From IMG/VR virus record IMGVR_UViG_3300010938_000009, positions 40,284 through 104,283 of that record: DNA of 64,000 bases. One strand, given 5' to 3'. Below the pieces are notes generated by a model, which worked only from the letters and a program-made list of their open reading frames with translations, searched no databases and was not told the origin of the DNA. Below are positions 1 to 64,000 of the stretch, piece by piece. The stretch is from a virus. Position 1 is the first letter of the stretch. Each line of letters starts with the position of its first letter. Both the position numbers and the translations under genes were made by a program.

Positions 1-1
1 T

Positions 2-517
2 TTTTGTTATATTTGATATAATTTCATTAGGGACATTTAAAACTTGTAAAACTTTTTGTTTAGTAGGCTCTTTATAGTCCCTTTTACCTTGAGAAGTATC
101 AGGTTTGATACCTAGTTCACTTCTCCATTGTTGGGGGTAAATTGAAGTAACTTTTACTCCATTTTCTGCCGCCCCTACTTTAATAGCGCCGACCATTTCA
201 CTAACTACCATACAGCCCATAGCTTTTTTAGGATTTACACTATAATGTTCGTAAACTATATGGTCAACTTGTTCTACTACTTCAAAATAAGTCATAATAG
301 CGTTAAACATATAGGAAAACTTCTCTTGGTGGTCCCAATTAGGGTCTAACCATAAAGCTCCTGCAGACTTAATATTAGCTTTCTTATTAATAAAGTCTAC
401 AGCTACTTTACAATAACCTGTACAACTAGAACTAATATCTAGAAATAACACGTTAGCAGCATCTACATTAACTTCGTTATCTGTTAGTAGTTTTTTAATT
501 TCATCTAGATCTTCCAT
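2..517 (-). CDS. RuvC-like Holliday junction resolvase (3'-truncated by window edge)
   Basis: Not in the ORF track; translated by hand from ATG at 517: MEDLDEIKKLL...VLFLDISSSCTGY...IVYEHY...IYPQQWRSELG. This matches the RuvC/RNase H-fold pattern (D in strand 1, E in strand 4, PxxW/K motif). Confidence 0.7.
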   Translation of the reverse strand, partial: MEDLDEIKKLLTDNEVNVDAANVLFLDISSSCTGYCKVAVDFINKKANIKSAGALWLDPNWDHQEKFSYMFNAIMTYFEVVEQVDHIVYEHYSVNPKKAMGCMVVSEMVGAIKVGAAENGVKVTSIYPQQWRSELGIKPDTSQGKRDYKEPTKQKVLQVLNVPNEIISNITK

Positions 518-1031
518 ATTTACTTTTAAACTCCTGTATTAAGTCGTTAGCTAAATTTACATCTCCAGCTTTATAAGCTATTCTAATACGTTTATTTAAC
601 TCTCGTTTTATTTTATGTTGTTGTAATTCATTAAAATGACTAATTCTAGTATTTACCATTTTAGCTAACTCTATATCATTATTAATGTCTTTACCTTTTT
701 TTACAGCCACTTTGTATAATATATCGGATAGTTCTTGTTTATCTTCAGGAGCTAGAGCAGCTAAACTAAGTAGTTCTTTTAGTTCTGATAATACCCTTTC
801 ATATTCTTCTTTAGTAGCGGTTTTAGTTAAAGTGTTAATTTTAGTTTTAATTTGTTTTATACCTATATCATAATACATTTGATTAGTTTGTTTTATAATC
901 TGTTTAGTAGTAAAGTTAGGTAAGTTTTTACGTCTTTGTCTTCTTTCTATAAAATTATCATACCATAATAGAATATTAAAATAAATATTACCTAAAAAGC
1001 TAGTATAAAATAATTTTTTAATACTTTTCAC
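501..1031 (-). CDS. hypothetical protein
   Basis: 176-aa helical ORF, overlapping its neighbours in an operon-like way. Confidence 0.6.
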   Translation of the reverse strand: MKSIKKLFYTSFLGNIYFNILLWYDNFIERRQRRKNLPNFTTKQIIKQTNQMYYDIGIKQIKTKINTLTKTATKEEYERVLSELKELLSLAALAPEDKQELSDILYKVAVKKGKDINNDIELAKMVNTRISHFNELQQHKIKRELNKRIRIAYKAGDVNLANDLIQEFKSKYGRSR

Positions 1032-1443
1032 CTTTTAATACTCCTTTTACATTAGGGTTGTGTTTTTGAGCTTTAGTTCTATTAGAGCAAGTAGTACATT
1101 TTCTAAAATACCAAGGATTACCTTGTTTAGTATATAATACTATTTCTAAATAACCTGTCCCACATTGTAAACATTTCCATTCATCTTTTAGTTTTTCTAA
1201 AATATCTTCTCTTTCTTCTAATTTATCTTCATAGTAATATTTATCTAATAGTTCTTTAACATTATTATAATCATCTAAGTCAATTCTTGCTAACTGTTTT
1301 CTTAAAGCTCCTATTTGTTTCTTTAACTTATCATTCTCTCTTTTTAATTTCTGTAGTAAGTCATGTTCTTTATCCGTATGAACTCTTCTTTTCATAATAC
1401 CTCTTATAACTTTATTTACCTGTATGACCAAAACCTCCAGCAC
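1018..1443 (-). CDS. coiled-coil protein with C-terminal Zn ribbon
   Basis: CxxC...CxxC (CLQC, CTTC) after a coiled coil; real start probably MKRRVH. Confidence 0.55.
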   Translation of the reverse strand: MLEVLVIQVNKVIRGIMKRRVHTDKEHDLLQKLKRENDKLKKQIGALRKQLARIDLDDYNNVKELLDKYYYEDKLEEREDILEKLKDEWKCLQCGTGYLEIVLYTKQGNPWYFRKCTTCSNRTKAQKHNPNVKGVLKGEKY

Positions 1444-1861
1444 CTCTACTACTAGTACTTAAATCAGTTACTTCTTCATATTCTACTTCAGGGTAAGGCA
1501 TTATTATAAGTTGTCCTATTCTATCTCCATATTGATATTCTAAGTGTTCTTTATTATCTTTGTAACTTAGTCTAAGTTTTATTTCACCTCTATAATCACT
1601 GTCAATTACTCCTATAGAATTAATTAAAGTATGACTAGTTTTGCTTATACTAGATCTAGGAAATACTAGTCCTACATATCCTTCAGGTATTTGTATAGCT
1701 AATCCTGTACCAAACTCTATGTATTCAAAGTCTAAGTTTTTATAACCATCTATACAGTATAAGTCATACCCTGCAGAACTTTCAGTACCTCTAGTTGGCG
1801 TAAAAGCGTTTTCTACTAGTTTTTTAAATTTAATTTTTAGTTTTGAGGAAGATTGCAGCAT
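1412..1861 (-). CDS. dut: trimeric dUTPase
   Basis: Motifs AGYDL, PRSS, GVIDSDYRGEI, RIGQL, RGAGGFGHTG. Confidence 0.95.
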   Translation of the reverse strand: MLQSSSKLKIKFKKLVENAFTPTRGTESSAGYDLYCIDGYKNLDFEYIEFGTGLAIQIPEGYVGLVFPRSSISKTSHTLINSIGVIDSDYRGEIKLRLSYKDNKEHLEYQYGDRIGQLIIMPYPEVEYEEVTDLSTSSRGAGGFGHTGK

Positions 1862-2060
1862 TATCGTCTCTATTTGGTTGTACCATTTCTTTCATAACTA
1901 GAATAGCTTGTTCTAGTTGTTTATATTCACTACCTTTTTTAGTACCTAATTTTATATGTAGGTTAATACCTATTTTTATTAAGTATTCTCCAGTTACAGC
2001 AATTAAATTTCCTATAACTATTGGAATATTAGCTATAAGGTTTTTCATTTTTTCCACCAT
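1830..2060 (-). CDS. hypothetical protein
   Basis: Co-oriented ORF overlapping both neighbours. Confidence 0.5.
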   Translation of the reverse strand: MVEKMKNLIANIPIVIGNLIAVTGEYLIKIGINLHIKLGTKKGSEYKQLEQAILVMKEMVQPNRDDNAAIFLKTKN

Positions 2061-2350
2061 CCCTTTATATCTTTTTTATCTTCTAATTCTTTACGTTCTT
2101 CTTTAAGTTTTTTAATTTCTTCATACATAAAAGCTACAGTTCTTTCGTACAACTTATTAGAGTCTTCTATACCAATAAACTCACTAGTAGCGGCTTTTAT
2201 TTCATCGTTCTTATGTGCCATAGTATTTAAAAGTGCTACTTTAACTTGCATTTCACTCTCCGTCGCTATAATGTTCAATAATTTGTGCGCTACCCCATTT
2301 TTCTCTATTTTCGTTTTTATAATCGTCAATAGCTCCTGGCTCATTGGCAA
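2045..2350 (-). CDS. hypothetical protein
   Basis: Co-oriented ORF; true start may be the internal MQVKV at the recA stop. Confidence 0.45.
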   Translation of the reverse strand: MPMSQELLTIIKTKIEKNGVAHKLLNIIATESEMQVKVALLNTMAHKNDEIKAATSEFIGIEDSNKLYERTVAFMYEEIKKLKEERKELEDKKDIKGWWKK

Positions 2351-3182
2351 ATATTTTATCTGCCACTATAACAAATTCTCCGCTATTTTTAACGCTATTA
2401 ATATGATTCTTTCTTACTACAATTTTACTAATTATTCCAAAAGCTAACTGTTGTCCATCAACTATAGCTTTTAGTTCTTTTACTTTTTTTGTTTCTATTT
2501 GTAATGAGGATACGTATTTTAGTTTTTTACCGCCTCTAGGTTTATTAGTTGCTTGGCCTCCAGGAAATTGAGCTGGTTCTACGTAAATTTGATTTAATAC
2601 TACCATTCCAACATAATGTGGAGCAGTATCATATCTAGTATCATTAATTTTATCAGACAAAATCATCAAATGTTCAGTTATTACTTTTGCATTTTGTTGA
2701 TGTACGTTTTTTAGTTTAGTAGTTCCGTCTTTTTGATCCATTCTAGCTGCTCTACAATTAACGCTACCTAACGAATCAATAAATATTAATGTATCATAAG
2801 GTAGTTTTCCTCTATTTACATCTGCTATAATTTTATCAGCAAACTCAAAAACATCTTCTATTGACTTACAAGAAAAATTCATAATAGCTTGTTTCTCGTC
2901 AAAACCCATTGCTGCGGCTCTTTCTTTTCTATATTTTTTTTCAATAATTATCATTACTGTAAATATTCCCTGTTGTTGAGCTTTTGCAGCAGCTTCTAGC
3001 ATTAATGAGCTTTTTCCTGTATCAGAATCCCCGTAAATTTCAGTTATATCTCCTAACGCAAATCCTGGAAGTCCTAAACAACTTTGTAATTCTTCGTTAA
3101 GAATAACGTATTTTGGTTCTTTTTCTATTAATTCAGTTAATTGCAAACTATTTTTATAAGCTTCTAAATTAAATTTTGCCAT
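2253..3182 (-). CDS. recA: RecA/UvsX-like recombinase
   Basis: ITEIYGDSDTGKS Walker A, IFIDSLG Walker B, VVLNQ, GGKKLKY motifs. Confidence 0.88.
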   Translation of the reverse strand: MAKFNLEAYKNSLQLTELIEKEPKYVILNEELQSCLGLPGFALGDITEIYGDSDTGKSSLMLEAAAKAQQQGIFTVMIIIEKKYRKERAAAMGFDEKQAIMNFSCKSIEDVFEFADKIIADVNRGKLPYDTLIFIDSLGSVNCRAARMDQKDGTTKLKNVHQQNAKVITEHLMILSDKINDTRYDTAPHYVGMVVLNQIYVEPAQFPGGQATNKPRGGKKLKYVSSLQIETKKVKELKAIVDGQQLAFGIISKIVVRKNHINSVKNSGEFVIVADKIFANEPGAIDDYKNENREKWGSAQIIEHYSDGE

Positions 3183-3549
3183 TTCTATCCTTTATAAAAC
3201 CTTCACAGATTTTAATATAACCGTCTTCTAATTCGTCATTTATACTTGGCCCATAACATAAGTGGTGCCAACCAAAAGTCTTATCTACACGATCTTTAGA
3301 ACTATAAGGTTCTATATATTTAATCCATTTTTTTACTAATTTAGTTAGTTCTTTATCTAGTTTAGAGTTTATTTGTACTTTACGAACGTCTATTTCTTTA
3401 TTCGGCGGCAAATAGAAATTATCTTTACTATATAAAGCCTTATTCATTGGATAAGCTTTATGTAATAACCACCAATATAACCTAGTATAAGGACAATTCT
3501 CTCTAGACTTTGCCTCAAACTTCTTAAGAGTTCCTATCTTGAATAACAT
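3169..3549 (-). CDS. hypothetical protein
   Basis: 126-aa ORF in operon. Confidence 0.55.
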   Translation of the reverse strand: MLFKIGTLKKFEAKSRENCPYTRLYWWLLHKAYPMNKALYSKDNFYLPPNKEIDVRKVQINSKLDKELTKLVKKWIKYIEPYSSKDRVDKTFGWHHLCYGPSINDELEDGYIKICEGFIKDRNGKI

Positions 3550-3874
3550 TAATTACTCCTGCTAAAGTACGTTTAAGTCTAGGAGTAGCATTTTCTAAGT
3601 TCCTGATTAACTCATTAATATCTACTGCATCAGTTCTACCTGTACTACGTCTAATCCTATTACTAGCTCTTAAAGCTCCGTAAACGGACTGTAATCTATA
3701 ACCTAGTCTTCTATAGTACTTATTATCAGATTCTACAAGGAACCTGACTAGTTGGTTCACAGTTACTGTTCTATGATTATTAGTTGAATCACCTATATAA
3801 CCTTTAATACTATTATTACCTACAGTACTTACTACTGTACTTACGTTATTTACAAATGTATTTACTACTGACAT
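3524..3874 (-). CDS. hypothetical basic protein
   Basis: 116-aa Arg/Asn/Val-rich ORF with GGAG SD. Confidence 0.6.
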   Translation of the reverse strand: MSVVNTFVNNVSTVVSTVGNNSIKGYIGDSTNNHRTVTVNQLVRFLVESDNKYYRRLGYRLQSVYGALRASNRIRRSTGRTDAVDINELIRNLENATPRLKRTLAGVINVIQDRNS

Positions 3875-3883
3875 ACTTACTCC

Positions 3884-4468
3884 TTATAATTTATCTGCGT
3901 ACATATCAAACAATGACCTTCTAAGCCTATGTTGTGGTGTAATACCTATAGCAGCTAGAGTCTTTTCACCTTCTTTTAGCACGTCTTTAACGGTTATACC
4001 TAGTTCAGTTACTTTCTCTTTATTAACTTCTACTTCTATAAATCTACCTACTTCTTTCATATTCTTATCATAAACAGTATAATATACATAATTCAAATTA
4101 TCAAGAAAATAAATGAAACAAGACTTAAATATTCTAAAGTTTTCTTTCATACCTTCAAAGTCTAGAAAGTCCTTTATAGCCTTTTCAGTTATCTTTTTAG
4201 GGTCTAGTGGTAGATCAGCTTCTACTCGTTCCCATACAGATTCTTTTAGTCGTCTTTTTTTAGTTAGTTCTGGAGTTTCGTCGCTTTTTCTATACCTAGC
4301 AAAGAAATCTCTACGTTCATTTAGTGTGTAATACACATCCCATGAACTACGTTCTAAGCGTTTAATAGTACTTAGTTTAGCCATTAGAGCTTCAAAATCT
4401 TGAAGTTTAATGTCTGTGGCATCATATTTAAATTCTAACTCTAATGGTTCGTTATTAACATTTTCCAT
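3884..4468 (-). CDS. CYTH-domain (triphosphate tunnel) protein
   Basis: N-terminal ELEFKY (ExExK), DVYY, RYR, ELTKK, FIEVEV. Confidence 0.75.
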   Translation of the reverse strand: MENVNNEPLELEFKYDATDIKLQDFEALMAKLSTIKRLERSSWDVYYTLNERRDFFARYRKSDETPELTKKRRLKESVWERVEADLPLDPKKITEKAIKDFLDFEGMKENFRIFKSCFIYFLDNLNYVYYTVYDKNMKEVGRFIEVEVNKEKVTELGITVKDVLKEGEKTLAAIGITPQHRLRRSLFDMYADKL

Positions 4469-4498
4469 AATATTTTTAGTTTATACCTCATTATCATA

Positions 4499-4527
4499 AG
4501 TATAAACTGTTATTTTATTATTGTCAA
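4499..4527 (-). promoter_or_regulatory. sigma70-type promoter
   Basis: Minus strand TTGACA-17 nt-TATACT upstream of the CYTH gene. Confidence 0.75.
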
Positions 4528-4541
4528 GTATTATTTTCATT

Positions 4542-7500
4542 TTATTTACTTTCTGCCCAATTATCTGAAATTACGGGTTCAGCTTTTAAGGGTACGCTGA
4601 TTTTAATAGTATTTTCCATAGTTTCTTTCATAATTTTACTGGCTATTTCGGATTGGTCTTCCCTTACTATACAAGTAACTTCATCGTGAACCATAAGTAA
4701 AATATCTGCGTCGATATTATTAGCTTTAAAAGCTTTTGTTAAAGCTATCATAGATCTATTTATTATAGTTGCAGCTAAGCCTTGAATTTTAAAATTTTTA
4801 GCATTATTTAGAAGATTTTTATACTCTCTTCTTACCTTTTCTAGACCTTTTTTAGCTGCCCATTTATAATCTAAAATCTCACTATCATTATACATTGCTG
4901 CAGTTAATCTAGCTTGTTTTAAATGTCTTACTCTACCAAATTCCGTTTTTACAAAACCATATTTTTTAGCTTCATAATTACATTGATTCATATATTTTTT
5001 TAAATTAGGGTAAGCTTCTAAATAATCATTAATAATTCTATGAGCTTCTTGCCAAGATACGTTCAGTATATCCTTCACTCTTGAAGCTTCAGCACCATAA
5101 ACTACTGCTAAGCAAAAAGCCTTACTTTTTTGTCTAGCTTCTTTTTCATGTAAACCTAGATAATTAGGATCTTTTTTATTAGCGCTATAATCACTTAAAT
5201 TAAAAACATCAATAGCAATACGACTATATAGGTCTTCTCCATTTCTAAACACATTTCTGAGAGACTCATCGCCTGAAACATGAGCAAAACATATCGGTTC
5301 CAGACTATTATAATCGGCATTAAGTATTTTATAACCTTCTGGAGCTATAAAACCTTTTCTAATTTGATTAGAATATTTTAAAACTATTTCAGATATGCCA
5401 GAATCTTCGTCTTTTATTCGAGGTAAATTTTGACAGTTACCTGTTATGAAGGTATCTGAACCTCTACGAGCTATAAACATAGAACTAGGAACAGAAACAC
5501 ACCAAACCTTTTCACTAGAGATCTCTGAATTTATTTCAGCATTTGCTGTTAAAGAGAAATTTCTTTTAGTTATTTGTAACTCATAATTATTATTATTAGC
5601 TATTGTTTTATAAATTCTTTTGTGTGCTCGCCAACCTTCCATAACACACAAGGCTTGTATTAAATCGACATTTAATTCTTCATTAGAACTATAGTTACAT
5701 TTTCTAGTACTAAGATCATCCCATTCAAATATCTCTTTTAATACTGTCTTTCTTTCTTCTGAACCTAAAGTTACCCAATTATTAGGAAATATTTTTTCAT
5801 AACCAATAATATTAATGATAGCGTCTTTACAACCACTAACTAAAATTTCATACATACCATTTTTAGATTTATCTTCTACTAAGAATTTAAAATTATTTAA
5901 AATCTCAAGTAACCTATTATATTTTCTTTTTTTATAAAATCTAAATCTTATTTTAGAAGAATCTTTTCTTATTTCTGAATCCGCTTGACACGCTACTACA
6001 AACCTTAACCAATTTAAATCATAACCTTGAGGAATTGTTAAAGTGTGTATTCCATGATAAATTCTAGCATCTTTTGGAAAATTTTTTGCAGGTTTTTCGC
6101 ACATTTTATTGTTATTATGTCTATCAAAGTAGATAATTCTATGATTATCTGTCAGTCTCATATTAAGGTGTTGATTTTTAATAGTAATAATAGTTTTATT
6201 ATTATTTTCTGATAAATAAATATTATCTGGTGTTTCAAAAATTATTTTATCACCATCAAAACTAGCTATTTCGGTATATTTATTTATTTCGTTATATTTT
6301 TTAAAACCTTTATTCGTAAGAATTTCTGTATCCAAACTCAAACAATTTGGATTCCTACTACTATATCTACCTGAAGTAGTACCAAATTGTAGCATACTCG
6401 CATAAATATAACCATCTATTTGTCTTTCTAAAATACCTTCTACATAAGTTGATAATAGTTTATTAAGTTTCTTATAATCTAATAATTTCTTTATAGCACT
6501 TTTACGTTTAGCTACTAATTCTAGGAAATCATCGTCAATTTTAGGTTTACCTGTTTCAGTTTTCTCTTGAGGATTTAACTTCCATACCTTACATATCAAG
6601 TATGCTAAGTGATCATTACTAGACAAATTAAACACGTACTTTCTATTCTGATCAGCTAACAGCATATTTCGTTGTACAGCCTGTAATATAGAATCTGCTA
6701 GTTTATAAGGACTATTACTTATTATACTATCGTAAAAGTCTGAGTGAATAGGAGTTAGTTCTTTTTGTTTCTCTATAGCTTTCTTAGCTAGAGTTACTTT
6801 ACCTGTCTTAACACTTACTGGTAAAGGTATATTAAGATGTTCTGCTAGTTTTACTGGAAATAAACCACTAGTTTTGATAGGATAGTCCTTATCTAGTAAC
6901 TCTTGTTCAAAATTAGCTACTAGAGGTTTAATTTCTTGCATTATTTCAGTTTCCAGTTTAAGTATTTCTTGAGTAATTTCAGTTTTTAGGTTATTAAAGT
7001 GATCTAAGTCTATTTTAAAACCTTTACGTTTCATATTAATAGTAACGTGCTTATATAAAGGCATTACCTCATCCACGTAAAATAGGTTTACTAGGTCTTC
7101 TTCTATAAGTCTTGACTCATATATATTAAATAACATTATGGTTAAAATAACGTCATGACAACAATATTCTGATAGGATTTCTGTGTCGGCCAAATGTATG
7201 TCTTTTTGAGTCTTGACGAATTTTCCGCCGTTAGCTAATACGTTTTCTTTTAGTTTATCTTGAGCTTTATCGGCCCAATCTCCTAGCTCTTTAGTAGCTA
7301 TTTCTTTTAGAGCAAAGGGAGGTTCTTCTTCTAAAGTATGTTTTTGTAGGATAGTATCTGAATAAATATAGTCTGTTAAGTTTATACCTAAATTATTCTC
7401 TATAACTAGAATATCATATATAATGTTGTGACCAATAAGTCTAAATTTAGAACAGGTATCTTCAAGCCATTGACTTATAGTTATTTGTTGTTCTTTAGTC

Positions 7501-7721
7501 CAAGTTTCTGAACCATCTTTATTGCGCCACACAATATAGAAAGCCTTCTTTTCATTAAAGCATAAACCTATACCGTATAATAAGGCTATCTTCTCTATTT
7601 CAGAATTAGATTCTACATCTAATACTATATTTTGAGAATTTACTTGATTAGTGTATCTTACTAATTTATTAAAGTCTTCTATATTTGAAATGGTGTAAGT
7701 ACTAAATTCTGGTTTAATCAT
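4542..7721 (-). CDS. polA: family A DNA polymerase (3'-5' exo + polymerase) with intein
   Basis: Exo motifs DVES, GHNIIYD, YCCHD; TTSGRYSSRNPN; motif A ADYNSLE; motif B RQKSKAFCLAVVYG; motif C VHDE. Confidence 0.95.
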   Translation of the reverse strand: MIKPEFSTYTISNIEDFNKLVRYTNQVNSQNIVLDVESNSEIEKIALLYGIGLCFNEKKAFYIVWRNKDGSETWTKEQQITISQWLEDTCSKFRLIGHNIIYDILVIENNLGINLTDYIYSDTILQKHTLEEEPPFALKEIATKELGDWADKAQDKLKENVLANGGKFVKTQKDIHLADTEILSEYCCHDVILTIMLFNIYESRLIEEDLVNLFYVDEVMPLYKHVTINMKRKGFKIDLDHFNNLKTEITQEILKLETEIMQEIKPLVANFEQELLDKDYPIKTSGLFPVKLAEHLNIPLPVSVKTGKVTLAKKAIEKQKELTPIHSDFYDSIISNSPYKLADSILQAVQRNMLLADQNRKYVFNLSSNDHLAYLICKVWKLNPQEKTETGKPKIDDDFLELVAKRKSAIKKLLDYKKLNKLLSTYVEGILERQIDGYIYASMLQFGTTSGRYSSRNPNCLSLDTEILTNKGFKKYNEINKYTEIASFDGDKIIFETPDNIYLSENNNKTIITIKNQHLNMRLTDNHRIIYFDRHNNNKMCEKPAKNFPKDARIYHGIHTLTIPQGYDLNWLRFVVACQADSEIRKDSSKIRFRFYKKRKYNRLLEILNNFKFLVEDKSKNGMYEILVSGCKDAIINIIGYEKIFPNNWVTLGSEERKTVLKEIFEWDDLSTRKCNYSSNEELNVDLIQALCVMEGWRAHKRIYKTIANNNNYELQITKRNFSLTANAEINSEISSEKVWCVSVPSSMFIARRGSDTFITGNCQNLPRIKDEDSGISEIVLKYSNQIRKGFIAPEGYKILNADYNSLEPICFAHVSGDESLRNVFRNGEDLYSRIAIDVFNLSDYSANKKDPNYLGLHEKEARQKSKAFCLAVVYGAEASRVKDILNVSWQEAHRIINDYLEAYPNLKKYMNQCNYEAKKYGFVKTEFGRVRHLKQARLTAAMYNDSEILDYKWAAKKGLEKVRREYKNLLNNAKNFKIQGLAATIINRSMIALTKAFKANNIDADILLMVHDEVTCIVREDQSEIASKIMKETMENTIKISVPLKAEPVISDNWAESK
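5436..6344 (-). mobile_element. intein (303 aa) in DNA polymerase, with LAGLIDADG-like remnant
   Basis: NPN|CLSLDTEILT...TDNHR...VWCVSVPS...FITGN|CQNLP; removal restores NPNCQNLP. Confidence 0.9.
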
Positions 7722-7728
7722 ACTTATA

Positions 7729-8775
7729 TTATACTATACTTTTATTTAGTTTGTCAATAGCTTCTGCAAATATTTCTGTATCTAATCCTAATGAAATTCT
7801 AGCTCTAGTTTTATCTCCAAAATAAACTCCGTCTATAATATTAACTTTAGCTTTTTCAGTAGCTTTAATAAAATTTTTACCTTTCTTTAAAAAGGCGAAC
7901 ATACCATTAGGTTTAATATCATTAGGGTCTAATATCGACTTATCAATTTGTTTTAACTTATTAATATTGACTCCTAGTTTATTTTTACATTGATTATGAA
8001 AGTAGGTTTCAGCGTTAGGATTATTATAGAAGAATACTTCTATATCGTATAATATCTTTTGAGAGAAATCACTTGTACCCATTGTAGTAATTTCTAAGTA
8101 TTCCGACATCTTAGTAGCTAGTTCCTCTGACTCACAAATTGCATAACCTATTCTTAAGCCTGATAATCCGAACTTTTTACTACAGGATACTAAATGTATA
8201 TTACCTTTAACTTCTAGTTTATGATTAGGTAGATATTGTTGACAATAGTAAGCCCCATCAAATATGATAGGTTTATCTGAAGTATAACTTATATAATCTA
8301 TATTACTATCAGGGTTATTAGGAGCTGTAATTAAGCTAAAGTCTGCGGTAGCTTCTTTATGTACCATCTTACAACCTTCTTTATTAATAAGTACAGGAAA
8401 TGATAGCCAATAAGGTTTAGGTACGTATATGTTAGCCTTCTTATCGTCTCTTAAAGCATATATAGCGGCTGATAAGCCTTGTTTAGCCCCGTTAGTAATA
8501 ACTACAGGCTTCTGGTATTTAAAGCTTAGAAATTGCTTTAATTCATCTGTACCTGCTGCTGGAGGGTATTTAGAGTTCCTAGGGTCAAATCTATAGTTTA
8601 GAGTTTCTCCAAATGTAGTTAAAGTCTTCTCTAAGGCTCTCTTAATTATATCAGGTTCGCCTATAGTTAAATTTATAGTACCTTCTGGTAAGGGATTTCT
8701 AGCTAATACTAGATCATTTTTTAGATATTTTACCATTACTGTATGCCGAGTTGTTTTTGCCGGATTTAATTTCAT
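7729..8775 (-). CDS. PLP-dependent class I/II aminotransferase
   Basis: INLTIGEP, TNGAKQGL, PNNP, FDGAY, SCSKKFGLSGLRIGY; likely start MVKYLK. Confidence 0.88.
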   Translation of the reverse strand: MKLNPAKTTRHTVMVKYLKNDLVLARNPLPEGTINLTIGEPDIIKRALEKTLTTFGETLNYRFDPRNSKYPPAAGTDELKQFLSFKYQKPVVITNGAKQGLSAAIYALRDDKKANIYVPKPYWLSFPVLINKEGCKMVHKEATADFSLITAPNNPDSNIDYISYTSDKPIIFDGAYYCQQYLPNHKLEVKGNIHLVSCSKKFGLSGLRIGYAICESEELATKMSEYLEITTMGTSDFSQKILYDIEVFFYNNPNAETYFHNQCKNKLGVNINKLKQIDKSILDPNDIKPNGMFAFLKKGKNFIKATEKAKVNIIDGVYFGDKTRARISLGLDTEIFAEAIDKLNKSIV

Positions 8776-9088
8776 CTAAACTCTTTTTAATCTTAGTACT
8801 AGAAGAATTAGATATTTTAGCTTCTAGCATAAATAACTCTAAATGTCTATGTAATCTTTTAATTTCTTCTTCTCCTAAAATAGTACAATCAAAATGGTTA
8901 TTGTTTGGTTCTAATTTAAATAGGTATTTTATAGCATTTTTCAATCTATCAAAAAATCCTAAGTGTTGATTTAAATATGATTCAATAATTATTTCTTTGT
9001 ATTCTTTGTCTGAAGAAATTCTTAAAATATGCGACATATCGCAATCAATACATTCAAAGTATTCTGGTTTATTATTCTTTGGACTCAT
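8714..9088 (-). CDS. hypothetical protein (CxxC...H)
   Basis: ECIDCDMSH motif; operon position. Confidence 0.5.
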   Translation of the reverse strand: MSPKNNKPEYFECIDCDMSHILRISSDKEYKEIIIESYLNQHLGFFDRLKNAIKYLFKLEPNNNHFDCTILGEEEIKRLHRHLELFMLEAKISNSSSTKIKKSLDEIKSGKNNSAYSNGKISKK

Positions 9089-9881
9089 TTTTTACCTCTA
9101 TTAATTTCTGTAGTTCTACTGGAGTATCGTCTACTATTAAGTTTTCGTCTACCTCTTCTTGTTTATATTCATTTATAACTATATTTGCTAATTTATTTTG
9201 ACCTATTCTAGCTAATAACTTATTAGTTAGGTTGGTCATTGTTTTTTTATCTACGGGTTTACTTAAATGTGTATCTCTAACTTTTCTAAAGTTACCTCGT
9301 TTTTTAGGTTCTATAATTTTATCTGCTAAACCTAAAGTTATACATTCTTTAGCTGTCAAATATAAATCTCTTTGACAAACTTCTTTCCAAAATTCTTTTG
9401 GCATATGGCTATTTTCTGAATAGATTTTGTATAATACTTCCATTAATCTCTTTGACTCATCTGCTTGAATATGCACATCTGTATAATTGCCTTCTATTCC
9501 TTCCCAACCATTATGAACCATAACTGTTGAATGAGGGTACAAATACCTTTCATCGCAAGCCGCCATAACCCAAGTAGCTGCACTCATAATAGCTCCACCG
9601 CCAAAAAACTTAATTTGACAGGTAGAAGCTAGTATAAAATCATGTAGGTATAACATAGCATAAGGATCTCCACCATAAGAATTCATGTGTATTTCTATAG
9701 GTTTCTTAGGGTGATCTGCTATCATCTTACCCATAGCTCTTATAACGTGACTTACAGAATCTATAGTAAAATCTGAATGAGAACTATGACTAGAGTCAAT
9801 AGGTACTCCAAAATAGATTTTTCTATTCTTCTCATCTACGCCATAAACTACAAAGCTTTCTAATTCTATTCTAGTTGACAT
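9072..9881 (-). CDS. clpP: ClpP-like serine protease
   Basis: HMNSYGGD, IMSAA (Ser), MVHN (His), RDLYLTAKECITLGLADKI. Confidence 0.88.
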   Translation of the reverse strand: MSTRIELESFVVYGVDEKNRKIYFGVPIDSSHSSHSDFTIDSVSHVIRAMGKMIADHPKKPIEIHMNSYGGDPYAMLYLHDFILASTCQIKFFGGGAIMSAATWVMAACDERYLYPHSTVMVHNGWEGIEGNYTDVHIQADESKRLMEVLYKIYSENSHMPKEFWKEVCQRDLYLTAKECITLGLADKIIEPKKRGNFRKVRDTHLSKPVDKKTMTNLTNKLLARIGQNKLANIVINEYKQEEVDENLIVDDTPVELQKLIEVKNESKE

Positions 9882-9893
9882 TAATTATCCTAA

Positions 9894-10451
9894 CTATTTT
9901 AGTAAAGAACTCATAGCATAAAATACTTTAGCAGTAAGTTCTGTATCAAATTTAGCTCCATGTAAATCATCTTTATTAAAAGGTATTTTTAAAACTTCAG
10001 CTAGTCTACTCAAACTAACTTTATCTGTTTTGATAATACCTACAGATTGTAGGAATAATCCTATTGTAGCTGTATCAAGTACTTTATAAGAGAATAAATT
10101 ATTAAAACCATCAATACTATTGATATCAAATCTAGTCTTTATAAAGTTTATATCAAAATTAACATTATGACCACATATAACAGTATCTCTAGGTAAATCT
10201 AGAGCATAATCTACAAACTCACATAACATTTGTTGTTCTTGTTTATCTTTACCTGCTAGTAATAGAGTTTTAATTTTTTGTTTATTAACTACTAAAGCTC
10301 CTAAATTAACTTTAGTATTAGGACTAAAACCTTTAGAATGAAACTCTGATTGTATAGCTCCATTACTATAAAACTTACCTGAAATTTCTATAATAGAATT
10401 TATACTAGGATCTAGTCCTACAGTTTCTATATCTAAGAATAATATGTTCAT
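9894..10451 (-). CDS. DEDDh 3'-5' exonuclease (DnaQ-like)
   Basis: FLDIETVG, GHNVNFD, HGAKFD. Confidence 0.9.
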   Translation of the reverse strand: MNILFLDIETVGLDPSINSIIEISGKFYSNGAIQSEFHSKGFSPNTKVNLGALVVNKQKIKTLLLAGKDKQEQQMLCEFVDYALDLPRDTVICGHNVNFDINFIKTRFDINSIDGFNNLFSYKVLDTATIGLFLQSVGIIKTDKVSLSRLAEVLKIPFNKDDLHGAKFDTELTAKVFYAMSSLLK

Positions 10452-10759
10452 TTTTTACTCCGTCTGTCCATACATTTTGAATAAGAATTTAAAGCTCTAT
10501 CTTTAGCTAATTCTTTACCAATTTTATAATTAAAATTATCATCTGGTGAACAAAGAGCCGTACCTGAAAACATCTCTCCATCTCGAAGTATTACACAAAT
10601 AGTATGACCAGTTTTACTACCATCTATATTTCTTGGATAAATGTAAAATTCTTTACTTCTGTCCACTATCTTCTCCTTTTTTGAGAAATTGCATAAGATA
10701 TCTGTAAATTTTGAAAGTATTCCTCGCATCATATTTAGCATCGTGTTTTCTCCCTTCAA
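10448..10759 (-). CDS. hypothetical phage protein
   Basis: GTALCSPDDNFNYKIGKELA pattern typical of small phage proteins. Confidence 0.55.
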   Translation of the reverse strand: MKGENTMLNMMRGILSKFTDILCNFSKKEKIVDRSKEFYIYPRNIDGSKTGHTICVILRDGEMFSGTALCSPDDNFNYKIGKELAKDRALNSYSKCMDRRSKK

Positions 10760-11285
10760 AAGTTAATCCTAACCTATTCATAGATTTGGATAATCCTGAC
10801 TGTAATTTTAATTCGTTTACTAAACAATAAGTTTGAAATAACTTTTTAGCATCAAAAAAACTTCTACCAAATACGTAATCTTTTTTGTCTATACCAAGTT
10901 GTTTTAATAAAGTTTCTGTATCCCCACAACCCCAAGTTATAGGATTATGAAAACAATTATGTCTTTTCTTAAAATCTAATAAAACTTTATGGGCATTTTC
11001 TAGCTCTATTCCATTATCAACTTGATCTTGAGTTATACCCGTTAGGTTTATTATATATTCTGATAATTGTTCTTTAGGGTTTATATACATAGAGAGTTCT
11101 TCCTTGATCTCTCCTGTATATAAATCTGCCGCAATGATTCCTACTTGAATAATGCGGTTTGATGGTTGATTCATCTCTAAATCTAAAGTCATTATATTTC
11201 TATATTTTATCACTTGTATCTTTCTATTGAGATTCAAAAATCCTAAAGTCTGGATGTTTTTCTTCTTTTCTATCTTTATTTTCAA
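10653..11285 (-). CDS. DEDDh 3'-5' exonuclease (ERI-1/KapD-like)
   Basis: LDLEMNQ, LTGIT, TWGCGD, FEGRKHDAKYDARNT; start probably internal. Confidence 0.85.
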   Translation of the reverse strand: MKIKIEKKKNIQTLGFLNLNRKIQVIKYRNIMTLDLEMNQPSNRIIQVGIIAADLYTGEIKEELSMYINPKEQLSEYIINLTGITQDQVDNGIELENAHKVLLDFKKRHNCFHNPITWGCGDTETLLKQLGIDKKDYVFGRSFFDAKKLFQTYCLVNELKLQSGLSKSMNRLGLTFEGRKHDAKYDARNTFKIYRYLMQFLKKGEDSGQK

Positions 11286-11574
11286 AAGCTACTAATTTTA
11301 CTTTATCACCTTCTGTAGAAGCTTCAATTAAATTAATTAGTTTTTCTCTGTCAATACTAATAGATAAAAATCTATTACCATTCTTAGAAGACCTATCCCA
11401 CACAGCTCCAATATTCTGCTTCAATCCGCCCGAACCTCCACCATTTCCGCCTCTATTATAATTTCTGCCTTCTGCTCCGCCACCTACAGTTCCTCTGCCA
11501 ACTACTCCGCCTCCAGTTGAACTACCTTTATCAAAACCTGATCCAAAAGTGGATCTCTTAAAATTATCTGACAT
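11224..11574 (-). CDS. DUF736-like protein with Gly-rich N-terminus
   Basis: IGAVWDRSSKNGNRFLSISID...HPDFRIF. Confidence 0.6.
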   Translation of the reverse strand: MSDNFKRSTFGSGFDKGSSTGGGVVGRGTVGGGAEGRNYNRGGNGGGSGGLKQNIGAVWDRSSKNGNRFLSISIDREKLINLIEASTEGDKVKLVAFENKDRKEEKHPDFRIFESQ

Positions 11575-11576
11575 AT

Positions 11577-12041
11577 TTACTCCTTTTGTAACATTTTTAC
11601 AGATTTCTTAATATTATTAAACAAAACTTTTGCTTTGTCAACTTGAATAAATCTTTCTCCAAACCTAACATATTTATTAGGTACTATATTTATAGGGCTA
11701 TTAGCTAAATCATCACTAGTTACACACAGATAGCTAGTTTGATCACTATTAAACATAATATACAAAGTAGGTTTATCTAGTTCAGTATATTTTAGTTTTC
11801 TTTCTGGAAAATTTACCGATTGATACGGAAAATCTGGACCAGACCAAACCTTTTTAATTTCTACTTCTGCGTAAAATTGATGTTTTCCATTTTTAAACAC
11901 TAATAAATCTACTTTTCTCTTTTTCTCATTTTCTACAACTTCATAACATTTGCCTAGTGTAGCTAATAAGTTAGCTACCATTTCTTTTGCTATTCTGTCA
12001 TTTTCTGCATAAAGCTTTGGATCAAAGGGTTTTTTTATCAT
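11577..12041 (-). CDS. putative PD-(D/E)XK nuclease
   Basis: VDLL...AEVEIKK catalytic-like motif. Confidence 0.5.
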   Translation of the reverse strand: MIKKPFDPKLYAENDRIAKEMVANLLATLGKCYEVVENEKKRKVDLLVFKNGKHQFYAEVEIKKVWSGPDFPYQSVNFPERKLKYTELDKPTLYIMFNSDQTSYLCVTSDDLANSPINIVPNKYVRFGERFIQVDKAKVLFNNIKKSVKMLQKE

Positions 12042-12279
12042 TTTTCCTCTTCTCTATTTCTTGTCTAAGTAAACTACAAATTACTGCCTCTTTACTAATT
12101 TTAAGTGTTTCACTAATATTACTTACTAACTTAAAAGTTTTATCTGTAGAGTTTAAGTCTACTTTTTTTAGCTTACTTTTAGATAATAGTTTATTAAGTA
12201 AATGTTCTTCTATTATCATGTTTTTAACTTGCTCTATACTAATATTTAGTTTTTTTGATAGTTTTTCTAGATCTTTCAT
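12022..12279 (-). CDS. hypothetical protein
   Basis: ATGA-coupled to the ligase. Confidence 0.5.
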   Translation of the reverse strand: MKDLEKLSKKLNISIEQVKNMIIEEHLLNKLLSKSKLKKVDLNSTDKTFKLVSNISETLKISKEAVICSLLRQEIEKRKNDKKTL

Positions 12280-13532
12280 TTATCCATTCTCCATCTAATG
12301 AATACAGGATGTCTTAACGAACCTGCTTCCGTTTGTTCCATATATTTGATTTCAGCCACTTTACCCACAAACTTAGAGGGTGATGCGGCCATTTCTTTTC
12401 TATGGTCAATAGTAAACCCACTGCCACAACGAACGGTATGATTATTAAAATCAAACTCAATACCACCAGCCAAACCGACAAAATTACCTTCTGCTTCATA
12501 GAGCGACTTGACCGTAACATCTATAGTCTCCATAGGCTTTAATTTTAACATTTCACCTGATCTTAAAGTTACTCTCTTCCAGTGATATAAACCGTCAATA
12601 CTTCTTATTATACTACCTTCAAAACCACTTTGCAAGTGTTTTTTATAAATATCTACTAAATCTTTAGCATTATCTACTTTTGTAGTCTCAATGTCAACTA
12701 CTTTTTTATAATCAGCTACTTGATCATTTAAAGTCTCTCTAAGTAATTTTAATCTTTGTTCATATCTTAGTTTACAACTCTTATTATTCCAGTCCTTTAA
12801 AGGTATGCAGTCAAATACTGTAAATTTAAGGTCTTTAGGTATTTCAGCGTCTTCTGTAGTCAATACAGATACTAATTTCTCAAAGCTTAATTCATGACTA
12901 TATAGTTCTCCATCTAATACTACGTCTTTCACGTTTTGTAAAGCCTTAAAATGGCTTATAAGCTGTTTATTGCCGAATATCTTGCCCGACCTACTCCAAA
13001 GGGTTATTTGGCCGCCTAAAGGCAAACATACGCACCTAAAACCGTCTAATTTAGGAGTAATATAAGTAGGATAAGATATATTTGTAACATTAGCTAATTT
13101 ACTAGGAGCTAACATTACGTCAAAAGTAGGTATTAAGTTAGGCCACACTTTATTAACTGTACTTACTCCTACTCCTATAGCAGCTTTAAATAGTACGTCT
13201 TTGAATACCTGTTCTAGTTCTTCATTATCTACTGAGGCTAATACTCCTACAGTACGTTCTATAGCTTCGTTACCTGTATATACTCTATTTTCTAAATCTG
13301 CTAGTAATTGAATAAAGTGTTTCCAACTACTCAAGTCATTTAAAGGTCTGGCTTTGTTGTATTCAGGTATTTTCTTAATATAGAATAACTTATAAGGGTT
13401 AAGGTTAGCTTCTAACAAAGTTTGTAAATGGTAGTTATCTACTTCAGTTAATAGTATAGCTTCTTTATCTTTTATAGAATTAGTAGTTTTAAGCTTCGCT
13501 AAAGTCGCTAATGCTCTGTTCAGAGGATTCAT
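12276..13532 (-). CDS. ATP-dependent DNA ligase
   Basis: PKLDGFR (KxDGxR), VLDGELY, VFD, EGSII, LKLKP, C-terminal OB fold (LRHPVF). Confidence 0.93.
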   Translation of the reverse strand: MNPLNRALATLAKLKTTNSIKDKEAILLTEVDNYHLQTLLEANLNPYKLFYIKKIPEYNKARPLNDLSSWKHFIQLLADLENRVYTGNEAIERTVGVLASVDNEELEQVFKDVLFKAAIGVGVSTVNKVWPNLIPTFDVMLAPSKLANVTNISYPTYITPKLDGFRCVCLPLGGQITLWSRSGKIFGNKQLISHFKALQNVKDVVLDGELYSHELSFEKLVSVLTTEDAEIPKDLKFTVFDCIPLKDWNNKSCKLRYEQRLKLLRETLNDQVADYKKVVDIETTKVDNAKDLVDIYKKHLQSGFEGSIIRSIDGLYHWKRVTLRSGEMLKLKPMETIDVTVKSLYEAEGNFVGLAGGIEFDFNNHTVRCGSGFTIDHRKEMAASPSKFVGKVAEIKYMEQTEAGSLRHPVFIRWRMDK

Positions 13533-13719
13533 TTATATATTCCTTAATTTGGTTAAGTTTTTTAATTACTATTTTAGTTTTACCTTCTAAGTCAGTTACT
13601 TTTAGTTTAGCTCGTTTGGGTAAGTATTCAATAAACTCGCCTACAATTCCTGTAGTAAATTTTACTTTGTCGCCTACTTGTAATATCATTTCGTCTGGTT
13701 TAAATATTTTTGTTTTCAT
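13489..13719 (-). CDS. small SH3/KOW-like protein
   Basis: LQVGDKVKF motif. Confidence 0.45.
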   Translation of the reverse strand: MKTKIFKPDEMILQVGDKVKFTTGIVGEFIEYLPKRAKLKVTDLEGKTKIVIKKLNQIKEYINESSEQSISDFSEA

Positions 13720-13830
13720 TTAGTTTATCCTTTCTCCTAGTCAGTATCTTAATTTATGGAATGGTCAAATTTTTTCTATTTTCTTTTTATGATATAATAT
13801 TTTTCATTCTTTCTATGTTCCTTTTCTAAT

Positions 13831-13857
13831 AAAACGGGCTAGTATTTCTACTAGCCC
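13831..13857 (-). terminator. putative intrinsic terminator
   Basis: GGGCTAGTA/TACTAGCCC stem followed by a T-run on the minus strand, after the primase-helicase. Confidence 0.55.
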
Positions 13858-13906
13858 TACGTATTGAACTAATCATCGGTGAGTGGAGAGACTCACTTAA
13901 TTAAGT

Positions 13907-15922
13907 TCAAAATGAAGTATTTCCATTTCTTTTATTTTTTAAATATTCTCTTTCTTCAGGTTCTACTTGAGCTTGGTATTCTGCGTACTCATGTTCACTT
14001 AAATCTCTTACTGTACACTTAGCTCCATCCCAATATAAAGGTCTTTCTACTTCTGAACCCATTCTATTTTTAGCTAAGAACATTCTTATAACGTAGTCTT
14101 TATTTTCTACGCCCATAAATGGCCGCCAAACAGTTATTACATTACTAGCAGTTTCTTCCCAATCTCCTGATTCTTTGGCTACTCTTTTTGACCTTAAAGG
14201 AGTAGAACCGTCCCCTGCTGCTCTAGCTATTTGAGCTATAAATATCCAATGAGCATCTGTTTGGTCTGCAGCTTGAGTTGATAACAAAGCGTTGTGTCTA
14301 GCTGTAGCATAAGAATCACTATAAGGCCCTGAAATTCTACTAGCATAATCTACTACTACTAGTTTAATTTTATTACCTGTACGTTCTTGAACTTGAATTA
14401 CTTTATCTCTCATTTGTTCTAAAGTCATTGTAGAACTAAAGTCAAAATAAGTTTTACTGTAAGTTTTTCTAATTATATCTCTAATTTCATTAATTTTTTT
14501 AGTATTTTTAGTGGCATAAAAAGCCATAATTTCATCTTGAGTATATTGTGTTAGTTTTTGAGCTAACTTTAAATATACTAAATTACGATGCATATCTAAA
14601 CTTGCAAAGTAAGTATGTTGTCCTAATTTGTTAGCATTTTCCATAATATTTAAAGCTATCGTAGTTTTACCTGATCCTGATGCCCCAACTAGTAAACTAG
14701 TAGTTCCTACTGTTAATTTCATATAATCGTCAATTAAATTAATTCCAGTTCTTACTATATTACTTTCAAAGTTTTCTGCAAAGTTTGAGAACATATCAGA
14801 AACTTCGTCAATTTGAACTACAGTTTTATCTTGTCCATGACCATGATGTAAAGTACATTTACAATCACTTTTAATAGCATCGCAATATCTCTTTAAAGGT
14901 TCGTAGTCTGCTGCTGTACCTATTGCTCCTGGTATTAATTTAAAATCTTCTTTAAAAGCGCTATTTACAGCGTTCCAAAGCCTTTTTTTGTCGTGAACTT
15001 CAGCTTCAGGGTATAACTGGTTATTTAACCTAGCTATTCCTTTTAATATATTATAAACTACTTCTTTATGTGCGCCTTGATTTCTGTAAAAAGTAGCTAA
15101 CCTTAAAAATAAATTATCCCTTTCTCCTCTACCTGGCACCATTATACCTTTAGATAAAGCGTAAATACATCTTGGAGTATTTTTAGGGCATTGTCTAAAA
15201 TCTATAGTTTCTAAACCTCTAATTCCATCTATTACTTCTGCATCAGCTATTACAGCTACTTTATTTTCTACTTTAGAATACTTATCTAGTAGTTCTTTAG
15301 ATGAATGAGGTTCTATAGTTATATTAATTATTCTAGAGTTCTGAGACATAATTTTAATTTGTCCCATACTTAAAGATTTTAATCTTGAAGGTCTAATATA
15401 GGTTTTATATAGCCCTGATTTTTGATTTTTTGTAAAAGGTATTCTAAATATTCTATTAGTATTATAAATACTTGTATCAAAAGTTTTTATATTACCTGCA
15501 AAGTTATTACAGAATTGTTTTAATTGTTTAGGAGTTATTTCTAAGTCTGTAGTTAGCTCTATATGAAAACCTTTATTACCTGAAAAGTAAACTGCTACAG
15601 ATTTATCAATATCTACACCTTCTTGTTGTAGTTTTTCTAGTAAGTTACAAGCGTCGATTCTAGCTGTGTCAGGGTTTACTTCGCAATCTAAGTCAAAAGT
15701 AATCTTATTAGTAAAGACTTCCCCTTTATAACCAGCTATACTACCATTATTATTATTAAAATGGTCTAAAGCTTCCTTACTGTAAGTAAATAAGGATGCG
15801 TACCAATCTTTTTTAGTATCTAATTTTTGAATTAGATTACTTAATTGGTTAACTGCAACTATTTCTCCAGTATCATTTAAACCGTCTTTTAATTGAACGT
15901 ATCTCTCCATTTGTAACTCCAT
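13907..15922 (-). CDS. AEP primase-SF4 helicase fusion
   Basis: FDLD, FSGNKGFH, RIFRIP (AEP); GASGSGKTT, VVVDY, AQ, AKNR (DnaB-like). Confidence 0.88.
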   Translation of the reverse strand: MELQMERYVQLKDGLNDTGEIVAVNQLSNLIQKLDTKKDWYASLFTYSKEALDHFNNNNGSIAGYKGEVFTNKITFDLDCEVNPDTARIDACNLLEKLQQEGVDIDKSVAVYFSGNKGFHIELTTDLEITPKQLKQFCNNFAGNIKTFDTSIYNTNRIFRIPFTKNQKSGLYKTYIRPSRLKSLSMGQIKIMSQNSRIINITIEPHSSKELLDKYSKVENKVAVIADAEVIDGIRGLETIDFRQCPKNTPRCIYALSKGIMVPGRGERDNLFLRLATFYRNQGAHKEVVYNILKGIARLNNQLYPEAEVHDKKRLWNAVNSAFKEDFKLIPGAIGTAADYEPLKRYCDAIKSDCKCTLHHGHGQDKTVVQIDEVSDMFSNFAENFESNIVRTGINLIDDYMKLTVGTTSLLVGASGSGKTTIALNIMENANKLGQHTYFASLDMHRNLVYLKLAQKLTQYTQDEIMAFYATKNTKKINEIRDIIRKTYSKTYFDFSSTMTLEQMRDKVIQVQERTGNKIKLVVVDYASRISGPYSDSYATARHNALLSTQAADQTDAHWIFIAQIARAAGDGSTPLRSKRVAKESGDWEETASNVITVWRPFMGVENKDYVIRMFLAKNRMGSEVERPLYWDGAKCTVRDLSEHEYAEYQAQVEPEEREYLKNKRNGNTSF

Positions 15923-15949
15923 TTTATTCTCCTGTAAAAGGAATATACT

Positions 15950-16180
15950 TTATTCTTCTTCTTCAGTTGTAAATACAAACCTTACGTCTGGTGCTTTAGG
16001 ATGATTTTTTTTATCGTTTGAATACATTGCAAAATTTGTAATAGGCACAGCTTCACCATTAGGTAATAGAGCAAAAAGCTTTAAAGTTTTCTCTTCAGCT
16101 TTAGCACTAACATACTGTGTTCCATCTCTAGGGTTTTCTTTAAACCAACCTGCTCCAATTATGTTATATTTTTTAGCCAT
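15950..16180 (-). CDS. DUF736-like small protein
   Basis: IGAGWFK...YVS...KAPDVRF; resembles 11224..11574. Confidence 0.5.
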   Translation of the reverse strand: MAKKYNIIGAGWFKENPRDGTQYVSAKAEEKTLKLFALLPNGEAVPITNFAMYSNDKKNHPKAPDVRFVFTTEEEE

Positions 16181-16604
16181 TTTCTAACTCCTTGTTAACT
16201 TGTTCTACTTCTTTATTGAGTTCTTCTTCATTCATTTTAAGTCTTCTATCATGTTCTTGTTTTATATGATACTGCATTAATACAAATCTGTCACTAATTA
16301 ATCTTTGTCCTATTGCAAAAGCTAATTTTTCTTCTTCTTCTTTTAAGAAAACGGGTATTCCAGACGTAGGTAAGTCCATTATGGCAGCCATAACTCTATC
16401 TTTACCTCTTTTACTTAAACCTTTAAATAATTGAGCTAACCTAACTTTATTAGTAATGAAAGAATTACTAGCTCGTTTAGCCATTTCTTCAAAACTAGGT
16501 AGTTCTATTTTTTGTCCTGTTCTATCTTCTTCTTGAGCTATACTAGTAACTTCTGTAAGTACAGGTTCTTGTTTAGATTCTTCTACTTTATTTTCTTTAC
16601 TCAT
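16173..16604 (-). CDS. hypothetical protein
   Basis: 143-aa ORF with SD. Confidence 0.6.
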   Translation of the reverse strand: MSKENKVEESKQEPVLTEVTSIAQEEDRTGQKIELPSFEEMAKRASNSFITNKVRLAQLFKGLSKRGKDRVMAAIMDLPTSGIPVFLKEEEEKLAFAIGQRLISDRFVLMQYHIKQEHDRRLKMNEEELNKEVEQVNKELENG

Positions 16605-16614
16605 ATTTTATTCC

Positions 16615-17421
16615 TTATTCAAAATCTGGATCGTCTAGCAATCCTGGTTTACCTAAACTTTGAAATGTAGTATTAGTACTCTTAGCTGCTGCTGCTGCCA
16701 TTCTAGCTAATAACCCTGTAGCGTTACCATTAGCTTTAGGTTTAGGTTGTTCTACTTTATTAGGTTTAAGTCCTTCAGCTTGAATAACTGGAATATCTTT
16801 TAATATAGATTCTGTACCTACATTTATAGACTCTTTAACTGGAGGTTCAAACTTAGTTAGCTTAGTTTTTATAGCGTTATCTTTAAGCCCCTTTGGCGCT
16901 GATTCAAAATCTGGAGTAAAAGCAGCTTTTTTAGCTCCTAACTTAGCCATAATATTACCTGTAGCTTTAGCAGATTCAGTTATTACAGCTCCGTCGTTTT
17001 CAATATCAGCTCCCTCATCAGAAATCATAAAGTTCTTAACTAACGCAAACTTAACGCTGGCTGTTATAGCTTTAGATGCAGATTTATCGCCACTATCTAT
17101 TCCACTTCCGACTGAAGTAATAGTAAGCTGTTCACCCGACTCAGAATCAATAAAAGTGTGTTCTGTTTGTACAGTTACTAAAAATTCTGTAACATTATTA
17201 CCATTTTTATCCATTCTATCTTTTTTCTCAGTTTCTACGTGTTTAGCGGAAGTTAACATAAACATTTTTTTATCTATCAATTCACGTTTTAAAGCTTCCA
17301 TTACGTCTACTTCTCTCATATAGTAGTAGTTTTGACCTTTATTATAACCTTTTTTCGGCACAGAAGCTAAATTTTCTAGTATTTTTACTAGTTTAGCTGT
17401 AATTTTTGCTCTATTCTCCAT
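16615..17421 (-). CDS. ERF-family ssDNA annealing protein
   Basis: KKGYNKGQNYYY, GSGIDSGDKSASKAITASVKFAL, followed by a low-complexity tail ending acidic (DDPDFE). Confidence 0.85.
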   Translation of the reverse strand: MENRAKITAKLVKILENLASVPKKGYNKGQNYYYMREVDVMEALKRELIDKKMFMLTSAKHVETEKKDRMDKNGNNVTEFLVTVQTEHTFIDSESGEQLTITSVGSGIDSGDKSASKAITASVKFALVKNFMISDEGADIENDGAVITESAKATGNIMAKLGAKKAAFTPDFESAPKGLKDNAIKTKLTKFEPPVKESINVGTESILKDIPVIQAEGLKPNKVEQPKPKANGNATGLLARMAAAAAKSTNTTFQSLGKPGLLDDPDFE

Positions 17422-17422
17422 A

Positions 17423-17662
17423 TTAACTCTCCTTTCGTTTCTTTATATCTTGAATCTGTTTTATCACTTCATCAGGATTATTTACTATATTAGCAGCAAA
17501 ACTATTAATAGTAAAGTGTAATCTAATAGTTTGTAACAAAAAATATATAACTGCTATAGACTCTAAAGGTATTTTAACCTCAAAAAACTTAAATATCAAT
17601 ATAGAAATTCCTAAAACAAACCCATGAAATATTATATTGAATAAAGTACCAAAAAATGCCAT
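17423..17662 (-). CDS. small membrane protein
   Basis: Two hydrophobic segments. Confidence 0.55.
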   Translation of the reverse strand: MAFFGTLFNIIFHGFVLGISILIFKFFEVKIPLESIAVIYFLLQTIRLHFTINSFAANIVNNPDEVIKQIQDIKKRKES

Positions 17663-17671
17663 TATAACCTC

Positions 17672-18790
17672 TTATTTCTTTATTAGCCCTGAAGGATCAT
17701 TTTTATGACACAAATTTTTGTAAACACAAATACTCCCGTACCAATTATCACACCTAGACGTATTCTTATAAACTATCTTATTCTTCATAGCTAGTATAAT
17801 ATTACTAATATCCTGAAATAGTGACTGTATCTGTTCAGGTGACTTCTCTTCTACTAATACCTGTACTATAGGCTTAGGTACTTTAGTTTCTATCCAGTCT
17901 CCATGACACCTATTTCCGGTACTATCTAGTGCATCACAGGTCTTATGCCTACCATTTCTATTACCATTACACTTATTGCAGTAAGCTACTATATCTTTAG
18001 GTATATTCTTACATAGTACTATATAACCTACTAAGTTAGTATTATAATAACTACCTTTCATACCAGCATATAAGGTTAATTGGTCTGAATAGTCTATATT
18101 ATTCTGATCATAAGGCATACCAGCAGTCTTTAAGTCAAATATAATAGGTTTATCGTAACCGTCTATTTCTAGTACCATATCTATTACTCCTACTACTGAA
18201 TCTCCAGTATTAGGGTCTGTTATATTTGTAAATTGCTGGGTAGCTATTACTTTCTTTATTTTAGGATAAAATTGCGTTTTAAACGCTTCTAATAGGATTC
18301 TACCCTTATGGTTCATTGATAACCATGAAAGTCTATTAAAATACTTAATTTGTTCGTTTGTAGGTCTTTTAAAGCTGTTTTTCTTAAGCTTTACAGTTTC
18401 TTTATATAAATTTACTAGTTTAGAAAAGTCTGCTGTTTCATTAGGTTGTAGTAAATTTAATTCTCTAGCCCAGCTTTCCATAGTTATAGAATCGTTAGTT
18501 TTGTCTAGTATTGCTTCATCAAAGTCATTGTAGCCGAAAATAATATCGTCGGCATCGTATATTTGCTTGGGTTTATTATTACTTATAGCTGTATGCCATC
18601 TATCGTAGAATTTCTCTATATAGTCATTATTACCTTTAAGTAAGTGTTCTACTGCTGTATCTATAGCTGAACCAAAGTATAAAGAAGCCCCTTCTGTAAC
18701 TCCTTTAAGCTTTTTAACATAACTATTAAACCAATACATTGGACACATTATATAAGTACTGTTTTGACTGTAACTTGTTTTTGTACTCAT
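17672..18790 (-). CDS. PD-(D/E)XK exonuclease (Cas4/AddB-like)
   Basis: SYSQ..CP, FGSAID, GVIDMV..IFDLKT, QLTLY, C-terminal Cys cluster; adjacent to ERF. Confidence 0.82.
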   Translation of the reverse strand: MSTKTSYSQNSTYIMCPMYWFNSYVKKLKGVTEGASLYFGSAIDTAVEHLLKGNNDYIEKFYDRWHTAISNNKPKQIYDADDIIFGYNDFDEAILDKTNDSITMESWARELNLLQPNETADFSKLVNLYKETVKLKKNSFKRPTNEQIKYFNRLSWLSMNHKGRILLEAFKTQFYPKIKKVIATQQFTNITDPNTGDSVVGVIDMVLEIDGYDKPIIFDLKTAGMPYDQNNIDYSDQLTLYAGMKGSYYNTNLVGYIVLCKNIPKDIVAYCNKCNGNRNGRHKTCDALDSTGNRCHGDWIETKVPKPIVQVLVEEKSPEQIQSLFQDISNIILAMKNKIVYKNTSRCDNWYGSICVYKNLCHKNDPSGLIKK

Positions 18791-19050
18791 AATCCCTTTT
18801 CTTTAAAGAAGCGTAAATATAGAAACTTATAAGATAACTTAATAGCTTCTGTGTGCCCTTTTTTCATTAAATATTTTGATAGATTAGCTAACTTCATTGC
18901 ATCGTTTATAGTTAAACTATTATCTCCGTTAAGTAATCTAACTCTTAAGGCTTCAGCTTCTTCTAATAATTTTATATAGCTAGTTTTATCTAGCTTTTTG
19001 TGAATGTGTTCTTCTAAAGAAGCCACTTTATCATCTTTATCGTCTTTCAT
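18787..19050 (-). CDS. hypothetical protein
   Basis: Coupled ORF. Confidence 0.5.
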   Translation of the reverse strand: MKDDKDDKVASLEEHIHKKLDKTSYIKLLEEAEALRVRLLNGDNSLTINDAMKLANLSKYLMKKGHTEAIKLSYKFLYLRFFKEKGL

Positions 19051-19294
19051 TATTAATTTCCTCTAATAAATCAGTTAAAGTAGCTATTGCAGATTTATGG
19101 AATACTACCTTATCTTTTAGAGACATTAATTCGTGAGCTGTTTTAATCTTTTCTTCTGTAGATATTGTACTGTTATTTTTTAGGTTGTCAAGTTTTTTCT
19201 GAATTTTAAGTAAAGAGCTATTACTACCGTTAATTTCTACCTTATGTTCAGATATTTTAGTATTTATAAGTTGTTGTAATTTATTAATCTCCAT
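19037..19294 (-). CDS. hypothetical coiled-coil protein
   Basis: Coupled ORF. Confidence 0.5.
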   Translation of the reverse strand: MEINKLQQLINTKISEHKVEINGSNSSLLKIQKKLDNLKNNSTISTEEKIKTAHELMSLKDKVVFHKSAIATLTDLLEEINNERR

Positions 19295-19544
19295 ATAATT
19301 CCTTAGCTAACCTATTACGTTTAAATACTATAACGTAAGTTGTACTAATAACTGTCATAGGTACTGAATAATGTAAAGGTGTACCATGAGTAGCAACACT
19401 ATAGTTATTATCATAGTCTGTACTTACATTAGGTAGTATTTGTACTACTTCCCAACCTCTTTCTAAACTCTCACTTATACGGTAGTCTATACTAGAAGCT
19501 TTTATATCAGTTAGCGTATAATATTCATACTCTAGTTCTTTCAT
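19284..19544 (-). CDS. DUF4177-like small protein with C-terminal LY tag
   Basis: EYEY...GWEVV...IVFKR; ends RLAKELYGD. Confidence 0.55.
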   Translation of the reverse strand: MKELEYEYYTLTDIKASSIDYRISESLERGWEVVQILPNVSTDYDNNYSVATHGTPLHYSVPMTVISTTYVIVFKRNRLAKELYGD

Positions 19545-20098
19545 AAATATAAACTTTCTAACATTTCGTTATTAAAACCTAAATTGTATTCTTTATTCAA
19601 TAAAAATAATAGTTTATAATATAATTCTGTATATTTAGTTTCTTTTTTGAAGGCATTGGTGGAGCAGGAGGCGGCATGGGCGACATCAGCAGCAGTAAAG
19701 GCGGTATTGGCGATGGCGGCATAAGCGGCATAGGAGGTAGCATAGGCGGCATAGGCGGCGGCATAGGCGGAGTCCATGGTGGTTTCGGTGGTGGTGGCGG
19801 AGGTATAGGCAGTATAAGCGGCGGCATTGGCGGTATTGGCAGCGTTTTTTAAATCTTTTATTTTATCTTTAGTTGGATTTAAAATGTAATTTGCTAATAA
19901 TTCCAAACAAATTTGCCTAGTTTTATAAACTTCAGGATATTTTTCTTTGTTGTAATATTGTTCTAAATTTAAAGCACATTGGTAAGCAAACTTTACTTTT
20001 AATAAATGCGGCAAACCTTTTATATTTAGAAGATTGGTAAGTTTAGTTTTATAGGTTAATTCTTTATTTTGAATAATTAAATTAATTTCAGTTTTCAT
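19541..20098 (-). CDS. protein with GC-rich Ala/Tyr/Thr repeat and C-terminal LY tag
   Basis: AAYAAAYAA-type low-complexity segment; ends EMLESLYL. Confidence 0.65.
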   Translation of the reverse strand: MKTEINLIIQNKELTYKTKLTNLLNIKGLPHLLKVKFAYQCALNLEQYYNKEKYPEVYKTRQICLELLANYILNPTKDKIKDLKNAANTANAAAYTAYTSATTTETTMDSAYAAAYAAYATSYAAYAAIANTAFTAADVAHAASCSTNAFKKETKYTELYYKLLFLLNKEYNLGFNNEMLESLYL

Positions 20099-20100
20099 TC

Positions 20101-20640
20101 TTATCCCTTGAATATAAAAGGTACATTATAGTTTACTTTACCTTTATTACGTTTCACAAATACTTGCCACTTTATATTATAATCTTGTACTAATTTACTT
20201 TTAACTTTATAAATAGCTTGTCGGCTAACTCCTAAGTCTTTACCTACTTGAGTTAAAGTTTTATTATCAAAGTATATTTTTTCTAATACATCAATTTGAT
20301 GAAAAGTTAATCTATTTCTATTTTCTTCTAAAAACTTACGCATTATTGCGTATTCACTTAATTTATTCAAACTGCTATAAAAATAATATTTTACTGTAGC
20401 AGCATTACTTAAGTTCATAACTTCTGATATATATTTAAAGCTTTTATTTTCGTACATATACATTTTTACTATTTTTTCTTTTTTATTTGTTAAGACGTCC
20501 CAAGGTATTGAAATATCTGGTTCTGGTTCTGTAAATAACTCTTCTTCTAATGACTTAGGATCAGGTATATTACTTAAGTCCTTTCTATATACTAATGTTG
20601 GTTCTTTCTTCATTCGTCTTTCATCATTACTCATTTTCAT
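20101..20640 (-). CDS. sigma70 region 4-like double HTH DNA-binding protein
   Basis: SFKYISEVMNLS and TLTQVGKDLGVSRQAIYK HTH motifs. Confidence 0.65.
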   Translation of the reverse strand: MKMSNDERRMKKEPTLVYRKDLSNIPDPKSLEEELFTEPEPDISIPWDVLTNKKEKIVKMYMYENKSFKYISEVMNLSNAATVKYYFYSSLNKLSEYAIMRKFLEENRNRLTFHQIDVLEKIYFDNKTLTQVGKDLGVSRQAIYKVKSKLVQDYNIKWQVFVKRNKGKVNYNVPFIFKG

Positions 20641-20686
20641 TTCTTCCTTAAAATCTATAAGCTTCTCATAAGCTCTAATGTATTTA

Positions 20687-20715
20687 AGTATAAAGCAGTT
20701 TTAATATTAAGTCAA
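20687..20715 (-). promoter_or_regulatory. sigma70-type promoter
   Basis: Minus strand TTGACT-17 nt-TATACT. Confidence 0.7.
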
Positions 20716-20718
20716 GCT

Positions 20719-21057
20719 TTATTTAAGATAAAGTAATTTATCCATTTCATTTATCTCAAATTCTATCCCATCTTGGTTTTTAAGTACTTTATCATTTGCG
20801 TCTATAATGAATAAACTGACATGAGCTATAGTATTAAACCCATATGGTTCACTACTTAAGGGACTTATTACATCTAATATATCTTCTTTTCTAATAAGAA
20901 AATAGTGTTCTATAGTTTCAGGCCAATGGTCATCTAGTTTACTCGTAGAAAAGTATTTTCTTTCTACTATCAACTCTTTACCATATTTACTTTGATAATA
21001 TAACCAAGCCTTCTTAAGTCTTAGATAAGCTGTCTTATTTTCCTTGGTTAGTTTCAT
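20719..21057 (-). CDS. hypothetical protein with C-terminal LY tag
   Basis: Ends NEMDKLLYLK. Confidence 0.55.
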   Translation of the reverse strand: MKLTKENKTAYLRLKKAWLYYQSKYGKELIVERKYFSTSKLDDHWPETIEHYFLIRKEDILDVISPLSSEPYGFNTIAHVSLFIIDANDKVLKNQDGIEFEINEMDKLLYLK

Positions 21058-21100
21058 ATTAAAATTCCTATAAAGTGTAAAAGATTAAAAGTATAAAGGA

Positions 21101-21678
21101 TCAAATTTTTGTTCTCACCAGGCGGAACCCCACACTACGGCTGTGGAGAATGGGGTAGTCCCTATTGCAAAAAGCAGAACGCAAGCCCTGAGGGTCGCTG
21201 CACCAACCGCCCCCATGGAAAACACGAAGGGAACCACTATAAATACTAGAGGTCCATTCCCAAACGTTTCCGTGCATATCGTATAATCCCCATTTATTAG
21301 GTTTTTTAAGCCTACAGCTTGAGTTTTATGATTCGAGTTCTCATAAAACCAAACATAGTTAAATAATTCTTCTACGTCGTTGCCGAAGCAATACTCCGTC
21401 GTAGAACCAGCTCTGCAACAATACTCCCACTCTTCTTCTGAAGGTAAACGGTAAATGTAATCTTTTTGTTTTAGATTTAATTGCTGAATTAAATCTAAGC
21501 AAGCGTTATAACTAACTTGTTCTATTGGATTACTTGTGCCTTTAAAATAACTGGGATTGTTTTGCATAAAAAACTCCCAAAGCTTTTGCGTAAATTGAGT
21601 AGTTTGAATTTCAAAAGCTTTGTTAGGGATTTTAACAAAATCAAACTCATATAACTGTTTTAATAATTCTTCATTCAT
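21101..21678 (-). CDS. FGE-sulfatase (CLec-fold) protein, frameshifted; DGR-target-like
   Basis: PIEQVSY, YRLPSEEEWEYCCRAG in frame 0. After a -1 shift at 21301-21307 it reads KPNKWGLYDMHGNVWEW...GGGW...VGFRLVRTKI* (stop 21101-21103). Confidence 0.8.
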
Positions 21679-22108
21679 ATATTTTTAATGCTTTCTTTAC
21701 CTTATTTAGATAATTAAAATTAATAATTAAACCTTTTTTATTATACCTTATACTACCTGCATTATAAGCTAGTATAGCTAAGTCTATGTCTTTATACCTA
21801 GTTAACTGGTACTTTAAATATTTGGCGGCATAGTAAGCATTAGTATAAGGCTCTAATAATCCTAGTTTAGTGCCTTTATAGCCCATATCTTTAGCTGTAG
21901 GGTATTGTACCTGACATAAACCCATACTATTATGTCCATTTCCATCGTTGTAGTTAATAGCTTTAGGATTATGACTACTTTCTACCCAACATATAGCTTT
22001 AAGTACTTTACTGTCAACTCCTACTGTATTAGCAGCTTTAATTATAACGTCTGTTACAGCTAAAGCTTTAATAGATAGTAATGATAATAATATTATAGTT
22101 TTTGTCAT
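21671..22108 (-). CDS. lytic transglycosylase (SLT domain) with signal peptide
   Basis: AICWVESS, SMGLCQV, AYNAG. Confidence 0.88.
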   Translation of the reverse strand: MTKTIILLSLLSIKALAVTDVIIKAANTVGVDSKVLKAICWVESSHNPKAINYNDGNGHNSMGLCQVQYPTAKDMGYKGTKLGLLEPYTNAYYAAKYLKYQLTRYKDIDLAILAYNAGSIRYNKKGLIINFNYLNKVKKALKIYE

Positions 22109-22201
22109 AGGAAGTCAATCGTTAGTTTTACCTATAATACCTATAAGTAATGTTATTACTATTAAAGTTAACATAGTTTTCTCTCCCAATGGTTTTCTAT
22201 T

Positions 22202-22609
22202 TTATCTATTATAAGAGTTTCTAATAGTTAGAATACTAGAAAATATTATTTTGTTGCGACATTTTTGAGTAGCTTTTTTTCTTATAATATTTATCATATT
22301 CTTTTTGTATTTTTTTCCAGGTTTATTACAATTTTTATAAGTTTGTAAGTTACAATATTTTAATTGAATTGACTTTTCTCCTAAAAATACATATAAACCT
22401 AATACGTTAGTAAAAGATTTTAAACCATAAGTATTAAATTCATTTGTTAAACTTTTATCTTTTTTTTCTATCTCTATATCTCTCTGTACTTTATATCTAG
22501 GATTTTTAATAGCTATATAAGTTACTAGAGTTTTAGCCACTTTTTCTTCAACAGTAACAGGAAGCTCATATAGCTCTTTAAATAAATCTAGGTTAATTTT
22601 AGAGAACAT
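22202..22609 (-). CDS. hypothetical protein
   Basis: 135-aa ORF after the VWA gene. Confidence 0.45.
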   Translation of the reverse strand: MFSKINLDLFKELYELPVTVEEKVAKTLVTYIAIKNPRYKVQRDIEIEKKDKSLTNEFNTYGLKSFTNVLGLYVFLGEKSIQLKYCNLQTYKNCNKPGKKYKKNMINIIRKKATQKCRNKIIFSSILTIRNSYNR

Positions 22610-22610
22610 T

Positions 22611-25007
22611 TTACTTCCTTTTCTGCACTTCTACTTTAGTTTTAGCTCCCCAATCATACTGCACTTTACAGTTAGGTAATAAAGCCCATAATACAGGGTA
22701 TTTAGGTTTTTTTAGCTCATTACCTTCAAAGTTCATACCATCAGTAAAGTAAATTAAACCGTCTATTTCTAAGTCTTTACACTTATCAAATACAGGTTTA
22801 AATGCAGTACCACCTCTACCTTTAAACTCAAACTTATGTTTAGGATCAAATTCTCCTATCCATTGAATTTTAGCATCACAAGCTATTAAAGTAATTTTAA
22901 CGTCATCTCTATGTATTCTATCTACTTCCGCCATAAATTGATTTAAACACTCTGTATCAACTGAACCTGATTCGTCAATAGCTACTGCTAAGTGTAGTTT
23001 AGGATAAACTTTAGTTCCTGGAAAAATAATACCATAACGTCTATTTCTAGCTTTTCTTGAGGACTCAATAACTATTTCTGCTGTTTTAGCTACAAACCTT
23101 TGTAAGTCTTGTTTCCAGTTTTTAGGTTTATAATTAAGCCTATTAATAGCTTCAAGTATATCTCCAGGTAAATTACCTATACCGCCACTTTGTTCTACAG
23201 ATTTATTAATTATAGACTTTACCTTTTCAGTAACATATTCTTCATCGGGATTACCTTCAGCCCATAAACTATGATCATCAATTATTATAACTCCTTGTCC
23301 ACCGCTTTGATTACCATCTTTACTTTCTTCTTGCTTAAGAAATTCATAGTAATATTCCATATTTTGCCTATGTTCTATTCTAGGTATTTCTTTCTTTAAG
23401 TCTTCTACTAAACAAGGTCTACCTTCCATTGGTTTACCTGCATCTAGACTAGGATTAGGTATTTTATTACCATCTTTATCCATTATTTCAGTAGGATGAC
23501 GCATTACATTACCTTCTTTATCAAACATTTGTAGTTTTTTAGGTAAATTAGGTAAATATTCATTAATAGCATAATCTGCGGCTCTGTTTAATCTATTAGC
23601 ATCAAACATACTTTTAATTTTATCAATTAAAGGTTTATCTTTTTCTAACATATTAGGTTCAAGGAAATTAAACCTGTGAAAGTGATTCATCATTACATGA
23701 TAACAATTGTGTACAAGAGTTTTATTTGCAAAAAAATTATGATTATCAGCTACAGTAATATCATACAATTGTGATCTTACAAACTTTTTATTTTTTACAG
23801 AAATTATCTTTTTTGCTGAAAATTCTAAAAAGTTTGTATTAAGTTTTTTAGAATTTAATTTATTATAATATTTTTCAGAAATTTTATATTTCATGCTATT
23901 ATGAATATAAGGTGCTATTAAAGCAAATAATTTATTTGTAGCTTCTTTTTTTAATTTAATATTAAATAAATGTGGTTTTCCAGATCTTTGTTTAATTTCT
24001 GATCTTAAACCAAATTTATTTTTTAAAGTTTTTACAATAAGTTTTTGTTCTTCCAAAGAAAAACCTTCCGTATGAAAAAAAGAAGAACCATAATTATTCC
24101 AACTTCCATCATCCATAAACCAAAAAGCTAAAGCTACAGTATCTAAATTTTTCATTAAAAACTTAATATTTTTTTTGTTTTTAATATAAACTAATTCTCT
24201 TAGTTTTTTTGTTTGCTCATTAGTGCCATGATTGATCCTTAAATTAGAGTATTCATTTTTATAATCGCTCCAACTATTTACAATTTTTCCACCTAATATA
24301 GAATGTTTATATTCTATATAATCTTTATGAATTTTGCTTCCAGTAGAAGAAAATTGACCTGTAGAATTAATACAAGAATCTCCCAATAAACAACCGATAA
24401 TTACACTTAATTGATCTTTATTGAATAAAGGTCTTTCTTTGTTTCTTTGTCTATCTATATCTATTTTTCTAATACTATATAAATTTTTAGCTTTTTCCGC
24501 TTCAATATACTCTATTTTTGGATTAAATATATCTCTAGTTACAGCTATTTTATGATCATTCGTACAAACTACTGAAGAGTATAAATAAGGACTTTTAGCA
24601 TATTTCAAACTTACCCATCGTTTATTAGGATAATCTTTAATAGGTTTTTTAGAATAACCTATTACTGGTTTATATTCTAATTTTCCTTTTTTAGATAAAG
24701 ATAGAACATTTACTTTAAGTTTATTTTCTACTATTTCTCCAATAGTAATATCTCCTTTATCTGTTTTTACTAATACGTTTTTAGCTACACATTCATGCTT
24801 TAAAACGTCTACTTGCTCTGTTAATGACATACTTTTCCAAAAGAAAGGGTTAACATACAGATTTACATTATCTGTAACATTAACTCCCAAAGTTGGTACA
24901 TCAGTAGTATAAGTTCTAGTCATATTTAATATTAAATTAGCAAAAAAGGGTTCTTTTTTAATTAACTCTGTTATCGCTACTTCTATTAAATTTGCATGGT
25001 TACTCAT
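22611..25007 (-). CDS. DUF2201-type metallopeptidase/VWA protein with intein
   Basis: HE|CYH (HExxH after splicing), NRAADYAINE, VWA AIDESGSV, GRGGTAF, YFTDG. Confidence 0.85.
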   Translation of the reverse strand: MSNHANLIEVAITELIKKEPFFANLILNMTRTYTTDVPTLGVNVTDNVNLYVNPFFWKSMSLTEQVDVLKHECVAKNVLVKTDKGDITIGEIVENKLKVNVLSLSKKGKLEYKPVIGYSKKPIKDYPNKRWVSLKYAKSPYLYSSVVCTNDHKIAVTRDIFNPKIEYIEAEKAKNLYSIRKIDIDRQRNKERPLFNKDQLSVIIGCLLGDSCINSTGQFSSTGSKIHKDYIEYKHSILGGKIVNSWSDYKNEYSNLRINHGTNEQTKKLRELVYIKNKKNIKFLMKNLDTVALAFWFMDDGSWNNYGSSFFHTEGFSLEEQKLIVKTLKNKFGLRSEIKQRSGKPHLFNIKLKKEATNKLFALIAPYIHNSMKYKISEKYYNKLNSKKLNTNFLEFSAKKIISVKNKKFVRSQLYDITVADNHNFFANKTLVHNCYHVMMNHFHRFNFLEPNMLEKDKPLIDKIKSMFDANRLNRAADYAINEYLPNLPKKLQMFDKEGNVMRHPTEIMDKDGNKIPNPSLDAGKPMEGRPCLVEDLKKEIPRIEHRQNMEYYYEFLKQEESKDGNQSGGQGVIIIDDHSLWAEGNPDEEYVTEKVKSIINKSVEQSGGIGNLPGDILEAINRLNYKPKNWKQDLQRFVAKTAEIVIESSRKARNRRYGIIFPGTKVYPKLHLAVAIDESGSVDTECLNQFMAEVDRIHRDDVKITLIACDAKIQWIGEFDPKHKFEFKGRGGTAFKPVFDKCKDLEIDGLIYFTDGMNFEGNELKKPKYPVLWALLPNCKVQYDWGAKTKVEVQKRK
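23706..24791 (-). mobile_element. intein (362 aa) with LAGLIDADG homing endonuclease
   Basis: KHE|CVAKNVLV...CTNDHKI...IIGCLLGDS...LAFWFMDDG...LYDITVADNHNFFANKTLVHN|CYH. Confidence 0.92.
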
Positions 25008-25010
25008 AAA

Positions 25011-26105
25011 TTAAGTCTTTCCTCTAGCCTTTTTAATAATTTCTATAATTTCTTTATCAGCTTGGAACATTTCTCTACAATTTTCTAAGATGTATAACTC
25101 ATGAAGTATGTTAAAACATAACTCTCTTGGAATAGTTTTAACAAAACCGATAATATTTTCTTCTTCTTTTTTAGTTAATTTCTTGTTACTTTTTCTTGAC
25201 TTAAGGTTATCCATTAAGTCATCACAAGTATATTTAAGTAAATCAATTCTACCACCTGTTTCAGAATTAGAATACTTTTCAAGTCTTTCTTTAAAGTCTG
25301 GAAAGTTTTTGATAATATCATTAGCTGAAATAGGTTTATCTTTATTTTTAAGTGAAGACATAAAAGCCACTGTAGCTTCATGTCCTATTAGACCATAACA
25401 TAGTTCTTGTAATAAAGGTAGTGGAGTTTTAGCGGCGATTAGTCTGTTAACGCTGTCCCAACTACGTCTACTAGGTTTAACTTCTTCTAATGTAAATTCT
25501 TCTAGTTTACTTTGAAGTAATTCAGGTTGATCTACAATAAAGTTAATTACTTCTTTAGAAAAGTTAGTGTTTTTAGCATACTCTATCCACTCTTGTACTG
25601 ATGGGGATAGTTTAATATGACAAAACCTATCCATTAAAGCTTTATCTGACACATCTGTTACTATATAATCTTCTGTATTTGGATTTTGGGCGGCGATAAC
25701 ATATACATTTTCAGGTAATGTAATAGTATGCATTTTTCTATCCAACACTAGTTGAAATACCGCTTGCAATACGTCTCTTCTAGCTCTGTTAAATTCATCT
25801 AGAAAAATAATACCATATTTCTTAGGGTTTTTATTAGCCCAATCAATTAGCTCTGTTAGCCATTTTGGAGTCATAAAAACTGTAGTTGTTTTATTGCCTG
25901 ACTTATCTGTACCAAAATCAGGTAGACCTAATAAATCTCCTACATCTTGTGTACCTAGTCTTAGGTCAACAAATTTATGTCCACCTTCCTCTGCAAACTG
26001 CTTTACAGCTTGTGATTTACCTATTCCATGATGTCCAATTACCAATGGCGCAATATTTGACTGAAACAAATAAGGTAATGCCTCTTTGAATGTACTAATA
26101 AACAT
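25011..26105 (-). CDS. MoxR-like AAA+ ATPase
   Basis: GHHGIGKS, FLDEFNRA, AAQNP, ALMDRF, PSRRSW; adjacent to the VWA gene. Confidence 0.88.
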   Translation of the reverse strand: MFISTFKEALPYLFQSNIAPLVIGHHGIGKSQAVKQFAEEGGHKFVDLRLGTQDVGDLLGLPDFGTDKSGNKTTTVFMTPKWLTELIDWANKNPKKYGIIFLDEFNRARRDVLQAVFQLVLDRKMHTITLPENVYVIAAQNPNTEDYIVTDVSDKALMDRFCHIKLSPSVQEWIEYAKNTNFSKEVINFIVDQPELLQSKLEEFTLEEVKPSRRSWDSVNRLIAAKTPLPLLQELCYGLIGHEATVAFMSSLKNKDKPISANDIIKNFPDFKERLEKYSNSETGGRIDLLKYTCDDLMDNLKSRKSNKKLTKKEEENIIGFVKTIPRELCFNILHELYILENCREMFQADKEIIEIIKKARGKT

Positions 26106-26173
26106 AATTTTCTCTCCTTTATTTAGTCTTATTTAAAAATTTAAATCTAAGTTAAGTAGTCTAGTTCGATTAT

Positions 26174-27526
26174 CTATTTTCCTATTAATTTAATTAAAGT
26201 TTTACTTAATTTTTTAATTGTTGATTTTTTAAAAACTATTTTATTTTCAAAATTAAAGTGATTTAAACCTACATATTCTTGGTCATTAAAAATATAATGT
26301 TCTACCGATAGTTTATCATTGATTTTATATTTTTTCAAAACTTTTATTTGTTCTTGCTCCATTTTAGCCTTTCTTAAAAAATTATTATTTGTTCATAATT
26401 TATAGGTAATACTATAAAACCTTCTATAATCTGATTATTATAGATTATTCCATAAGTTTCATTTATATAATATTTTCTACATTTAGTTTTACCTATAACA
26501 AATAAAGGTTTAATTTCTGCAATAGGAGGTATTTCTGAATCTTTTAAAAACCTTCTTTTACTTAGATCTGTGTTATTAATATATTCTTCAAATTTAACTT
26601 TTTTCTTTTTTATGAAAAATTCTTTTATCGTTTTTAGCATTTTTAATCTCTTCATTTTTATTCCTTGATTTAAAATAATCTTCTTTTTCTTTACGTTTCA
26701 TTTCCTGATAATACTTCATAACTTTTTCATCAGCTTTACCTCTTTTAAGAGTTTCTTCCACCTCTTTTATAGCCAGTGCCGCCATTTGTTTGCTAGGATA
26801 TAATCCACAAATAGTACCTTTATTATCTACTAAAACGTACCATTTTCCTGTAGCTTTTAAATTATACTCCGGATATTCTGTACTCCACTCACCTCTTTCT
26901 TGAATAACTAATTCTAATTTACTCATATAACTCCTTTTATAAGTATAGATTTTTTACTAAATCTTTATTATCTACTCTAACGCATAACTGTTCTATTTTA
27001 GTTTCATAATATCTTGCTAACTCTTTTGTTTTTACTTTAACTAGATCATAAAGATAACCTTCTTGTTTACCTCTAATTGGTAATGTTACATCTATTACTT
27101 GTAAGTAACAATTTTTATCTGATCTATAAAACATATCTCCAACTTTATATTTAGGTTTTCTTTTTTTAATATTCATATTTCTAATCCTTCCTGTTCTAAA
27201 GTTAACATTAGATTATCTAATTGATCTTTTAATTTTATATATTCATCATGTTCAGCTTCAATCATTTGATATTCTATTTCTTCAAGTATATTAAATAATT
27301 CTATTTCTTTCATATATACCTTTCAATGTATTAACTGACTTTTAATATATTGTTCATATATCATTTTTAATTGTTCATCATCCATATTTAATAAGTCTTC
27401 TAAAGCTTTATTTTGTGCGTATTCTAATAAATCTTCTTTATCCCAAAATTCCATATTTTCTATCAATGTTTCAATCATATCATTTTTTTGTTTGTCTGTT
27501 AGTTTCATTGTTTGCCTTTGGTGCAA
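26174..27526 (-). CDS. cluster of small hypothetical ORFs (26174-26362, 26374-26655, 26594-26926, 26937-27176, 27323-27526)
   Basis: Co-oriented short ORFs; 26937-27176 has YKVGD and ends DLVKNLYL. Confidence 0.5.
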
Positions 27527-28196
27527 GTTTTATATTAAATATTGTTTTAGCTAATTTTCCTGTATATATAGCCGTAGCCTGACTAGTACCTTCCCAACAT
27601 ACATTATAAAAACAAGATTTACCTATTTCATAGGTATGAACAATTATACCGTAATTACTTTTTTCATGTAAGGTATTATTATTTTTTAAATTACCTACTA
27701 CAATAAGATTTTTAATATTAGTGTAACAAGCAGGATATACGTCACAAGTTTTTGTTGTAAGGTTTTTACTATCATTTCCAGCACTTACTACAACTTTTAT
27801 ACCTAAATCACTAGCTTTTGATATAACAAAATATTCTTTAGTTATAAATTTCTTTCCAGATAATGATATATTAAGTAAATCTACTTTATTTATAATAGCT
27901 TTATCTACTGCTTTGTAAACTGTGCTAACGTCTTTTATATTATATTTATATATAACCAAACAATAATCTATTGTACCAAGATTTTCTACAATTGTCAAAG
28001 CTATATTTGTGCCATGTCCGTTAAAATCTCTACCAATCCCTTTTTTATTAGTTTCAAAGTCATAATGCCCTTTAGAGCAAAGTTTTATATTGCCTAATTT
28101 AGTTAAATCTAATCCAGTGTCAATTATCCCAATTTTTACTTGGGCGGCATAAACCAAATTTATGTTCAATATAAGTAATATTAATAATTTTAACAT
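27480..28196 (-). CDS. S8 subtilisin-like peptidase with signal peptide
   Basis: Catalytic triad motifs IIDTG, GHGT, GTSQAT; oxyanion SAGND. Confidence 0.88.
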   Translation of the reverse strand: MLKLLILLILNINLVYAAQVKIGIIDTGLDLTKLGNIKLCSKGHYDFETNKKGIGRDFNGHGTNIALTIVENLGTIDYCLVIYKYNIKDVSTVYKAVDKAIINKVDLLNISLSGKKFITKEYFVISKASDLGIKVVVSAGNDSKNLTTKTCDVYPACYTNIKNLIVVGNLKNNNTLHEKSNYGIIVHTYEIGKSCFYNVCWEGTSQATAIYTGKLAKTIFNIKLAPKANNETNRQTKK

Positions 28197-28420
28197 TATT
28201 TATCCTTTCTAACGTCTTTATCATCTTTATATAATAAAGTAGCTGTTTCTAAGTCAACTTTAGAACAAAACCTATTAACAAAACTAGCTGTTAAGTGTAA
28301 ACATTCGTCATTTTCTTCTTTTCTAACAAATACTACGTCATTTAAGGTATTTATAACAAAATATATCTCTTTAGTTCCTACGTCTATTATATAGTCGTTC
28401 TTTTTAAATTTACACGCCAT
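28196..28420 (-). CDS. small SH3-like protein with LY tag
   Basis: FKKND; ETATLLYKD near C-terminus. Confidence 0.5.
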   Translation of the reverse strand: MACKFKKNDYIIDVGTKEIYFVINTLNDVVFVRKEENDECLHLTASFVNRFCSKVDLETATLLYKDDKDVRKDK

Positions 28421-29030
28421 AAATTAATTCCAACTCTTCGTTTTTATAAGAATCTATAACTTTTTGAATTTCATTATTTAAAGTATCTTTTTCTTTTATT
28501 AAACTGTTTAATTCTTCTTGGTAAGAGTTAACTTTAGTTTTTAATTCATTTGTTTGATTATTATAAGCAACTATTTTAGCTTTAAAAAGATCACAAGCTT
28601 GTTGATGACTCGCAATCGCATCATCAATAGCTTTGAAATGATTTGTTCTAATACCTTCTTTTTTAAGGTTTTTTAATAATATTATATTACTGCTTTTATT
28701 ATAATATTTCTCAGGGTTAAAATAAGTAATTTTAACTAATTTTTCAGGATTAAATATAATTTCAACAGTAGGACTAACAGAAATATAAAATTTAGATAGT
28801 TTTTCAACTTTAACTTTATCATTTGTTCTACTTTTTATAGAATTTAATTCCAAATTAGCAGTTTCTAAACTATTATAAACTTTAACTTTATAAAGATTAG
28901 ATTTCTGTGGAGTCATAAACATTACTTTAGTACCATAACCTTTGTATAATAAAGTTTTGCCTTGACTCTTTTTAGTTATAACATAATAGTTATTAAAATC
29001 ATAATAGTTCACTTCAAATTTAAAACTCAT
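28410..29030 (-). CDS. hypothetical coiled-coil protein with terminal IY tag
   Basis: Ends NEELELIYGV. Confidence 0.55.
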   Translation of the reverse strand: MSFKFEVNYYDFNNYYVITKKSQGKTLLYKGYGTKVMFMTPQKSNLYKVKVYNSLETANLELNSIKSRTNDKVKVEKLSKFYISVSPTVEIIFNPEKLVKITYFNPEKYYNKSSNIILLKNLKKEGIRTNHFKAIDDAIASHQQACDLFKAKIVAYNNQTNELKTKVNSYQEELNSLIKEKDTLNNEIQKVIDSYKNEELELIYGV

Positions 29031-29191
29031 TGTATAGTCCTTTCTTCATACAGATAATCTAATTTTTCTGGATGTATTTCTAATTCTTTTTTAGCTTTAA
29101 ACTTTTCTCGGTCAATATCTTGATAAAACTTATAAGTTTCAATGTAGCCTGTATTTTTATCTCTAATGTATAATACAAACTTTTTAGTCAT
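29027..29191 (-). CDS. 54-aa hypothetical protein (not in ORF track)
   Basis: Hand translation MTKKFVLYIRDK...PEKLDYLYEERTIQ*, ATGA-coupled to the next gene. Confidence 0.5.
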   Translation of the reverse strand: MTKKFVLYIRDKNTGYIETYKFYQDIDREKFKAKKELEIHPEKLDYLYEERTIQ

Positions 29192-29193
29192 GT

Positions 29194-29463
29194 TTAATCA
29201 CATGAGTTACTACACCACCATTGTGTAATATAATCCTTTCCTATTTTCTTATAACTACTATATCCATAAAATCCGTATCCTGATGGATGTCTGTTACATT
29301 GTAATTGGATTAGCCTAGCTTTTTCTACATCAATAGGCATATCAGATACCACAGTAAAAATCCATTCTCCGTAACCTTTTGTTGGTTTAAATGTCATATC
29401 TAAATGTGATATACCGTAAAGATTCACAATATTTGGATCTAATTTTTCTAATTGGTTTACCAT
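29194..29463 (-). CDS. hypothetical protein
   Basis: Start moved to MVNQLEK (AGGAAGG SD), downstream of the promoter at 29481-29509. Confidence 0.55.
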   Translation of the reverse strand: MVNQLEKLDPNIVNLYGISHLDMTFKPTKGYGEWIFTVVSDMPIDVEKARLIQLQCNRHPSGYGFYGYSSYKKIGKDYITQWWCSNSCD

Positions 29464-29480
29464 AACCTTCCTTTTAAAGG

Positions 29481-29509
29481 AGTTTATCACAACTAAAAAC
29501 TATTGTCAA
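29481..29509 (-). promoter_or_regulatory. sigma70-type promoter
   Basis: Minus strand TTGACA-17 nt-TAAACT. Confidence 0.65.
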
Positions 29510-29655
29510 CCACAAACTTTCTTTTTATTTTTAATTTTTCTTTTATTATTCAATAAACTAATTATCATATAAGTATTATTATAATATAAGTATATTATAG
29601 TATACTAATTAATATAATTATTTATTATAATTATATTAATTTATTATAATACTAT

Positions 29656-30057
29656 CTAGTTACTACCTAAGTCTTTGTTAATTGATAGTTTAATATAATC
29701 TTTATCTAAATCAGTTAGGTTATATAACTTTTGTACTATTTCTAGTGTTATATCTGTTAACATATCTACGTCTATAACATTAATGTAATAACTAGAATTA
29801 ACTAATTCTATTATAGCTTTTTTGTATTTCTCTATATCATTAACAGTCATAACCTTAGTTATAATGATATCCTCTTTTTTTATCTTTAAAACATCTAATA
29901 ACTTATTAAGATATACTTCACTAACTTGATTAGGACTATTCAACATTCTACTTAAACTACTTTGGGCGACTCCCATTAGTTGAGCTACTTTTGACACATT
30001 ACTGTGTTTATCAATTAGCCGTCTTAGTTCTTTTTTAAACTCTTTAACATTATCCAT
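29656..30057 (-). CDS. XRE-family HTH regulator
   Basis: VSKVAQLMGVAQSSLSRML. Confidence 0.7.
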   Translation of the reverse strand: MDNVKEFKKELRRLIDKHSNVSKVAQLMGVAQSSLSRMLNSPNQVSEVYLNKLLDVLKIKKEDIIITKVMTVNDIEKYKKAIIELVNSSYYINVIDVDMLTDITLEIVQKLYNLTDLDKDYIKLSINKDLGSN

Positions 30058-30069
30058 ATTATTTCCTTT

Positions 30070-30983
30070 CTATATTCCCCAGAAACTATCATCATCATTA
30101 TCATAGATACTAATAAAGGCATTATCCTCAACGTCTAAGTCTGTTAAGGTATCGTTATCCAACTCTTTATCGTCAATCATAATACCTTCTAATTCATCTA
30201 ATGCCTTGCTTAAATGATAATACAAATGATCATACTTAGTAGTATTATCAGATTCACTTTTAGTCTTAATAATACTAGAAATTTCATATAGTTTACTTCT
30301 AATTTCTCTATTATTCATATTATTCTCCTTTTAAAGCTTTCAAATTCATAGTTAAACACCAAATATTAAAAGCGGCTAATATTACACTTGCTAAACTAAG
30401 ATTTGTATTTCCTAAACTAAACATAACCATGGCAGTAAAGCTACAAAAGCCTATTGCTATACAATTACATACTATTAAAAACTTTAACATAAAAATGTCC
30501 TTTCTATTTATCACATTTATTTTCACAGCCTGAACAATTAGAACAAGATTTACTAGCTAGTTCTAGCTCTATATCATCCAATGCCCGTCTTAATTGTTCA
30601 AAAGGCGACTCTTCTATAGTACCGTCATGATAATTATCAAGAGCCTTTTGAAATCCCATATTAGCCACATATTCTAATGTTTGTTCATTTTCATCTACTT
30701 CTTTAGTTTCCTTTTTTGTTTTTTTCTTAACCATATATTATCCTCTCTATTTTAGAACTCTGAAACCTTTTCTATAGGTTATACTATTATTATTTTTATT
30801 TAACCACTCATTTAAGTAATTAGTTATTTTATTAGTTAAGTCTATCATTTCAGGAGTTAATGCTTTGTTTTGTAAAGTTTTTAACATTTCTAAACTATCT
30901 ATAACCTTTTTATGATATAATGATTTATTTTTTATGTTTTGATGCAATTCTAGTAATTCAATTAATAATTCTGATCTATTCAT
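30070..30983 (-). CDS. four small hypothetical ORFs (30070-30318, 30320-30526 membrane, 30504-30734, 30747-30983)
   Basis: Tightly packed co-oriented ORFs with SDs. Confidence 0.5.
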
Positions 30984-30997
30984 ATAATTTCCTTTCC

Positions 30998-31501
30998 TTA
31001 TAATTCTGTTACACTATTAAGATATACAGTAACATAACTACCTGAAATTAGTTGCTGTATTTCTAACTCTACTACTAACTTATTAGAACTATTAAAACTA
31101 AATTTAAACTTATGCCTATAAGTACCTGTATTTACTAATTGTACTCCATTACTAGCTTGACCACTAATATTACCTACGAATACACTAGCATTACTCCCTG
31201 TTAATACAGCTAATGGAGTAATTACAACATTATCAAGTATATCTAAATCAACTAATGCGCCAATAGTTATAGTAGCTAAACTATTATTACTATTAGGATA
31301 AACTAATGAATTACTAATAGTAGCTATTTGATTATTGTAGTCGTTATATAATTCAACTATACCTCCATTAGGCATATAGTATCTACCTTCAAAGTCTTCA
31401 CTAGATAATACTTCAATAGTCCTTTCAGTATCTTTTCCTTTGGTTTCGACTATATTGTCTTTACAACCTATTAATATGAATAATACTAATAATTTAAACA
31501 T
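30998..31501 (-). CDS. putative lipoprotein
   Basis: MFKLLVLFILIGC lipobox-like signal, then a beta-rich domain. Confidence 0.55.
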   Translation of the reverse strand: MFKLLVLFILIGCKDNIVETKGKDTERTIEVLSSEDFEGRYYMPNGGIVELYNDYNNQIATISNSLVYPNSNNSLATITIGALVDLDILDNVVITPLAVLTGSNASVFVGNISGQASNGVQLVNTGTYRHKFKFSFNSSNKLVVELEIQQLISGSYVTVYLNSVTEL

Positions 31502-31728
31502 AATTACTTCCTTTCTTTATCATTAATTAAAAATATACCTAATGCTTGATAAAATAGTATTCCACTCATTACACTAATTAATACAACTATAACAAATATG
31601 CTAATAATTTTATCCCATTCCCATTCTAACATTGGCTACTCCTTTCTTTTATTTCATTTTTAATTGTGTTTTAGTTTCACAACTATATGTAATATTTTCA
31701 ATTTTTATTAATTTTTTTAAATAATTAT

Positions 31729-32373
31729 TCATTCTACTTCATTCCAAGTAGTATTATCATAATTCTTTGTTCCATGGTAAACTAATCCTACTTTATGATT
31801 ATCAGTCAAAGCTAGGTTATCGTCTTTACTAGCGTCAATATAACCTTGCTCTATTAGTTGCTCTAAACTCTCAAATACTCTGCTATGGCGCTCATTTTCT
31901 GCCTTAATTAAATTGTCTTGTTTACCGCCATAACTGTATATGTAGTTAAAATTTACGGGCATAAGTCCCCTATTTTCAAAGTCTTTAAAAACCTTAACCA
32001 TTTTAGTATAAGCATAAAATTGAGTACTAGGATTAAGTCTCATTATTTCTAACCATTTACTTAAATATACAGGACTATAGAAATCACCACTATCATGTAT
32101 TCTAACCCTTAAAACTTTACGTCTTTTAATCTCACTATCAATTACTTGTACAAATGAGTCACTTAGAGTCAATTGTAACCTTTCCTCAAATGCCCTAGCT
32201 ACATTACTAAATCTATATGTACCCATTGTAGCATAACAACCTTTCACGCATTTATCAGCCATAGGACAGGTAACTAGTCCAGTATTAGACTTATATGCTG
32301 GAATACCAAAGTTATAAGTTTTAATACCACTCATAGACTTAATCTTACTATTTTGAGTTAAGTAATTTTTCAT
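31729..32373 (-). CDS. GP88-like (radical-SAM-related) phage protein
   Basis: CPMADKCVKGCYA Cys triad, RIHDSGDFY, YAYTK. Confidence 0.75.
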   Translation of the reverse strand: MKNYLTQNSKIKSMSGIKTYNFGIPAYKSNTGLVTCPMADKCVKGCYATMGTYRFSNVARAFEERLQLTLSDSFVQVIDSEIKRRKVLRVRIHDSGDFYSPVYLSKWLEIMRLNPSTQFYAYTKMVKVFKDFENRGLMPVNFNYIYSYGGKQDNLIKAENERHSRVFESLEQLIEQGYIDASKDDNLALTDNHKVGLVYHGTKNYDNTTWNEVE

Positions 32374-32431
32374 TTTAAACTCCTTTACAATCTAATTATG
32401 ACTATAACCTAATTTATCACAATAGGTATTA

Positions 32432-35127
32432 TTACCTATCCTGCAATAAATCCCAATAATATTCTGCTTGACAGGCTTGATTTTCATACCATTTTTCATA
32501 TAATTCTTGCTGATAATTCTCATAGATATATTCTAAATCTTCATCACTTATATCTTTATTTGTATCTACATAATAGGCGCAACCGATTTGTATATCGTTC
32601 TCATATTTACCGTAAATACTTTCAATTTCTATTTCTTGTCCTAATTTATTTTTAACTAGCATAAAACCTACCTTTCATTATTTAACTTTACTTATTTTGC
32701 CGTCGCCTAATTCTATTACTTCTAATTCCTTAGTTTGATCACATTCTATAGTAATACTTCCTACTCCCTCAACTTTAACTATTCCAGTAACTTCATCATA
32801 ACCCAAGTATTTAAATACTGTATTTTTAGTTACAATAACTTTATCGCCTACTTTAAACTTAGTCATTGTGATAACCCTAATTTCTTTTTAGTTCTATTTA
32901 ATTGAGCTAATTCTAAATTAGGATAACATTCTATATTAACTACAATATAGCCTAATCTTTTAAGTTTGTTTACTATAATGTTTAGTTCACAGTTTAAATA
33001 TATGTTATATTCTTCTAGTCCTTTGTCATCTATTATAGTTACTAAGTTAAACATAATTAAGTCCTTTCATGTTATACTATAACCTATCTATAACCTTATT
33101 ATAGCTTAATTTTTGATTATTGCAATAGTTATTTTAACCTATATAACTCTATTAGTTCATTAGCTCTAATCCTAGTTTTATCTATATCTAGGTTATTAGC
33201 TAATAGTTCTAGTTCAATAGACTTGCTAATTTGAGGTAAATCAGTCATTTTAAATTGTTTGTAATTACCTACCTCTTTAAATAGGTCATTTACTAGTTTA
33301 TCTATTTTCTTTTTAGAAATTTTAACCATAAAATTACCTTTCTAGGTTATTTAAACCCATTAATAATTTCGATTACTTAGGCTAAGAGCTTGTAATTACT
33401 TGGGCGGCACAGTAATTTCAATAGCTTAACCCTCAATTTTCCCTGTTTTTAAACATTTACTTAACCAAGCTATGAAAATATTAGCGTCAACTTTACCACC
33501 TACATTATAAGTATTGACTCCACTAGCTCTAAACTCGGCTACACTAGGATAATTACTATCATATAGATTAGTACATTTCCAGTCATATACTGTAAAGGTG
33601 TTGCCTAAAGAGTCACTAAAAACCCATTCTCCACTAACTTTGTAGTCATCTCCATCAATTGGCTGGCCAAACAATTCAGCCATTTTATTGAAATCTAAAT
33701 CAATATGTCCTCTCAAGTTAGTTCCATTTACATCAGCGTTATTATTTAACTTAAACATAAAACAATCCTTTCCAAAAAGCTAATATTAAATTTGCCTTTC
33801 CTAATGTAACTGTCAATTATAATCTACGTCAATAATGACTTATGTCAAAACGCTACCTATTTTAACAAAATTAATAACTTAAACTTGGGCGGCATAAATT
33901 AAGTCTTTACCATATACTTACTTTACAAATACTGTAATAACCTTATTAGTATCATTTAATTGCATACAAACTCCTATTTAGTTTAATAGTACCTATTGTA
34001 TGTATTAAACCTATTCAAATAAGTACCTATTCTATACTATTCAAGTAACTGTTTATGATTACTAGAATTACTAGCAGTAATTGTAATAAGTGTAATGATT
34101 ACTTGTAGTTGTAGTGGTATTTGTAGTAATAACAAGTACTTAGCTCATCCACATTTTTCATGCCTACCCTCCATTACCACTAATAATACCTGTAATTACA
34201 ACAACTTACACCAATTACACTACAATTACTTGCGATATAACTTAGTATAACCCTTATAACTATTATTAGTTGTACTATAACGTGTACTAGTTATACTTAT
34301 AGATAGGCTATAGCTAGTTATACTATAACCTACCCTAGGAGTACAATTATTTGTTAGTCCTTTTACACCAACGCAAGTAAACTCCTAAAGTCTCTGTTTT
34401 AAATAATTGACCTGTAAATTGCTGACAAGCTACAATAAACCTAGCTGTATCAATTACTCCATTAATTTTTATGTAATTAGAATTTGATACTTTATCTTCT
34501 TTCACTAGTTTGTAGAAATCTAATACCTGATCTTTAATAGTTCTATTACTCACTTTACTCATATACGTTCTCCTTAGTTATTAGTGGCGCATTTTTACGC
34601 CACTAGGTTTAATTTAAGTTTAGTTTAAGTCTAAAGTTATACCTTCCATATACTCTAATTCATTACTATTTGAGTGATTAATTACATATACTACGTTCTT
34701 ACGCTTAATAACCCTATAGCCGAAAGGTTGTAAGGCTAAGTTAAAACACTTCCTAGTATGGGATGAAGACTCCCACCCATTAGCTAAGAGCGTGATTTTC
34801 TTAGTACTGTAGTCTACCGTTACTATATTAGTATAATACAGTCTATGTACAACCTTGTCTTTGTATGGCGTGATACTGTAACCTTTTGGCATAAATACCT
34901 CCTTATTTTTTAAGTTTAACCTTACTATCTAACTTGTCAACTAGTCCAGTAACTTGATTTAATTGTGATTCTATTAGTTTAGTTTGTTCTAATACTTGTA
35001 GAGTCTTTAAATCACTTATAAGTCTTATTAAATCACTTATAGCCTTATTAGTAATATTAGTTTTGCCTAGTCTTGCATCTACCACTAGTTGCGCTATTAT
35101 TTGAGCTATTTTAAATTCTATAGTCAT
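32432..35127 (-). CDS. cluster of small early hypothetical ORFs (32432-32662, 32678-32866, 32863-33054, 33129-33329, 33426-33758, 34347-34562, 34620-34892, 34903-35127)
   Basis: Short ORFs with strong AGGA/GGAG SDs nearest the divergent promoter region. Confidence 0.55.
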
Positions 35128-35273
35128 ATATACCTCTATTCCTTGGCTTATAATTACTTAGTTCTATATAATACTGTATAACCTAAATCTAATAACTTCT
35201 CTACTGACTTCATATTCACTTTACCTACTAGTATAATTACTTTACTTGTCATACTCACCTTCCTTCTAATATA

Positions 35274-35302
35274 ACTATAACCTACTAGTGTTATAGAGTC
35301 AA
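35274..35302 (-). promoter_or_regulatory. leftward early promoter
   Basis: Minus strand TTGACT-17 nt-TATAGT. Confidence 0.65.
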
Positions 35303-35911
35303 CTATAATCGTAATAGTCAATAGTTACACAGTACCTAGTATAAGTACTTGTAATTACAGTACTTCCTTAATATAACTTAATTCTAGCTCATTTATAATA
35401 TAACCTAGTCTATAACATAGGCTAGTTATATAATCAGTATGAATATAACTTGACTCAATGTTACTCATTCTAATTAAATCAATTATTGTATAACACTTAA
35501 TATAGTCTATCATATAATCCCCTTGTTAGTAGTAACTATCTTATAATGATCTTATAACCAGCATTATAGAAGCTATCATAAGCTTGACTAGTAATGCTAC
35601 TTACTATTACTACCTTAGTTACTTTGTTTATTTTAATTATGTTTGTCATACTTAGACTATAGCAAGTGATGTACCAAGTATAAGTATTTGTAATTACTGG
35701 AGTGGTAGTAGTAGTAATTGTATAACTTGTAGTCGTTATAGTATAACCTATTGATACTATTCAATGTTATATTATAGTCAGTGTATAGAAGTTCTATAGT
35801 AATAATAACATAGGTTATAAGTGACACTTGTAGTTATAGTATTACAAGAAGGGGTATACGGTGTAAAAAATGACACACCCCACACCCAGGGGTACTCAAG
35901 GTCTCTTTTTT

Positions 35912-35967
35912 AAATTTTAAAAAAATTAAAAACGGGGCTTGACGATAGTCAAGAAATAGATTACACT
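35912..35967 (+). promoter_or_regulatory. rightward early promoter 1 with UP element
   Basis: AAATTTTAAAAAAATTAAAAA, then TTGACG(35939)-17 nt-TACACT(35962). Confidence 0.7.
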
Positions 35968-35974
35968 CTTCAAC

Positions 35975-36088
35975 ATGACTCAATATAATCCTGGTGATAT
36001 CCTAGAACTAACACTACAACAACATACAGGACTACCTACTCTAGTACCAGAAGCTAATAAAGTACTAATAAAACAGCTATACTTCTAA
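35975..36088 (+). CDS. 37-aa leaderless ORF with LY tag (not in ORF track)
   Basis: MTQYNPGDILELTLQQHTGLPTLVPEANKVLIKQLYF*; ATG 8 nt after the -10 box. Confidence 0.55.
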   Translation: MTQYNPGDILELTLQQHTGLPTLVPEANKVLIKQLYF

Positions 36089-36330
36089 TAGCTTATTAGA
36101 GCCTCTACAATCAATTATAATACCCTTTCTACTACTAACTCTAGTCCTACTACTTACAATCGATCTAATAGCCTTCTAGGCTCTTTAAACTTACATTATA
36201 AGTACGGGGGATTAGCCGCCCCTTCTAAACTGCTAATAACTAGCATTTTCGGAAGTTAAATTGCTGTAAGTTATTGTAATTACGTAAGGGGTAGCCCTAA
36301 TAACTAGCGTTTTTAGCTAGTTACTGGTTA

Positions 36331-36386
36331 AAATTTTAAAAAAATTAAAAAAATAGCTTTACAAGTCCTATAAAGTAAGCTACAAT
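36331..36386 (+). promoter_or_regulatory. rightward early promoter 2 with the same UP element
   Basis: Same 21-nt AT tract, then TTTACA(36358)-17 nt-TACAAT(36381). Confidence 0.7.
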
Positions 36387-36509
36387 AAGCCCTATAGCTA
36401 ATATTAAAACAATTATAGGGAGTTTGAAGTAGGGCCTTGCTACCGGACTTAGCTAATGCCTTAAAAAACGGATTAATAGTACCTTATAATTAAATAACTA
36501 AGGAGATTT

Positions 36510-39500
36510 ATGAAAAATAAGAAAGAGCCTATATTTGATAATTTTAAAATAGAACTTGGGCCTGAAATTGATAGAAGTAGTTGGAATATTACATTAAATA
36601 GCGATTCAGATTTAGGTGTATTACCTTTTAAAGAAAGAATACAACAACAAATCAAACATCATAAAGATAGCCTAGAAAAAGCTGAAGAATGCTTAAAACA
36701 ACTAGAAGCTGCTAAATATAAGGAAGGGGACGTACTTTTACATAAAACTAAAGGTAAGGTATTTGTAATTGAGGTTTATATAGATGAATATATTAAACCT
36801 GGAATTTTATATAAAGTTAGCTGTCCAGGGTTTGACAGGTTTCTAACTTACCAAGAAGAAGAATTATTACCTTTAAATGAACTTACACAAGGGTTATATG
36901 ACTCTAATTAGAACTGTTAAGGACTTAAGGGGCCTCGGCACCGAAGTCCTTAAAAAGGAATTAGAGGCTTATATAGGAATTGAACTTTATAGTAAAACTG
37001 AAAGAAAAAGCTTTATTATTGACCAAATTATTTTTAATTTAGATTTAGCTCCAAATCAATCCTATTCTGATTACAGAGCTATTGGAACTATATTTGTTTC
37101 TCCTGTCTACTTAGATAGGTTTTATATAGAAAGAGTTACTACAGTTTCAGCTAATGTACTACATTTAGAGACTTTTGATACGTTTATAGAACAAAACCTT
37201 AAACCCATGCTAGATAACTTAGTACTTGACTTTAAAACTGAGTATGTTAAACTAGATACTGAAATGGCTAAAATACTATACAAAAAGGACTAATAATGGC
37301 TATTAATAAATACAAATACTTAGAAGAAGCTGTAGAACAACTTAAACCTATTATAGCTCCTTATGTAGGTAAAACAATGTTTTGTAGAAAATATAGAGTA
37401 TTATTACAAATAGTAGAACCTAAATTAACGATATATTATAATAACCCTTATATACTTTATGCAGTTGATAATATTGATAATCTTGAAAATATTTTTGCAA
37501 TAAGTAAGTTTTACAAAGATTTTGAAGGCTATTATAAGCCTAACATAGATTTTAAGTATATTCAACATACTGTTATAACTAATATATTAAATATAGACTT
37601 TAACGACCCATTAGCTAAAGCCTTATATTCAAGGATTTAATAATGAAAAATGAAGTATTCCAAATTATTCAGACTTGTATTCAACCTTATAGTAAACAAC
37701 TAGTTTATAGTTTATACCACCGTAAGTTTGTTTCTTGCACTTTTACTACTGGTTATAACATACGTCCGCCAGCTACCGAAGAATCAGATTACAGCTATTT
37801 ACTAACTATTACAGCTAGTTGTACTGATAATAACGCTATTTTAATACCTATACATCTAGATCTTATACTTAATAGTTTAACTCCTTTAGCAGAGGTACAA
37901 GCTAAGGTACAAACTGCCCTAGACCAACAATTTGCTATTATACCTGCAACAGAACTTAGTGAGACTCTATATGGCTTCGATAACGAATAATTACGTAATT
38001 TTATATAATAAAAGGACTAAGGAGTTTTTTGAGCAAGATTGTGATAGTCCTATTATTAAAGCTATTAAAAATATTGATAATTTAAGAGATTTTCTACACG
38101 GTTTAACTTTAGCTGAATTTAATAACTATAATATAGATAGCGTAACAGGGGATGCTTTTTATCAAATTTGGCACGATAAAGGAATTACAAGTATAAGTGT
38201 AGAAGACGTTAGAAATAATAACTGGGTAGTTTTACCTAACACAGAATTAACTAAGAGTTTATATGGCCTCTAACCTAAAATTTAAGGTCGGCGACATCAT
38301 TTGTAATAAAAAATATCCAGGACTACTACTAGAAATAATAAATATTAACTGTTACCTAGACGGTTGTTATTATACAGTAAGGTTATTAAAAGAACTTTTT
38401 GAAGTACCTTTTAGACAAGAACAAGCAGAAACAGAGTATGAATTAGTTGCTAATGAAGAAGCTATAACCCTAAAGTTATTATATGATAAGTAATTATAAA
38501 GTAGGTAGTTACTTATTAGATAATAAGAAGGAACTATTTGTTATAACTAGTATTAATATTATAAACGATACTATTAGTACTGTAGGTATTACTAGGATTA
38601 AAGTGCCTACTTATAATACTACAGTTGTTAGTATAGAGGGTAGTATTGTAAGTTTAACTAGTAGAAACTATTTTCAAGTAGTACCAGAACAGGATGTAGA
38701 GTTAACGGAATTATTGTATAAATGAGGTCTTAATGGACTTTTCATGTTTACCACCATTAAGCCCAGGATGGGATCACCTCTGTTTTGAGCAGAAGGTTTA
38801 CATTATACATATTTCAGCCCATAATAGGAGTTTATGAATAGAGTATCAAAATATATTAATACTACAAATAAAACGATTATAGAGCTAAATAACTATGTTT
38901 TACAAAGCTTTAGAGAAAAAGTTCAAGCTTTAAGTTTGAATTCTGACCCTTACCTTTTAAAAAACTACTTATCTCAACAAATTAAGGTTTTTAAACCTCA
39001 ATCTAATTGTAAGGAATATTATTCTATTGAACAATTATTGAATGATTTCAAAGAGTTAACTCCAGAAGAGGAAGCTATAGCAACTTTATTATATGAATAA
39101 ACCTCAATATTATACCTATGAAGGTACTTTATTTAAATTAATACATTTTAACAGTTTAAATTCTTGTTGCCTTATGTTAGGCTTAAATAAAAATAGCCTT
39201 AAAACCTACCCTATAGAGTATATAGAAACTTATTTTGAGCCTTTAACTAATTACGATGAAAGTATGATAGACTTACTTTATGGTAAAAAGGACGCTGCGG
39301 AAGCCGTGCATGATCTATGTCATCAAATTCTAACAAAACACTTAAAAATCTAGAAGGAAAGTGGTTCAAACCTATTTTTGGACAGTTAATATATAAGGGC
39401 GAAAATACTAAAATTTACATTTCTGACCCTTTTCTTATCAAACGCCTTATAAGAACTAATCCTTACCGAGGTGACGAGTTCTTAGTAAAAACGCTAAATC

Positions 39501-40901
39501 CCAATTACCCCGAAGTTATAATAGTATTAGATATGATGCTATTAGAACCTTATGAACCTACCGAATTAGAAAAACTACTCTATTCTTAATCTTATGCTAA
39601 CTTTCCTTAAAATATTTTATAATACAGGTCTAGGTATATTTTACGCTGTAAATAAACTTATTTCTATTAAAAATTACTTTAAATTTCAAATACTTAGGTT
39701 ATTTTATTATATATTAATAAAAACTAAGGGTAAAGCTTTTCCTGAATTTAAAACTGGAGAATATTGTTTTTATTTAGATAGAGATAAAAAAGAACTTATT
39801 CCTGTTGAAATATTAGATTTACGTTGGGAATATAATGAAAACTATGAAATCTACGTTAAAGGTAATTATAAAAATCTTATAGGTTACTATATAAAAGATT
39901 TAAAAATAACTAATAATAGTCAATTATGGGGTAAATTAGCCTACCCTTACGACTTATTAAAAATAAACGACGAAGAACTAATAGATATACTAAAAACTCT
40001 GTATAAAAGGGATTAATGTTTAAAAAAGGCGATTTCATTCACCCTATAGAAGAACAGGTAGAAGCTTTAATAACTACGGGCAAAAGTCAGTATATTCTAC
40101 TTTTCGGGCCTAAAAATATATTTATAGTTCACAGTTTTAATAAATGGCACTTGATATTTCAGTATTTAGATGATAAAACGACTTATATTGAAGGTTTATA
40201 TACTAAGTTCAAACTAGTAGAAGACCCAACTCAATTAGAACTACTACAGGCGTTATATGGACAAGATTACTAAAAGATACGGAGAATACCAAGGCACTAT
40301 TTACGAAATCGTAGGTTACGGTTATTGTAGATTTTGTACTCCTGGTAATGAAAGTCTTTACGAAGGAAATGTTCTGTGTTTTCAACTAAAACCTCTTATT
40401 AGAACTAACCCTAAATCTATTACTACAACTACTACTTATCATGTAAGTGGTGATGCTGTTAGTCATACTGCTACTTATTATCCTAATAGTTCTTTCTACG
40501 TAGAAGAGACTTCAGTTACTGAAATAGAAGACCCTTCTACTATAGAGGCTCTTAACGTATTATATAACCTATAATAACTCTAATAACAAGTATAACCTTT
40601 TATGCATATACAACTAATGTATGAAATGATGGAAGCTGTGTACGATACCTACAAAGATGTAGAAAATACTAGCTTACTAAAGTTTCCTATAAATACTACT
40701 AATACTATAAAAGATTTTAATATAGACGATCATGCTATATGTTGTTATAGTATAGGTAATTACGTTATAGTAGGTTATAATGTAAATAAGTTAGTAGTTC
40801 GTAATATAGAGAAAGGTTATCTTGTTTGCATTTCTCCACGTTTTTTAAAAGTGGTTGAGGACAAAACAGAGCTTTTTAAAGCTATTTACGGTAAAAAGTA
40901 A
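36510..40901 (+). CDS. array of 14 small ORFs, each with a C-terminal xLY motif (36510, 36898, 37296, 37643, 37971, 38263, 38483, 38834, 39093, 39317, 39594, 40016, 40257, 40602)
   Basis: Translationally coupled 76-140 aa ORFs; several have a (F/Y)KxGD SH3/KOW-like start; all carry E/D-L-x-x-x-L-Y near the C-terminus. Confidence 0.75.
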
Positions 40902-41547
40902 CTATTTTTAAAAATATTTGGGTTTACTTTGTATATACTTTTGAGGGTATAGTGAGAAGTCTTTTTTGATTATGCGTGGATATTAATTAATGTTAGTTTC
41001 TTTAAACAATTAATTATACCGTTAAATTAAAAAACAAGTGATTTTAGTTAGTTATATTAAACAAATCACTTAATAAACTAATTTAACTAAAGCTCTACAA
41101 AAGAGCTTTAGTAGTACAGTTACTAACTAGTTACTAATATTATAAAGTTACTAGTTAATAAAACAGTCATAATAATATGACTCAAAAAAATTACTTATAA
41201 GTACAATTACTTAATAGTAAATACTACAGTAATATAACATAAAGATTGAATTTAAGTTATAATTGTAATAATAAGTAAAAGCTTAGTTTTTGATTTTACA
41301 TAAGTAGAGAATACAGCCTCTCACCCTTATATAGAGGGCTTTGAATTTCCGAACTGATAAGATTAATTATTAAGTTCCTATTACCTGAATTTTTTAATAT
41401 GAACGGATATTAAAGGTTTTGACGGTAATACGGCCTCCGTTACTAGAGAATTCCCCGATTCTCTTTATAAGGTTAAGTTTTTCCTAATAAAAAACTATAT
41501 ATATATCGGGGGCTTTATTAGCCCCCTTATTATACCGAGGAGTAAAT

Positions 41548-41790
41548 ATGGTAAATAAGAAGGTAAAATATACCTGTAAAAATTGCAATTGGCAAACTTC
41601 TATAAGAGTTGAATGGGCTGATTTACGCCCAAAAAGATGTATGAACCGTAAATGCAATATTAGTTTTCTAAAAAACCCAGACTCCTTATTAATTGAGTTA
41701 CCAGAAGAAATAAAGATAGCTCCTGAAAAGAAGACTAAAAAGTCTAAAAAACAAGAAGAGCTACAAAAAGAAGGTGAACCTAATGAGTAG
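41548..41790 (+). CDS. Zn-ribbon protein
   Basis: CKNC...CMNRKC; GAGGAG SD. Confidence 0.6.
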   Translation: MVNKKVKYTCKNCNWQTSIRVEWADLRPKRCMNRKCNISFLKNPDSLLIELPEEIKIAPEKKTKKSKKQEELQKEGEPNE

Positions 41791-41897
41791 TGGAGTTATT
41801 AATAAAGAAGAAGCTGCTAAGTTAGTGAATAATAAAATAACTAATAAATTAGTTGAAACAATTAAAACTATAGTAAATTTAGGGAATAGAAAGAAGA

Positions 41898-42494
41898 ATG
41901 CAAGACGACGAAAAAAAGCCAGAAGATAAGACTGATAGACAAATTTCTATGAAAGAGAAGGCTAAAAGAGGCGGCCAAGTTTCTGTTATTAAAATGGAAG
42001 CTAAAAGAGCTTTAAAAGAATACAGCAACCCTGATTCTAAATGGGACCTTATACAAGAGTTATACCAAGAAATACAAGCTCTTTATATTAGTGTAAATCC
42101 AGACCAACCTATGCCGACTGTCCCAAAATTGAGACAACATTTAATAGATGAAATAAAATTAAGATATGAAGATGAACCAGAATTAAGAGATTTATTACTA
42201 CAATGCCTTCCTAGCACTGACCGATATATTAGAGCTTGGTATAAAAAAGAAGGTTGGATGGATGCAGTTTGGGATAAAGTTAGAGTTAAAGGTTTATTTA
42301 CAGAAAGTAAAAGATCTCAAGTTATAGAAGCTTTAAGAAAAAGAGCTATAGAAAAAGATACTGCAGCAGCTAAAATATGGTTACAACTTTCTGGAGATTT
42401 AGTAGAAAATAACCCTATAGCAGCTTCAGATAAAGCTCAAGATTTTTATAGAGAAATTAATAAAATTTTACATAGTAAAAAAGGTAACGAATAA
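41898..42494 (+). CDS. putative terminase small subunit
   Basis: Directly upstream of TerL; helical, ALRKRAIEKDTAAAKIWLQ motif. Confidence 0.55.
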   Translation: MQDDEKKPEDKTDRQISMKEKAKRGGQVSVIKMEAKRALKEYSNPDSKWDLIQELYQEIQALYISVNPDQPMPTVPKLRQHLIDEIKLRYEDEPELRDLLLQCLPSTDRYIRAWYKKEGWMDAVWDKVRVKGLFTESKRSQVIEALRKRAIEKDTAAAKIWLQLSGDLVENNPIAASDKAQDFYREINKILHSKKGNE

Positions 42495-42497
42495 TTA

Positions 42498-44099
42498 ATG
42501 CAAGTTCAATATAATACAGAAGGTAAACCTTTAAGAATAAATGAACTCGACATAGAAGGTTTAGCTAAATGGTTATATGAAAATAAAGTTAGAACGACTC
42601 AAGGTAAATTATATCAACCATTACATAAGGGACATTTAGAAGTTTTAAAAGATCCAGCTAGATTCAAAGTTTTAGCTTGCGGTAGAAGATGGGGGAAAAC
42701 TTTATTAACTTCTTTAATGGCTTTAGCTGTTCTGTTTCAAATGAACAGAAGAGTTTGGATTATTGGCCCAGATTATTCTTTGTGTGAAAAGGTTTTTAGA
42801 GAACTTTATAGCATTTTAGTATTACAATTGAAGATTATAGTTCCTGGAAAAAAAGGACGTGCTCGGAACCAAAAAGGGGATTATTACTTAGAAACTCCTT
42901 GGGGAAGCATATTAGAAGCTAAATCAATGGAGAATCCTGACAGTTTAGCAGGAGAAGCGAACGACCTAATTATTATAGATGAAGCAGCTCTTACAACTAA
43001 TTTAGAAAATATATGGGTGCAAATGCTAAATCCGACGTTAATGGATAAAGAAGGTTCAGCAATTTTTATTTCTACACCACGAGGTAAAAATAATTTTTAT
43101 AAACTATTTTTATTTGGTGAAAAAGGTAAACGACAAAGAGAGGGTAAACTTAAAATAACCATAGATCCAGAAACAGGCATTAATAACGATATGACTGAAT
43201 GGAGTAGTTTTCAGAGAACTAGTTACGATAACCCTTTGTTAGCAGCTACGCCAGAAAAATCTAAAAGTGAAATTGATGCTGCTTATAGACGCTCTATAAT
43301 GTCTGGTAAAATAGTCATGTTTAAACAAGAATACTTAGCAGATTTTGAATCAGTTTCTGACAGTTGTTTTCCAGGTTTTAACGTAGAAGCTACTGAAAAA
43401 ATACAATATCCTAATGTAATAGATTATAATTGGCACCCTGATGAAGGCCCAATTTACTCAGCTTGCGATCATAACTTTGCTAAACCAGCAAGTACTATAT
43501 TCGCTCAAGTAAATCAATTTGGAGACGTAGTAATATTTGATGAATATTTTACACCACATACAACCTCCTACATGCAAGCCCAACAAATAGTAGACAAAGA
43601 AAGAGAACTTACAAGAAGAGCTATAAAAATTTGGGACGACGAAGCACAATTATTAAAAAATAGAAGACATATAAAATTTGAAGAAATAATAGCAGATATT
43701 TCAGGAGATCAAGTACAACTACATGGTAGAGCAGCTTGGGATGATTTTGAAGCAGTTTTAGGTAGAAGACCAAAAGGTTTAGCTCAAAATAGAGAAACAG
43801 GTTGTAATATGATAAGACTTTGGTTACAATTTCCAAAGTTTGATCAAAAAGGACAGCCAGTATTCGACAAAAACAACGAACAAGAAACTTACCCTAAATT
43901 ATTTGTTTCTAGTAATTGTACTAATTTAATTTACGCTTTAAGTACTGCTAAGTTCAAAAAAGGAAACGGCGGCAACTTAAAAGAAGATTATGAAGAAACT
44001 CCAGAAGGTTACGAAGGTTTAATTGATGCTTTACGTTATTTAATAGTATACTTATTTCACAATAAGGGTAATTACGTAGAAGTTTACAAAGGATTTTAA
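42498..44099 (+). CDS. terL: terminase large subunit
   Basis: ACGRRWGKT Walker A, IIIDEAA Walker B, ISTPRG, QEYLADF, nuclease DHNF...DALRY. Confidence 0.93.
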   Translation: MQVQYNTEGKPLRINELDIEGLAKWLYENKVRTTQGKLYQPLHKGHLEVLKDPARFKVLACGRRWGKTLLTSLMALAVLFQMNRRVWIIGPDYSLCEKVFRELYSILVLQLKIIVPGKKGRARNQKGDYYLETPWGSILEAKSMENPDSLAGEANDLIIIDEAALTTNLENIWVQMLNPTLMDKEGSAIFISTPRGKNNFYKLFLFGEKGKRQREGKLKITIDPETGINNDMTEWSSFQRTSYDNPLLAATPEKSKSEIDAAYRRSIMSGKIVMFKQEYLADFESVSDSCFPGFNVEATEKIQYPNVIDYNWHPDEGPIYSACDHNFAKPASTIFAQVNQFGDVVIFDEYFTPHTTSYMQAQQIVDKERELTRRAIKIWDDEAQLLKNRRHIKFEEIIADISGDQVQLHGRAAWDDFEAVLGRRPKGLAQNRETGCNMIRLWLQFPKFDQKGQPVFDKNNEQETYPKLFVSSNCTNLIYALSTAKFKKGNGGNLKEDYEETPEGYEGLIDALRYLIVYLFHNKGNYVEVYKGF

Positions 44100-44100
44100 C

Positions 44101-45183
44101 ATGAGTATAGTAAAAAAAGAAAGTAAGAAACTAAGACAAGCTACAGCTACTGGCGACGCTATATCTACTAGTTTATTAGACGCAGTGAATACTTCAGAGA
44201 TTATAACATTATCTACTGTAGCTAGTAAGATAACTTTTCAGAGTTCAGGTACACTAGCATTTGATTATACTGTATCAGCTAACGGTATTAACTTTGTTGC
44301 TGGAGCATCTGTAGCTGCAAATACACTAGCATCGTATAACACACATAACGTAATAGCAGTAACTATTACAAGAACTGCAGGAGCTGGACGAGTATCAATA
44401 TTAGCAGTATCGTAAATGAAACAAGTTATTATAAGAAAAAATAGAAGATTTATTATAAACGAGGAACAACTAAAGCCTCAAGCTAACAAACCTGACATTT
44501 GTAATGCTCTTTATGCGGCTATTTATAGAGAATTTTTAGGAGCGAGTGAAAACCCTAAATACAAAGATTTAACGCCCATAGATAGATTAAACAAATTAAA
44601 TGAGTTTGCCTTAGATTGGCTTAAAAAAAGAGGGTTAGAATAATGTCAAATCACAAATTAGAGATTAAATACAAAACTTCTAATAAAAAGCAAGGACAAA
44701 ATGCTGACGGAAAGCATAAAGCTTCCGATGGTAAAAAACGAGCACCTAGACAAGAAGATAATGGTATCGGATCAGCTTATGCAATTGCTGTAGGAGAAGC
44801 TTTAAATTTAGAAAAAGGTAGCAAACAAGGTTTTCTTGGAAAAGAAAAGAAAACTATTGACCCAAAACAGTTCGCAGGTAGTACATTAAAAAAGGAGAAC
44901 AAATAAAATGGCAAAAGTAAAAGCAGAACACCAATTAAAACATAAAGGCATGAAAGCTCCAAAGCCTGATAGCGCACAATTAGGAGATGTTAAAGCAGCT
45001 CCAAAACATAAACCAAAAATGAATTACAAAGAACCAGCATTTAAACTTCAATCTGACGCTCAATCAATGGCTCCAGATCATAAGAAAAAATCTATGCCGC
45101 ACGATTGTGCTCCAGAAGGAGTTTCTAGTGTTAATGGTGGAAATTCCTATCCAATGGAAAAGGATCATTCTTTAAAAAAATAA
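44101..45183 (+). CDS. four small hypothetical ORFs (44101-44415 beta-rich, 44416-44643, 44643-44906, 44908-45183)
   Basis: Contiguous ORFs between terL and portal. Confidence 0.55.
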
Positions 45184-45251
45184 CCTCATAATAAGATACA
45201 CGATGGACAGTAGAGCTGTTCGACCTGTTCCTTGAGAGGAAAGGAGGAAAA

Positions 45252-48200
45252 TTGAGTTTTAACCTAGGCGTGTCTAATCATCCAACGAGTAGATTAGGCG
45301 GATTAAGTTCTGTAGGGATTTATCTTTACGAAGATATTTACTATAGACAGTGGATCAGTGAGATCGCCTTGGCCTTTTATGAAGGTGAATATATCGGCCT
45401 TCGCTTTAAGTAATTAAAGAGTTATGATGCGACAAGACGAATTAAGATAAGTTCGTCGGTAACGAAAGTTACAAAAATAATATAAATAACCACAAAATGT
45501 TATCTGGTTAGACTTAGAGTAAGACAGTTTCGTAATCCTGAGAAAATTTAAAAACTGTTTACTGAGTCTCTAAAATGGGGTGAATTGCTGGAAACTCCTA
45601 AAACTCACATAGCTACAAAGTAAATCGAAAGATTAAGCTTGACATGCTAGAGAATATGTGAGATACTCCTTAAAAGGTGTAATGGATAATCAGCAGCTAA
45701 GCGTAGTAGGGTTTAAGTTACTGCGAAAGTTCAACGACTAGAAGGTGAGTCCCAACAATAAGTCCTTCCTGAGAGTGCCCGATCCTGACCGAGTAAAGTC
45801 GAAGGATAAGATATAGTCTACTCCTATTTGAAAAAAGAGGTATATGATTAACGTAAAAAAATTAAAAAGTTCCGAATTAGATTCCGCCATATATGGTATG
45901 ATTCTAGGTGATGGATGTATACAAATGGCTAGTTCTGGAAAAGGAAATAGCAATTTAAAAATAGGACATTCAATAAAACAAGAAGAGTATTTAAAATGGA
46001 AACAAGAGATTGTAAATCAAATTGGAACGGTAAAAACTAGATTTTGGTATTATCAAAAACAAAACGCTTGTTATATAGAAACCAACACTAGAAACTACTT
46101 TACTAAATTAGAAAAAATATTTTATATTAACAGAAAAAAAACTATTAATAAAAAAATATTGAATAAATTAACAGATTTATCTTTAGCTATATGGTTTTTA
46201 GATAATGGTTATATGAGTTATAATAAATCTGGTTCTGTTTACGGAGAACTCTGTACAGATCAATTTAGTTTAGAAAAAGTACAATTAATAAAAGATTGGT
46301 TTAAAATTAAATTTAATATGGAAGTTGGTATTAGAACTTTACGATATTTAAGCGGCAAACAAAAAGATACTATAGCTTATAGAATAAAGTTTAACAAAGA
46401 AAACTGTATTAAATTAACAGAAATAATTAAACCTTATGTTAATCAAGTGAGTTGTATGCACTATAAATTATACGAGAATAAAATTGCTTCTCAGGCAGTA
46501 GAGAAATCTTCTGTGCAAAAATCTGTTATTGAAGCAACAGATACTACCACTTAATCTTACTAAAGAGATTATAGATGAAACCTCTATACTATATAGAGAA
46601 GATCCTATATATCAAGTAGTAGATGATAAGGGTAAGATATTAAAAAAAGATCAAGAATTATGGGAGCAAATCCAAAAGGATTCTCGCTACTTGACCTTTA
46701 TGGACAAACTTGATAGATGGGTACGACTACTAGGTACCGTACTAGTTAAAGTTTCTTTTGTAGATCCGCAGACTGGACTACTAGTAGATAAAAATAAAGA
46801 AGGTACTGTACAACTGGATATGCTACATGGCGGCGTATACGATATAAGACATGGAGCTTCTCCCTACTATATTACAGAATTACTTATAGGTTTTGGCACT
46901 AAATTTGGAGGATTCAGAGAAAGATCTGGAACTCAAATTATAGGCGGATCACTTACAGGTAAATTACCTGATCCTAGTAGTATGGGGCAAGCCGACATAA
47001 AAACACGACAACGAATTGATTCTCCAGGACAATTAGGTTCAGTTAATAGAATTTATTGGAGTGCTCACTCACATTACGTTGAGGACGAAGATAGTAAGTA
47101 TTACGAAACTAAAAATCCTTATGGAATAATTCCTGCTGTGCCGTTTTTTAATCAAGACCCAGCTCACTATTACTTTTTACCAATTAATGAACCTCTTATT
47201 TACGCTAATCATGCGACTAATATGAGGATTACAGATTTGAATCATATTGCTAAGTTTCAATCGTTTGGAGTACCTGTAGTAAGTGGTATCGAAAGACCTA
47301 CTTCACTAAGACAAGGTAGACCTGTAGACGATTTTAACGTATTAAAAGGTGGTACAGCTCAATCTAGATTTGGTGGAATTAGTGGTTTTGGAGCTAACGG
47401 ACAATTTAGAACCTTTGACCAAGGTTTAGGAGTAACAAGAGATGGAAACGCTGATGCTAATGCATTAGGTTTTTCTATTGGACCTGATACTGCTATAGCT
47501 GTTGGAGAAAAAGGGGATTTTAGATTTGAACACCCTTCTGCAGATATTACAGGCTTAATTAAGGTTATACATAGTATAACTGATATGGTTAGAATTAACC
47601 ACGGATTAAGACCTAAATATGAAAATACATTACCTTCATCAGGTTTTGCATTATTAATGGAGAAGATTGGTGTTATAGAAAATAATATTAGAAGAGGTAA
47701 ACTCTTTAAAGAAAGAGAAGAACAACTTTTCAATGTTATTAAGAATTTGTGGAATGTACATCATAATAAATCAGGAAGTAAAAGGTTTTCTGAAAAAGCT
47801 AAGTTAATTATAACTTACGTTAATCCTAAATTTCCAGTTGACCCTAAAACTGAAAAAGAAGATATTATGATGGAAAGTAAAATAGTAGAAACTGGAGACA
47901 GAGCTGCTATTAAAAGAATGTATCCACACATAAAAGAACCAGAAATAGATAAATTAATTATACAAGCAAGAAAAGATAAAGAAGAAAGATCCTTATTTGA
48001 AGCTGAACTTCAAGCCAAGGTTACTGAGATTATAGGACCTAAAGAAGATCCTAAAAATCCTGGAGCTAAACATAAATATTTAAGAAAATCTAAAGAAGCA
48101 GAAAGCGACAAAGAAACTTATATTTATGAAGACGAAGACGGAAAAGAAAAAGAAGTCAAAAGATTAGATAAGAGTAAGGAAAAACTAGGTAAGCCTAAGA

Positions 48201-48280
48201 TCGATAATAAAGCAAAACACGCTGAAGAAAGTTCTAAGCAACCTGGTAAAAATGGTGATCCAAGAAGAAAAGAGGAGTAA
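45252..48280 (+). CDS. portal protein, spliced from 5 exons (45252-45386, 45430-45442, 45500-45515, 45518-45542, 46532-48280; ~645 aa)
   Basis: AGGAGG SD + TTG start. The joined exons read ...ALAFYEG-RQDEFIWLDLVRQFRNPE-KQQILPLNLTKEIIDETSILY. Exon 5 has SPP1-like portal motifs (NPYGIIPAVPF, SGFALL). Position after terL. Confidence 0.8.
45387..45429 (+). ncRNA. core-less group I-like mini-intron A (43 nt)
   Basis: P1 GAAGGU/GCCUUC with U.G at the 5' site, P10 CGA/UCG, CUUUAA-GUAA-UUAAAG hairpin, terminal G. Confidence 0.7.
45443..45499 (+). ncRNA. core-less group I-like mini-intron B (57 nt)
   Basis: P1 GACGAAU/GUUCGUC with U.G, P10 UUAUCU/AGAUAA, GUAAC-GAAA-GUUAC hairpin, terminal G. Confidence 0.75.
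45543..46531 (+). mobile_element. group I intron (IA-like) carrying a LAGLIDADG ORF
   Basis: P GAAUUGCUGGAAA (45582), Q AAUCAGCAG (45688), R GUUCAACGACUA (45729), S AAGAUAUAGUC (45808), P7.1 GAAGG/CCUUC. Exact ends could shift 3 nt (45546-46534) with the same protein product. Confidence 0.88.
45844..46554 (+). CDS. intron-encoded LAGLIDADG homing endonuclease/maturase
   Basis: IYGMILGDGCI and LAIWFLDNGY motifs. Confidence 0.88.
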   Translation: MINVKKLKSSELDSAIYGMILGDGCIQMASSGKGNSNLKIGHSIKQEEYLKWKQEIVNQIGTVKTRFWYYQKQNACYIETNTRNYFTKLEKIFYINRKKTINKKILNKLTDLSLAIWFLDNGYMSYNKSGSVYGELCTDQFSLEKVQLIKDWFKIKFNMEVGIRTLRYLSGKQKDTIAYRIKFNKENCIKLTEIIKPYVNQVSCMHYKLYENKIASQAVEKSSVQKSVIEATDTTT

Positions 48281-48282
48281 AT

Positions 48283-48630
48283 ATGGTAAAACCAGAATCT
48301 CAAAAAATATATGAATTAACCTTATTCAGAAGAGATGGTGGTCATATTAACGTAACTCAAAGTAACAACTTTGAGGAAGTAAGTTCTTTATGGACAGAAT
48401 TAACAGAAAGGTGGGCTATTGCAATAAAAGAGCAAAAGCCGTTTATTCTAAATAAACCTGTAGTCACAAGTTTTGACCCAGGTTTAATTTATGAAATAAC
48501 GGTTAGACCCCTTGTAGAGACAAGCAGGGCTAATCTTAACAATCCCTATTATCAAGATATGTTAGATAAAGGTTTAGGTAACACTTTACAAAAAACTAAC
48601 GGTCTTATAGATGGTGGATATAAGTACTAG
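48283..48630 (+). CDS. hypothetical protein
   Basis: SD GAGGAG; between portal and scaffold. Confidence 0.6.
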   Translation: MVKPESQKIYELTLFRRDGGHINVTQSNNFEEVSSLWTELTERWAIAIKEQKPFILNKPVVTSFDPGLIYEITVRPLVETSRANLNNPYYQDMLDKGLGNTLQKTNGLIDGGYKY

Positions 48631-48673
48631 ATTAAACCCTTTATAACTAGTAGAGCTAGTTGGAGGAAATTTT

Positions 48674-49600
48674 ATGGGATTAAGAAATTCCAATAGTAAT
48701 GATTTGATAGGTAAACTTGGAGCTATGAAAGCTTCAAACAGTAACGGAGTTTCAACAGAAGCTTCTGTTAATACAGACGCAAGCCAGACTGATAAAGCTG
48801 GTAATAAGTCAACTTCTGCTGCCACAGGAGAGACAAATAGTGTTGAGACTAAAGGAACAGTTTCTAGTGAGAAAGAGTCTTCAGAAAATAGTTCCGTAGT
48901 TAAAGATCCTGATAGCTGGTCGAAAGAAAGTGCTCTTCTTGAAGTTAAAAAACTTCGAGAAGAAAACAAAGCTACTAGGCTCAAATACGAGGAATCTTTA
49001 GAACAACTCAAAGCTGATATGGAAGCCCGTATCAAAGCTAGAGAAGAAAAAGAGCGTGAATTAGTTGAGTATAAAAAGCAATTAGAGGAAATCAAAACTA
49101 AAGAAGAGGACAAGAAGCGAGATTTAACTGAAAAGTTATCGCATCGGGAAGCTCTTTTAGCTGAGATGAAAATCAAACAAGAAGCTTTAGAGAAAGCTTT
49201 TCAAAGCCAATTGCAAGAGAAAGAAATGATTCTTAAAAAGTACGAAGCTGAAATTTCTGCTCAAACTGAAGTATATAAACAAAGACTAGATTCAGAATTA
49301 AACGGGATACCCGAAAAATACAAAGAAATAGCTAGTCTTATTGTTAAAGGCGCTGGAGATCCAAGAGATGCTCTAGTAGCTCTAAGCGAAGCAAAAATCA
49401 AAGGCGTTTTTGAGGACAAAACAGTGGTTGTAAATCACTCTGTTCCAGGAGCTAATGATGGCGCTAGAGTTACACAAGATAAATTAAATGCTGTCGAAAG
49501 AGAACGAAGAGAAAAAATGAACTCAAGTAGTCTTATCGGAGAAGCATTGAAAAGCATTAGAAGTGGTAATCCAAACTCAGCCTTTAGATCAAACAAATAA
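48674..49600 (+). CDS. capsid scaffolding protein
   Basis: Low-complexity N-terminus, long coiled coil (KKLREENKATRLK), directly upstream of the MCP. Confidence 0.7.
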   Translation: MGLRNSNSNDLIGKLGAMKASNSNGVSTEASVNTDASQTDKAGNKSTSAATGETNSVETKGTVSSEKESSENSSVVKDPDSWSKESALLEVKKLREENKATRLKYEESLEQLKADMEARIKAREEKERELVEYKKQLEEIKTKEEDKKRDLTEKLSHREALLAEMKIKQEALEKAFQSQLQEKEMILKKYEAEISAQTEVYKQRLDSELNGIPEKYKEIASLIVKGAGDPRDALVALSEAKIKGVFEDKTVVVNHSVPGANDGARVTQDKLNAVERERREKMNSSSLIGEALKSIRSGNPNSAFRSNK

Positions 49601-49616
49601 AAGGAGTTAACATACA

Positions 49617-50939
49617 ATGGCTCAAGTAATTTCATTATCCGATGCAGCGAAACTTTCTAACAACATGCTTGTTGAAGGTATTATCGCAGACATCATTTCA
49701 ATAGATGATTGGTTCAAATACCTTCCTTTCGTAGTTTTCGAGGGGTTGGCTTACACGTTCACTAGAGAGGCTACTCTTGCTGCGGCAGATTTCGCTTCCC
49801 CAGGAACTAACTTAAATCAATCAAAATACCAAGCTGGAGCTTCTTTCCAGAATGTAAACGTAAATTTATCTGCTATCATTGCAGATATTATCATCGACGG
49901 TCAAATTGAAGATCAATTCAGCGAGACTAACGATCAATTACAAGTTCAAATTAGCTCAAAAGCTAAACAACTTGCACGTATTTACATGAATGCTATCATC
50001 AATGCTAAAAGATCTGCTTCTCTTACTCAGAGTAACAATGGTCCTATAGGTATTGCTGACAGATTTCACGGAATGGCTTCTATTTTAGATGCTGAATCAG
50101 GAAATGTTGATGATGTAAATCATCCATTTTACAATGCTGGTAATCCTACTCAAACAGAAGTACTAGTTGAAGACGACCCTTCTTCTCCTCGAAACGGGAA
50201 GAATGGTAGAGTTTTTACTCTAGAAGATCTGGATGCTCTAATCGATAGAGTAACTGTAGGTCGTCCTGATTTTATCATGATGCATTCACGAGATATCCGA
50301 ACACTAAGAGTTTTGATGAGAAACACTGGTGGCGGTACAGATGCATACATGCTACAACAACAAGGTCTTGGTAACATGAAGCCTATGCTTTATTATCAAG
50401 ATATTCCAGTTTTCAGAAATGATTTCATTTCTAAATCTGATCCAGTAAACAGTACTGTACATACTATCTCTTCTGTTACAGATGCTAATACTATCGTACT
50501 AAGTTCTGCTACTGCTGCTGATGCAGAACACCTTCTTCTTAGAGGGTCTGATGGCGTTAATTATAGATATGCTATTGCTTCAGGTGCCGGAACTGCTACT
50601 ATTGACGTAGCTTCTGTTTCTGGTTCTTTCTTTGATCCGGAGCAAAATAAACAAGTAGCTCGACAAGCTCTTAACACTGCAGGATTATTTCTTGCTGGCG
50701 CTCAAGCTATCTCTGCTGAAAGAATTGATGGATCTTCCATCTATTGTGGATGTTGGGGAGAGTTTAAAGGGGTTGTAGGTTTTACTTCTGCTAACAACGC
50801 AGGATTGAAACTTGAGTACGTAGGTCCTCGTGAGAACGAAAACGCTTACCAATATCGTATGAAATGGTATTGTGGATTTGACTTATACAATCGTTTAGCT
50901 TTAGCGAGAATTAAAGAAGCATTACCACTTGGTGCGTAA
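49617..50939 (+). CDS. major capsid protein (HK97 fold) with beta-rich insertion
   Basis: LPFVVFEG..YTFTRE, LEDLDALID, DFIMM, YQDIPVFRNDFI, YRMKWYCG..LARI; codon usage consistent with high expression. Confidence 0.85.
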   Translation: MAQVISLSDAAKLSNNMLVEGIIADIISIDDWFKYLPFVVFEGLAYTFTREATLAAADFASPGTNLNQSKYQAGASFQNVNVNLSAIIADIIIDGQIEDQFSETNDQLQVQISSKAKQLARIYMNAIINAKRSASLTQSNNGPIGIADRFHGMASILDAESGNVDDVNHPFYNAGNPTQTEVLVEDDPSSPRNGKNGRVFTLEDLDALIDRVTVGRPDFIMMHSRDIRTLRVLMRNTGGGTDAYMLQQQGLGNMKPMLYYQDIPVFRNDFISKSDPVNSTVHTISSVTDANTIVLSSATAADAEHLLLRGSDGVNYRYAIASGAGTATIDVASVSGSFFDPEQNKQVARQALNTAGLFLAGAQAISAERIDGSSIYCGCWGEFKGVVGFTSANNAGLKLEYVGPRENENAYQYRMKWYCGFDLYNRLALARIKEALPLGA

Positions 50940-50949
50940 TAAATAAATA

Positions 50950-50977
50950 AAAAGGAGGCATTAATTTGCCTCCTTTT
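50950..50977 (+). terminator. intrinsic terminator after MCP
   Basis: AAAAGGAGGCA/TGCCTCCTTTT stem. Confidence 0.85.
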
Positions 50978-51010
50978 AACCCTTCAATAGAGCTAGAGTA
51001 GAGGAGTATT

Positions 51011-54000
51011 ATGTCAGTTTGGACAACTAAATCTTTTGATAGAAATCGAGAGTATATAGTATTAAGACATACTTTAAGAGGCGTTAATTATATTATTAAC
51101 GGTATAAAGTTTAGAGATGGTTTTGCAGTAGTAGCTAAAAATAGTAAAGATTATTATAATTTAAAAAAGATACCAGTATTAAAAGGAGCACAAGAATTTC
51201 CATTAATTCATCTAAGGAAACTACCTTTTATCACTAGAACTTTAGATATTAAAACTATTTATGGTAGAGATGTTTATAGATACTATTTACAAGAACTAGA
51301 TAAAGAACTTAAAGTAGAGAAAGTAGAACGTATTAAACAAGAAATTGTAGAACATATACAAGAAAATAAGTTATGTTCTAGAAAAATAATTAAAGACGGA
51401 GAAGAGTATCTTTGTAGTTTGGAAGCTGAAGAAGTTAGTCCTAGCGGTTATTGTAAACGACATATACTATTAGACCCTAAATTACCAGAACTAGGTATAC
51501 AAGTACCTTTAGTTATTCCTAAACACGAAAGAAAAAAGTTTGCCGACAAAGTATTAAATAAATTAAAAGACCTAAAAAACGAAACGCAGGAATAAATTGA
51601 ATGGGTACTAAGTCTAATAGATCATCAGGAACTCAGTTTAATCCTAAAGGTATGACTCAAGGTAACACTTTAGTTGACCCTTTTACAGGGTTACCTATAC
51701 ACGTTATAACTGATAATGCTGGTATTAGACGTTTAGCTGTAGATGCTAATATTACTGCTCAAAATATTACAGTAGATGTTAATTTAGATTCTGATAACGA
51801 TCAAGTAGCTGTAGAAGACCCAGATACAGGCGCACATATTAAAGTAGAACTTGATGGTTCTATTAATACTAATGTAAATATTAATGCTGCTAGTGGGGAT
51901 AATATTGCCATAAAAGACACTGATGGCGATGAATTAGATATAAACCCTGACGGTAGTTTAAATGTAAAGCTCTTAAGAGCTAATACAGAAGCTATTACCG
52001 TTTTAAACTTACCGACTGCTGCTACCGAGGTAGCTTTTACATTTCCTAATAAAACTAAATTTTACAGAATTAGAGTTAGAAATGACGCTGACGAAGTTAG
52101 GTTAGGTTTAAATACAGGAGACATAGCAAGCGGAACGTATTGGACAATAAATCGAGGAACATACATAACTTCTGAAAAAGAAATAGATTTTGTAGACAAC
52201 TACACAATTTATTTTGAAAGTAAGAATAAGAATAATGTTGATTTAGAAATTCAATATTGGTACGTAAACTAATATTGAATAAAACGGAGGAAAACTAAAT
52301 GAAAATGAAATTAGTTTTTGATGTTACGGACGCTAATACAATCGCAGATAGTGATAGCGTTGGAGCATATTTACGATCAAGTGACGGCACTCTAATTGAC
52401 CATGCTAGTATTAATAGCGTTGATAGATTAGCAGTAGACGCAACTCTAAAAGACGGAGCTGGTACAGCTCTAACTAGCACTTTAATAGGTGGAGCGCAAG
52501 CTCTTGATGTTAATATCGTTGAAGGTATTAATGTAGAAGTAGATCTTAGCCATCTAGACGATTCAGTAAGATTAGGGGATGGTACAAATTTCTTTACCTC
52601 TACTACAATTGGAGCTGATATCGGTTTAGACGTTAATATTATTAACAGCCTAACTGTTAATGATGCAGCTCTAGCTAACACAGCTATTGCTAATGCAGCT
52701 AACACCTTAGATGTAGCTAATACTGCAGAAAATGTTGTAGCTTCTCCCTTAGCTAATAGAAAGTACCTATTTATTTATAATAATGGTAATAAAACTGCTT
52801 ATATCGGAGCTTCAGGAGTAAGCGCTGCTAACGGATTTCCTATGCCCCCTGGTTCTATGATAGAACTTAGAGCTGGTGACGCTTTGGATATTGAGTGGGT
52901 ATCTAATAACACTAGTCAAAATATTAGAACTTTAGAATTAAGTTAATTAAATTAGGGGAGCTTTATGCTCCCCTTTTTATTTCCGAGGAAGTATGAAACC
53001 TAATAGTTTTACCGATAAAGACAAAGAAAAGATAATTTCTTTTTTAAATATGATAGCAGAAAAAGGTGAGTTTAAATTTAAAGTAGAAGATAGTATAAAA
53101 TTCTACGGATTACTTTCTTATTTTCAAACTGAATTATTAAAAAAAGTAGACTCTCATATATTAGAAGTAAAAAATTATATAGAACCTAAACTTGAAGTTA
53201 AACCTATAACTAAGAAGAAATAAACTATGGCTTTTCTACCTTTAGATGGACCTTCTTTACAATCTGCTGTAAATGTTACAGATTCTGTAGTATTTAGAGT
53301 TAAAGTTGGTAGTTCAGAATTTGAAGAAAGAGACGTAGTTTCTATTCACCCTATAAATGGTAAAATATGGGTATTTTTCGGAGATAATATAACAGTACCT
53401 AGTGCTGCTGATGTTAAAAATAAAGGATTTCCTCAACCTAAAAATTCATTCAGAACTTATGAAGCTTCAGGTAGTCAAGAAATATATATAGTAGCTGATA
53501 CAGGTACAGTTAATGTAAGATTTGCGGAGAGAGGCTAATGAGTAGAAGAGATCTTCATAATCCTGTAGCAGAAGAAATTCCTTACGATGATCAAAATATC
53601 CCTACAAATTTAGGAGATAATACTCAAAAAGCTATTGATAATTTATATAATAAAGTAGCTACTTCTGCCAGTCCAGGATTTACTTGGGGAAGATCAGGGA
53701 CCGCCCCACCTAATACTTGGTTATTAAACGATTCAGTACCATCTAATACTTCAGGTAGAACGGTATTTTTAAATAATGCTGAAATACAAAATGTATTCGT
53801 AGCTAATCAAGATGCAACTTCAGGTATAATTTTAGGTGTTTATTCTCATGAAGGGAATGAAGTTAATTTAACTTTATTAGGAACGGTTACTACAATAGCT
53901 ACTAGGAGTAATACTTTTACTGTAGCTTTTCCAATAGCTGTAAATAAACAAATAGGTATAAAAATTATGCCAGGTTCAGCTTCTTCTAAAAATATAGTAG

Positions 54001-54412
54001 TAGGTATTTTAATTAGAGGAAGTAACTAATGCCTAAAATATTAAAAAATATAACAATTTCTGATATATCTATAAAAGATACAGGAATAACTATAGCAGCA
54101 GGGAGTCAATATATAATTCAACCTCAAGATTTTTGGTTATGGTCTTCTTCTGAAGACGTTGTAACAGAAATTATAGCTGGTAATATTATAGTTAATGACG
54201 GCGAAGATGATTTTACTAATAAAAGAGCTGCAATAGCATTAATTCAAGAAAATAAAGTAGTACTCAACGAACATTATACGTTAGTTCAGGATGATGACGT
54301 ATTGATAGGTAATGGGCAAATATTATTTTTAAATGATGAATTTGATACAACTGATAATGTTCCCGACTACTTAGACGAACAAATCGAAGATGACAATCCG
54401 ACGGAGAGCTAA
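51011..54412 (+). CDS. virion accessory/decoration-like ORFs (51011-51595, 51601-52272, 52299-52946, 52993-53223, 53227-53538, 53538-54029, 54029-54412)
   Basis: Beta-rich ORFs downstream of the MCP; 51601 and 52299 share RLAVDA and LDVN-type repeats. Confidence 0.55.
52954..52978 (+). terminator. intrinsic terminator
   Basis: AGGGGAGC/GCTCCCCT stem + T-tract. Confidence 0.85.
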
Positions 54413-54414
54413 AT

Positions 54415-55914
54415 ATGGCTAAACATATATTTAAAGGTTCAGGTGCTCCAACATTTGCACCAAGACAAGTAGGACATCATTACGTTGATTTAGTTAGTGG
54501 TGATCAATATTTATCAAAAGGTACTGCTACACCAACAGACTGGGTACTATTGACTCCTAGCATCGACGATAAAGTTAAGATTAGCGCAGCAGATACTACT
54601 TCAGGTTACTTAAATAGTGAACTTACTGTAGATAATGGAATAAATTCTACTAATCCTTTAGAAAAAAGTATTGTTAATCCTGGAGCAGATGAAAAATTAA
54701 ATATTAGACTAGATCAAACTAAATTAGCTATATTAGCTTCACAAGTTACAGATTTTAACGAAGCTGCTCAAGACGCTGTTGGTGGAATTTTAACTGATTC
54801 ATCCTCTGTTGATTTCACTTATAATGATAGTACAAATACTATAACTGCTTCTGTTCTTTATGGAACCCCTACAACTTTAATTCCCGATGGTGGAAACATT
54901 GCAGGAACAGCTAATACTGCAGCAAGAAGTGATCACACGCACGATGTGCCAACCGCAGTAGCTTCTACAAATAACGTAGATCAAGCTAACGCTGAAGGTA
55001 GTTCTGCTAGTTTTGCTAGAGCGGATCATATTCATAATATTCCTACAGCCACTCCTACAGATATAGGCTCAGATAACTATGCAGGCTCGGCTACCACTAC
55101 TGTTAAATCAGATCACGTACACAAAGGCGTACATTCCTTAGCTAAAACAACAGGAGATACTACTCAGCTTTTCGGAGACATAACCTTAGAAGAAGGTAGT
55201 GGAATAACTATTACTAGAAATAGTAATAAACTTACTTTCTCTACTCAAGCCTCAAGTGCAAAATCACAAGTAGCTTATGAAGATTTTCTATTTGATGCCT
55301 ACGCAGGTGGTGGTAGTAATGATAATCCATATTCATTTCAAACTACTTCTAACGCAGGATCTTCTGATATAGAAACTACCGCTACTGGTAATGATTACAT
55401 GGGAATGCACGTATTAAGTACTCTGGCTTCTGCTAGTTCTAGACCACTCTTAGAATCCTTCGGAGGATTTAATAAACTTATATTAGGCGGCTTAGATTTC
55501 AGTTATGAAATTCGAGTAAGAATGCCCACATTATCTGATGGAACCAATACTTATACTGTCAGATTTGGTTTGATGGATGGTATTGCTGCAGGTCAACCAG
55601 CTAATGGAGTTATTTTCTCTTATACTAACGGAACTAACTCTGGAAGATGGAGAGGAAGCACCATAGCTTCATCTACCGCTACTAATGTAGATAGTACTAT
55701 AACTGTAACAGCTAATACCTGGTACAGAGTTAAAATAATTGTTAATGCCGCAGGTTCCAATGTAGATTTCTACATTGATGATGTACTTATCGGATCAGCG
55801 ACTACAAATATTCCAACAGCAGCTTTAAGACTTGTAGCTAAAATAGAAAAGTCCGCAGGAACTACCGCAAGAACAGCGAATATTGATTATTTTGCTTGGA
55901 GTAGATCTAGATAA
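54415..55914 (+). CDS. fibre/spike-like virion protein with C-terminal lectin-like domain
   Basis: Three (A/V)(R/K)xDHxH repeats, Thr/Ser-rich; C-terminal ConA-like beta sandwich (NTWYRVKI..VDFYIDD). Confidence 0.65.
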   Translation: MAKHIFKGSGAPTFAPRQVGHHYVDLVSGDQYLSKGTATPTDWVLLTPSIDDKVKISAADTTSGYLNSELTVDNGINSTNPLEKSIVNPGADEKLNIRLDQTKLAILASQVTDFNEAAQDAVGGILTDSSSVDFTYNDSTNTITASVLYGTPTTLIPDGGNIAGTANTAARSDHTHDVPTAVASTNNVDQANAEGSSASFARADHIHNIPTATPTDIGSDNYAGSATTTVKSDHVHKGVHSLAKTTGDTTQLFGDITLEEGSGITITRNSNKLTFSTQASSAKSQVAYEDFLFDAYAGGGSNDNPYSFQTTSNAGSSDIETTATGNDYMGMHVLSTLASASSRPLLESFGGFNKLILGGLDFSYEIRVRMPTLSDGTNTYTVRFGLMDGIAAGQPANGVIFSYTNGTNSGRWRGSTIASSTATNVDSTITVTANTWYRVKIIVNAAGSNVDFYIDDVLIGSATTNIPTAALRLVAKIEKSAGTTARTANIDYFAWSRSR

Positions 55915-56447
55915 TGAACTTAGCAGTCAAATTCTTTAAAAATCTATCAGAAAAGCCTGAGGGCATTCCTGACAGTTGGCCAGCAGAGACAGTTGAATTA
56001 GGTGATTCGGAAGTATTGCCAGATGATTCAGGTGATTGGATTCTAATGACTTCAGAAGAATTAGAAGATTATAAAAACACTATTCAGGAAGAGTATAATA
56101 CATGGATAGTTTCTTATACAACTACTCAGCAACAATTGAAAACTCAAATGTATTTAGAATCAGTTATAGAAAAAGCTACTCTATTTGGCAACAAACTTAT
56201 TGAAGAAGCTTCTAATCGAAATATACAACTAGGAATCACACAAGCAGGAAAAACTGAAGCAGTTATGAATTTTTGTCACAAATTAATTCATTGTTTATTA
56301 GTAGGGTCTTTATATGCCGCTTTATCAGAATTAGACGCTCTTATCGCAGATACTAGCCAAACAAAAACAGATTTAGCACCTTTTATAACAAACGACATTC
56401 TAAATGACTTTAAAAACAAGATACTAAAGTATTTAGGACTAATATAA
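55914..56447 (+). CDS. putative fibre-associated/chaperone protein
   Basis: Coupled directly after the fibre gene. Confidence 0.45.
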   Translation: MNLAVKFFKNLSEKPEGIPDSWPAETVELGDSEVLPDDSGDWILMTSEELEDYKNTIQEEYNTWIVSYTTTQQQLKTQMYLESVIEKATLFGNKLIEEASNRNIQLGITQAGKTEAVMNFCHKLIHCLLVGSLYAALSELDALIADTSQTKTDLAPFITNDILNDFKNKILKYLGLI

Positions 56448-56926
56448 TGTATATAGGTTTTAGTTATAAAAAAAATAACCTTTTTTCTAGTATTATAGCA
56501 AAAACTACTAAATCTAACTATAGTCATTGTTTTATAATACTTAAACCTATAGGTACTGACTATCTTATAATAGAATCTAGTTTTGTAGGAGGAGTTAAGT
56601 TTAACTTACTTTCTAGCTATAAAGATACTAATAAATACGACTTAGCAATATATAGGCTACCTATTGAGGATGACAATGTAGATATTCTACTTCCTTATAT
56701 AGGGAAGAATTATGGTTATACTCAGATTTTAGGGTTTTTACTAGCTAAGTTATTAAAATTAAAAGAAAATCCTTTTACTAAAAATATAATATGTTCTGAA
56801 ATAGTACTATTAGCTTTACTAAATAGTAATTTATCAGTACTTTTTGAACAATTAGATCTTAATTATACATCACCTCAAGATATATTCGTTATAGCAGACA
56901 ATAATTTTGAAAAGGTTAACATTTAA
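56447..56926 (+). CDS. permuted papain-like (YiiX/YaeF-type NlpC/P60) protein
   Basis: YSHCFI (His) precedes YIGKNY and ICSEIV (Cys). Confidence 0.75.
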   Translation: MYIGFSYKKNNLFSSIIAKTTKSNYSHCFIILKPIGTDYLIIESSFVGGVKFNLLSSYKDTNKYDLAIYRLPIEDDNVDILLPYIGKNYGYTQILGFLLAKLLKLKENPFTKNIICSEIVLLALLNSNLSVLFEQLDLNYTSPQDIFVIADNNFEKVNI

Positions 56927-57260
56927 TATGGCTAAATATAACCCAAATCCTAATAACAAAGTGGTCCCTTTCAAACTCATAAAAGGACAAGGCCCCCACA
57001 AATATGAACGGCTAATATGGTTAAATATACTGTTAGTAATAGGTTTATACATTATAGTATTGACTAAATAGGAATAATTATGGAAAAACCACAAAATAAA
57101 CTTAAAAAGAAGAAAAAGTGTTGTTCTAAAGAATTAAACGAAAAGATAGAGCAAGCAGCAAAACTATTAGAAGAACTTAATAAAGATGCTCTACTTATAT
57201 TGAATGATACAAAAAATTTAGAATTAACCAAAACCGACAATTAAACCTATAGACATTTTT

Positions 57261-57503
57261 ATGGAAGATAAAGATTACTTACAAAGATTAGCTTCATTAG
57301 AAGCAAAAATGGAACTCATTAGAGAATTATTAAAAGAAATAAGAGATGACATAAAAAATCAACCAACTAGAGAAGAACTAAATGAAGTAGAAGATAGAGT
57401 AGATAGACTTGAAAAATCTCAAATAAGTCTAGTAATTAAAGTAGGAGTAACTTCAGGAATACTAGGAGCCTTAGCAGGTTACCTAGTCAAACTATTAGCC
57501 TAA
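57261..57503 (+). CDS. coiled coil + C-terminal TM protein (holin/XhlA-like)
   Basis: RLASLE coiled coil followed by a hydrophobic C-terminus. Confidence 0.5.
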   Translation: MEDKDYLQRLASLEAKMELIRELLKEIRDDIKNQPTREELNEVEDRVDRLEKSQISLVIKVGVTSGILGALAGYLVKLLA

Positions 57504-57512
57504 AGGAGAATT

Positions 57513-58268
57513 ATGGCAGTTATAAGTCCTATTGCAGGTACTAGAACAGAACCTGTAGACGGTTATACCTTTATTAAAGGTACTACTGCAGTATTTAAAG
57601 TTATTTTTACTAGTAATGGAGTACCTACAAAAGTAGATACTGGTACAGACCCTTTTATTAAAATATTTAAACCTGTATTTCTTAACCAAACTGGAATACC
57701 TAGTCCAGAAGTTATACATACAGCTATAGGTACATTAGTACCTGGACAAGAATTTGAATATCAATTTGAGTGGAGTATTCCAGCTAATACTACACCTTTA
57801 GACGATTATATCGTTAGTTATAATGGTATATTAGGCGGCGTTAGTTTAAACTTCGGAGACGAATATTTCGCCGTTTCTGAAGGACCTGGAATGATAGGTT
57901 TAAAAAGACCTGCATACGCTACTGTAAATGATATTAGGCAGATGAAATTTAATATAGACGATTACTTACCTCCTAGTACTAGAAACGATGTGACAGCTAG
58001 AAATAACTTAATTGAATACCACTTACAAAACGCTACAACCAAACTTAGAGAAGAATTGAATTTACATAAATCTAGAGGTATGAGTGAGAATTATAAATTA
58101 TTCTGTGTTTACTACACTATTTGGAGTATACTTTTAAGTTCTAAAGGAGAAGATGGAAGTTCTGTAAGCGAATCTAATCTTCTAACCTATAAAAATGAAT
58201 GGAATAATATTTTAGCACAATTAAAAAGGCAATCAGTTATGCAAGGAATTAATTTAGGGCGTTCATAA
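57513..58268 (+). CDS. putative head-tail adaptor with N-terminal Ig-like domain
   Basis: Beta-rich N-terminus, then YATVNDIR (gp6/gp15-like start). Confidence 0.55.
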   Translation: MAVISPIAGTRTEPVDGYTFIKGTTAVFKVIFTSNGVPTKVDTGTDPFIKIFKPVFLNQTGIPSPEVIHTAIGTLVPGQEFEYQFEWSIPANTTPLDDYIVSYNGILGGVSLNFGDEYFAVSEGPGMIGLKRPAYATVNDIRQMKFNIDDYLPPSTRNDVTARNNLIEYHLQNATTKLREELNLHKSRGMSENYKLFCVYYTIWSILLSSKGEDGSSVSESNLLTYKNEWNNILAQLKRQSVMQGINLGRS

Positions 58269-58292
58269 GTTCTTGAAATCATTGAGGATTTT

Positions 58293-59201
58293 ATGAAATT
58301 AGTTTGGACAGAAGATAAAATAAATTATTTGCAGAATAATTATAGTAATTTACCTGCAGAAGAATTAGCAGCGAATTTAAATACTACTGTTAATTCTGTT
58401 TATCAGAAAGCTTACAAATTAGGGCTAAAAGGTAGAGAAAACGGAAGTTGGAATAAAGATAAAATTAAGTGTTTGAATGAACAAGAAATAAATTTTATTA
58501 AAGAAAACTATACCAATTATGGAGCTAAGTACTGTGCTAATAAACTAAATAAAGTAACCTCTAGTATACAAAAAATAGCTAATAAATTAGGACTTAAAGT
58601 TAATATTTCTATTTCTACTAGAAATAATTTAGAATTTATGGAAAAACTTAGAAATAATACTTCTAAAATTTTACAAAAATATAACGAACAAAATAAAAAA
58701 ATTAAAACAGAAGAAGATAAACAAACAGTTTTAGAATTATATCAACAAGGAAAATCTGTAAAACAAATTGCTGAAATTTTTAAATGTTCAACAGGACCAA
58801 TTAGTAAAATCTTAAAAAATACGCCAAAAAGAAAACCTGGAGAGTATGAAAATCATTTCTCTAAAAAACAAGGTTTCGGAGAAACTCATCACACTTGGAA
58901 AGGCGGTTATAAATCTATTTATGAAAGAGTAAGAGACTTAAATAGATACTGGGAATGGCGTGATGCGGTTCTAAATAGAGATAACAACTGTTGTATAAAT
59001 TGTAAGTCTACAGATAAATTACACGCTCATCATATAGTTACTCTTAAAAACCTAATAGATACTTATTGTATTACTAACAATAAACTAGTTAAAGATTTGA
59101 ATAAAGAAGATCTAACTAATGACTATTTTTATGATATAAACAATGGCTCTACTCTATGTGAACCTTGCCATAAAGATTATCATAAAAAATTTGGTAGATA
59201 A
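58293..59201 (+). CDS. free-standing HNH homing endonuclease
   Basis: N-terminal HTH repeats, WKGG, WRDAVLNRD..CINC..LHAHHI...NGSTLCEPCHKDYH. Confidence 0.85.
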   Translation: MKLVWTEDKINYLQNNYSNLPAEELAANLNTTVNSVYQKAYKLGLKGRENGSWNKDKIKCLNEQEINFIKENYTNYGAKYCANKLNKVTSSIQKIANKLGLKVNISISTRNNLEFMEKLRNNTSKILQKYNEQNKKIKTEEDKQTVLELYQQGKSVKQIAEIFKCSTGPISKILKNTPKRKPGEYENHFSKKQGFGETHHTWKGGYKSIYERVRDLNRYWEWRDAVLNRDNNCCINCKSTDKLHAHHIVTLKNLIDTYCITNNKLVKDLNKEDLTNDYFYDINNGSTLCEPCHKDYHKKFGR

Positions 59202-60262
59202 TGTTTAAAATAGATATAAAAGAAGATATTAACGCTTTTTCCGATAGGCTTACTAAAGCTATAAAAAAAGATATTAAAGTTGATGTTATACAAAATGGTA
59301 TGGATAAACAACTTGATAAGTCTTTAAGTCAATTAAAAACTCAGTTACTAGATTATATAAATAAAGAAGTTAAAGAACAAAGTCAAATAGAAAATAAAGG
59401 TGTTACAAAAGATGAAATAGATGTGCCTAAGTCTGATGAAGATTTAATGAAACATTTATTTGGTATAGATATCTCTAAAATTAATAAACAAAAAGATTAT
59501 ACTACTTCAGTACAATCTAACGTATTTATGATTAAAGATGGTAGAATTAGGTTAAGACTTCCAGAAGGACCTGACGGAAATATGGAACAGTCTTACCAAA
59601 GAGCTTTAAGTCATTTTAGGAATGCTGTGTTTGTAGACACAACTTCTCCTCAACCTAAATACTTTTTAAATACTCAATTTGATCCTACTCCTTTTGTAAA
59701 GATAGTATGTTCTAGAGATGCCGGAGTAACTGATAAAGGTAAAAAAACTTACGATTCTTATCTTAACTCTAACAAAAGAACTAGACATAATGATAGCGAG
59801 TTAGGTAGGTTTTCTGAATGGACGATGTTTAAAGATGGAGTTGATAAATTAATAAGAGAATCTACTAATATTACTGATATACTAGAGAGCGTAAAAAACG
59901 GCGAATACGAAAGAGCTATAGAGAATTTTAAAAGATTAAATAGAACAGGATCTTCTCTTCAAGTTGAACAAAAACTAGAAGATTTAAAAGATAATAAAAA
60001 TTTAGCGCCTAATATAGAAGCTCATAGAAATTTAGTAACTTTAATTAAAAATTTAAAAATATCTAAAAGAATAGAAAAAGAACAAACAGTTTATAGCGTA
60101 GTTTCCTCTTTTAGCGAAGAAGGGGACGGCTTCGATAAGTTTTATGATGAGATTAAACAACGAATAAGTTTATGGGTTATAACTAATGACTCAGTTTGGT
60201 TTAAACATCTTATAAATGTTATCAAAGCTACTATAGAAAAAACACTTAAAGGTCTAAAATAA
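59201..60262 (+). CDS. hypothetical (neck region) protein
   Basis: 353-aa ORF in the head-tail joining position. Confidence 0.5.
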   Translation: MFKIDIKEDINAFSDRLTKAIKKDIKVDVIQNGMDKQLDKSLSQLKTQLLDYINKEVKEQSQIENKGVTKDEIDVPKSDEDLMKHLFGIDISKINKQKDYTTSVQSNVFMIKDGRIRLRLPEGPDGNMEQSYQRALSHFRNAVFVDTTSPQPKYFLNTQFDPTPFVKIVCSRDAGVTDKGKKTYDSYLNSNKRTRHNDSELGRFSEWTMFKDGVDKLIRESTNITDILESVKNGEYERAIENFKRLNRTGSSLQVEQKLEDLKDNKNLAPNIEAHRNLVTLIKNLKISKRIEKEQTVYSVVSSFSEEGDGFDKFYDEIKQRISLWVITNDSVWFKHLINVIKATIEKTLKGLK

Positions 60263-61713
60263 TGAGTAGACGTATATTTAGAGACGTAGAAGAAGCTCTA
60301 TCAAGAGAAGTAAGACGTATTACTTTTCATGAAAATAGAACTACAGATCATAAGGTATTAAAAGATACTTTTGATCCTTTTACAGGAGAAATAGTATCTC
60401 TACCTATAGAACCTAAGTTTTATGATAGTTCTGCTGACGCACATAATATACAATACCCACATTTCTTTATAAGATTACTTAAATCTAGAGAAGATAGAGA
60501 GTCTGGTAGAGTAGTACCTCAGTACGGCAAATGGATAGAAACTCCAGTTAAAACTTCTCCTAGAGCTTATGAAATAGTATTAGGAGGTTCTGACGGACTT
60601 ATTAATGCTATAGGTAATAAGTTTGAAACTAGTAATTTTCAAATTAGAAAAGCTGTGGCAGGACATTATCTAAGAATTTTAAGTGGTAATAATAAAGGTA
60701 CTTATATAATAGATTCAGTAGTTCCTAGTAGTGTAGGACCTCATTCTATTTTTGTAAGTAACACTTTAGTAGAAAATTTACCTACAAGTAGTTTTAATAC
60801 TACTACAAGAGATTTACAGTTTACTCAAGCTGTAGACTTGAATACAATAGTAATAGGCGATAATTTTATCGACGCTAGTAACGCTAGTTTTCCTATTACT
60901 GCAATTAATATAAACACAAACACAATTACTTTGGGCGGTATGGGATCGCCCGATTTAAGTGCTGGAGGAGAGCTGAACCGACCTGGTGATGTTTTCCCAA
61001 ACACAGATTTGAGCGTAGTTAGATATATTATTATGGACCCAAGTAAGCCTATAACGGCATTAACTGCTTGCGGCCCACAAGATGCATTTAGTTCTACCTC
61101 AAACGTAAGTCCACAAGTCCCATTAGATATATATTATCTTATTAGAATTGATTCTAAAGAGAGAGATACTCATATCGACATATTAAACAGAGTATGGGAA
61201 GAATTCAATCCTCCTCGTACTGGATTACCCATAATTAGAAGATCGGCGTTGAGCGCCGAAGAACTTCTAACTTCTGATGTATCATTGGGTGGCAGCTCAA
61301 CGATAAACGTAGGTAGTAATGCTAACTACGAAGTAGGAGATTCTGTTTTTATATTTGACGATTTAATGCCTAGCAAAAGTGCTGATGGCAAGTTTCAAAG
61401 ACCTTTTAAATCAAAGATAATAGATAAAATTTCTAATAATCAATTGGTATTAGACGACACAGTTCCCGATACATTTAAAATCGAGAACCGAGCTAAAATA
61501 GTAAGTAATGCAGACTTTGTATTATGGATGTTTCATTTTGTTGACCATGTAACTAAAGATATAGAAGGTGCTCAGTATTGGGTACATGAATTTACTTTTT
61601 GGGTACAAATATGGGTAGACAGATTAGAAGTACCATCAGTTTACGGAGTTATTACAGATATTGCTACTCCAATTGAAGATTTAGAAGGAAATGTAATTAT
61701 AGAGGACTGTTAA
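60262..61713 (+). CDS. putative tail completion/terminator protein with inserted beta domains
   Basis: YPHFFI..., YYLIRIDS..., HEFTFWVQIW; immediately before the sheath. Confidence 0.5.
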   Translation: MSRRIFRDVEEALSREVRRITFHENRTTDHKVLKDTFDPFTGEIVSLPIEPKFYDSSADAHNIQYPHFFIRLLKSREDRESGRVVPQYGKWIETPVKTSPRAYEIVLGGSDGLINAIGNKFETSNFQIRKAVAGHYLRILSGNNKGTYIIDSVVPSSVGPHSIFVSNTLVENLPTSSFNTTTRDLQFTQAVDLNTIVIGDNFIDASNASFPITAININTNTITLGGMGSPDLSAGGELNRPGDVFPNTDLSVVRYIIMDPSKPITALTACGPQDAFSSTSNVSPQVPLDIYYLIRIDSKERDTHIDILNRVWEEFNPPRTGLPIIRRSALSAEELLTSDVSLGGSSTINVGSNANYEVGDSVFIFDDLMPSKSADGKFQRPFKSKIIDKISNNQLVLDDTVPDTFKIENRAKIVSNADFVLWMFHFVDHVTKDIEGAQYWVHEFTFWVQIWVDRLEVPSVYGVITDIATPIEDLEGNVIIEDC

Positions 61714-61730
61714 AAAACGGAGAATAATAA

Positions 61731-63176
61731 ATGGCACTATTAAACACAAATAGCGGTCCAGAAAGGGTTCAAGTATTTGATGTACCTATTGGTACAGTTC
61801 AAGTTCCTGGAGTTCCTACTTCTGTGACCGCATTCATAATTAGCACATCACAAACTGGTGCACCAGAGAATCTTCCTGTTAAAGTTACAGATTTAACAGC
61901 TTTTGAAGATTTATTTGGAGGCCCAGATGAAGTTGCTTACGAAGCGTATTACGCTATACAAGGTTTCTTTGATAACGGAGGAACTGGAAATACGGCTATA
62001 ATCGTTAACGTAGGTGATAACGCTACTGCTTCAGACTTTATTGGTAATGCTTCTGCTGGAACAGGATTAAGAGCATTAGATGCTGAAGATATCCTAGGAT
62101 TAGTTACTATTCCTGGATTACCTTTATCTATGGCTTACTTAGTTCACCCTGCATTAGTAGATTACACTGAAACAGTTAGAGCTGAATTTGGAGCAACACT
62201 TTCAACCTCTTACTCTTTACTAGCTATTCCAAGAGAAATTAAAAAAGCTAATAAAGACGTACTACAATTAGGACCTTTAACTATTAATAGTATATCATCT
62301 TTAGTTTTAACTTTAGATGGAACCCCGAATTTATCGGCTATTACACCTGGAATGATAGTTAGAGATAGTAGTAATGCTTTTATAGGCACTATTACAAATG
62401 TTAATGATGGAGCAGATCAAATTACTTTGACTTCTGTTGGAGCATTAGCACCTTTAGACCAAATTAATATTTATATGCCTTCTGCAGTTAACTATAAGGA
62501 TTTGGTTATTAATCAACCTTCTAGAGTAGCTGCTTGGTATTTTAATAACCCTTTAGTACTTGATAGAAGTACTGGAGCAAATCCTGGAGATCTTATCGCA
62601 GTTGATTCTACAGGACACGTAGCTGGAGTTATGGCTAGAATTGACGCTAATATTTCTATTGGCGGCCCTTCTCATGCTCCTGCTGGAATTCAGTTTGCTG
62701 GTTTAGCTGGAATTAACGGTTTAGAATTGTCAATTTCTGAAAGAATTGATGCTGAATCTTTAAGATTAGCTTTTATTAATCGTATTACTTCGTTCCCTGG
62801 ATCAGGTAATATTATTTTTGGAGGTTATTCTGCTGGTGGTAACTCTGTAACTGCAGACGAACAGTTAATTCAAGTAATGAGAGCATTACAATTCATTAAA
62901 GGTTCTTTAGAAAGAGGTTTACGAAGTTTCTTATGGGAGAATTTCTCTCCAGAAACTCAAGCTCAAGTACAAAGAGCTATTGAAGCTTTTTTGCGAAACA
63001 ATATTCATTTATTTCCTGCTGGATTACCTGAAAATCAACAATTCAGAGTTATAAGTGTAGAACCTACCCAAAATGATTTGGACCAAGGTTTATTAAAAGT
63101 TAGAATTCAAGTTAAACCAAATAAAGCTGTTCGCTTTATTGAAGTAGCTCTTGAGTTCCCATTACCTACTGCGTAA
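61731..63176 (+). CDS. contractile tail sheath protein
   Basis: TSVTAFI, FEDLFG, FFDNGG, HAPAG, FLWENFS, KPNKAVRFIEV. Confidence 0.9.
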   Translation: MALLNTNSGPERVQVFDVPIGTVQVPGVPTSVTAFIISTSQTGAPENLPVKVTDLTAFEDLFGGPDEVAYEAYYAIQGFFDNGGTGNTAIIVNVGDNATASDFIGNASAGTGLRALDAEDILGLVTIPGLPLSMAYLVHPALVDYTETVRAEFGATLSTSYSLLAIPREIKKANKDVLQLGPLTINSISSLVLTLDGTPNLSAITPGMIVRDSSNAFIGTITNVNDGADQITLTSVGALAPLDQINIYMPSAVNYKDLVINQPSRVAAWYFNNPLVLDRSTGANPGDLIAVDSTGHVAGVMARIDANISIGGPSHAPAGIQFAGLAGINGLELSISERIDAESLRLAFINRITSFPGSGNIIFGGYSAGGNSVTADEQLIQVMRALQFIKGSLERGLRSFLWENFSPETQAQVQRAIEAFLRNNIHLFPAGLPENQQFRVISVEPTQNDLDQGLLKVRIQVKPNKAVRFIEVALEFPLPTA

Positions 63177-63190
63177 AGGAGTAATATAAT

Positions 63191-63766
63191 ATGGCAAGAA
63201 GTTCAGTTGTAGATCCTTTAGAGAAATTTCGATTCGCAGTATCTTGGACAAGTAACGGAGACTCTGAAAGTACTTCTTTAGTACGTTTAGGTTTCCATGA
63301 TATTCAGATGCCTAAAAGATCAACTACAAAAATCAATTACAGGGAAGGTATCGATCCAGATATTAGTCAATTATCTCCTGGTTTAAGTACTATGGAAGAT
63401 GTTGTAATGAGTCGAGGTCTAATTATAGAAGACGCTAATAATGAATTCTATAAATGGATGAGCGCAGTACACAACCCTACTACAGGGCATATTTCTAGAG
63501 CTGCTTTAAGCGCTAGAAATCCTGACGCTGCTGCTGCAAATTACAGAAAAGATGTAACCATACAAATGTTGGATCGAGAGGGTAATACTGTTCGTCAATG
63601 GACACTTTATCAAGCTTGGCCCATGAATTTTACACCTGGTTCAGATTTGAATGCTGGAGAAGATGGAGAGAAATCTCTTGAACAACTTACTCTAGCTTAC
63701 GAAGATTTTCGAGAAGAGAATCCTAGTTCTAGTCAACCAAAAGATTCTAGTTCATCTTATTTATAA
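63191..63766 (+). CDS. tail tube protein (T4 gp19-like)
   Basis: DPLEKFRF, YREG, PGL, RG, RKDVTI, WTLYQAWP, EQLTLAYE. Confidence 0.9.
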   Translation: MARSSVVDPLEKFRFAVSWTSNGDSESTSLVRLGFHDIQMPKRSTTKINYREGIDPDISQLSPGLSTMEDVVMSRGLIIEDANNEFYKWMSAVHNPTTGHISRAALSARNPDAAAANYRKDVTIQMLDREGNTVRQWTLYQAWPMNFTPGSDLNAGEDGEKSLEQLTLAYEDFREENPSSSQPKDSSSSYL

Positions 63767-63772
63767 TAATTT

Positions 63773-63795
63773 AAGGGGAGCGTAAGCTCCCCTTT
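63773..63795 (+). terminator. intrinsic terminator
   Basis: AAGGGGAGC-GTAA-GCTCCCCTT. Confidence 0.8.
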
Positions 63796-63812
63796 AATAA
63801 GGAAATTAATAA

Positions 63813-64000
63813 ATGTCATCAAGAAGTTCACATAGCGATCCAATAGAAAAATTTAGATTTAGCGTAATTATAGTTACTTTAGATTTAAGTGCTACTGGTG
63901 CATTAGAAACTATTTCTGGATTATCAGGGCAAAATACTTTTGCAAAAAAGAATTTAGCAATAATGTCTAGAGCTGGTTTCAGTGAGGTAGTTTTACCTTC
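63813..64000 (+). CDS. second tail-tube-like protein (partial)
   Basis: MSSRSSHSDPIEKFRF...AGFSEVVLP parallels the tube N-terminus. Confidence 0.7.
   Translation, partial: MSSRSSHSDPIEKFRFSVIIVTLDLSATGALETISGLSGQNTFAKKNLAIMSRAGFSEVVLP

What the first reader, a model, noticed from the sequence alone, without database searches (positions are those of the whole stretch)
46484..46542. Guide for the large intron's own excision lies at its 3' end and specifies a non-canonical 5' site
Seen: TTGCTTCTCAGG (46484-95) is the exact reverse complement of the predicted ligated junction CCTGAG|AAGCAA, whose halves are 989 nt apart. It is followed directly by a GAAA-capped hairpin (CAGTAGA-GAAA-TCTTCTG), the same guide+GNRA module as in mini-introns A and B. 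The 5' site would follow G45542 (G-C pair), or A45545 in the 3-nt-shifted register, rather than a U.G pair. ATCTGTT/AACAGAT also forms a hairpin across the 3' site. Inference: a relocated guide and possibly atypical chemistry or an ordered last step, so that the core leaves only after the upstream edits. The mechanism cannot be determined from the sequence.
Basis: partly seen in the sequence, partly recalled or inferred. Interest (0 to 1): 0.75.

Follow-up and report, generated by a model that had tools for sequence, protein, structure and literature searches.

The report
Group I intron with rear-mounted guide
[quoted passage not shown] The normal guide slot is aimed at a 2-base insert upstream, a layout I found no published description of.

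Summary
TTGCTTCTCAGG (46484-46495) is the exact reverse complement of CCTGAG|AAGCAA, the junction needed to rebuild the portal frame. A GAAA-capped hairpin follows it directly.

Six complete relatives of this portal intron, 64-72% identical to it, keep the same layout:
- catalytic core
- LAGLIDADG endonuclease ORF
- guide
- GNRA hairpin
- a 15-36 nt tail ending in G

Their guides change together with their own exons, and 6 of 7 hairpin pairs covary. The core is a true group I core (RF00028, 57.7 bits) and the only one in the 104-kb genome.

The pair at the 5' splice site is G-C here and in L147. It is A.C in L015, A-U in L106 and L154, and the usual U.G only in L017 and L113.

The canonical guide slot just 5' of P3 is not empty. 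It pairs, with a U.G, around a 2-nt AG insert (45516-17) that must be removed to restore the frame.

One contig from a library labelled RNA-Seq lacks mini-introns A and B and the AG exactly. It still carries the start of the large intron.

Splicing itself is untested, and the order of events rests on that one contig.

Earlier notes of this scan report core-less mini-introns and permuted group I ribozymes in other phages. None that I saw describes this layout.

The parts
45252..45386 (+). Portal exon 1 (TTG start ... AFYEG)
   Evidence: Collinear with intact homologues.
45387..45429 (+). Core-less mini-intron A (43 nt): guide TCG-GCCTTC, GUAA hairpin, terminal G
   Evidence: P1 with GAAGGU (U.G at U45386) and P10 with CGA. 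Full-size canonical introns sit at the same site in L003, L005 and L006. Absent from the X2 contig.
45430..45442 (+). Exon 2 (RQDE + first base of the Phe codon)
   Evidence: Present as 13 letters between the two sides of the joint in the X2 contig.
45443..45499 (+). Core-less mini-intron B (57 nt): guide GATAA-GTTCGTC, GAAA hairpin, terminal G
   Evidence: Fold z = -3.5. U.G at U45442. Absent from the X2 contig; partly present in the X1 contig (DNA?).
45500..45515 (+). Exon 3 (last two bases of the Phe codon, IWLD, first two bases of the Leu codon)
45516..45517 (+). 2-nt AG insert (micro-intron) that breaks the frame
   Evidence: If kept, a stop follows at codon 57. It lies bulged between the P1-like and P10-like helices formed with 45552-45569. 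Left out in the X2 contig, present in the X1 contig. L154 has a 6-nt counterpart.
45518..45542 (+). Exon 4 (last base of the Leu codon + VRQFRNPE). Its last 6 nt, CCTGAG, are the 5' half of the target of the 3' guide.
45543..46531 (+). Large group I intron (989 nt)
   Evidence: RF00028 57.7 bits, above the cut-off of 50. Its boundaries are set by the protein frame and the terminal G46531.
45552..45569 (+). Guide in the canonical slot, just 5' of P3: AAACUGU-UUACU-G-AGUCU
   Evidence: Pairs with AGACUU (45510-15, U.G at U45515) and with AGUAA/ACAGUUU (45518-30). Duplex -17.4 kcal/mol; 1 of 500 shuffles as good. The same slot holds the P1 guide in canonical family members.
45576..45841 (+). Catalytic core P3-P9 (P4 UGCUGG, P7 GACUA/UAGUC, J8/7 AAGAUA, L9 GAAA)
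   Evidence: Rfam alignment. P3, P6 and P8 and the stem after P7 covary among relatives (read). About 80% identical over 74 nt to unannotated stretches of Staphylococcus Twort-like phage genomes. In Stau2 the stretch lies just after a CDS, with a readable P1 hairpin upstream.
45844..46554 (+). LAGLIDADG_2 homing-endonuclease ORF. It runs through the 3' module and stops in exon 5.
   Evidence: Pfam PF03161, E = 8e-34. In relatives the ORF stops just before the guide.
46484..46495 (+). 3'-terminal guide: UUGCUU (P10 with exon 5) + CUCAGG (P1 with exon 4)
46496..46513 (+). P2-like hairpin with GAAA loop
   Evidence: Covariation in 6 of 7 pairs across 8 introns.
46514..46531 (+). Tail ending in the terminal G (G46531)
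   Evidence: All seven complete introns end in G, 26-49 nt after the guide, that is a 15-36 nt tail after the hairpin.
46521..46542 (+). Hairpin ATCTGTT/AACAGAT with the 3' splice site in its loop
   Evidence: Present in the MFE fold. Kept in L147 and partly in L015, not in the others. Its role is open.
46532..48280 (+). Portal exon 5 (KQQILP...)
   Evidence: 304 homologues; a few carry Pfam PF05133 (portal, SPP1 Gp6-like).

Best explanation
The 12-nt element is the internal guide (P1 + P10) that the large group I intron uses to cut itself out.

**Layout.** It does not sit at the intron's 5' end. It lies behind the catalytic core and the endonuclease ORF, followed by a P2-like GAAA hairpin and an 18-nt tail ending in the terminal G. 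CUCAGG pairs with the last six bases of exon 4. UUGCUU pairs with the first six bases of exon 5. The two splice sites, 989 nt apart, are thus held side by side on one helix, which docks into the only group I core of the genome.

**Splice sites.** The 5' cut most likely follows G45542, which forms a G-C pair rather than the usual U.G.

**The canonical slot.** The slot in front of P3 carries a second guide. That guide brackets a 2-nt AG insert 27 nt upstream and most likely directs its excision. This would be a natural version of the engineered trans-excision-splicing reaction.

**The three modules.** Mini-introns A and B carry the same guide-hairpin-G module but no core. The large intron is that same module with the ribozyme and its endonuclease gene sitting in the loop between the 5' splice site and the guide.

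**Shown:** the sequences, the pairings, their covariation, the group I core, and the reading frame.
**Inferred:** that these pairings are used for catalysis, the exact register, and that the core also serves A, B and AG, with the large intron leaving last.
For: 1. The match is exact and unique. No shuffle of 1000 equals it.

2. Relatives keep the layout.
- Six complete relatives at the same portal site (L015, L017, L106, L113, L147, L154) have it. So does the 5'-truncated L123. They are 64-72% identical to the window's intron.
- Their guides match their own junctions: shuffle counts are 0/1000 for L017 and L113, and 1/1000 for L147.
- Compensatory changes occur. Window CCUGAG/CUCAGG corresponds to L147 CCAGAG/CUCUGG. 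L017 AACCCU/GGGGUU corresponds to L113 AAUCCU/GGGAUU.

3. G.U pairs in the L017 and L113 helices show pairing in RNA of the sense strand, not a DNA inverted repeat.

4. The hairpin after the guide covaries in 6 of 7 pairs. The loop is GAAA in six introns, GUAA in one and AAAA in one.

5. P1 is always 6 bp counted from the hairpin.

6. The guide is non-coding in the relatives, where the endonuclease ORF stops before it.

7. I could read no P1 partner for the intron's own 5' exon in the 19-55 nt between the 5' site and P3. Canonical family members do have a P1 hairpin in that position.

8. The core is group I and is the only RF00028 match in the genome.

9. Removing the four elements rebuilds a 645-aa portal. 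Keeping A, B or AG gives a stop by codon 57.

10. A 257-nt contig from an RNA-Seq-labelled run lacks A, B and AG at exactly the predicted joints.
- It shares two SNPs with an X1 (DNA?) contig that still has B and AG.
- It has only one difference across exons 2-4. Replacement by a diverged intron-less allele is therefore unlikely.
Against: 1. There is no RNA or biochemical evidence for the exon 4/exon 5 junction itself.

2. From established group I biochemistry, the U.G wobble at the 5' splice site is nearly universal. Here the pair is G-C, and in relatives A.C or A-U. The helix might therefore align exons without defining the cut, or splicing may be slow or need help.

3. In L106 and L154 the P10 half needs a bulge, and their ungapped match is not significant. 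L015 is marginal, at 55/1000 shuffles.

4. The tool guesses that the RNA-Seq-labelled run is 'probably DNA', and that run covers nothing from the endonuclease ORF to the end of the laid stretch (45841-46800).

5. In the window itself the guide lies inside the extended endonuclease ORF.
Confidence: 0.72

Rival explanations
1. The 3' element is a functional RNA pairing but not the catalytic P1. It only tethers or aligns the two exons, like an extended guide or a P10/P9.0 helper, or it hides the splice sites. The 5' cut would then be chosen by other contacts, a protein (for example the LAGLIDADG protein acting as a maturase) or hydrolysis.
For: The pair at the splice site is not U.G in five of seven introns. 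The canonical slot holds another guide that pairs with the upstream exon in all seven loci. Engineered ribozymes gain efficiency from extra guide pairings (PMC6155759).
Against: Splice-site placement is strict: always the 6th pair from the hairpin, with a terminal G at the matching 3' site. L017 and L113 have a textbook U.G at exactly that position. No other P1 candidate was found.
Confidence: 0.13
2. The gene is decaying, or the large intron is not spliced. The complementarity would be a relic of an ancestral intron arrangement with no present function.
For: The gene carries a 2-nt frameshift and four interruptions. CheckV puts the record at 56% completeness. No RNA cover of the 3' junction was obtained.
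Against: - No other portal gene was noticed. The pieces are perfectly collinear with homologues.
- The same layout is kept, with compensatory changes, in diverged phages.
- The 2-nt insert is seen in a second run and has a 6-nt counterpart with its own matched guide in L154.
Confidence: 0.06
3. Chance, coding constraint or a DNA-level feature, such as an inverted copy of the homing site.
For: In the window the 12-mer lies in an ORF. The region is AT-rich and short matches are common. A loose screen for such modules in other family introns scored no better than shuffles.
Against: - 0 of 1000 shuffles match the real score.
- The guide is non-coding in relatives.
- G.U pairs in L017 and L113 would be mismatches in DNA, or on the other strand.
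- Exon and guide covary.
Confidence: 0.03
4. The register is shifted. The cut would follow A45545 (A.C pair) with G46534 as terminal G. Or the DNA insertion point would be the same as in L106 and L154 (after GAGAA).
For: The intron starts with AA and exon 5 starts with AA, so positions 45542-45544 give the same mRNA. L015 has an A.C pair at its site.
Against: P1 is 6 bp in all seven introns. The +3 register would give Asn for the conserved Lys in L147. Registers +1 and +2 end the intron in A.
Confidence: 0.15

Closest known systems
Canonical phage group I introns with homing-endonuclease ORFs (Rfam RF00028). Examples: the full-size introns at the AFYEG|RQDEF site of the same portal gene in L003, L005 and L006, and family members in other phage genes.
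   Same: The P3-P9 core, P7/J8/7 and terminal G. P1 + P10 lie on one guide. There is a LAGLIDADG ORF, and the sequence family is the same.
   Different: In these introns the guide lies at the 5' end, directly before P3, as reviews define it (PMC3984707). Here the guide for the intron's own junction lies after the core and ORF. The slot before P3 targets another site. The splice-site pair is G-C.
Engineered trans-excision-splicing ribozymes (Testa lab; PMC2532722) and spliceozymes (PMC4094466, PMC6155759)
   Same: A group I core removes an internal segment that does not contain the core. The segment is bracketed by P1 and P10 on one guide and ends in G. Segments as short as 1 nt can be removed. 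This parallels the 2-nt AG and mini-introns A and B.
   Different: Those are laboratory constructs acting in trans. Here everything lies on one natural transcript, and the ribozyme must finally also remove itself.
Azoarcus ribozyme working with its guide removed and supplied in trans (PMC2709566)
   Same: It shows that the guide need not be covalently placed at the 5' end of the core for P1 recognition.
   Different: In vitro, with a 3-nt guide on separate fragments; not a natural intron.
[quoted passage not shown]
   Same: Natural self-splicing introns whose parts are not in the textbook linear order.
   Different: In those the exon order or domain order is permuted and RNA circles result. 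Here the exons are in normal order, and only the P1-P2 substrate module has moved from the 5' to the 3' side of the core.
Small 'degenerate' group I introns of fungal rDNA (Phialophora PaSSU, 63-75 nt; PMC3160393)
   Same: Very short introns that keep P1, P10 and a terminal G, like mini-introns A and B.
   Different: The fungal ones are said to keep P7 and to splice alone in vitro. A and B have no P7, and they occur here only next to a full core.

Membership tests
Group I intron (RF00028) | Conserved catalytic core P3-P9 with P7 G-binding helix and J8/7 | tested here: met
   57.7 bits against a cut-off of 50, E = 3e-14, full model, at 45522-45840. Relatives score 75.8-81.5 bits. The whole-window scan missed it, and so did a 3-kb scan at E up to 10.
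Group I intron (RF00028) | Internal guide near the intron's 5' end that forms P1 with the 5' exon (PMC3984707) | tested here: not met
   No complement of CCTGAG lies between 45543 and P3. The only match lies 942 nt into the intron. The 5' slot pairs with a different, upstream site.
Group I intron (RF00028) | U.G wobble at the 5' splice site | tested here: not met
   G45542-C46490 in the window, and G-C in L147. A.C in L015, A-U in L106 and L154. U.G only in L017 and L113. The feature is met for mini-introns A and B and for the AG site.
Group I intron (RF00028) | Terminal G and P10 with the 3' exon on the same guide | tested here: met
   G46531; AAGCAA pairs with UUGCUU.
Group I intron (RF00028) | Self-splicing started by exogenous guanosine | not testable with these tools
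   Needs transcription and splicing in vitro.
Trans-excision-splicing type reaction (works-like, not a family) | Excised segment flanked by P1 (U at the 5' site) and P10 on one guide, with G as its last base | tested here: met
   U45515.G45564; AG, with G45517 as its last base; P10 AGUAA/UUACU extended by ACAGUUU/AAACUGU. L154 has AAAAUG with its own matched guide. Catalysis was not tested.
Circularly permuted intron that yields RNA circles (PIE-like; coral ND5-717) | 3' splice site upstream of the 5' splice site in the precursor, so that exons are back-spliced | tested here: not met
   The exons lie in normal order and are joined linearly.

The most novel reading that the evidence does not exclude
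One phage ribozyme acts as a small natural 'spliceozyme'. A single group I core reads four separate guide modules on one transcript and carries out four excisions in turn: 43 nt, 57 nt, a 2-nt frame-correcting AG, and finally itself through a guide mounted behind the core. It tolerates 5' splice-site pairs other than U.G.
Probability: 0.5. Interest if true: 0.92.

Novelty: new variant of a known kind. Interest (0 to 1): 0.8.

Why it matters
Textbook group I introns have one guide, at the 5' end, and cut after a U.G pair.

If this layout works as read, three things follow:
- The substrate module (P1-P2) can be unplugged from the core and placed elsewhere.
- One core can serve several guides.
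- Segments as short as 2 nt can be removed from a natural mRNA, which amounts to RNA-level repair of a frameshift.

So far these are design principles of engineered ribozymes only (trans-excision splicing, spliceozymes, guide supplied in trans). A natural example would give a compact system for testing how P1 docking depends on connectivity and on the wobble pair. It would also show one way introns can lose their cores and still survive.

It matters for annotation too. Gene callers report a 583-aa portal fragment, and the Rfam scan of the whole window missed the core.

Tried and rejected
- Rfam at the gathering threshold on the whole window gave nothing, and a 3-kb scan at E up to 10 gave nothing relevant. 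Only a 381-nt scan found the core.
- tblastn of the portal against INPHARED phages: no match.
- PHROGs and Pfam on the portal pieces: nothing.
- Translational bypassing was considered for the 43-, 57- and 2-nt gaps. I rejected it because there are no matched take-off and landing codons, while each gap has a guide, a U.G and a terminal G.
- A -1 frameshift at UUA-GAG was considered for the 2-nt problem. I rejected it because there is no slippery site and it would add a residue that no homologue has.
- A 5' cut after U45539 or U45515 joined to exon 5 was tested. It is rejected because it breaks the frame or deletes conserved residues.
- Sequencing runs: no RNA holder is listed. The three runs hold only small shares of the stretch. 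X2 covers nothing from the endonuclease ORF to the end of the laid stretch (45841-46800).
- A pattern scan of IMG/VR for further mini-introns at the AFYEG site found only L049, which is the same contig as L017.
- In the metagenome scan, 10 of 13 pattern hits were unrelated DNA.
- A crude screen of 94 family introns for other rear-mounted guides gave 29 hits against about 24 in shuffles. It has no power.
- Literature searches for mini-introns, core-less or satellite introns, and naturally permuted group I introns found no description of this layout.
Full report
**Setting.** The window is part of a 104-kb phage record with terminal repeats. A TerL gene is followed by small ORFs and then a 583-aa ORF (46529-48280). 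That ORF has 304 homologues of mostly 620-650 aa, a few of which carry the portal domain PF05133. The homologues begin MSFNLG...AFYEG-RQDEF-IWLDL-VRQFRNPE-KQQILP.

In the window this N-terminus is in pieces:
- 45252-45386
- 45430-45442
- 45500-45515
- 45518-45542
- 46532 onward

Joining the pieces gives a stop-free 645-aa frame that matches P0002 at 82 of the first 90 residues without gaps. Keeping the 43-nt, the 57-nt or the 2-nt element gives a stop by codon 57.

**The observation.** TTGCTTCTCAGG lies at 46484-95 and is unique in the window. It is the exact reverse complement of CCTGAG (45537-42) + AAGCAA (46532-37). The halves are 989 nt apart. No shuffle of the intron out of 1000 gives as good a match. 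The hairpin CAGTAGA-GAAA-TCTTCTG follows at once. ATCTGTT/AACAGAT encloses the 3' site.

**The 989 nt are a group I intron.**
- RF00028 scores 57.7 bits (cut-off 50) on 45522-45840 when a short stretch is searched. The whole-window scan had missed it.
- It is the only RF00028 match in the genome.
- ORF 45844-46554 is a LAGLIDADG_2 endonuclease.
- The core belongs to a large phage family. An 18-mer of it occurs in 94 IMG/VR stretches.
- In family members that I read, a P1 hairpin stands directly before P3. That is the canonical place of the guide, as reviews define it (PMC3984707).

**Relatives.** Portal loci from IMG/VR and metagenomes fall into three kinds:
- intron-less genes;
- genes with a canonical full-size intron at AFYEG|RQDEF (L003, L005, L006);
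- genes with a large intron at the NPE/KQQ site. Complete: L015 (= L016), L017, L106, L113 (= L155), L147, L154. L123 is truncated at its 5' end.

All of the last kind share the window's order: 5' site, 19-55 nt linker, P3-P9 core, LAGLIDADG ORF, guide, GNRA hairpin, 15-36 nt tail, terminal G. They are 64-72% identical to the window's intron.

Each guide fits its own junction:

| Locus | Junction | Guide | Shuffles as good |
|---|---|---|---|
| L017 | AACCCU\|GAAAAACAA | UUGUUUUUUGGGGUU | 0/1000 |
| L113 | AAUCCU\|GAAAAACAA | ...GGGAUU | 0/1000 |
| L147 | CCAGAG\|AAGCAA | AUGCUUCUCUGG | 1/1000 |
| L015 | CCAGAA\|AAA | UUUCUCUGG | 55/1000 |

L106 and L154 pair through a bulge and are not significant when scored without gaps.

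Compensatory exon/guide changes separate the window from L147, and L017 from L113. The G.U pairs in L017 and L113 place the pairing in sense-strand RNA. The hairpin covaries in 6 of 7 pairs. In the relatives the endonuclease ORF ends before the guide, so coding does not explain the conservation.

**Splice-site pair and register.** In all seven complete introns, P1 is 6 bp counted from the hairpin.

| Pair at the 5' site | Introns |
|---|---|
| G-C | window, L147 |
| A.C | L015 |
| A-U | L106, L154 |
| U.G | L017, L113 |

In L147 it would give Asn for the conserved Lys. I therefore favour the cut after G45542. Registers +1 and +2 give the same mRNA but would end the intron in A. From established knowledge of group I introns, a site without U.G is unusual. 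Whether it slows or changes the chemistry cannot be told from sequence.

**The canonical slot is occupied.** Just 5' of P3, 45552-45569 pairs with AGACUU (45510-15, U.G at U45515) and with AGUAA plus ACAGUUU (45518-30). This leaves AG (45516-17) bulged, with G45517 placed as a terminal G. The duplex is -17.4 kcal/mol, and 1 of 500 shuffles is as good. I read this pairing from the sequence, before consulting the scan's notes; a sister note describes the same.

L154 has a 6-nt insert, AAAAUG, 3 nt further downstream in the homologous exon region. It has its own matched guide in the same slot. In all seven loci the linker pairs with the upstream exon better than shuffles do. This is the geometry of engineered trans-excision splicing, which can remove even a single nucleotide (PMC2532722).

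**Mini-introns.**
- A and B each have a guide with U.G, P10, a GNRA hairpin and a terminal G.
- L017 has a 35-nt mini-intron at site A. It equals the first ~30 nt of the canonical L003-type intron plus a few bases, so it looks like a deletion derivative.
- L147 and L154 have 36- and 34-nt mini-introns at a third site, RQWI|TEIAL.
- Every carrier of a mini- or micro-intron also carries the large intron. In the unbiased IMG/VR portal sample that is 2 of 3 carriers of the large intron against 0 of about 17 other loci.

**RNA-level hint.** A 257-nt contig (depth 8.9) from a library labelled 'RNA-Seq cDNA' reads 45209-45386, then the 13 nt of exon 2, then 45500-45565 with the 2 nt left out. So A, B and AG are absent at exactly the predicted joints, while the first 23 nt of the large intron are present.
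- It differs from the window at three positions. Two of them are shared with a contig from another run (X1, DNA?) that still has B and AG.
- There is only one difference across exons 2-4, so replacement by a diverged intron-less allele is unlikely.
- I read it as spliced RNA, at about 4 to 1.
- Against this, the tool itself guesses DNA, and the run does not cover the rest of the locus.
- It says nothing about the exon 4/exon 5 joint.

**Reading.** The large intron is the same guide-hairpin-G module as A and B, with the ribozyme and its endonuclease gene lodged between the 5' splice site and the guide. A tandem duplication followed by two deletions would produce such a permutation from a canonical guide-P2-core intron; this is inference. 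If the core serves the other elements, removing it last is the simplest order, although the excised intron could in principle still act in trans.

**Literature and earlier notes.** I found engineered parallels:
- trans-excision splicing (PMC2532722);
- spliceozymes (PMC4094466, PMC6155759);
- a guide supplied in trans (PMC2709566).

I also found natural permutations of other kinds: coral ND5-717 back-splicing (PMC6545197) and circularly permuted group II introns (PMC8637638). Small fungal group I introns are described in PMC3160393. I found no description of this layout.

Earlier notes of this scan report core-less mini-introns and permuted or detached group I ribozymes in other phage genomes. 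These are unchecked AI notes. I use them as context, not as support.

Noticed in passing
window 45516-45517 and 45552-45569; L154 (minus strand of the locus; coordinates counted on its reverse complement) 8377-8382: A 2-nt AG insert here and a 6-nt AAAAUG insert in L154. Each follows a U and ends in G. Each is bracketed by P1- and P10-like helices with a guide in the canonical slot of the downstream intron. They are candidate natural micro-introns.
   Followed up: yes
L147 (reverse-complement coordinates) 6545-6580; L154 (reverse-complement coordinates) 8280-8313: A third mini-intron site in the portal gene (RQWI|TEIAL). The guide UCUGUA-G-UCCACU matches AGUGGAU|UACAGA. Removing it restores the frame.
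   Followed up: partly
L003 3030-3946; L005 and L006 3075-3946; L017 2939-2973: Canonical full-size introns at AFYEG|RQDEF have the endonuclease ORF between P7 and P3'. The 35-nt mini-intron of L017 equals their 5' end plus a few bases, which points to an origin by deletion of the core.
   Followed up: partly
window 45522-45840: The Rfam scan of the whole 64-kb window, and of a 3-kb stretch, missed a core that scores above the gathering cut-off when 381 nt are searched. Filters can hide such introns in routine annotation.
   Followed up: yes
window 45844-46554: The LAGLIDADG ORF reads through the guide and hairpin and stops 20 nt into exon 5, so it is complete only on unspliced RNA. In relatives it stops before the guide.
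   Followed up: no
L034 911-3711; L127 1-3034: L034 has four RF00028 matches within 2.8 kb. L127 has four, next to a cluster of four tRNA genes. These are intron-dense phage regions of the same family.
   Followed up: no
L119 (Staphylococcus phage Stau2) 1485-1920: An unannotated group I-like core (about 80% identical to 45580-45655) lies directly after a CDS and before a 'transposase' gene. The upstream CDS may continue past it.
   Followed up: no
run X2, loose end before window 45580 (table 7): A related intron in wastewater has a GAAA-capped hairpin (GAUAGUA-GAAA-UACUUUC) 12 nt 5' of P3. It looks like the canonical guide-P2-core arrangement from which the rear-mounted module could derive.
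   Followed up: no
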